Shown piece after piece: positions 1 through 35,830 of a DNA stretch of 35,830 nucleotides. The stretch covers positions 53,802,872 to 53,838,701 of the forward strand of contig NC_068986.1 of NCBI RefSeq assembly GCF_001194135.2, in the 5' to 3' direction. The number at the start of each line of letters is the position of its first letter. Position 1 is the stretch's first letter. The notes under the pieces are model-generated. The model was not told the DNA's origin and did no database searches. It saw only the letters and a program-made list of their open reading frames with translations. The position numbers and the translations under genes were made by a program. Source of the DNA: Octopus bimaculoides (Eukaryota).

Positions 1-184
1 TCGTAATACGGGTGGCTAGGATGTAGCCAACACTGCCAGATATTTTGAGCATCTCTGCAGTGATTCCTGATGGGCCGGGGGCTTTCCCTGTCTTCATACT
101 CTTAATTGCTTTATTTACCCTGGTACTATCAACTCGGATAGCTGGTCCCTCTATTGGGTCGACATACGGCAGGCTCTCTTCCTC
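1..184 (-). mobile_element. RTE-clade LINE ORF fragment, 5' truncated, continues off the window edge
   Basis: Open translation EEESLPYVDPIEGPAIRVDSTRVNKAIKSMKTGKAPGPSGITAEMLKISG, the KAPGPxG motif preceding non-LTR RT; homologous to 6590-6771. Confidence 0.85.
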
Positions 185-1559
185 CCAATATATATATATA
201 CATATATGTGTGTAGAGTGTTAGGTGCGATGTACAGAATTAAATATTGAAAAAAAAGGTCGTCAGAATTTTGGAATAACTTTTTTCATTTATTTTATGCA
301 TATATTAGCGCTTAAAATTAAAATTTCAATGTAGTAAGTACCCTTGATTAAAATAATAGTGACATGCAATCCTGAAAAGTAGTGTCACCCAATTTGGTAA
401 CTCTGAATTAGATATACCATGGATGGTGCTAACCCTTTTTGGGCACCCAATCTCTGCAGTGAACCACAATACAAAGAACAGTGCACTTCACCAGATGTGT
501 AAACCACACCCATATATTAATTATATAGAACAAAATGAGACATGTAATTGGAATTGGTTTGTTGCTGTTTCAAACTTCATTCTTCAGTCCCCACTACTAC
601 ATGAAATATCTCCTCCAGAAACATATATAACACTTCGGACTACTACTAGAACAACATCCTCAAAATACTCTCTCTTGTTCAGACAAGATAAACATTAGTA
701 CACATGCTTACAGAAATAGCTGCAGCATCAATAGCTTCACTGTCTTCCATCCAAACATGTTGCTCATTTTCACACCATCAATGGTGTTTGCTGAAGAACA
801 AGCAGCTCTCGCACTCCAGCTGAGTCCACTCTACTTACCTCCACTGTAGTCAGCACAAGAATCAGATATATAGCAAGCAAGCCAATGAGAGTGCCTCTGC
901 CTGGTCACTTGGCCTGCTAAAAATAGCAGCCAAATCTTACTCAATTCACTCGACAATTTATAAAAAGGACATGTAATAAGGTTTTGGATTCAATGAACAT
1001 GGGAGGAAAACCAGGATAGCCATAGGTGGAATACCTTTGATTATAGATCTGCTCAATCAGAGTTGACCTGGGGCTAAATAAATGTATAGAGACTAATTGA
1101 ACAGTGGAGAGTCTACATGTCCAAACTATATCTCTGCACTCTGTATAATTAACTACTGAATCTAGGAGTTCCCTGTGTGGCCCTCAGTTAAACAGATTCT
1201 TGGTATGTATACAAAATAAGAGTTTTGTGAGTTATGCCTTGTTGTTTGGCTGACGACTGAGACTCCACAATAACAATTGCTAGAAATTATTTACTTCAGA
1301 TATACCATTTGCACTGATGCAAATGAAGTAGTCATCATCATCGAGTGTACCTTAGCCTTCAAGGACCAATGACATCTTGCATTTGTAAGATTTGGGGTTA
1401 ATAGTCTGTTTGGCACAACTCTGCAACAGATGGAGCTTCTTTTCAGCTGAACCAATTGAAACAACATGAAATTAAGTACTTTGCCAAAGAATGCATATAG
1501 TCCAAGAATTAAATCTGTGGCCTTCAAATCATAAGTCAATAACCTAACCACTAGATTAA

Positions 1560-1849
1560 CCCATTACCTCCCATAATTCTATTAACTGGAATTTTTTTAT
1601 GAAACTTTGATTTCTAGCATAAAACAGCCTTAGAAACACGCTGGAGTGATCAAAATAATATTTCAAAATAACATTTTATATAGAAATAAGCGAGATATTG
1701 GGTGAAAAATTAGCAAACCTCATTTGAATATCAGAGAAATATACCTAGAAGATATAGCAAAAAGGTTAGATATGTGTAAATATTGACAGATAATTACGAA
1801 ATTTGTAATTTTTAAGTGATCTCATATGAGATCACTGGTAGGAAATGGG
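1560..1849. mobile_element. piggyBac-type MITE
   Basis: TTAA on both sides (1556-1559, 1850-1853); termini CCCATTACCT / AGGAAATGGG. Confidence 0.75.
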
Positions 1850-2385
1850 TTAAGTGCTTTCATGAAAGGAAGTAGTATGAATAGTCAAAGAACAAAGACT
1901 TTTAATCAGGAATTGGAATTTTAAGATGGATTTTATAGGGAGGGAGGTAATTTATTTTCATTTTTGCAGTTTAAAATTTCAAATTCAATAAACTGATATC
2001 NNNNNNNNNNNNNNNNNNNNNNNNNNNNNNNNNNNNNNNNNNNNNNNNNNNNNNNNNNNNNNNNNNNNNNNNNNNNNNNNNNNNNNNNNNNNNNNNNNNN
2101 NNNNNNNNNNNNNNNNNNNNNNNNNNNNNNNNNNNNNNNNNNNNNNNNNNNNNNNNNNNNNNNNNNNNNNNNNNNNNNNNNNNNNNNNNNNNNNNNNNNN
2201 NNNNNNNNNNNNNNNNNNNNNNNNTATGTCACATCATGTGCAGTTACTGTATCTGGAGTTCAATCAAAGTAAATTTCTTTTTGGCTATTTTAGTATAATT
2301 CTCCAAGGACTAGACATTTCAGAAACACTCAATTACATTATTTAGAAAAATATCAAATTAAAGTTAGATAAATATAGTAATTTAA

Positions 2386-2590
2386 CCCTTTAGCATTTAA
2401 ACCGGCCAAAAGTATTCTGCCTGTTTTATGTTCAAACTGGCCAGATCTGGTCTCTTACACCAACCCTACAATATTGTTTTAAAAATTAACAGCTACCTCA
2501 TCAAAATCTCATAGCTACAAGATAATGTATGATTAGTTCAAAACAATGAAAAAGCATTAATTTTGGCAGAATAATGCAAACACTAAAGGG
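2386..2590. mobile_element. piggyBac-type MITE, second family
   Basis: TTAA on both sides (2382-2385, 2591-2594); termini CCCTTTAG / CTAAAGGG; a partial inverted copy lies at about 34038-34097. Confidence 0.8.
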
Positions 2591-3436
2591 TTAAGCATAT
2601 CAGTAGCATGCAATGCTCTTTTATCTTGTGTATCTTTTTATGTTCTTTCTATTTGATGTAGCTTTTTAACACTTAATAATAACCAAATACTACTGAAATA
2701 TTAGTGGTGATATGTCTAACTTGAAACAGATCAATCACTGACCCAGTGTATACCCCAAGGCAAAAAGAACAAGGGAGTGTCTGTACAACTTAGAAGAGGT
2801 GGAAGAATACAAAGATGGTTTTCCAGATATTTTTCACAAGATGCCATCTTGTTGATCAGATATCGACAAGTTCACCATACCTACCTGGATATTCAGAATA
2901 TAAAGAATCTAAACAAATACAACAAATCACTTTGTTTGAAGATCTAAACAGTTCTACTCTGGACTGGTACTTTATTTTATCAAAATACCTGGAAAGATGA
3001 AAGAAATAGATGACTTTGATGATAGGATTTGAACTTGGAACATAAACAGCTGGTACAAATAAGGCCAAGTCATATTGTCCAGCATTCTAATGATTCAGCT
3101 AATTTGCCATCTTTTTCAAATTTCACACTAATTTTACATCTTTCTCTGACTCATATGTTTCATTCATTTTACATGTTTACCCTCTTGGCAAGGATTGGAC
3201 AGGTTGTAGCTGGGACCAGATCAGTTCTTATTGGGAGTTACCACCCTCTTTAGATGAACTGGAAGACCACATGTGGCTTGTACATTTGACTATTGGCCTG
3301 GATTCTATAGCTGGATGCTCATCTTATAATCAACCATTTTACAGAATGTACTGGGTGCATTTTATTATGGTACCAGAATTAGGTCATCATGTCTTCAATA
3401 GAACTAAAGCCACATCACTCATTCATCAACCATACA

Positions 3437-3473
<37 letters not shown>

Positions 3474-3845
3474 NNNNNNNNNNNNNNNNNNNNNNNNNNN
3501 NNNNNNNNNNNNNNNNNNNNNNNNNNNNNNNNNNNNNNNNNNNNNNNNNNNNNNNNNNNNNNNNNNNNNNNNNNNNNNNNNNNNNNNNNNNNNNNNNNNN
3601 NNNNNNNNNNNNNNNNNNNNNNNNNNNNNNNNNNNNNNNNNNNNNNNNNNNNNNNNNNNNNNNNNNNNNNNNNNNNNNNNNNNNNNNNNNNNNNNNNNNN
3701 NNNNNNNNNNNNNNNNNNNNNNNNNNNNNNNNNNNNNNNNNNNNNNNNNNNNNNNNNNNNNNNNNNNNNNNNNNNNNNNNNNNNNNNNNNNNNNNNNNNN
3801 NNNNNNNNNNNNNNNNNNNNNNNNNNNNNNNNNNNNNNNNNNNNN

Positions 3846-3902
<57 letters not shown>

Positions 3903-3907
3903 TATAC

Positions 3908-3938
<31 letters not shown>

Positions 3939-3947
3939 AATATATAT

Positions 3948-4240
3948 GATGGACTCTCCCGTTGTTAGATGACGTATGAGGGTTTGACAATTTCTTGCCA
4001 AACAACCACACAGATGATTTGATTACAGTGATCAAATGTTTGTGGAGACATAAGCTCACTCCCTCCATCAGGCCAACATTACCTGTACAGGTTCCACATG
4101 TCAGATGTTGAAATGACTGCAGAACAACGTGAAATGAAGTGCTTTGCTCAAGAACACAACACAATGTCCAGTCTGGGAATCTAACCCACAATCTCGCAAT
4201 TGTGAGTGCAACACCTTAACCACTAAGCCATGCGCCTTCA
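3948..4240 (-). mobile_element. SINE-C (tRNA-like head ggcgcatggcttagtggtt, CORE-like)
   Basis: A-box tggcttagtgg, tgttcttgagcaaagcacttc; a head-only copy lies at 33976-34020 (+). Confidence 0.7.
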
Positions 4241-4286
4241 CATATATAAATAAATATATATAAGATAGATAGATGTGTGTTTATGT

Positions 4287-4712
4287 ATCATCATCATCAT
4301 TTTAACATCCAGTTTTCAATGCTTGCAGGTGTCAGACAGATTTTCTACGGCCAGATCTCCTTCCTGTTGCCAACCCCCACCTGTTTCCAAAGATGGTAAT
4401 ATTTCTCCATGGCCAGATATGTTTACACAGAATATTGGAAATGAATGGCTCTACTTGCATATCAGCAAGTCATTCACAACTGTCATGCCATATTAAGACA
4501 AAGAGACACAGATACACACACCTATAAATATATGTACATGATGGGCTTCTTTCAGTTTCCATCAACCAGATCCAGATCCACTTACAAGGCTTCAGTTGGC
4601 CTGGAGCTATAGTAGAACACCCACCCACTCTCAATGTGCCATGCACTGAAACTGAACCTCAAACCATGTGGCTGGAAAGCAAATTTCTTAATCATACAGT
4701 CATGTCTGTGCT
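4287..4712 (-). mobile_element. SINE-A with a different 3' module ending in (GAT)n
   Basis: 4540-4712 is the reverse complement of the head; 4287-4510 ends ttaaaatgatgatgatgat on the minus strand. Confidence 0.65.
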
Positions 4713-4742
4713 TATAGCTACATCTACATGCCTGTAGCCAGT

Positions 4743-6775
4743 ATCATTTAACATCTGCCTTCCATGCTGGCATGGGTTGGACTGTTCGATAGGAGCTGGC
4801 AAGTCTGATGACTGTACCAAGCTCTACTGTCTGCTTTGGCATTGTTTCTTTGACTGGATGCCCTTCCTAACACTAACCACTTTACAGGGTACTTTTGATG
4901 TGGCCTCCATCACCAGCAAGGTCACCAAGTAACTTGCAACAGAAGAACCCTCAACTAGGAGGTAGAGGAATAATTATTGAGAGGTGGCTTTGTGCCAGGT
5001 GATGAAAAGTTAGTATATGATAGAGGGACTATAAAAGAAGTTTTGCTGTAGAGGAGATATATGGCTGTTCCAATTGAAAAAAGAGGGAGAAAGACAAGAT
5101 GGTGAGGATGTGTTAAGACAAACCTTTAAGTTACATGGTGTGGTAGTATATAAAGTGATAAAGAAGATTGGATAGGGTGAGTGAGCAGGTAAGTTTGCAA
5201 GAGAAGAGAGGAATGCAGTGTGTGGTGAACATGGGTGGAGGAAGAAGGGTTCTTGATGAGAATTTTGTCAAGGACATAGACATAAATGAATGCCTTTTAG
5301 GAGCTCAGTTTTACTTAGGTGGACTGTCTGCTCAAGCACAGCAAATTGCCAATCATTTCAATTCTTTGTCATCTCTTCTCTGATGTTCAGCATCTGAAGG
5401 TTATTTTTCACCACTTTGTTCCAAGTTTTCCTCTTCCATGGTTTCCATCCACATTTCGCACTTCTTTTAAGCAGCTGTCCTCATTGATACACACCACATG
5501 ACCATACCAGTGCAGCTTTCTCGCTTGTCCACTACTTCTGATACATTTTATGCCAATTTTTCTTTTACTACATTTACATTTTGTCATATATTGTATACCT
5601 AGCAGAACATGCTAGCTTCATTCTTTCAAGCCTTTACGTCTTCTGTATTCACAGCTCACATTTCTTTCAGAGATGCCCTTTATTGCCAGCAGAGGTAATA
5701 GTTTTCTGCACCTTCTCTAGCCAGTTCTTATTCTAGCAACTACACTTTCAGAGTACCTTCCTCCAGTGCTAATTAGGTCACCAAGGTATCACAAACTGTC
5801 TACTACCTCTAAAGATTCCCTAAAGCATATGAGAAAACCTATTTCCTGTGTCTTCTTAGTATTTACTGTTTTTGCACATGTGCCACATATACTATTTTCT
5901 CTTTTAACCTCTCACTGTACCTCTAATGTGTCCATATCTTGCGCTGGTACAATGTACAGAATTTCTACTTACATCTTTTTCTACACATTGAGCAAAACCA
6001 TCTTCCTGAAAGGATTAGCAATTTGTCAGTTTTCCTACTTCTGCTTCCACATCTGAAATTTCTTCTCTAATTCTACTATAGATTCAGCTTTAAGAATAAG
6101 GTCATCAGCATAGAGAAGCTTCCATAGGTAACCAGTCTTAAACTCTTCCATCATGACTTAGAGGACTATGATAAATATGATGGGGCTGAGAATTGAGCCC
6201 TGATGAACTCCTACCTGCTAAGTAAATTCATTGCTCTACTCATCTTACTGCACTCCTGTACATGGCTTGGACAGCTCTCACCAGCCATTCAAGTATCTCT
6301 AGCTTCCATAGTAACTACCAGATGAGAGAGCAAGGGACCCTGTCAAAGATTTTCTCTAAGTTGACAAATGGGAAGTATGGAGGTTTATTTTTGGTTAAAT
6401 GCTTCCCCTACAGTTGTCTTACAAAAAATGGTAGCATCAGCAGTGCTTCTCTATGGCACAAAACTAAACTGCATCTCATTCAGGCTAATTCTTTCATAAT
6501 TAGTTGAGCTATGATCCTTTCTGTAACTTTCCTTTGTAGCAGTTGACTATAATGCTTCAATACCAGTCATTGAGTATGATACCTTCCTGGACAATCTGAT
6601 TATACAGGTGATTAAGTTGTGTCCCACTCCACCAGATATTTTAAGCATCTTGGTAGTAACTCCTGATGGACCAGGGACTTTCTTTGTCTTCATATGCTTA
6701 ATTGCTTTATCTATCAAACTGCTGTCAACTTTGATAGCTGGGTCCACACGAGGAAGACTCTCCTTCCCCAAGAAG
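4743..6775 (-). mobile_element. Decayed RTE-clade LINE (RT, C-terminal region, probable 3' UTR)
   Basis: Minus-strand motifs KVPGPSG (about 6670), GVHQGSILSP (about 6182-6211), LLYADDL (YADD 6112-6101), LHWYGHV (about 5495); many stops/frameshifts. The 3' UTR extent is inferred. Confidence 0.88.
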
Positions 6776-6862
6776 ATGCTTGACCAAAGTACTGCAACAT
6801 GAGATTGAAACCAAAACCACGTGGTTGCAAAACAAATTTCTTAAAAACACAGCCATGGCTTG
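6776..6862 (-). mobile_element. Truncated SINE-A head (tRNA-like plus CORE-like) abutting the RTE 5' end
   Basis: Reverse complement (ggctgtg...aaccacgtggttttggtttcaatc...tactttggtcaagcatcttct) aligns by eye to the heads at 26588 and 33040. Confidence 0.6.
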
Positions 6863-7017
6863 AATTTGTTCTTTTTATTTTTAATTTATCCCAAATTTAA
6901 TTCACATATCCAGTTATAATATGTGAATTATAACTGGAAAAAAATAAATAAATAAAATTATGATAAGAATGATGGTAGAATAAAAATACAACAATCAAAA
7001 CTTACTTGAAAAAACTT

Positions 7018-7048
<31 letters not shown>

Positions 7049-8247
7049 ATGTAAACAGTATCATATAACTGATATTATTTCCAACATTTTTTTATCTCAA
7101 AACAGAAATACTAAATACTAGAATAATAAATTTCTATCAGAATTTTAAACTGTTAACTTTATTTGCATTAAATGTATTCATTTTAAAGTAAAGACTTTGC
7201 AATTTGAATTGAATGAAAAAAATTCATAATTTTGTGATTATTATTATTGTCATCATCATTATTTTAGATTATTTTTAATCTGACAGTATTTTGGTTNNNN
7301 NNNNNNNNNNNNNNNNNNNNNNNNNNNNNNNNNNNNNNNNNNNNNNNNNNNNNNNNNNNNNNNNNNNNNNNNNNNNNNNNNNNNNNNNNNNNNNNNNNNN
7401 NNNNNNNNNNNNNNNNNNNNNNNNNNNNNNNNNNNNNNNNNNNNNNNNNNNNNNNNNNNNNNNNNNNNNNNNNNNNNNNNNNNNNNNNNNNNNNNNNATC
7501 AGGTAGTTAGTGTTTTTTCTTGTTTTAAATTAAAATTTCATCCCCAACCAATATAAACAAGTACTTTTATTTTTTTATTATTATTATTTTTTCAATTATT
7601 TACAAAAGTCCTCCAAAAAACGGAGAAAATATTTTGTATTTTTTTTTGTTTTCTTTGGATGGAATCATTAGCTTCATCTTTTAATATTCTGAACTCTTTC
7701 AACCCAAAGAATTTTTTTCTTGGTTGCCTTAATAACTCAGTTGCTTATTATACAATTTCTAAATCAATAAATATAGTTTTGTTTTAGATAATTGACACCA
7801 CTCAATTAGAATGTCTTCCACATATTCTGGTACAAAATATAAATGAAAAAAAAAAAAAGGTTTTATCGAAGTTGAAGTTAAAAAAAAAAATCAAAAATAG
7901 CAATAACTGGAAGGAATTATAACAGACATTAATAACCGGGAATATAGAACAAGAGTTCCAGGTTCTTCCAGTCTTTGGAAATGCAGCAGTGCTAATATAT
8001 CAATTAGGTGTATTTGATAAAGAATGAGTTAAATTAATAAATAAGAATTAAATTCATTTTGTATACAGATAGTGAAAGATGCATTTTACTCTCTAGGTGA
8101 AAGAGTTTCTTGGCAACATTTCAAACAGTATGTGTGTGTGTTATGTCGTGCATTCTGAAATTATCCTCTGTGAATAAATGTGACAGAGAGTGAAAGAGTT
8201 TCTTAAATAAAAAAATTGCACCCATATCAAAGGATAATTGTTTCTGG

Positions 8248-8463
8248 TTTAGGCACAAGGCCAACAATCTTAAAAGGAGTGAGTTAGTCGATTATATCAA
8301 CCTCAGTATTTTACTGGTATTATCAATACTTTATCAACTCCAAAAGGATGAAAGGCAAAGTTTATCATGGTGAAATTTGAACTCAGAATATAAAGAGTGG
8401 GACAAATATCACAAACCATTTTTTTTTTTCTGTTGCTCTAATGATTTTGCAAGTTCACTGCCC
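8248..8463 (-). mobile_element. Diverged SINE-B copy
   Basis: cacaaggcc..ggatgaaaggcaaag..tttgaactcagaat. Confidence 0.7.
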
Positions 8464-9456
8464 ACATTCATATTAAAGGATAACAAGAAATATCTCATAT
8501 TAAAAGTAACAAACATATTGCAGTTTTTCTTTAACAATAAGAAGAAAACATTTCCTTCACAAGTTTTTTTTTTTTTTTAACTTTCATGATTAGAATTTTG
8601 AAAAGGTAATCTTTTTCTTAAATATTTATCACGTGAATATAATGGAATTGGTTTTAAAAAAAGCTCATAAAAATGGCATCAACAAAGAACTAGTTACTTC
8701 AGTAACTGTTCTTACAACCAACTTTGATAAATTGAAAGAATTTATTCTTAAATTCTCATGAAGTTGGAGGGGATGGTTAACTGAACAAAAAACACTAAAA
8801 TAAAAAAATGCTCCAGCATTACCACAGCCGTAGGGCTGAAATGTATAAAAGAATAAAATGAATAAAAGCTGAAGTTCAGAAAATAAGCAGTTTAACAATC
8901 AGCAGTTAAAATCCATATCTAATGGTCAATTATTGATCTTTAAAATTGTAGCTAGAAATGCAAATACAAAATTCTAAAGAAGGATTACATTTATAATTTT
9001 GAATATTCAACACTGTTTTTTTAACTTATTTAAACATATGTGCAGCTAATCATGATTTTTCAAAAATAAGATTACACTCTTTTCTAGATTTTATTTTATG
9101 TTGAAATTAAAATAATTTTAAATGCTAGTGACTCAAACAAAAAATAAATAAAGTTCTGGTCAACTTTATAGGGTTACATTACAAGAAATAATGTAATTAC
9201 TAAAATTTCCAGCCTAATAATGTATGAAGTTAAATTTAAAATTTAAAAACTTTTATACCATCTTTAACTCCCTGCTGAAATTATATACATTTATAATTAT
9301 AATTTCTCAAAATTGGAGCTATCTTACTTGTTATAGTTATTTCATATTTAAAGTTAAAATAAAGTTTTAAAAAATGTCAAAAACAGAATTGAAAAAAAAT
9401 TATACAAAATCATGTTACAGGCCACCTACTCCAGTGACATAAATATTAGTTTCAAA

Positions 9457-9644
9457 TTTTGGTACAAGGCCTGTAATTTTGGGGGAAAGGGTAAGTTGAT
9501 GTCATCAACCCCAGTGTTCAACTGGTACTTATTTTATCGACCCTGAAAGGATGAAAGGTAAAGTCGAACTCAGAATGTAAAGCTGGATGAAATGCCACTA
9601 AGCATTTTTGCCTGACATGCTAACAACTCTGCCAGCTCACTGCT
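9457..9644 (-). mobile_element. SINE-B copy just 3' of the bZIP stop, CpG-decayed
   Basis: Aligns to 29004-29194 with CG to TG/CA changes. Confidence 0.85.
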
Positions 9645-9887
9645 TTGGGTAACATAAATATTTTATAGGTGCATTATTCATGATGGTCACAATTTTTGTA
9701 TAAGCACTAGAATGCAATCAGTAATAATAACATGATATCAAATTCTTACATAGTTATATGAAAGAAATGAAAATTTGTGATGTTTAACCTTCTCCCAACT
9801 GATACACAAAAACATTCAGTATATCTAAAACATCAACAACGTTTTAGTAAGTAAAATCATTATTTACTTTCAAGTCCTTCCAGATAT

Positions 9888-10832
9888 TTACATCAATGCT
9901 TTTACTAATTCTGCTTTTGTCTTTTCCAAACATTCCTCAAGATCTTTGACTTTCAGCTTCAAATTTTCATTTTTTATACCAAGTTCTTCCAGTTCCTTCA
10001 AATCACTTTGATTCTTTTTCTTACGATTCTCTCTTGATTTGCGTGATGCTATATTATTTCGTCTTCTCCTTTCATTATATTTCTCAATTGCAGACATTTC
10101 ACCAGCTGTGAGAGATGATGTTGTCATTTGTCTATTGCTTACAGATATTTGGGCTGTATTGGAGATTTCACCTGCTAGACGAAGCTTCTTATTAGGACTA
10201 CAGTTGTGGTTTTCAACAGTTGTTGTTGTGGATGATGATGATGATGATGTACCTACTACATGACTGTTATTCAGTAATAATGAATGAGGTAGAGTGTAGC
10301 TCTGCCTCTTAAATGTAACTTTATTCTCAGGCACCTGTTTCAGGCATACTTTTTGTGAGTTTTGATGGGTTGAGGTAATTTGTTTCTTACCTTGTTCAGG
10401 AAAAACCTCAAGAATTTCATTTGTTGGAGGATAAGTCTTTGAATTCTGATCTATCATAGGGCAAGTCTTTATATTCTGATTTAACCCTGTATAAAGACTT
10501 GGTTTCTCATCTACTGTTGGGTAAATTTTCAGCTTTTCTTCTGCATCAGGGAAAGCAATATAACCAATTGGTTCAGAGTAAACTTCTAGGAGAGGGTCAA
10601 TTTCAGATGTATCACTTAGTTTCTGGTTTGTCTCCTGGTAAAACTCCAGCTTTTGATCATCTAAAGGTGACAAAATTTCCAGCATCTTATCTAATTCAGA
10701 GTAATGCTCATACAGTGGCTCTGATTCCAAGAGAGATGTTTGCGAATCAAGTAGGAGATCTGAATCAAAAGAAGTTTCTGTAGAACCTACACCTTGTGCA
10801 ATATTCTCATCCAAATACTTTTGGGAAGAATC
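9888..10832 (-). CDS. bZIP transcription factor (C/EBP/PAR-like), last coding exon with basic region and leucine zipper
   Basis: ORF ends KYNERRRRNNIASRKSRENRKKK..L278..L285..L292 (numbering from the 10814 ORF): N-x7-R basic motif, Tyr 7 residues before the invariant Asn, first zipper Leu 17 residues after the Arg, Asn at heptad a282. Acceptor ttttgtag|GAT at 10833-10834, phase 0; stop TAA 9890-9888. Confidence 0.93.
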   Translation of the reverse strand, partial: DSSQKYLDENIAQGVGSTETSFDSDLLLDSQTSLLESEPLYEHYSELDKMLEILSPLDDQKLEFYQETNQKLSDTSEIDPLLEVYSEPIGYIAFPDAEEKLKIYPTVDEKPSLYTGLNQNIKTCPMIDQNSKTYPPTNEILEVFPEQGKKQITSTHQNSQKVCLKQVPENKVTFKRQSYTLPHSLLLNNSHVVGTSSSSSSTTTTVENHNCSPNKKLRLAGEISNTAQISVSNRQMTTSSLTAGEMSAIEKYNERRRRNNIASRKSRENRKKKNQSDLKELEELGIKNENLKLKVKDLEECLEKTKAELVKALM

Positions 10833-11789
10833 CTACAAAAATATTAAAAAAAAACAATATTTTGATTGATATTAAAGGATGACAAAGATGTCATAAAAAA
10901 TTATATAAATAAAATAAGGAATGTTATTTTCATTATAACTGACTCAGCCAAAAAAAATATGTACCAACAAGACACAGACTTTGCATACTGCATCACATTA
11001 TAACACTCTAGGAAGGTAGCACCTTCAAGTAACAACTGATACAAAATAGTGGAGACTCTTTTATCTAGTTACATTGGACAAGTTCTCTAGAGTCAGTGCA
11101 CAAAATACATGCTGTGAAATAGTTGTTGAGTAGAAGGGCTTCTGGTCCCAGAAACCACAACATTCAAATAAGACATGCACTCCACAAGTTGCATTGCAGG
11201 TTACCTAACTTGGGAGGGCAGTAACTTAAAATAAGGACTGCAAATGAAGTCTCTAGTTCAGTTACAAGAATAACATGTAATCAGGCTACACTATAAGAAA
11301 TATGCAACAACAAAGTTGGCCAGTTTCTCTACTGATGCATGTGTTGGATGACATGGAAAATAACAGGTTATGAGACCCAGCCAACCCATGTCAGTTTGGA
11401 AAAAATGGAAAGATGATGATGATGATTATGGTGGTGGTAGTGGTGGTGATGATATAGAATAACTTATTAGAACCACAGATAGAGTGGAAATTATATCGAG
11501 TGCCACAATCAGGTAACTGAAATCAGTAAGAGTAAAAATATAATGGTATTTAACACTCACTACTTTGTTCATAAAAACCACTTGTAAAATATTATAAATG
11601 TGCCCACATAGCATTACATGACTTTGCAATCACAGTAATGAACAAGTCTGTTATATAAAATTCAAAGCTATTTCCTCATGTCTATTTATAACCTATTGAA
11701 TGAAATTAGGTCTCAAAGAATACAAACTAAACAAAAGGTACAAAAATTTGTTTATATATTTATTTCTCATAGCTGAATATTCCACACAT

Positions 11790-11992
11790 TGACTCAAGGC
11801 CACAAATTTTAATAGGAGGGTGGAGATGATTAAATCAATCCTCAGCAGTTGACTGGTACTCATTATCTCAAGCTCAGAGTGATGAGCAGTAAAGTAAAAC
11901 CCAGGCAAGATTTGATCTCAAAGGGCCAGGGATATTAAATACTGTATGTTTTTAAGGTGCACATTCGCTAACCAACAAAAAAAATTCCGCCT
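11790..11992 (-). mobile_element. Diverged SINE-B copy in the last bZIP intron
   Basis: tcaaggcc..gactggtact..aggcaagatttgatctca. Confidence 0.6.
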
Positions 11993-13427
11993 CTATATCA
12001 TAAGAAAAACTTTGATCAAAATATTAGAAACTTCCCCTCACAACAGTATAAAAACTGAAGTAATTTTACTTATCTACCAATAAATGCAATTTTTGCCAAA
12101 ACAGATTTTCATTAGTTTTCTTGGATTCTGTTTCTTTAACTGTAAAACAAGATACCTTTTCTACTCAATATTAACTTTGCCTTAGAAGAATGGTGAATGG
12201 TAAAGTAGGGAGTCAGATAAAATACCTTGTGTCCACCTTAAAATCCAATATCCTAGATCTATCTTTTATTGTTAATAACTAATTTTATATTACTATTTTA
12301 AAAAATTATTTCACCTTTTAGTTAAGGAAGTTGTGACTGATGATCTCTTGTCAATACTTTAAAAAATTATTTTATCCTTTAGTTGAGGAGGCTCAGGAAT
12401 ATATATTCTCTCAACTGTAGTCTAGGCACTCACCATAATACTTTTTTATAATATGAGCAAACTGTCAGCATTCACCAGCCATATCAACTGAACATATATT
12501 GAACCAATGAGGATGGTTGATTGGAAGACTCCTTAGCACATCAGATAAAATGGCTTGCAGTATTTGTTCTGTCTCTTTACATTTTGAGTTCAAATTATGC
12601 AAAGGATAAATTTGCCTTTAATTCTTGTAAGGTCAGTAAACTAGAGTACTCATTAAGGATCAGAGTCAATATGACCCACTGCTGATCAGTGCCTGATACA
12701 AGGGGCTACCATAGTACAGTAGAGCTCAAATCCCTGCCCAACCATGGGGCTTTGGTGTTGACATGAAATGATACACCAGTTGAAGTTGATTGCTTTCACA
12801 ACAATATTACCTATATGTAACATTCTATATTACTGCCAACACACATATCCACTCGTCCACTCACATAAACACATACATACACTCTTTTTATAAAAGCAGA
12901 TCTTATTAAAAAGAGATAATTAACAAAAAAGCACCTGAGCACTGTATGCAATAATTTCATAATACATATAACACAGTAGGTTTATACAGTTCTCACCATT
13001 CTAGAAATAACAACAAAATTTCACACAAATCATGCCATATTGCTTAAAAAGAAGGAAGCATAATGTAATGATGAAAGACACTTCAGCCACAACCATTCCA
13101 TATTTTTCGCTTTTTTGCAGTAAATGTGTATCTGAGACTATGTTATCCAATGTGTTTCACTTTTTTGTTTCTGACAGTAGGGTGTGATTTAAGGGATTTT
13201 TATCAGCTGGTCCTGATTATGATGACTGGTATTTTTATAAAAGTAAATAAAACTTTTTTATAATTTTCTAACACAGATTTTAAAATGATCTTTAATTTTG
13301 CAAATGAACAACAAATTGCTTCTCATAATTATGAAACATTTTTTATCAACTCCAAATGATTACTAAATCACTAGCAAATATGTAACCTTTCCAACATGAA
13401 GAGTTTAAATAATTTTTTCTCACTTAC

Positions 13428-13558
13428 AGCATCCAGTGGTAGAAGGAGTTTGGATATGTCATTTGAAAGTAACAAGCTGTCCAGGTCTGAAGGGAACTGT
13501 TCTGTTAAGAGATTCTCTTCAACATCAAAAGATCTGAGTTTTGTATTTGGGCTTGAAC
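13428..13558 (-). CDS. bZIP gene, middle coding exon (GSSPNTKLRSFDVEENLL...LLPLDA)
   Basis: Acceptor ttttttccccaccag|GT (phase 1), donor GCT|GTAAGT (phase 0, matches the 10832 acceptor); 131 nt, open, acidic/Leu-rich like the start of the next exon. Confidence 0.88.
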
Positions 13559-13659
13559 CTGGTGGGGAAAAAACACATAAAACATGAACAAAAATAGGCA
13601 CAGACTTGGTTGTGCGATTATCAAGTTTTCTTTCTAAGCATGGAATTAATATCAGTACT

Positions 13660-13765
13660 AAGCCCTTTATGCAAGTGTCTTCTACTATAGCTTCACATAG
13701 ACCAATATTTTGTGGGTGGAATTTGGAGACGGAAAATATGCAGAGGTTTGTCGTGTGTGTGTGTG
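13660..13765 (+). mobile_element. Partial SINE-A in the bZIP intron
   Basis: gcaagtgtcttctactatagc...gacggaaaa...gtcgtgtgtg matches the 3' half of the head. Confidence 0.7.
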
Positions 13766-14211
13766 TGTGAGTGAGAGTGCATGTATGCTTATGCTCACAT
13801 CCCATATCTTAACAGTTTGACAAATATATTTTAATAAAGTAAGTATAAGACTGAAATAAGAACTGGGGTTGATCTGATCAACTACACACTTGATGATGGT
13901 GTTGCAGTTTGACTGTAGACCAATCAGTGCCACATTTAGGCATGGGTATAAAGTGTTGTAGGGCATCCAACGCCTAAGTGTAAAGTTATTGAAGATATTA
14001 CTAGGGATCTCACAGTACTTGTAGTCAAGGAGTCTACAAATCTTAATACAGTTGTGAGTCCAATGATTGGAACTAGTAATTGAATAAAATGGCTTTATAA
14101 ATCGTAACAATCAATCAATCAATTTGTCTGTCAATAATATGAAAAAACAAAAAAGGAACTACAAATGAGAGGAGTCAATCATCTCAAGCAATTTTGATAG
14201 GTTACACTTAC

Positions 14212-14233
14212 CTCTGTTAAATAGGCCATTCAT
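14212..14233 (-). CDS. bZIP gene, first in-frame coding segment (MNGLFNR-G)
   Basis: Consensus donor CAGAG|GTAAGT at 14211. Phase 1 is required by the next exon; in that frame the only AUG after an upstream TAA is aagATGa at 14233. The real start is uncertain (see findings). Confidence 0.6.
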
Positions 14234-14390
14234 CTTCGATACTGTACGTGGTTAAATAAGATGTGTCAATCACTGGGGTTTCAGCTGTTGGGGAGGTATC
14301 AAATATCTGGAATATATCATCAACAACGTCAGTTTGAAGATTTGTGGATTGGTCTTGGCATTCAAGATGAGTGTTGTCTTGTGACTGCAT
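14217..14390 (-). CDS. 57-aa upstream ORF overlapping the bZIP start out of frame (MQSQDNTHLE...SIEDEWPI*)
   Basis: atcATGc at 14390 is the first AUG after the 14618 and 14484 acceptors; stop TAA 14219-14217 lies 17 nt into the main ORF. Translation itself is inferred. Confidence 0.6.
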   Translation of the reverse strand: MQSQDNTHLECQDQSTNLQTDVVDDIFQIFDTSPTAETPVIDTSYLTTYSIEDEWPI

Positions 14391-14484
14391 GATTAAATTA
14401 GTAAATAGTTCCGTGTTGTCAATAACAAAAGTATTACTTGCAGCTATTTTGCTTCCTTCTTTTTTCACTTTTGTTCCTTTCAAC
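14234..14484 (-). other. 5' leader portion of the exon ending at donor 14211
   Basis: Candidate acceptor aaccccttcag|GTTG at 14485-14486; alternatively contiguous with the 14618 exon if the 53-nt intron is retained. Confidence 0.55.
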
Positions 14485-14537
14485 CTGAAGGGGTTGTTCA
14501 GACTGTTGTATCTGGTGACTAACTGATGTTAGCTAAC

Positions 14538-14618
14538 CTGATCCAAACAGACTGCCTACTGTTGCCCTAAACAACAAGGCTAGACACAAGTGCCTAGTGC
14601 AACACGTCTTCCCCTGCC
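14538..14618 (-). other. Non-coding 5' UTR exon (81 nt)
   Basis: Strong acceptor taattttttgttttttcttcag|GGC at 14619-14620; donor CAG|GTTAGC at 14537; no AUG. Confidence 0.6.
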
Positions 14619-14907
14619 CTGAAGAAAAAACAAAAAATTAAATTAAAATTTAGAACAGTGTTTAAATATATTTTTGTTTTCTTTTTATTTTGACAAAGCA
14701 TAAAGTCATCATAACAAAAGGGAAGTTGTGATATCCATATACCTAATGCACCATTTTCCTTTTCTATAAAAACCAAATCAATTTGTCAGCCTATGATTGA
14801 ACATGTCTCATATCAAAAGCACTTAAGCTTTAATCATTCAGTCATACTCTTTTTAGGTATAGTGTATGTAGGACTATATCATCTTCAATACGTAAGTATG
14901 CTCAACC

Positions 14908-15452
14908 GAATTCTGGTTTAAGCACCCCATATAATCCCTCATAACACTTTTATTTTGGGGAATTTTCAGGAAATTTTTGCAAATTTGTGTTCTACACACA
15001 GGAATTCATGATAAATGAAAAAAAGATTTTTTGTGTGATTTAAGGGCGATTTAGCTGTTATTTTTAGCACAACTCACGACCACCTGATACCTTCCTAATT
15101 TTGTTGTTACTCTGACACTTGATGTTTTTCTATATTTTTCTTGTCATAAATACATTTAATGGAATGATGATGCACCTAGGGTGGGCCATTGCTGGGATTT
15201 AGGAAAACAATTCAGACTGTCCATATTTTCAACTCTGATTTAAAAAAAGAAAAATTCGAAAAATAGTGGAACTTTAGGATTTATGTGGTGGGGGGAAGAG
15301 AAGAGAGTTCAAATTTTTTTTTTTAAGCCTGTTTTTTTTTTTATAATCACTTGAATTCCCAAGTGCAGAACACAAATTAACAAAAAATTTCTAAAAATTC
15401 CAAAACATAAAAACGTTATGAGGGATTATATAGGGTACTTAAGCTAAAATTC
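14908..15452. repeat. Long imperfect inverted repeat (arms about 14908-15024 and 15332-15452)
   Basis: The left arm (..ataatccctcataac..aatttgtgttct..ggaattca) matches the reverse complement of the right arm throughout. Confidence 0.85.
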
Positions 15453-16129
15453 CACCATGTCCTCTTTTCAAGATTCTTGAATATTGAGGTAGATTTGACT
15501 TATTTCTAGCAGGTTGAATGATGCTGTACAGGTTTCTTTACTGACTAGTAACTATTCATTTCTTTTGACATGTAGAACAGTCTTTATAATTAATAGAATG
15601 AGGAAGGAACAACTAATGTTTGTGATTGTTAAATAGTTATTCATTTTTTCTAACTAGGCACAAAGGCAATTACTTTTTTAAATCATAGCTTATTAAACCA
15701 ATATCAGTTCATCTGTTTTTTCTCCATCCTGGTATGATTTGGACAAGTCTACTAGTATCTTGTCACTACTAACCATCCTTCTGTATATGGTATGCACATC
15801 AACTGAGAAATACCAGCTAATTCTATCATAATTTTCATTGTTATTTTTCACATGGTTTTAGTTTAAATACCCCTCTTATCACTAATCGCTCTATATCATG
15901 GACTGGATACATTTTATCATGCTATCAGACCTAGTTTTGCAGTGTGTGTGTGTGTGTTTTTTTTGGTGGGGAGACTAAAAAGTTGCTGCTACCCTATATT
16001 GTTTCCATTTGTTTCAATGATATTACCAATAATTATTTGATTGATATTAATTGTATCTCTTATCCAAAATTGCCGCTGAACCAAGAATTCAATTTGCCAA
16101 GAGCTTAACTGCTTGTCACTCAATTCAAT

Positions 16130-17250
16130 GAGGGAGCTTCCATGCAGTTGATCAACCTGCTAGAAATAACAGCCAAGTTCCCTCAAATCACATTATACCA
16201 TCTTAAAGAATAAGTATGCTGGATAATGTAGTCCTGTGTTCCCAGCACAAACCAAAAAGATGAGATGGTCACAACTGGAAAGGCTTTGATCATAGATCTA
16301 CTTGAGATCAAGATTGACCTAGAGATAAAGAGAAGCCAACAAACAAACTACTTTGTGGTCACTTCACTTGCTAGAAATAACAGTTGAATTCCCTCAAATC
16401 ACATCTTACCATTTTAAACAAAGAACACATTTGACAATGTAGTGCATGGTATATAAAAAGGCACGATGGTCATGGCTGGAATGCATTTGATTCATAGATC
16501 TGCAACACCACATTTGACATGGGACTAAATGACAATCAGTTTTCTTTTCTTCAGTTGTGTGTAGCAAGCACCAGAAGTGTCAAGATAGATAACAGGTCAC
16601 TGCCTCAATCTGCCTTATATCAGTCCAGTTTGAAATCTTTAAATTCATCATATTCAGTAATCTACACAATCTTTATAATCATCATCACAGCAGTATTGAC
16701 ATAAGCTATCAAGAAAGCTTTCATACAACAGCTCAGTACGCTAGAAATAATAATCAAATCTCTCCCAAAGTACACCCTACAGCCTTTCGAGAAAAAAAAA
16801 ATAAGGAAGCCAATGTCATATAATATGGTTCTGGATAGCACAGTCTGAAAAAAAGATGGGGACGATCACCACTGGAAAGTCTTTGGTTGGAAGTCTGTTT
16901 CATTAGGGCTGACCTAGGTATAAATAACAGAGATGGCTCGCAAAATAAACTATAAGCAATAACAACAGCTACATCTCTCTGATCATACTTCACCGTCATC
17001 TGAAAAAAAATATGCAATAGTGGATATAATGTAGTCTGAAATTTGTCTGAAAAGGCAGGATGGTCACGGTTAGAATGTCTGGGATAATAAGGACAACTCA
17101 ACCTGTAATCAAACAACTCTGACGAAGATTATGAGGTTGCTCGACCTGCTATAAATAGCAGCCAGATTTTCGGTCGGAGTGGGGGGGGGGAGCATGGTTA
17201 GAACATTTTCGATCACGTCTGTTCAGTTAAAATAAGACTAAACAACAACT
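16130..17250 (+). repeat. Cluster of five to six degenerate same-orientation copies of an about 200-bp dispersed repeat
   Basis: Recurrent cctgctagaaata(a/g)cagcc..ccctcaaatcac..gatggtca..tttgatcatagatct..gacct..aaacaac; other copies at about 885-1080 (+), 15030-15090 (-), 28390-28430 (-), 29570-29630 (-). Confidence 0.75.
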
Positions 17251-17299
17251 GCTGCGATCTTTATGATGTAATATAGCTGATTTTGTTTTTATGTATAAG

Positions 17300-17923
17300 T
17301 ATGGTCGAACTGTGGTGTTCATGCCTTTCCAAAAGGCACTAACAACGTGAAGTCAAATAAGTCCAACCAAGAATCGAAACCGAGTCAACTCGCTAACGAA
17401 TGCCGATAGCACACCCACTTTCGTAATCTACGGAACAACGATGCGTTCTCGAGTGACGTAATGGAGAAATAGGTCGGTGGTGTTGGTTGGTACACGGGTA
17501 CTAATAAAAGCAAACAACACATTTCTTAACTCGATACTTCACTATTTAATTCTGTGTTGAAAGCAAGATGATAGTGATTTCGCTGGACACTCGTACAGCA
17601 GAAAATGTTATAAGGTTCGTTAATGCGTTAAACATCTCCCCTCCTCCGTCTCTTCTCTACGAACATCGTGTCGACACAAGCAATTTGTTGCATAAGAATA
17701 AATGTAATAGCCGATATAATCAATACCGTACGTATTCATCGATGAAAGGCCACCTCGACTCGGGTGGAATATGAATCTAAGATATAACAGTGGCGACATG
17801 ATATTTCATACAACGCAATTAATACGGTTTTGTAATATCTACGTCAGAAGGGAAAAAATTCCATGCAAATTAGATTATGAACTACGCGTGGGTGCGCATA
17901 ATATATATGTGTGTATATATGTA

Positions 17924-17971
<48 letters not shown>

Positions 17972-18668
17972 CACACATATATATACACACACACACATAT
18001 ATATACATACATATATATACACACATATATACATACATATATATACACACATATATACATACATATATATATATACACATACATATATATACACATATAC
18101 ATACATATATACACACACACATATATATACACACACACATATATATACACACACACATATATATACACACACACACATATATATATATATATANNNNNNN
18201 NNNNNNNNNNNNNNNNNNNNNNNNNNNNNNNNNNNNNNNNNNNNNNNNNNNNNNNNNNNNNNNNNNNNNNNNNNNNNNNNNNNNNNNNNNNNNNNNNNNN
18301 NNNNNNNNNNNNNNNNNNNNNNNNNNNNNNNNNNNNNNNNNNNNNNNNNNNNNNNNNNNNNNNNNNNNNNNNNNNNNNNNNNNNNNNNNNNNNNNNNNNN
18401 NNNNNNNNNNNNNNNNNNNNNNNNNNNNNNNNNNNNNNNNNNNNNNNNNNNNNNNNNNNNNNNNNNNNNNNNNNNNNNNNNNNNNNNNNNNNNNNNNNNN
18501 NNNNNNNNNNNNNNNNNNNNNNNNNNNNNNNNNNNNNNNNNNNNNNNNNGTAGGGCACAAACAGATGTATTAGTTTAACGCTCGGGAAGTGAAAGTCTTT
18601 AACGTTTCGACCCATACATATATATATACATACATGTGTGCGCATGCATGTGCGAGTGAATCTATATA

Positions 18669-18724
<56 letters not shown>

Positions 18725-20983
18725 AACTGTGAAGCTATATAAGAGACTCAAAAAAACAGAGTTTCAGACAAAAAAAGAACTTGTGAAATTTTGGCTTGAC
18801 AAATGTTTTGGAACACTTCAGTTACTTATGTTGCTTCACAGCTAATAATTCGTGTGTGTGTGTAGTTCTTCACGCACGGGATAGCTTATATAGAGCGACG
18901 GCAAGATAAAATGCCCCCGTTCTACAACTGTACAATATACACAACAGTAAGTTGACCGGTTTTCGCTGTCGGTGAGCGAGCAAGCAAGACGATGCGGGCA
19001 ATGACAACAACAAAAAAAGTGGGTGGTGAAACAAGAAATAAATGTACTTAATAAAAACGATTATTATCTATAATTTTGGAGTTGTATTTTTTACACAACT
19101 TGCTTGAGAGATCGTGTGTTGAAGCTGTTACAATGACAGCATGGAAAAGTCATAACAATTACACCCACTTACACTTTTGGTGAGTACTGAAATGCGTCAA
19201 AAGAAATTCGTCGCGCATTTACGATTTGGTTAATGACACTGTTCCATTATTTGAAGCCTTTGAGGAACAACTAACATAGGTTTTAGACGAAGTTAGATGT
19301 TGATCGGGCGGCCGGGAGGCGGATTAGTGATTTCGGTGTTTAAATAAACAAGTGAATAAAAAAAAAACTGCATGTTTCTATATTTCTCAAAAATGGTTAA
19401 CAAAACCTTTTCACAAAATAAGTACACACACACACACACAGAGTTATGGTCTGATCTAATCATCAAACGCTGTAACAACCGTGACCACCTGCTCATATAT
19501 ATATATATATATATANNNNNNNNNNNNNNNNNNNNNNNNNNNNNNNNNNNNNNNNNNNNNNNNNNNNNNNNNNNNNNNNNNNNNNNNNNNNNNNNNNNNN
19601 NNNNNNNNNNNNNNNNNNNNNNNNNNNNNNNNNNNNNNNNNNNNNNNNNNNNNNNNNNNNNNNNNNNNNNNNNNNNNNNNNNNNNNNNNNNNNNNNNNNN
19701 NNNNNNNNNNNNNNNNNNNNNNNNNNNNNNNNNNNNNNNNNNNNNNNNNNNNNNNNNNNNNNNNNNNNNNNNNNNNNNNNNNNNNNNNNNNNNNNNNNNN
19801 NNNNNNNNNNNNNNNNNNNNNNNNNNNNNNNNNNNNNNNNNNNNNNNNNNNNNNNNNNNNNNNNNNNNNNNNNNNNNNNNNNNNNNNNNNNNNNNNNNNN
19901 NNNNNNNNNNNNNNNNNNNNNNNNNNNNNNNNNNNNNNNNNNNNNNNNNNNNNNNNNNNNNNNNNNNNNNNNNNNNNNNNNNNNNNNNNNNNNNNNNNNN
20001 NNNNNNNNNNNNNNNNNNNNNNNNNNNNNTTTTTTTTTTTTTTTTTTGAAATGACAATTTAGAATTACTACATCGAGTAAACGGAGTATAGACTAAATGG
20101 CATGAAAGAGAAGGAAAATGAGGAAAATATAGGCGAATGAACGAAGTATATAATTTCAAGTGTTTGGAAACATATCAGTAAATTCAATAACAATACGAAA
20201 AAAAAAAAGTTTTCTTTTTCGGGGCGGGTGAAGTTATGTGTCATTAAACAATATTGCTAAAATGCTAATCCAATTAGATCGAAACCCCCAAAATAATAAG
20301 AAAATAATAATGAAAAACGGGGAGAAAATGGAAAAACGTGTGTTACCTTCGGTAGTTCTTATACTTCTAAACAGTAAAAATACAAACACGGATGTGGTGC
20401 AATCGTGAGTTATTTTAAAATTTTGACGTCATTTCTGTCCAATTACACAAGTCTCTGTCTGTCACTCAGTTTTTTTGTCTCTCACTCTCTTTCTTTTACT
20501 CTTTCTCTCTCACTTTACTTTTTGTCTATCTCAGTCACATTGTCACATTCATGATCATCGTCAAATCTCCCTCAAACCATATTTTAACATCTTAAGCAAA
20601 AACAAACAAATAATAAAAAATATAATTTAAACATTGGTAAAGATTGACAAGGGTACACTATTCTCTTAAGTAATAATAATAATAAAAAAACGGATGGTAA
20701 TACTTAAGTGTCTTTCGTCATAAGCCTTCTCGGTCCAAGCGGACAGCAACCGTCTCCAAAGTTACATCATATCGTATCGTAGCACATTATATATAATATA
20801 TATGAGAAAGTGAAATTTTTCTGAGTAGGCCGAAGTTGCCGTTGGGCTTTATCCTGGAAGCGGGTGGGGCCTCTCCACTTCTTGTCAAATATTCAGAAGG
20901 ACCCTTCTTGAATGCCCGGACCCGTCCTTAGGGCTCCAGGCCCTGAACCGATGCCCCGGCTGAATTCCCATGTCGTGTACGCC

Positions 20984-21000
<17 letters not shown>
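17300..21000. promoter_or_regulatory. CpG-retaining, probable promoter/enhancer region of the bZIP gene (interrupted by gaps)
   Basis: Visible rise in CpG at about 17.3-17.9, 18.86-19.34 and 20.2-21.0 kb, upstream of the gene; GC box GGGCGG near 19316; CRE TGACGTCA 20424-20431. TSS not locatable. Confidence 0.5.
17900..18193. repeat. Compound (TA)/(CA) microsatellite running into a gap
   Basis: Directly visible. Confidence 0.95.
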
Positions 21001-21015
<15 letters not shown>

Positions 21016-21291
21016 GTATATATATATNNNNNNNNNNNNNNNNNNNNNNNNNNNNNNNNNNNNNNNNNNNNNNNNNNNNNNNNNNNNNNNNNNNNNNNNN
21101 NNTATATACGCACACACACATACACATAGTATATATATGTATATATGAAATTGCTTAATAGTTTATTTACAAATCCTTTAGTAAAAAAATTGCTGTCAGT
21201 GATAGGAAAGTACCAATTGTATACATTCTCCCCACACACACATACATGATATATATATATATATATAACATTCATACATACAGAAATATAT

Positions 21292-21322
<31 letters not shown>

Positions 21323-21449
21323 AGCATGCGTGTCTGTGATTATTTATGTTTTAAGTTCAAACAGCACTTAGGTCGACTTTGCCATTTATCCCTAAGCTGC
21401 CAAAATGGTGAGTGTCAGTCAAGTACTTAAACTGATGTAAACATCTGTA

Positions 21450-23115
21450 CTAATCCTGGGGATTCATCCACACTGCAGTAAAGGAGAATGTCCTACAGCT
21501 CTATCATTTTGCTTGGCAAGCTTACTGGGAGCCCTCCTACCTCTCCTTTGGTAACCATCTCATCTGCCTCTGCTGTCCAACAGGGTGACCCATTTAGACC
21601 TGCTCCGTTTGCACTGGGTATTAATGATGTTACCCAGATGGAAGCTGGCCTGGACTTGAATGTCTGGTATCTTGATGTTGCTTGTTTGGGGATCCCTCCT
21701 GATAAAGTCCTTGCAACTGCAAGGACAATGATTCAGGAACTTGGTCATAGGAGCCTTAGTGTTAACAGTTCCAAATGCGAGCTCTGGCTCCTCAACTATC
21801 CAGCTTCACATCAGCAGACTGTAAACCTGTTTACAGACTCTTTCCCCTCACTTGCAGTTCCTCCTTTATCAGCATGTTGCTCTCTTGAAGCCCCAGTTAC
21901 TGACTGAGCTTTCAAGTCAATCTTTCAATTCAAGATGGCTAACTTTTATAAAGCCTTGAGGTAATTGAACAACTTTTAAAAAAACCTTGAGATAATTGAG
22001 CCCCACCAAGGCTTTTTATACTTAGGAATTACTTGACAATTTCTAAGTTATTGTATTTTCTCAGAGTTAGTCCTTCTTATAGATTCTTGTCATTTTTCTA
22101 ACTCAAATGTCAGACTCTAGAGTCCTGTGACAGGCTTTACCCAAATGGTTTGAGGACCCAAGTCTACATAAGTGCTTGTCTCTATTTCTTCCTTGTTTTC
22201 TTTCTCCCATCCATGCTTGCTCCCCTTTAGAAGGTAACATCTTCTCCTCTCCAACATAGACTAGTTCCAACAGGAAGATGGATAAAGCTCTCTTACAATG
22301 GAGAGAACTGAGTTTGTTAGTTCCTGTTACAATTGAAGATAGATGGAGGCAGAGAGTATAGGACAATCTGCGCTCAAGTGCAACTTTCAACTCCTTGATC
22401 AATCTGATCAATTTCCAAGATGTTGCCTACTTTCTACTAGTGTAAAATTCTTGGGGGACTGGGTTGATGCCTTGCCTGCAGCCAACATTGGTGGTCTACT
22501 CAGTCTAGATGAGCTCTGCATCTCCATCACACTCAGAGTGGGAGACAACATCTATCAGAGACTGAAATGTTGCTGTGGTAGGCCCCTCAACTTCATAGGT
22601 CTTCATGGTTTGTCTTGTCACCTAAATGCTGGTTGTTTCGCTCATTACACCAAGCTAAACTTAATCATTAAGCAGGCCCTGGCTCAGGTTAATATCTCCT
22701 CAGTTCTGGAGCCAGCAGAATTATCCAGAAGTGATGGGAAGAGACCAGATGGCCTTACCATTTATCCCTAAGTAAGAAATAAGTGATTCAACTGGGACAT
22801 CACAGTCTATGACTCCACTTCTTCCCACCACATCCTGGATGCTGTGGTGAATGGGAGGGTCACTGCTTCCATTGCTGAACAGAACAAAATCTTTATGTAT
22901 CAGGACCTGTCAGTGAACTATCTATTCCAGCCTGTTGCATTTGAGACGTTTGGTGGGGTTGGGCAAGTTCTCGACATTGTTGGTGGCTTACCTTACCAAG
23001 ATGTCAGGTGATGCCTGTAAGAGTGCTTGGCTGTTTCAATGCCTTATCTTCGCCATCACCTGTGGTAATGCCACGAGTATGTTGGACTGCTTCAGTAGGT
23101 TCCATTGAACCTTGT
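21450..23115 (+). mobile_element. Decayed CRE-clade-like non-LTR retrotransposon (RT, CCHC knuckle, restriction-like endonuclease)
   Basis: VQQGDP, WYLD, LSVNSSKCEL (RT); WVDALP..LRVG..CCCG..HGLSC (Zn knuckle); LEP..SDGKRPDGLT..WDITV..PVAFETFG and a terminal CGNATSMLD motif; multiple stops and frameshifts. Confidence 0.82.
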
Positions 23116-23898
23116 AGTTTGCGACCAAATGAGGCACTTTGTTTTGGATTGATGTTTTCCTTTTTCTTTATTTTTTTACTCTCCTTTTTTTCTTTCTTAT
23201 TCTTTCCTTGTTCTTCTTTTTCCATTTTTTTCTCCAGATTTTGGATTTGGATTTTTGATGTGGCTTTGTATTTTATATGTATCATATACATACATCTAAA
23301 TTCATTTTAAATTCTGTATGTTATTATCTTATATTAAACTATATTATATTTGAATGTTAATATGAAATAAATATATAAAAGTTTACAACCTTGTGTCTAT
23401 TTACACACACACACACACACATACACTAAACTTTCTAAGAATTTGATGATATCAATACAGATATGACAATGTATCCAATGCTGGCTTCATTCTCAAATAT
23501 TGCATTGATCCAAAGCTATGATATAAGACACCTAATAATGATGCTACAAAGTGAAATCAAACCTCAAACCTCACAATTATGGGACAATCATTTTGATTTG
23601 GTCAAGCATGCTTGCCTCTATGACATACATACTTACACACAGGCGCATACATGTAACTACATGTGTATTTAAACTGAATATGAATTTGTATTTTTTATTT
23701 AATTCAGCTTATTAACCGACAAAATTCTATCTCAGATGAACTTATACATAACACACATGTATGTATGCATGTATATGTATATTGTTAATGGTTTGCAGCC
23801 TTTAACTCAACATGCAGGAATTGAACACCTATTTTGTATATCTTTATCTACCTCTGAAGAGATTCAACTTTCAAATAATTTTTAATTTAATTAATTAA

Positions 23899-23934
23899 TT
23901 TTCTGAGGGTCTGGATTGAAACAGCTGTAAGGAA
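23899..23934 (+). ncRNA. Hammerhead remnant (HH3), core damaged
   Basis: UUUU-CUGA-GGGUCUGGAUU-GAAAC-AGCU-GUA-AGGA; shares GAAACAGCUGUAA with HH2 but lacks the NGA of the core. Confidence 0.3.
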
Positions 23935-24173
23935 TGTTTGTCAATTTTTTAATTAATAAATATTAATTTATTAATTACCTCTCTATTTTCTCACCTTATT
24001 ATTATGATATATAAATATTTATAAACCATGGTTACCTTGCAGTTGAATATTAAATATAACGTTCAATATTCTTTGTATCAATAACTAGCCAGTTACTTTC
24101 TTAGGATTTTGCTATCCCTGAAAGAAGTTTGTAACCTTTAATTGTTTGTGTGTGTATATATATATATATATAT

Positions 24174-24392
24174 ATCTGTAAAAATATGTGACACTTATTC
24201 AGTAGCCATGATAAAACTCCGAGTTTCCGATGCCCGGGTGGTGTTCCGCTCCAACCATCTCTTCAGTTATCCAGCCACCGGAGATTCTATTTGAAAAACA
24301 ACCATTATGGAAACAAAAACAAAGGAAAATAAGCAACCATAAACATAAGTTTTATCATGGCTACTGAATAAGTGTCACATATTTTTACAGAT
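24174..24392 (-). mobile_element. 219-bp element with perfect 45-bp inverted repeats and an internal hammerhead-like motif (Penelope-like short insertion or MITE)
   Basis: 24174-24218 is the exact reverse complement of 24348-24392; the left end abuts (TA)n. Confidence 0.8.
24210..24271 (-). ncRNA. Candidate minimal type I hammerhead ribozyme (HH1)
   Basis: GAUAA-CUGAAGA-GAUG-(23 nt)-CAUC-G-GAAA-CUC-G-GAGU-U/UUAUC: stem I 5 bp, stem II 4 bp, near-palindromic stem III, GUU site; one extra G before G12. Confidence 0.6.
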
Positions 24393-24671
24393 GCATTCCT
24401 CTATTTGCATAATATTGAGGTCTCTTTCTTTCTTTTGTTGCCATTCCTGCCAAATATANNNNNNNNNNNNNNNNNNNNNNNNNNNNNNNNNNNNNNNNNN
24501 NNNNNNNNNNNNNNNNNNNNNNNNNNNNNNNNNNNNNNNNNNNNNNNNNNNNNNNNNNNNNNNNNNNNNNNNNNNNNNNNNNNNNNNNNNTATATATAAG
24601 GATTTACTTTTCGTAATGAGATAAAAAAAAAAACCAAGGGTGTGTATAATATAGAACATTTATAAATAGAA

Positions 24672-24720
24672 GGTATTACAGCTGTTTCTAGGATATTTAT
24701 TATATCCCTTCATCAGAGAT
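24672..24720 (-). ncRNA. Degenerate minimal type I hammerhead (HH2)
   Basis: CUGAUGA-A-GGGAUAU-AAUAA-AUAUCCU-A-GAAAC-AGCU-GUA; core and stems II/III intact, stem I mostly mismatched. Confidence 0.55.
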
Positions 24721-25321
24721 GGTGTGAGAGGCTGGTTAAGCAATAGTTAGTTTAGATAAGATAGGATATATCCATGCATGCATGAGTGGACAGATGGAAG
24801 GAAGGATGGCAGGAAGGAAGGAAACTGTATACCTGGTCACTGTTTAGTACTACTGGAAACATGTAGCCCAATACAGCCTGACACATGGTTGAGCTTGGTG
24901 ACCAAGGCATCAACTACACCAAGCCTGTTTGGTGTGAAGGATGGTTTTCATGGGAGCCCTGTAGGACAAGAAACAAAACTCATCAAAAGGCAGATGACCT
25001 CAGTAGTAGTAGTGTCACCTGGATAGACCACCCTTTGACTTCCCCCCACCTATGCTACTACTCAGTACGGATGATGGACAACTAATAGCTTAGGTTCAGG
25101 GTAGTGAGAGACCCACTACTTTTTGTTTAGATGTCTCTCTTGGAAAAGAAAACTCTGATGTAACACTTTGTTTGCATTTAATGATGTAGACTAGTTCTTC
25201 TTGTGCAAGTACATATGTTGTCTAGAGAATGGGATTAGCCATGTGCAAAGTGTTTCCTCACTTTAAAATGCTTCAAGCACAGGCATTGCTTGATTTTTAA
25301 CATCTCCATTAACAACTCTAT

Positions 25322-25536
25322 TATGAGGGGGTACTGAAAAGTTCCTGGCTTTGGGTAAAAGAAAATACAGGAGGATCAGTTAATTATGATTTTATATATT
25401 CCCCCCATCGATTCACACACTTATTGCAGTAGTCCTTCAGTTTTTCTTAACCCAGTAAAAGAATTCAGACAGTTGGGCCTCCAACCAGATCTTCTGTGAT
25501 ATCCTTAAAGCCAAGAACTTTTCAGCACCCCTTCAT
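25322..25536. mobile_element. Tc1/mariner-type MITE, CpG-decayed copy
   Basis: About 30-bp TIRs (TATGAGGGGGTACTGAAAAGTTCCTGGCTTT / AAAGCCAAGAACTTTTCAGCACCCCTTCA); colinear with 27564-27780. Confidence 0.8.
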
Positions 25537-26037
25537 GTATGTTTCATACCACAGTTGGCTGTGACTGAAAAAAACCCCCAAAAACAATGAAAAGTTCCAT
25601 GATGGAATGAAAGCATGTGTCAGTATGAGCAATGAGTTCTCTGAACACCTGCTGCAAGAGGCAATCATTGTTGTCACACTTGGGCAAAAGGGTGTAGATT
25701 CCTAGCAGGACTGAAAAGCCACATCTCTGCTGCTAATGTTTAAAACAACTATTATCAAGTGATGGCATGCTTGAGATTGATTTGCAGTCATCATGTATGT
25801 ATACATTCACACACAAACACACATACATACACACATATCCATATATAAACGCACCAGTATACACACGCACACATACTTACACGGACACACATATATACAT
25901 ACATACATACATGCATACATGCATACACAGTCTATATAATTGTATTTTGTATTATAGGTGCGCGTGTTTTAGCACTAGAACATAACCAGTGCATATTACA
26001 TGCATGCATACATGTATACTTATGATGTCTCTTTGTC

Positions 26038-26119
26038 TGTGTGTATGTGTGTGTGTGTGTGTGCGCGCGCGCGCGTGCGCGTGTGTGCGTGTGTGTGTGT
26101 GTGTGCGCGCGCGCGCGCG

Positions 26120-26152
<33 letters not shown>
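26038..26152. repeat. Alternating purine-pyrimidine tract with (GT)n and two (GC)n runs
   Basis: Directly visible; about 115 bp uninterrupted alternation. Confidence 0.95.
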
Positions 26153-26587
26153 TTGTGATTGTGTCGCTGTGTACGTATACGTATACATTAATACAGGACA
26201 AATATTGAAAGCACAAGTAGTTTCCAGTTTCGCAGATTTGTCAATGAGTTCTGTTATAAATGGCTTTTCTGGCCAATATGGAAAGTACGACAAACACTCG
26301 CCTACTTACACTGAATGGGATAACAACACACAACGCGCAGTTATGACACAACATCGTGTATTATTCTTTTGTTATACCAGACCATGTGATTAGATGTGAT
26401 ATCATTTATGTGGTAAACGATTGGCCAAACTGACAGTTACCTAACGATCTGAAACTTTATCTAAGCAGTATGCATATCCTAGTAACGTGAAAAAACCATT
26501 AAGCCCTCTCTTTTCATTATATGCTAACCCCAATTGATGCATTCTAAATAAACACTCTATATACATATGTATAATATATAATATTAT

Positions 26588-26751
26588 GGCGTAGGCGTGA
26601 CTGTGTGGTAAGAAGCTTGCATCCGAACCACATGGTTCCGGGTTCAGTCCCGCTGCATGGCACCTTGGAGAAGTGTCTCCTGCTATACCCACAGGCCGAC
26701 CAAAGCCTTGAGAGTGAATTTGGCAGGCAGGAAACTGAAAGAAGCCCGTCG
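26588..26751 (+). mobile_element. SINE-A (tRNA-like head, CORE-like domain), then microsatellite and gap
   Basis: A/B-box-like tggtaag / ggttcagtcc, accttggagaagtg; near-identical to 33040 and 31591. Confidence 0.85.
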
Positions 26752-26936
26752 CATATATATGTGTGTTTGTGTGTGTGTGTGTGTNNNNNNNNNNNNNNNN
26801 NNNNNNNNNNNNNNNNNNNNNNNNNNNNNNNNNNNNNNNNNNNNNNNNNNNNNNNNNNNNNNNNNNNNNNNNNNNNNNNNNNNNNNNNNNNNNNNNNNNN
26901 NNNNNNNNNNNNNNNNNNNNNNNNNNNNNNNNNNNN

Positions 26937-26980
<44 letters not shown>

Positions 26981-27225
26981 TATACACGCATACACGCTCA
27001 AACACACGCACAAACACACGTACACACACACACACACATACACACACACACACACACACGTATTTATGGGTGAACTTTAGGTTAGTTAAAATATGTTTGT
27101 GACATATTGCAACTTCCAAAGACAAATTCACAGCAGATACCACGGAGATAAAATTTTCCCTTAAGGTAAAAGGTATAAAACACCATATCTTCCCAGTGCT
27201 GCCCCCTATCTGATTCCCCAGATAA

Positions 27226-27449
27226 GTTTCTAACTATTTAGCCTTTATCAATAGGAAATTCCGAAGAGCGGCAACTCTGGACAGACTTAATTAAAGCCGT
27301 AACATTAACTAAAACACACTCAGCAACATTCACTGAGTTCTCTGACCTGATGGTCTAATGTTTTAGGTAAAGCTGCGGCTTTAATTAAGTTTGTACAGAG
27401 TTGCCTCCCTTCGGTATTTCCCATTGATAACAGTTAAAGAACTAGAAAC
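27226..27449. repeat. Foldback element with 91-bp arms (27226-27316, 27359-27449)
   Basis: Gap-free complementary alignment, including ttatcaat, ccgaag, ggcaactctg and acttaattaaagccg; 42-nt spacer. Confidence 0.9.
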
Positions 27450-27563
27450 GTGTGTGGGATTTTGCCTTTAGAAATTGAAAAATGTAACAAAAATATATTT
27501 TAATTAATCTAAAGTTCGTTTATGCCTAAACACTGCTTGGTGCTGATGCTGCTGTAATATATA

Positions 27564-27780
27564 TACGACTGGATGCTGAAAAGTTCTTGCTTTGGGTAAA
27601 AGAAAATACTGGCGGATCAGTTACTTATGATTTTATTCAACATATTCCCCTCTCAGATTCACACACTTATTGCAGTGGTCCTTCATTTTCTGTGCCTGTA
27701 AAAGAACTCGGAAGGTCGGGCCTCCAACCAAGCCTTTCGCGACACCCCTAAAGCCAGGAACTATTCAGCACTCCCTCGTA
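27564..27780. mobile_element. Tc1/mariner-type MITE, CpG-retaining copy
   Basis: TACGA...TCGTA termini including TA; TIR core CTGAAAAGTTC / GAACTATTCAG. Confidence 0.8.
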
Positions 27781-28438
27781 TATCTATATATGTGTGTGTG
27801 TGTGGGGGGGGGGGGGTGAGAGAGAAAGAGAAGTGAAAAGATGGAAGTTTGATGACGATTATCAGCATCATGAACATTTTCAGCACACTCCTCCTTTCCA
27901 CTTCTCCTTCTCCTCCTGCACCTCATCATCATAATATAATAATGCGGTCACCTCTTCACACCCTCTTTCCACGCCCTTCCACACAACAACGGCTTTGTGT
28001 CGTGTCGTTTGGTGACTAAGTACTTTACAAAATCTTCTTAATACCAAACAGAAACTGCAAGTTCTCAATTACCGATTCCACTTGCTGTTTCGATGCCATA
28101 AACTATGCCGTTGCCACAATCTGGTCTGAACGGATCAGGTTGCAAATTACATTCTAAGTTATCACAGCACCGTAATTTGAACTGTGATTTCAAAGCCACA
28201 AATATGGATCATAGAGGTTGAATATCCTCTGTCTCTCTGTAGGATTCATTATTTTTATAGCTGTTGTTTAACAGCACTTTTGTCCTGATTAAGCAGACCT
28301 ATTATTTAAGGAAAATCTACCACGTTGGCATTACATGCTATTTATCAGATATATTAGGCCAAGGACTTTATTATAAGCTTCATATAACCTGGCAGATATT
28401 TGGCTGTTATTTCTAGCAGTCCGAACGACCACTTAAAC

Positions 28439-28580
28439 CAATGATTCCCAATCTGTGTTCCGCGGACCCCTGAGTGTCTGCGAACATGTTAAGCTGATAG
28501 ACCTTTCAGTATCCTGGGGCCCGTGGGAAAACTCATTTAAATAAAAGGGGTCCTTGGTAGTGAAAGTTTGGGAGCCACTG
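28439..28580. mobile_element. hAT (Charlie-like) MITE
   Basis: TIRs CAATGATTCCCAA / TTGGGAGCCACTG (10/13 complementary); 8-bp flanks acttaaac / acttcacc match 6/8. Confidence 0.7.
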
Positions 28581-28821
28581 ACTTCACCCGTCAGTTTGTG
28601 CAACTCGTATACCACTGCTGCGGCTGTTGTTTTTGTTTCTGTTTGTCCCCAGATCTGTTACAACAGACAAGACATCCTATGATAAAAGGCGTCCTAGCCA
28701 TGAGCACCTATTTCTTTTCTTTTTCTCCATTTTTTGTTTGTTTTAGGCATTGCATACCTTACTTAATCCTTCGCTATTTATGCAGCATACACCATCAATG
28801 ACTTCCCCACTCTCCTCTTGA

Positions 28822-28867
28822 CTCTGGGTTATCTCCTCTGGGCTATCTCCTCTGGGCTATCTCCTCT
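28822..28867. repeat. 14-bp tandem repeat (atctcctctgggct), about 3 units
   Basis: Directly visible. Confidence 0.85.
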
Positions 28868-29003
28868 ATTTCTCTCCAGTTGGATCCTTGTTTCTTTTTT
28901 TTTTCAGCTCTGTCTCAATATCTTGTCTCCAGCTATGTTTAGGCGTCCTCTTTTCCGCCTCCCTTTTGGAGTCCAAGTCAAGATCTGGTTACAATTTTAA
29001 GAC

Positions 29004-29194
29004 AAGGCCAGAAATTTAGAGGAAGGGTAAGGTCGATTACATCGATCCCAGTGCTCAACTGGTACTTATTTCATCGACCCCGAAAGAATGAAAAGCAAAA
29101 TCAACCTCGGCTGAATTTGAACCCAGAACGTAAAAATAGACGAAATGCCGCTAAGCATTATGCCCGGCGTGCTAACGACTCTGCCAGCTTACCG
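29004..29194 (-). mobile_element. SINE-B copy, CpG intact
   Basis: Reverse complement aligns to 35426 and 30089. Confidence 0.85.
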
Positions 29195-29985
29195 TCTGAC
29201 GTGTCATATATTTATTCTCCGTCTGACGTATCATTTATATTTTTTCTGAAGATAAGGCCTTCCTCTCTCAAGTCCTGGTTTTGGATTGTCATCGACGCTT
29301 CTGTAACTTCGTTGTTATTCTAGATAGGGCTGTTGGCTCTCCCAAACCCATTGTTACGTCTAGGAAGAAGTGGTCCTCGTTAACCTGGTCTTAATCGTTT
29401 GATCTACCGAGCGTGGGAGGCTCTACCAAGCACTTTCAGTCTGCTGACATTTCTCTCGGGGTCATTGAGGCAGAAAGCCACTACAATGCTATAAGGACTA
29501 AACGTTGCGTTGGCATTGGATATCTAGTACTACATTATCCAATGTGTCAGGCAACAGCGTTCGATCAATGGAAGATTTTGTTGGCAGCTATTTCTAGCAG
29601 GAAGGACGACCACACAGAGGCTCCATCGTTGACTTAATTCCCGTAAAGTATATATGCACGCAGGATATGGTTAATAAGTTTTACTTCTACCCTCCACACG
29701 CCTCTTCTTTATCTCTCTGCCCCACTTCTCTCTCTCCCGCCAGTAGCAAAAACAAGTCATAAACAACGCCCTCTACCACCACTGTTTAAAACAAAAATAA
29801 TAAGTATGTATTTACATATATAGCCATGTGATACATAACTTCGAGCTGATATATCCTGACTATAAATTATCTCCCCTGCTCATTAGTGCTATTGCTACAT
29901 TCAGTACATGATATGTAATGGAACTGAATCTAACAGAATCTAGAAGAGGCTGGAACTTTGTAGTTTGATAAGAGGAATACACACA

Positions 29986-30028
<43 letters not shown>

Positions 30029-30088
30029 GTGGGTCCAAAAAAGCCACGCACTTAAACATTTGACATCTTATATTAACGTTATTGTTAC

Positions 30089-30252
30089 GGCGGTGAGCTG
30101 GCGGAATCATTAGCATGCCGGATGATATGCTTAGCGGTATTTCGTCTGTCCTTACGTACTGAGTTCAAATTCCACCGATGGCGACTTTACCTTTCGGGGT
30201 TGATAAATTAAGCACCAGTGAAAAACGGGGGTCGATGTAATCGACTATCCCA
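30089..30252 (+). mobile_element. SINE-B copy
   Basis: Aligns to 35426 copy. Confidence 0.8.
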
Positions 30253-30621
30253 TATGTGGCTTGTCTGTTTTCCCTATGTGTTCATTCATTCTGTTGTCCG
30301 TAAAAAAGTTCGATTTTTGTGCTTTGTTTATGTTCCCGTTCCTTTTTTTGTCCACGTTTATTTTTTTTTGACGTCCTGTACCCGGATATGCATCTATATA
30401 TATACATGTAGATGTAGGTATGTATATATATGTATGTATATATGCATCATATGCTTACATATCATTTGTATTATGTGTATATATNNNNNNNNNNNNNNNN
30501 NNNNNNNNNNNNNNNNNNNNNNNNNNNNNNNNNNNNNNNNNNNNNNNNNNNNNNNNNNNNNNNNNNNNNNNNNNNNNNNNNNNNNNNNNNNNNNNNNNNN
30601 NNNNNNNNNNNNNNNNNNNNN

Positions 30622-30644
<23 letters not shown>

Positions 30645-30683
<39 letters not shown>
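30645..30683. repeat. (GA)n microsatellite
   Basis: Directly visible. Confidence 0.95.
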
Positions 30684-30686
<3 letters not shown>

Positions 30687-31590
30687 ATAAATAGATCGAT
30701 AGATACAGTGGTAGATAGGTGTGTGTGTGTGTGTGTGTTAGTGACTCGTGCGAAGATTGTGCCTGTGTATCACTGTTATACATGCTATACCATTCGTTGT
30801 CAATCTCCCATTGAGACGTGTGTTCCGTGGTGGAAGATTCTTGTTTGGAAACGAGTTGGGGTGAGTGAAAGGAAGGGTACCAGGCTGTAGAAAAGCTAAC
30901 TCGATAAATTTCGTCCGACCTATGAAACCATGGAACGAGGATCATCACCATGGTGATGATGATATGAAACAAACATAAACATTAGTCACATCTCTATCTC
31001 TCTCTCTTTCTCTTTCGCTTTCTCTCTCTCTCTTCCCCTCTCTCTCTTCTCCTCTCTCTCTCTCTCTCTCTCTTGACAAACAAGTTACACTTTGCCTGAC
31101 ATATTCTTGTTCCGTCTTTCTACATCGACGTCGTACATATGCAGTCTGATATATCAATCAAACATACAGACGCACGAACTCATGTGTACATAGACATATA
31201 TTTGAAAACAAACCTAATTGATGTTGTAGTCACACTGACAGACGAAATTTTCATTACATTAGAAAAAGACATAGTTCAACAGATTTCCAGTGAAAGGAAA
31301 ACGTACTCCTCTTACTCCTGTTACATATACTCGGCTGTGTTGTTTATGTCAGACATACATAACTCTTAATGACCATGAATGGCTTTATGTAAATACTAAT
31401 GATAATATGGATTAGGTTTCCTATTCTTTGATTTCATTCCACTGATGAGCCAGTTGCATGTAATATGTGATTACATATATTTAAGGTAACTGTACGCAAT
31501 GAAAAGCACTATATATGTGATTGTGTGTGTGTGCGTGTCTGTGCCTGTGTCTGTATGTATACACACGCACACACGCAAAAATCTATCATA

Positions 31591-31752
31591 GGTGCTGGCG
31601 TAGATGTGTAGTAAGAAGCTTGCTTCCCAACCACATGGTCCCAGGATTAGTTCCACTGCGTGGCACCTCGGTCAAATGTCTTCCACTACAGTCTCGGCCG
31701 CCCAAAGCCTTTCGAGTAAATTTGGTAGACGGGAACTGTAAGAATCCGGTCA
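31591..31752 (+). mobile_element. SINE-A copy followed by (TATC)n and a gap
   Basis: Aligns to 26588-26751. Confidence 0.8.
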
Positions 31753-31756
31753 TTTA

Positions 31757-31815
<59 letters not shown>
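31757..31815. repeat. (TATC)n microsatellite
   Basis: Directly visible. Confidence 0.95.
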
Positions 31816-33039
31816 NNNNNNNNNNNNNNNNNNNNNNNNNNNNNNNNNNNNNNNNNNNNNNNNNNNNNNNNNNNNNNNNNNNNNNNNNNNNNNNNNNNNN
31901 NNNNNNNNNNNNNNNNNNNNNNNNNNNNNNNNNNNNNNNNNNNNNNNNNNNNNNNNNNNNNNNNNNNNNNNNNNNNNNNNNNNNNNNNNNNNNNNNNNNN
32001 NNNNNNNNNNNNNNNNNNNNNNNNNNNNNNNNNNNNNNNNNNNNNNNNNNNNNNNNNNNNNNNNNNNNNNNNNNNNNNNNNNNNNNNNNNNNNNNNNNNN
32101 NNNNNNNNNNNNNNNNNNNNNNNNNNNNNNNNNNNNNNNNNNNNNNNNNNNNNNNNNNNNNNNNNNNNNNNNNNNNNNNNNNNNNNNNNNNNNNNNNNNN
32201 NNNNNNNNNNNNNNNNNNNNNNNNNNNNNNNNNNNNNNNNNNNNNNNNNNNNNNNNNNNNNNNNNNNNNNNNNNNNNNNNNNNNNNNNNNNNNNNNNNNN
32301 NNNNNNNNNNNNNNNNNNNNNNNNNNNNNNNNNNNNNNNNNNNNNNNNNNNNNNNNNNNNNNNNNNNNNNNNNNNNNNNNNNNNNNNNNNNNNNNNNNNN
32401 NNNNNNNNNNNNNNNNNNNNNNNNNNNNNNNNNNNNNNNNNNNNNNNNNNNNNNNNNNNNNNNNNNNNNNNNNNNNNNNNNNTATATATATATGAGTGCA
32501 TACGCACGCACTCGTATAATCATGCAACACGTGTGTGTGCGCGTGTTGTGTATTCCAGAAGCTCATCTTTTCTTGCCGCTCAGTTAAAGACCTGTCAAAG
32601 ACAACACGTTCTGCTCAGAAGCGCAAAGAAATCAACGTTACTCATAATCTCTGTTTCTCTATCATTTGAAACTAATCTAACGATATTTACGGCGCCAAGC
32701 AAACAATTAATCCAGATCCTAATACGCTCATAGAATATATAAGAGAATTTGATCAAGATAAATGCTTGTATCTGATAGTAAACTAAGGCAAATTTGCGTA
32801 CCAGATAACAAACATACATATATTTATATAAACATCCTATCTATTTCCCTTGTCTTAAATGATAAGTGTTATTTGTGGTATGGAATTGATGTATATATTT
32901 GTGCTAAAGTGTTAAGAAGTACGTTGTTAGATTCTGGATGCTCTCCCTTCATTAAAACCTCTTTTTACTTAAGGTTTATTTTTAACGATCATAAAATAAT
33001 TTTTAATATGGATAATTACACACACATATATATATATAG

Positions 33040-33203
33040 GGCGCAAGAGTGGCTGTGTGGTGAGTAACTTGCTTACCAGCACCACATGATTCCGGGTTCA
33101 GTTCCTCCATTTGACACTTTGGGAAAGTGTCTTCTATTATAGCCTCGCGCCGACCAAAGCCTTGTGAGTAGATTTCGTAGACGGAAACTGAAAGAAGTCC
33201 GTC

Positions 33204-33269
<66 letters not shown>

Positions 33270-33505
33270 GTATGTATATGTATATGTGTATATGTTTGTG
33301 TGTCTGTGTTTGTCCCCCCACCATCGCTTGACAACCGATGTTGGCGTGTCTACGTTCCCGTAACTTAGCGGTTCGGCAAAAGAGATAATAGAATAAGTAC
33401 TAGGCTTTACAAAGAATAAGTTCTGGGGGTCGATTTGTTCGACTAAAAGGTGGTGCTCCAGCATGGCCGCAGTCAAATGAGTGAAACAAATAAAAGAATA
33501 AAAGA
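33040..33505 (+). mobile_element. Composite SINE-A: head, internal (TA)n/(TATG)n, 3' module, A-rich tail
   Basis: Head 33040-33204 aligns to the other copies; the 3' module starts tgtgtctgtgtttgtc and ends aataaaagaataaaga. Confidence 0.8.
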
Positions 33506-34116
33506 ATATATCATGTCGTGTAATATTGTGGAATTCTGTGTTAGTATCGTTGTGAACATTGGTATATTGGAATCGAAATTCTTTAACTCCTTGACAAATA
33601 CACAACTAGTTAATTACACGTTGCTTTCATCTGATATAATGTTGTGAAATTCAGCACCTCATTGGATGTGAGTGTCTCTTGTTAATTTATAGGAAGCATC
33701 GCCGAAGACAATTTATTATAGATACTAATTTTAGAATTTGTGACTGACGTTAATATAATTTTCGGGTGCCATTACTAAATTCTACAGCAGTGTTTTCTCA
33801 ACGTGTGGATATACAAGGATATTCATGGTGCGGGTATACCAGTGATATTCAAGTATCGGCTTAACTGCTATTATCATGGTTTGATGGCTGGTAAGACAAG
33901 ACTTCGAAGTCGCTGTCAACCTACATCTCCCTTGTAAAGATTGATAAATATGTTCTCACATTAAGAACGTGAACGGACATGGCTTAGTGGTTAGAGCGTC
34001 GGGCTCACAATCATGAGGTAGGGTAGGCGTGAGAGGCAAGATCTGGCCAGTATGAACATAAAACATGTAGAATATTTGGGCCAGATATGGCCGGATTAAA
34101 TGCTGAAGGATTAATC

Positions 34117-34298
34117 TACACCTGTGCTCAACCGGTACTTATTCTATCGCCCTCTGTGCTCAACTGGTACTTATTTCATCAACCCCGAAAGAATGAACGG
34201 TAAAATCGACCTCGGCTGAATTCGAACTTAGAATATAAAGTAGAAGAAATGTTGCTGTCTTGTCCAGCGTGCTAACCGTTATGCCAGCTCGCTGCCTT
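34117..34298 (-). mobile_element. SINE-B copy with a short internal duplication (tgtgctcaa..ggtacttatt x2)
   Basis: Aligns to 29004-29194. Confidence 0.75.
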
Positions 34299-34897
34299 AT
34301 TGTAGTAATTATAGTGTGATGTCAATTGTGATTGACAGAACGGCAACTAATGGTTAAAGCGGAAATTAAATTGTCCCCCTTCTGTTAACTCTATAGTTAG
34401 ACGCCATTTTGATTTTAACTGACGCTTTTACACCTCTGAGTGATTTTATGCTTCAAGAAAAGAATTTCTTGCTTTTTTTTCTTCCTCCATTAAAATTCTC
34501 AACGTGGCATATCGTATTGGTCATTAACATTTTGTTTCTAAGTGTATTATATTTCTAGTCATCTGCGACATTCTTTGTAGTTAGAGAGATCTCCTATATT
34601 TCTAGTATTTCCGTATAGTTTTTGTATCTTTTCTTTTTATTATTTTGTAAATATTTTTCGCGAAGACAGAAGTGATTTACTTTATATTTAGTGTACCATC
34701 TGTTTTAGATAACATATTTTGTCCAGCTTTGCTCTCATTTTTTTTTATGACAGATTTAGTTCATCGTCCGGTTTAACACCACAAGATTCTTGCTTCTAAA
34801 TGCCTTCAGAGGTGCGATGTTCATTTTGTCGAAGGCATTCGCACTAAGTCTACAAGCCATAATGGAGCATATATAGAAATAACAACCAAATCTCACT

Positions 34898-35079
34898 TAA
34901 ATTTTCAAGGGAGAAGGGTAAGTTAGTCCCATCATCCCCATTATTTGATAGTTACTTCATTTTGATAACCCCCCAAAAAATGTTGATCTCCATTTGATTT
35001 GAACTCAAAAGTATGGAGCCGAAACGAATCCACAAAGTATTCCTTCCGGCGCTCTAACGATTCTCCCAGCTCGCTACCC
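34898..35079 (-). mobile_element. Diverged SINE-B copy
   Basis: gggtaagttag..tttgaactca..ctaacgattctcccagctcgc. Confidence 0.65.
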
Positions 35080-35425
35080 TTCAAATCTTCTCCAAATCAC
35101 ATCTTATCTTGTGGCAAAAATGCAAGGGCTCAAGGGTTCATTGTGCAATGTAAATTTCGATATACGAAAAAATGCGTGTATACATACCAAAAGGATTAGA
35201 GAAGATGGCGCTGTGATCGTGTGTAGAATGATTTTTGGTCATAAATCAACAGTAACAAGAACCTATAGGTCAAGGATTCTCTTTCCCTTTCCTCATACCT
35301 CTCTCGAGGCCCCTATAATGTGTTACAAGTACTACCCTTTCCATTTCATACTGAACACTAAACGAAAAACCAAATTGGCTGCGTCAGTTACTTTTGGAGC
35401 AAGCTTCTAATATTTACTTAACAAA

Positions 35426-35637
35426 GGCGATGAGCTGGCAGAAACGCTAGCAAGCCGGGCGAAGTGCTGAGCGGTATTTCGTCTGCTGCTACGTTCTGAG
35501 TTCAAATTCCGCCGAGGTCGACTTTGCCTTTCATCCTTTCGGGGTCGATTAAATAACTACCAGTTACGACTTAATCCGTTTGTCTGTTCTTGTTTGTCCC
35601 CTCTGTGTGTAGCCCCTTGTGGGCAGGAAAGAAATAA
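35426..35637 (+). mobile_element. SINE-B (tRNA-like head), well-preserved copy
   Basis: ggcgatgagctggcagaaacg...gagttcaaattcc (B box)...gactttgcctttcatcctttcggggtcg; related copies throughout the window. Confidence 0.85.
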
Positions 35638-35789
35638 GATAAATAAATAAAGGGGAAAATTTGGTCTGTATCTTTTGTTCTTTGTCCATGCCCTCCTCCT
35701 ACATCCAAATTAGCAAAGAGGAAGAAACAGGCCCATTACTTGTTAATAACTAGCAAAAAGATTTTAACGGACCGCTACAAATTCCCGCC

Positions 35790-35826
35790 TTTCGTTTCGT
35801 TTCGTTTCGTTTCGTTTCGTTTCGTT
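35790..35826. repeat. (TTTCG)7 pentanucleotide repeat
   Basis: Directly visible. Confidence 0.95.
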
Positions 35827-35830
35827 ACTG

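What the first reader, a model, noticed from the sequence alone, without database searches (positions are those of the whole stretch)
14212..14390. ATF4-style overlapping uORF on an uncharacterised C/EBP/PAR-like bZIP gene
Seen: the first AUG in the visible leader (14390, A at -3) opens a 57-codon ORF that runs across the only in-frame bZIP AUG (14233) in another frame and stops 17 nt later. Known: ATF4, ATF5 and C. elegans zip-2 are repressed by overlapping uORFs and induced when translation is stressed; Drosophila Xrp1 is PERK-induced. Inference: this could be a cephalopod stress-induced bZIP switch under translational control.
Basis: partly seen in the sequence, partly recalled or inferred. 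Interest (0 to 1): 0.8.

Follow-up and report, generated by a model that had tools for sequence, protein, structure and literature searches.

The report
Two-frame switch in octopus bZIP gene
The 57-codon "upstream ORF" is real, but it is the conserved first half of a two-reading-frame bZIP transcription-factor gene shared by molluscs and brachiopods, and it is most likely joined to the DNA-binding half when the ribosome slips +1 at its stop codon, as recently proposed for the nematode stress sensor ZIP-2.

Summary
On the minus strand, AUG 14390 (A at -3) opens a 57-codon ORF whose UAA (14219-14217) lies 17 nt into the annotated Octopus bimaculoides bZIP ORF (LOC106880144, AUG 14233), which sits in the +1 frame. 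It is not an assembly error: O. vulgaris, Argonauta hians and an octopod RNA contig keep the same layout. The ORF1 peptide is as constrained as the bZIP domain (pN/pS about 0.26).

The same junction occurs in about 35 invertebrate transcript or genomic contigs and, as a +1-frame shadow, in annotated bivalve, gastropod and brachiopod proteins. The motif is UGG CCU NUU URA C. The leaders are AUG-free, and ORF1's AUG is the first in the mRNA. No ORF2 AUG is conserved, and three contigs have none.

The wobble phase shifts by +1 exactly at the stop, and +4 is C in 32 of 33. Most lineages, but not octopods, have a stem-loop 10 nt downstream. One relative encodes ORF1 and ORF2 as a single continuous ORF.

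The best reading is a ZIP-2-type +1 frameshift switch coupled to the stop codon, not ATF4-style delayed reinitiation (there is no uORF1). A purely repressive conserved-peptide uORF remains a live rival, especially in octopods. All evidence is computational.

The parts
20288..20491 (-). Conserved promoter and exon-1 block about 5.7 kb upstream of exon A. It holds TGACGTCA (20431-20424) and ATTGCACCA (20403-20395). Exon 1 ends at 20347 with donor AAG|GTAACA.
   Evidence: This is the only block upstream of exon A that is conserved between Argonauta, O. vulgaris and the window. The sequences were read. The 5' end of RNA contig L001 (gaccgcctaag) matches the exon-1 end of O. vulgaris and Argonauta. 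The transcription start was not mapped.
14391..14618 (-). AUG-free 5' leader part of exon A (acceptor cag|GGCAGGGG at 14619|14618). The 5' 127 nt are highly conserved and predicted to be structured.
   Evidence: No ATG in 228-251 nt in four octopods, against 4.1-4.9 expected. Alignment and consensus fold of -31 kcal/mol, with no compensatory pairs.
14217..14390 (-). It encodes an acidic peptide with two family-wide motifs: DDIFQIFD (family consensus SLDELVDLLDI) and TSYLTTYSIEDEWPI-stop (family consensus TTFGTEDxWPI-stop).
   Evidence: Obim-Argonauta pN 0.20, pS 0.78; differences by codon position 11/10/29. Family alignment of ORF1 peptides. hhalign of the C-terminus gives E=1.8e-5.
14216..14228 (-). 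Proposed +1 shift site: UGG CCU AUU UAA C, that is W-P-I-stop followed by C at +4. The P-site codon AUU (14222-14220) would re-pair on UUU (14221-14219), and AAC (14218-14216) would be read next.
   Evidence: Motif statistics over 33 non-redundant junctions: CCT 31/33, NTT 33/33, TAA/TGA/TAG 16/16/1, +4 C 32/33. The +4 C compared with codon usage gives P about 1e-6. All four octopods are invariant across 22 nt here, although synonymous sites elsewhere are near saturation.
14231..14233 (-). Annotated bZIP start codon (MNGLFNR...), four codons upstream of the Phe codon (TTT 14221-14219) that overlaps ORF1's stop, in the +1 frame.
   Evidence: In the family, an ATG at this position appears only where ORF1 has GAT-GAR (L009 has it, close relative L007 does not). 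Other lineages have ORF2-frame ATGs at -5 to -80 codons, or none.
14212..14618 (-). Exon A, with donor AG|GTAAGT at 14212|14211. This phase-1 intron lies 5 nt after the stop codon.
   Evidence: The spliced RNA contig L001 confirms this junction. The same intron position is seen in Argonauta and in genomic contigs L009 and L049.
13428..13558 (-). Exon B, the ORF2 coding segment (GSSPNTKLRSFDVEENLL...LPLDA).
9888..10832 (-). Exon C, the ORF2 coding segment through stop TAA 9890-9888. The bZIP domain lies at about 10088-9924.
   Evidence: Pfam bZIP_2 E=2.7e-7. C/EBP beta and alpha are the best solved-structure hits.

Best explanation
ORF1 (14390-14217) and the bZIP ORF are two halves of one gene product. 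Shown: the gene belongs to a family spanning at least Mollusca and Brachiopoda in which coding selection runs in the ORF1 frame up to a fixed stop codon and in the +1 frame from that codon onward. Inferred mechanism: ribosomes scan an AUG-free leader and initiate at AUG 14390. They translate the conserved acidic 57-residue segment and arrive with AUU in the P site and UAA-C in the A site. Most terminate, releasing the short peptide, and no bZIP protein is made. A fraction slip +1, with tRNA-Ile re-pairing from AUU to UUU. They then read AAC and continue through exons B and C to make a 417-aa protein consisting of the ORF1 domain plus the C/EBP-like bZIP (...EDEWPI-NRGSSPN...). By analogy with C. 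elegans ZIP-2 (PMC11831180), the slip frequency would rise when elongation or termination is perturbed, so the mRNA would act as a translation-stress sensor. ORF1 initiation would at the same time suppress initiation at AUG 14233. The regulatory input is inferred, not shown.
For: (1) Layout and the extra T are conserved in four octopods, including an RNA contig. (2) The ORF1 peptide is under purifying selection (Obim-Argonauta pN/pS about 0.26, third-position excess 11/10/29). That equals the bZIP domain (0.17-0.44) and is stronger than the rest of ORF2 (0.41-0.84). (3) The same junction is present in about 35 contigs from unrelated samples. It also appears as the +1-frame shadow '..QKTSGLF[DN]..' in about 50 of the 150 best family proteins, including Ruditapes, Littorina, Elysia, Biomphalaria and Lingula. 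No contig that reached the N-terminal region lacked it. (4) The motif is UGG CCU NUU URA C. The P-site codon is always NUU (AUU/GUU/CUU/UUU), so the +1 codon is always UUU. CUU_UGA_C in L011 and L028 is the classical prfB shift site (own knowledge). The +4 base is C in 32/33 although it is a synonymous site, with C-ending usage averaging 0.57 overall and 0.23 in the octopod. (5) The coding frame switches at the stop. Pooled pN/pS upstream is 0.43 in the ORF1 frame against 1.18 and 1.09 in the other two frames. Downstream it is 0.52 in the ORF2 frame against 0.92 and 1.25. On frame-blind nucleotide alignments the wobble excess moves from offset 2 (127/130/188, p=3e-4) to offset 0 (295/227/190, p=6e-6). 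(6) ORF2 has no conserved AUG. Positions vary from -4 to -80 codons, mostly in poor context. L013, L015 and L026 have none before conserved, selected ORF2 sequence; their next Met is at +71, +80 and +15. (7) ORF1's AUG is the first AUG in 25 of 27 transcript contigs and has a purine at -3 in 21 of 24. (8) The 60 nt after the stop are uniquely structured: mean z -1.9 and MFE -17.8, against about -0.3 and -11.7 in 22 other windows. A stem-loop begins 10 nt after the stop and shows compensatory changes. (9) P0134 is a natural single ORF that is colinear with the conceptual fusion across the junction but lacks the 13-residue shift cassette. (10) There is a published genetic precedent in ZIP-2, and NCBI names the Littorina ortholog 'zip-2-like'.
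Against: There is no experimental evidence for any member of this family: no ribosome profiling, junction peptide or reporter. Octopods lack the +10 stem-loop. They also carry an ORF2-frame AUG with A at -3 only four codons before the junction Phe codon, so AUG-initiated synthesis of the annotated 365-aa protein is plausible in this species. Most other lineages also have some ORF2-frame AUG upstream. UAA is normally an efficient terminator. Dual coding could explain the invariance of CCU and NUU, although not of the +4 C. The pN/pS alignments were guided by the tested frame; one search is the unbiased check. Most related contigs come from unidentified organisms and are phylogenetically non-independent, so the P values are optimistic. 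Homology to C. elegans ZIP-2 itself was not tested. P0134 could be an alternatively spliced mRNA, in which case splicing rather than slippage might create the fusion in some species.
Confidence: 0.55

Rival explanations
1. ORF1 is a conserved-peptide overlapping uORF and nothing more. It captures scanning ribosomes, and its peptide or termination event acts in cis (stalling) or as a separate micropeptide. The bZIP protein is made only from AUG 14233, reached by leaky scanning, stress-induced bypass, or termination-coupled backward reinitiation 14 nt upstream of the stop. This is the Xrp1 / CHOP / ATF4-uORF2 style of control.
For: AUG 14233 has A at -3 and is kept in all four octopods. The overlap is only 17 nt, within reach of post-termination backward scanning (own knowledge). 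Drosophila Xrp1, another C/EBP-family bZIP, has an out-of-frame overlapping uORF2 whose AUG represses the main ORF (PMC13268129). In C. elegans zip-2, loss of the oORF AUG activates via the mORF AUG, so start-codon competition does exist. Octopods lack the downstream hairpin found elsewhere. Peptide conservation is also typical of stalling uORFs.
Against: There is no uORF1 for ATF4-type delayed reinitiation. Leaky scanning would have to pass AUG 14390 (A at -3) and two further internal AUGs at 14361 and 14320. The octopod AUG is accounted for by GAT-GAA codons in an AT-rich genome, and the equivalent AUG comes and goes between close relatives (L009 versus L007). Three lineages have no usable ORF2 AUG. 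This reading does not explain the +4 C, the invariant NUU-U, the frame switch of selection exactly at the stop, or the continuous-ORF relative P0134.
Confidence: 0.28
2. The fusion is made by RNA processing, not by the ribosome. An alternative 5' splice site inside ORF1 (TACA|GTATCG at 14247|14246, phase-compatible with exon B), or removal of a 3n+1 cassette, joins ORF1 to ORF2 in frame.
For: Using that donor gives a continuous ORF1-ORF2 reading frame. The GT is kept in all four octopods (AGT/GGT). P0134 lacks exactly a 13-residue cassette across the junction, as a spliced isoform would.
Against: The donor matches the consensus poorly (ACA|GTATCG against MAG|GTRAGT). The GT is absent at that position in other lineages (for example GGA in L005). 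The only octopod RNA contig and more than 25 transcript contigs all retain the cassette. NCBI isoforms X1 and X2 differ only inside exon C. Hairpin loops do not consistently fit an IRE1-type CNGCNGN site.
Confidence: 0.08
3. It is an artefact: a one-base assembly or sequencing error, or a recently frameshifted pseudogene.
For: The window is a draft assembly with many N gaps. Deleting one T would make the ORF continuous.
Against: The same three Ts are present in three other octopod assemblies or transcripts and in dozens of independent contigs. Both ORFs are under purifying selection.
Confidence: 0.01

Closest known systems
C. elegans ZIP-2 oORF/mORF switch (Kniazeva & Ruvkun, PNAS 2025, PMC11831180)
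   Same: A C/EBP-like bZIP is encoded in a downstream ORF that is +1 relative to an upstream overlapping ORF with a conserved peptide. The upstream AUG is the one normally used. The mORF AUG is variable and dispensable. The proposed active product is an oORF-mORF fusion made by a +1 frameshift. NCBI labels a gastropod member of the present family 'zip-2-like'.
   Different: In ZIP-2 the overlap is 121 codons, no shift site is defined, and conservation was examined only within Caenorhabditis. Here the productive window is at most 11 codons in octopus. The site is a fixed stop-codon motif (NUU_URA_C), usually followed by a stem-loop, and it is conserved across phyla. Sequence homology to ZIP-2 was not tested here.
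Antizyme (OAZ) and bacterial prfB +1 frameshifting at a stop codon
   Same: ORF1 ends at a stop codon that forms part of the shift site, and ORF2 is +1. The termination context is weak (stop followed by C, as in prfB CUU_UGA_C and yeast OAZ1 UGA_C; own knowledge). There is a 3' RNA structure in most lineages, and a sensor logic is plausible.
   Different: The gene class differs (a transcription factor), the P-site codon differs (NUU rather than UCC), the effector is unknown, and no experiment has been done.
ATF4 / ATF5 uORF2
   Same: A roughly 59-codon upstream ORF overlaps the bZIP start out of frame.
   Different: ATF4 needs a short reinitiation-permissive uORF1, which is absent here. ATF4's main AUG is conserved and its uORF2 peptide is not a conserved protein module (own knowledge).
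Drosophila Xrp1 uORF2 (PMC13268129)
   Same: It is an invertebrate C/EBP-family bZIP with an out-of-frame overlapping uORF that represses the main ORF. Induction unexpectedly needs main-ORF sequence as well.
   Different: Xrp1 has a uORF1 in isoform F and no reported frameshift. No homology of its uORF peptide was tested.
XBP1/HAC1
   Same: A bZIP factor whose active form requires joining two reading frames on one mRNA.
   Different: Joining there is by IRE1 cleavage and ligation of a 26-nt (XBP1) intron. The loops here do not fit that signal, and all transcripts retain the cassette.

Membership tests
ZIP-2-type oORF-to-mORF +1 frameshift bZIP | The bZIP lies at the C-terminus of a downstream ORF that is in the +1 frame relative to an upstream overlapping ORF. 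| tested here: met
ZIP-2-type oORF-to-mORF +1 frameshift bZIP | The upstream ORF peptide is conserved (under selection). | tested here: met
ZIP-2-type oORF-to-mORF +1 frameshift bZIP | The mORF AUG is variable in position or dispensable. | tested here: met
   By comparison only: positions run from -4 to -80 codons, and L013, L015 and L026 have none. Dispensability in octopus was not tested.
ZIP-2-type oORF-to-mORF +1 frameshift bZIP | A fused product is induced by inhibition of elongation, independently of eIF2-alpha phosphorylation. | not testable with these tools
   Needs reporters, profiling or proteomics.
ZIP-2-type oORF-to-mORF +1 frameshift bZIP | Sequence homology to C. elegans ZIP-2 or its oORF. 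| not tested
The only hint is NCBI's 'zip-2-like' name for the Littorina ortholog.
Stop-codon-coupled +1 programmed frameshift (antizyme/prfB type) | ORF1's stop is part of a conserved shift site whose P-site tRNA can re-pair in the +1 frame. | tested here: met
   NUU_URA_C in 33/33 junctions, and the +1 codon is always UUU.
Stop-codon-coupled +1 programmed frameshift (antizyme/prfB type) | Nucleotide-level constraint beyond either coding frame (weak termination context). | tested here: met
   +4 C in 32/33 against codon usage of 0.57.
Stop-codon-coupled +1 programmed frameshift (antizyme/prfB type) | A 3' stimulatory RNA structure. | tested here: inconclusive
   A stem-loop 10 nt after the stop is present in about 17 of 25 lineages and shows covariation. 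It was not found in the four octopods.
Stop-codon-coupled +1 programmed frameshift (antizyme/prfB type) | A trans-frame protein is demonstrated. | not testable with these tools
   The only indirect support is the continuous-ORF relative P0134.
ATF4/GCN4-type delayed reinitiation | A short 5'-proximal uORF1 that permits reinitiation. | tested here: not met
   There is no AUG upstream of ORF1's AUG in exon A of four octopods or in 25 of 27 related transcript contigs. Exon 1 is short and its visible end has no ATG.
ATF4/GCN4-type delayed reinitiation | An inhibitory uORF overlaps the main AUG out of frame. | tested here: met
C/EBP-like bZIP | Basic region and leucine zipper most similar to C/EBP proteins. 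| tested here: met
   Pfam bZIP_2. Solved-structure hits are C/EBP beta and alpha at E about 1e-4 to 4e-3, with NFIL3 weaker.

The most novel reading that the evidence does not exclude
The junction is an ancient cis-encoded sensor of ribosome performance: a stop-codon-coupled +1 frameshift cassette made of the nascent TTFGTEDxWPI peptide, NUU_URA_C and a 3' hairpin. It would gate production of a C/EBP-like transcription factor across Lophotrochozoa and be homologous to nematode ZIP-2. That would make it the second deeply conserved cellular +1 recoding event in animals after antizyme, and a protostome-wide translation-surveillance pathway.
Probability: 0.4. Interest if true: 0.9.

Novelty: new variant of a known kind. 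Interest (0 to 1): 0.75.

Why it matters
If the frameshift reading is right, three things follow. First, the gene models for this family are wrong at the N-terminus in every annotated mollusc and brachiopod genome examined here. Gnomon picks arbitrary ORF2-frame or internal Mets: Ruditapes isoforms X1 and X2 start at different Mets, and Lingula carries a 100-residue out-of-frame extension. Second, antizyme would no longer be the only conserved cellular +1 frameshift in animals. Third, the recently proposed but mechanistically undefined ZIP-2 frameshift switch would gain a sharply defined, phylogenetically validated shift site that can be put straight into reporters. That would make it directly testable how cells read out translation stress without eIF2-alpha signalling. 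Even under the rival reading, this is one of the most deeply conserved peptide-coding upstream ORFs known in invertebrates.

Tried and rejected
- **Assembly frameshift:** rejected by four octopod sequences and dozens of contigs.
- **ATF4-type uORF1:** searched for in exon A, exon 1 and related transcripts, and not found.
- **Profile search with the ORF1 peptide in the 5.8-billion-protein index:** returned only the L001 ORF. The word index was too insensitive. The family was reached through the bZIP ORF instead.
- **Pfam on ORF1 and on conceptual fusions:** only the bZIP domain was found.
- **A-to-I editing of the stop:** this cannot change the frame. Read-through in the ORF1 frame would run only about 12 more codons (reasoned).
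- **Termination-reinitiation as the general mechanism:** a nearby ORF2 AUG exists only in some lineages.
- **IRE1-like unconventional splicing:** a CUGCAGA loop occurs in a few hairpins only, there is no second hairpin, and all transcripts keep the cassette.
- **Alternative donor at 14247|14246:** phase-compatible but weak, and not conserved outside octopods.
- **3' hairpin in octopods:** no conserved structure at +10; only weak, inconsistent pairings further downstream.
- **Taxon names for ten further family proteins:** only Lingula carried a name.
- **Supplement of the ZIP-2 paper, sought for sequences:** not held.
- **Pfam on repeated ORF fragments elsewhere in the window:** no hits.
Full report
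**1. What is in the window**

The gene lies on the minus strand and is Octopus bimaculoides LOC106880144. Joining exon A (to 14212), exon B (13558-13428) and exon C (10832-9888) from ATG 14233 reproduces XP_014785465.1 exactly. That protein is 365 aa with Pfam bZIP_2 at its C-terminus. Its closest solved relatives are C/EBP beta and alpha, then NFIL3.

- ATG 14390 (TTAATCATGC, A at -3) opens 57 codons ending at TAA 14219-14217.
- This is 17 nt past ATG 14233, which is in the +1 frame.
- The donor AG|GTAAGT follows 5 nt later.
- Exon A begins at acceptor 14619|14618, and its 228-nt leader has no ATG (4.6 expected; 0.8% of shuffles have none).
- The main frame is closed by TAA 14254-14252, six codons upstream of 14233.

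A short upstream exon ends at 20347. It sits inside the only upstream block conserved with O. vulgaris and Argonauta. That block holds a TGACGTCA site and an ATTGCACCA site.

**2. Not an error, and the ORF1 peptide is under selection**

O. vulgaris (L003), Argonauta hians (L004) and a spliced RNA contig from an 'octopus' metatranscriptome (L001, SRR3401912; identified in PMC11662614) all have the same features. These are the same first AUG, an ORF of 57-61 codons, the same TAA, the same 17-nt overlap and the same CCTATTTAAC.

Argonauta differs by two in-frame indels. Over the 51 non-overlapping codons, Octopus versus Argonauta gives pN 0.20 and pS 0.78, with differences by codon position of 11/10/29. 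This is the same constraint as on the bZIP domain (pN/pS 0.17-0.44). It is much tighter than on the rest of the annotated protein (0.41-0.84).

The 22 nt around the junction are invariant in all four species although synonymous sites elsewhere are near saturation.

**3. The arrangement is far older than cephalopods**

A profile of the octopod proteins retrieved a transcript, L005, from another invertebrate metatranscriptome.
- Its first AUG opens a 69-codon ORF ending ...SFTTFGTEDKWPI-TGA.
- That ORF overlaps, in the +1 frame, a bZIP ORF reading ...QKTSGLFDTVHAG....
- It has no ATG at the octopus 'main AUG' position (GAC AAG instead of GAT GAA).
- The C-terminal 13 residues align with the octopod ORF1 (hhalign E=1.8e-5).

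An exhaustive HMMER search found 958 family members at E<=1e-3. About 50 of the best 150 carry '[SL]R.xQKT[SC]GLF[DN]TGxAG' near their called N-terminus. This string is the +1-frame shadow of '...TTFGTEDKWPI-stop'. F is always followed by D or N, which means the ORF1 frame always has TGA or TAA there.

Named members are:
- Ruditapes philippinarum ('VBP-like' isoforms X1 and X2, which start at different Mets);
- Littorina saxatilis ('zip-2-like');
- Elysia marginata;
- Biomphalaria pfeifferi;
- Lingula anatina.

A scan of JGI contigs with the bZIP ORF gave 76 loci. This query is blind to the junction. Every locus that reached the N-terminal region had the junction, about 35 in all, including the variants WPV, WPL, WPF and WHF.

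**4. Anatomy of the junction across the family**

Over 33 non-redundant junctions:

| Feature | Count |
|---|---|
| TGG | 33/33 |
| Pro codon CCT | 31/33 |
| P-site codon ATT / GTT / CTT | 26 / 5 / 2 (TTT in two more contigs) |
| Stop TAA / TGA / TAG | 16 / 16 / 1 |
| Next base (+4) C | 32/33 |

W, P/A, I/V/L/M and the stop were required by the search pattern. The third positions and +4 were not.

The +4 C is a synonymous site of ORF2's Asp or Asn codon. C-ending usage for these codons averages 0.57 in the same mRNAs and is 0.23 in the octopod. That gives P about 1e-6 if lineages are treated as independent.

The +1 codon is therefore always UUU. The site has the form NUU_URA_C, which includes the literal prfB site CUU_UGA_C. 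The prfB comparison, and C after a stop being the weakest eukaryotic termination context, are from my own knowledge.

Further features:
- ORF1's AUG is the first AUG of the contig in 25 of 27 transcript contigs (leaders 77-287 nt). It has a purine at -3 in 21 of 24.
- ORF2-frame AUGs upstream of the junction sit at -4, -5, -11 ... -80 codons. Only 13 of 38 have a purine at -3, and they differ between close relatives.
- L013, L015 and L026 have no such AUG. In L013 and L015 the next ORF2 Met is 71-80 codons downstream, beyond the conserved PYDCFDSF motif. That stretch is under purifying selection (pN/pS 0.34).

**5. The coding frame switches at the stop**

Over 15 related pairs, pooled pN/pS was as follows:

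| Region | ORF1 frame | ORF2 frame | Third frame |
|---|---|---|---|
| Upstream of the junction | 0.43 | 1.18 | 1.09 |
| Downstream of the junction | 1.25 | 0.52 | 0.92 |

Those alignments were guided by the tested frame, so I repeated the test on frame-blind nucleotide alignments. Upstream differences fall at offsets 0/1/2 as 127/130/188 (excess at the ORF1 wobble position, p=3e-4). Downstream they fall as 295/227/190 (excess at the ORF2 wobble position, p=6e-6).

So the ORF2 frame is not a selected protein upstream of the stop, even where it contains AUGs. It is selected immediately after the stop.

**6. A positioned RNA structure**

The 60 nt following the stop are the only strongly structured window along these mRNAs:

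| Measure | Window after the stop | 22 other windows |
|---|---|---|
| Mean z | -1.90 | -0.9 to +0.5 |
| Mean MFE (kcal/mol) | -17.8 | about -11.7 |
| Share with z<-2 | 48% | mostly <=12%, up to 28% |

In about 17 of 25 lineages a 9-13-bp stem-loop starts 10 nt after the stop. Its 5' arm covers the A-G-D/N codons. Its sequence differs between lineages while pairing is kept. In a gap-free subgroup, 96.7% of cells pair, with compensatory changes at two pairs.

The four octopods do not show this hairpin.

**7. A natural fusion**

P0134 (196 aa) is a single called ORF. Its N-terminus carries the ORF1 motifs (SLDQLVDWLDI ... DIQHF), and it continues in frame into the ORF2 motifs and the bZIP. It is colinear with the conceptual +1 fusion of L019 (50% identity over 151 residues, E=7e-31). 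The exception is a 13-residue gap covering exactly 'STFSTDDEWPI/NTGGT'.

Whether this arose by deletion or by splicing, it shows that ORF1 and ORF2 sequences occur in one polypeptide.

**8. Interpretation**

The simplest account of all this is that ORF1 is the true N-terminal coding segment, a conserved acidic module. The bZIP ORF would be reached by a +1 slip at NUU_URA_C, competing with termination. This is inference; nothing here measures translation.

It matches the genetic model just published for C. elegans ZIP-2 (PMC11831180):
- an upstream overlapping ORF in the -1 frame relative to the mORF is the one normally translated;
- elongation inhibitors activate ZIP-2 without needing the mORF AUG;
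- an oORF-mORF fusion by +1 frameshift is proposed;
- the response is independent of GCN2, PERK and eIF2-alpha phosphorylation;
- loss of the oORF AUG activates through the mORF AUG.

That paper defines no shift site and looks only within Caenorhabditis. I found no paper describing the lophotrochozoan arrangement.

For the octopus itself I hold the frameshift reading at about 0.55. The lineage has lost the hairpin and has a well-placed AUG four codons before the junction. The annotated 365-aa protein could therefore also be produced, and ORF1 could act mainly as a repressor, as Xrp1 uORF2 does (PMC13268129). The two mechanisms are not exclusive; in ZIP-2 both operate.

**9.

An out-of-frame overlapping upstream ORF on a C/EBP-like bZIP with probable translational control is correct. 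'ATF4-style' and 'cephalopod' are not. The stated refutation criterion (one fewer T in orthologs) is not met. Notably, that very T is the base a +1 slip would skip.

**10. Limits**

- All evidence is comparative.
- Most related contigs are from unidentified organisms and are not independent.
- Homology to ZIP-2 rests on an annotation label.
- The transcription start and possible further 5' exons were not mapped with reads.

Noticed in passing
window 20288-20491 (-): The only upstream block conserved with O. vulgaris and Argonauta lies just 5' of the short exon 1 (donor at 20347|20346). It contains a perfect CRE/ATF palindrome TGACGTCA (20431-20424; TGACATCA in Argonauta) and a C/EBP-ATF-like ATTGCACCA (20403-20395). 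This suggests bZIP (auto)regulation of the promoter.
   Followed up: partly
window 14492-14618 (-): The 5' half of the exon-A leader is more conserved between Octopus and Argonauta than the synonymous sites of ORF1. It folds into a predicted -31 kcal/mol structure with hairpins ACAAGTG...CACTTGT and CTAAC-ATCA-GTTAG. There are no compensatory pairs, so structure is unproven.
   Followed up: partly
window 14391-14531 (-): The ORF1 frame is open for 46 codons upstream of AUG 14390, back to TAA 14531-14529. Length differences among octopods in this stretch are all multiples of 3 (138/129/138/153 nt). In the 21 codons before the AUG, substitutions among three Octopus-like species fall 4/2/9 by codon position. 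A conserved in-frame CUG sits at 14501-14499. This is possibly a near-cognate-initiated N-terminal extension; the evidence is weak (p about 0.07).
   Followed up: partly
window 14212|14211; L004 10022; L009 about 1218; L049 about 1411: A phase-1 intron lies 5 nt after the ORF1 stop in octopods and in two unrelated genomic contigs. The shift site therefore sits within the region where an exon-junction complex would be deposited, and termination at ORF1 leaves downstream exon junctions (possible NMD coupling, as discussed for zip-2).
   Followed up: no
family junction, position -10 relative to the stop (octopus 14229): The codon before TGG encodes a highly variable residue (K/E/Q/R/M/L) but ends in G in 29 of 33 junctions. 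Octopods are the exception, with GAA. This hints at a nucleotide-level requirement upstream of the slip site.
   Followed up: no
window 14217-14390 (-): The O. bimaculoides ORF1 peptide contains no Lys or Arg at all, so tryptic proteomics would miss both it and the junction peptide. O. vulgaris has one Lys.
   Followed up: no
P0007 versus P0008 (O. sinensis LOC115212945): Isoforms X1 and X2 differ only by an internal 10-residue segment (PNNLPMTDQK) within exon C. O. bimaculoides lacks this segment.
   Followed up: partly
P0161/P0160 (Ruditapes), P0156 (Lingula), P0045, P0023: The N-termini of the public gene models for this family are inconsistent. They use arbitrary ORF2-frame Mets up to 100 residues upstream of the junction, or internal Mets downstream, so out-of-frame sequence is annotated as protein.
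   Followed up: partly
window 2-238 (-) and 6550-6840 (-); also 21482-23008 (+): There are repeated ORF fragments sharing 'PGPSG[IV]T..MLKISG.VG', and a cluster of 74-142-aa open frames on the plus strand. They are probably decayed mobile-element copies. None has a Pfam hit. The window also has many N gaps and CA/TA microsatellites.
   Followed up: partly
L016, L042, L043 hairpin loops: The 7-nt loop of the post-stop hairpin reads CUGCAGA in some gastropod-like lineages, which resembles the IRE1 cleavage-loop consensus. It is not general across the family and no second hairpin was seen.
   Followed up: partly
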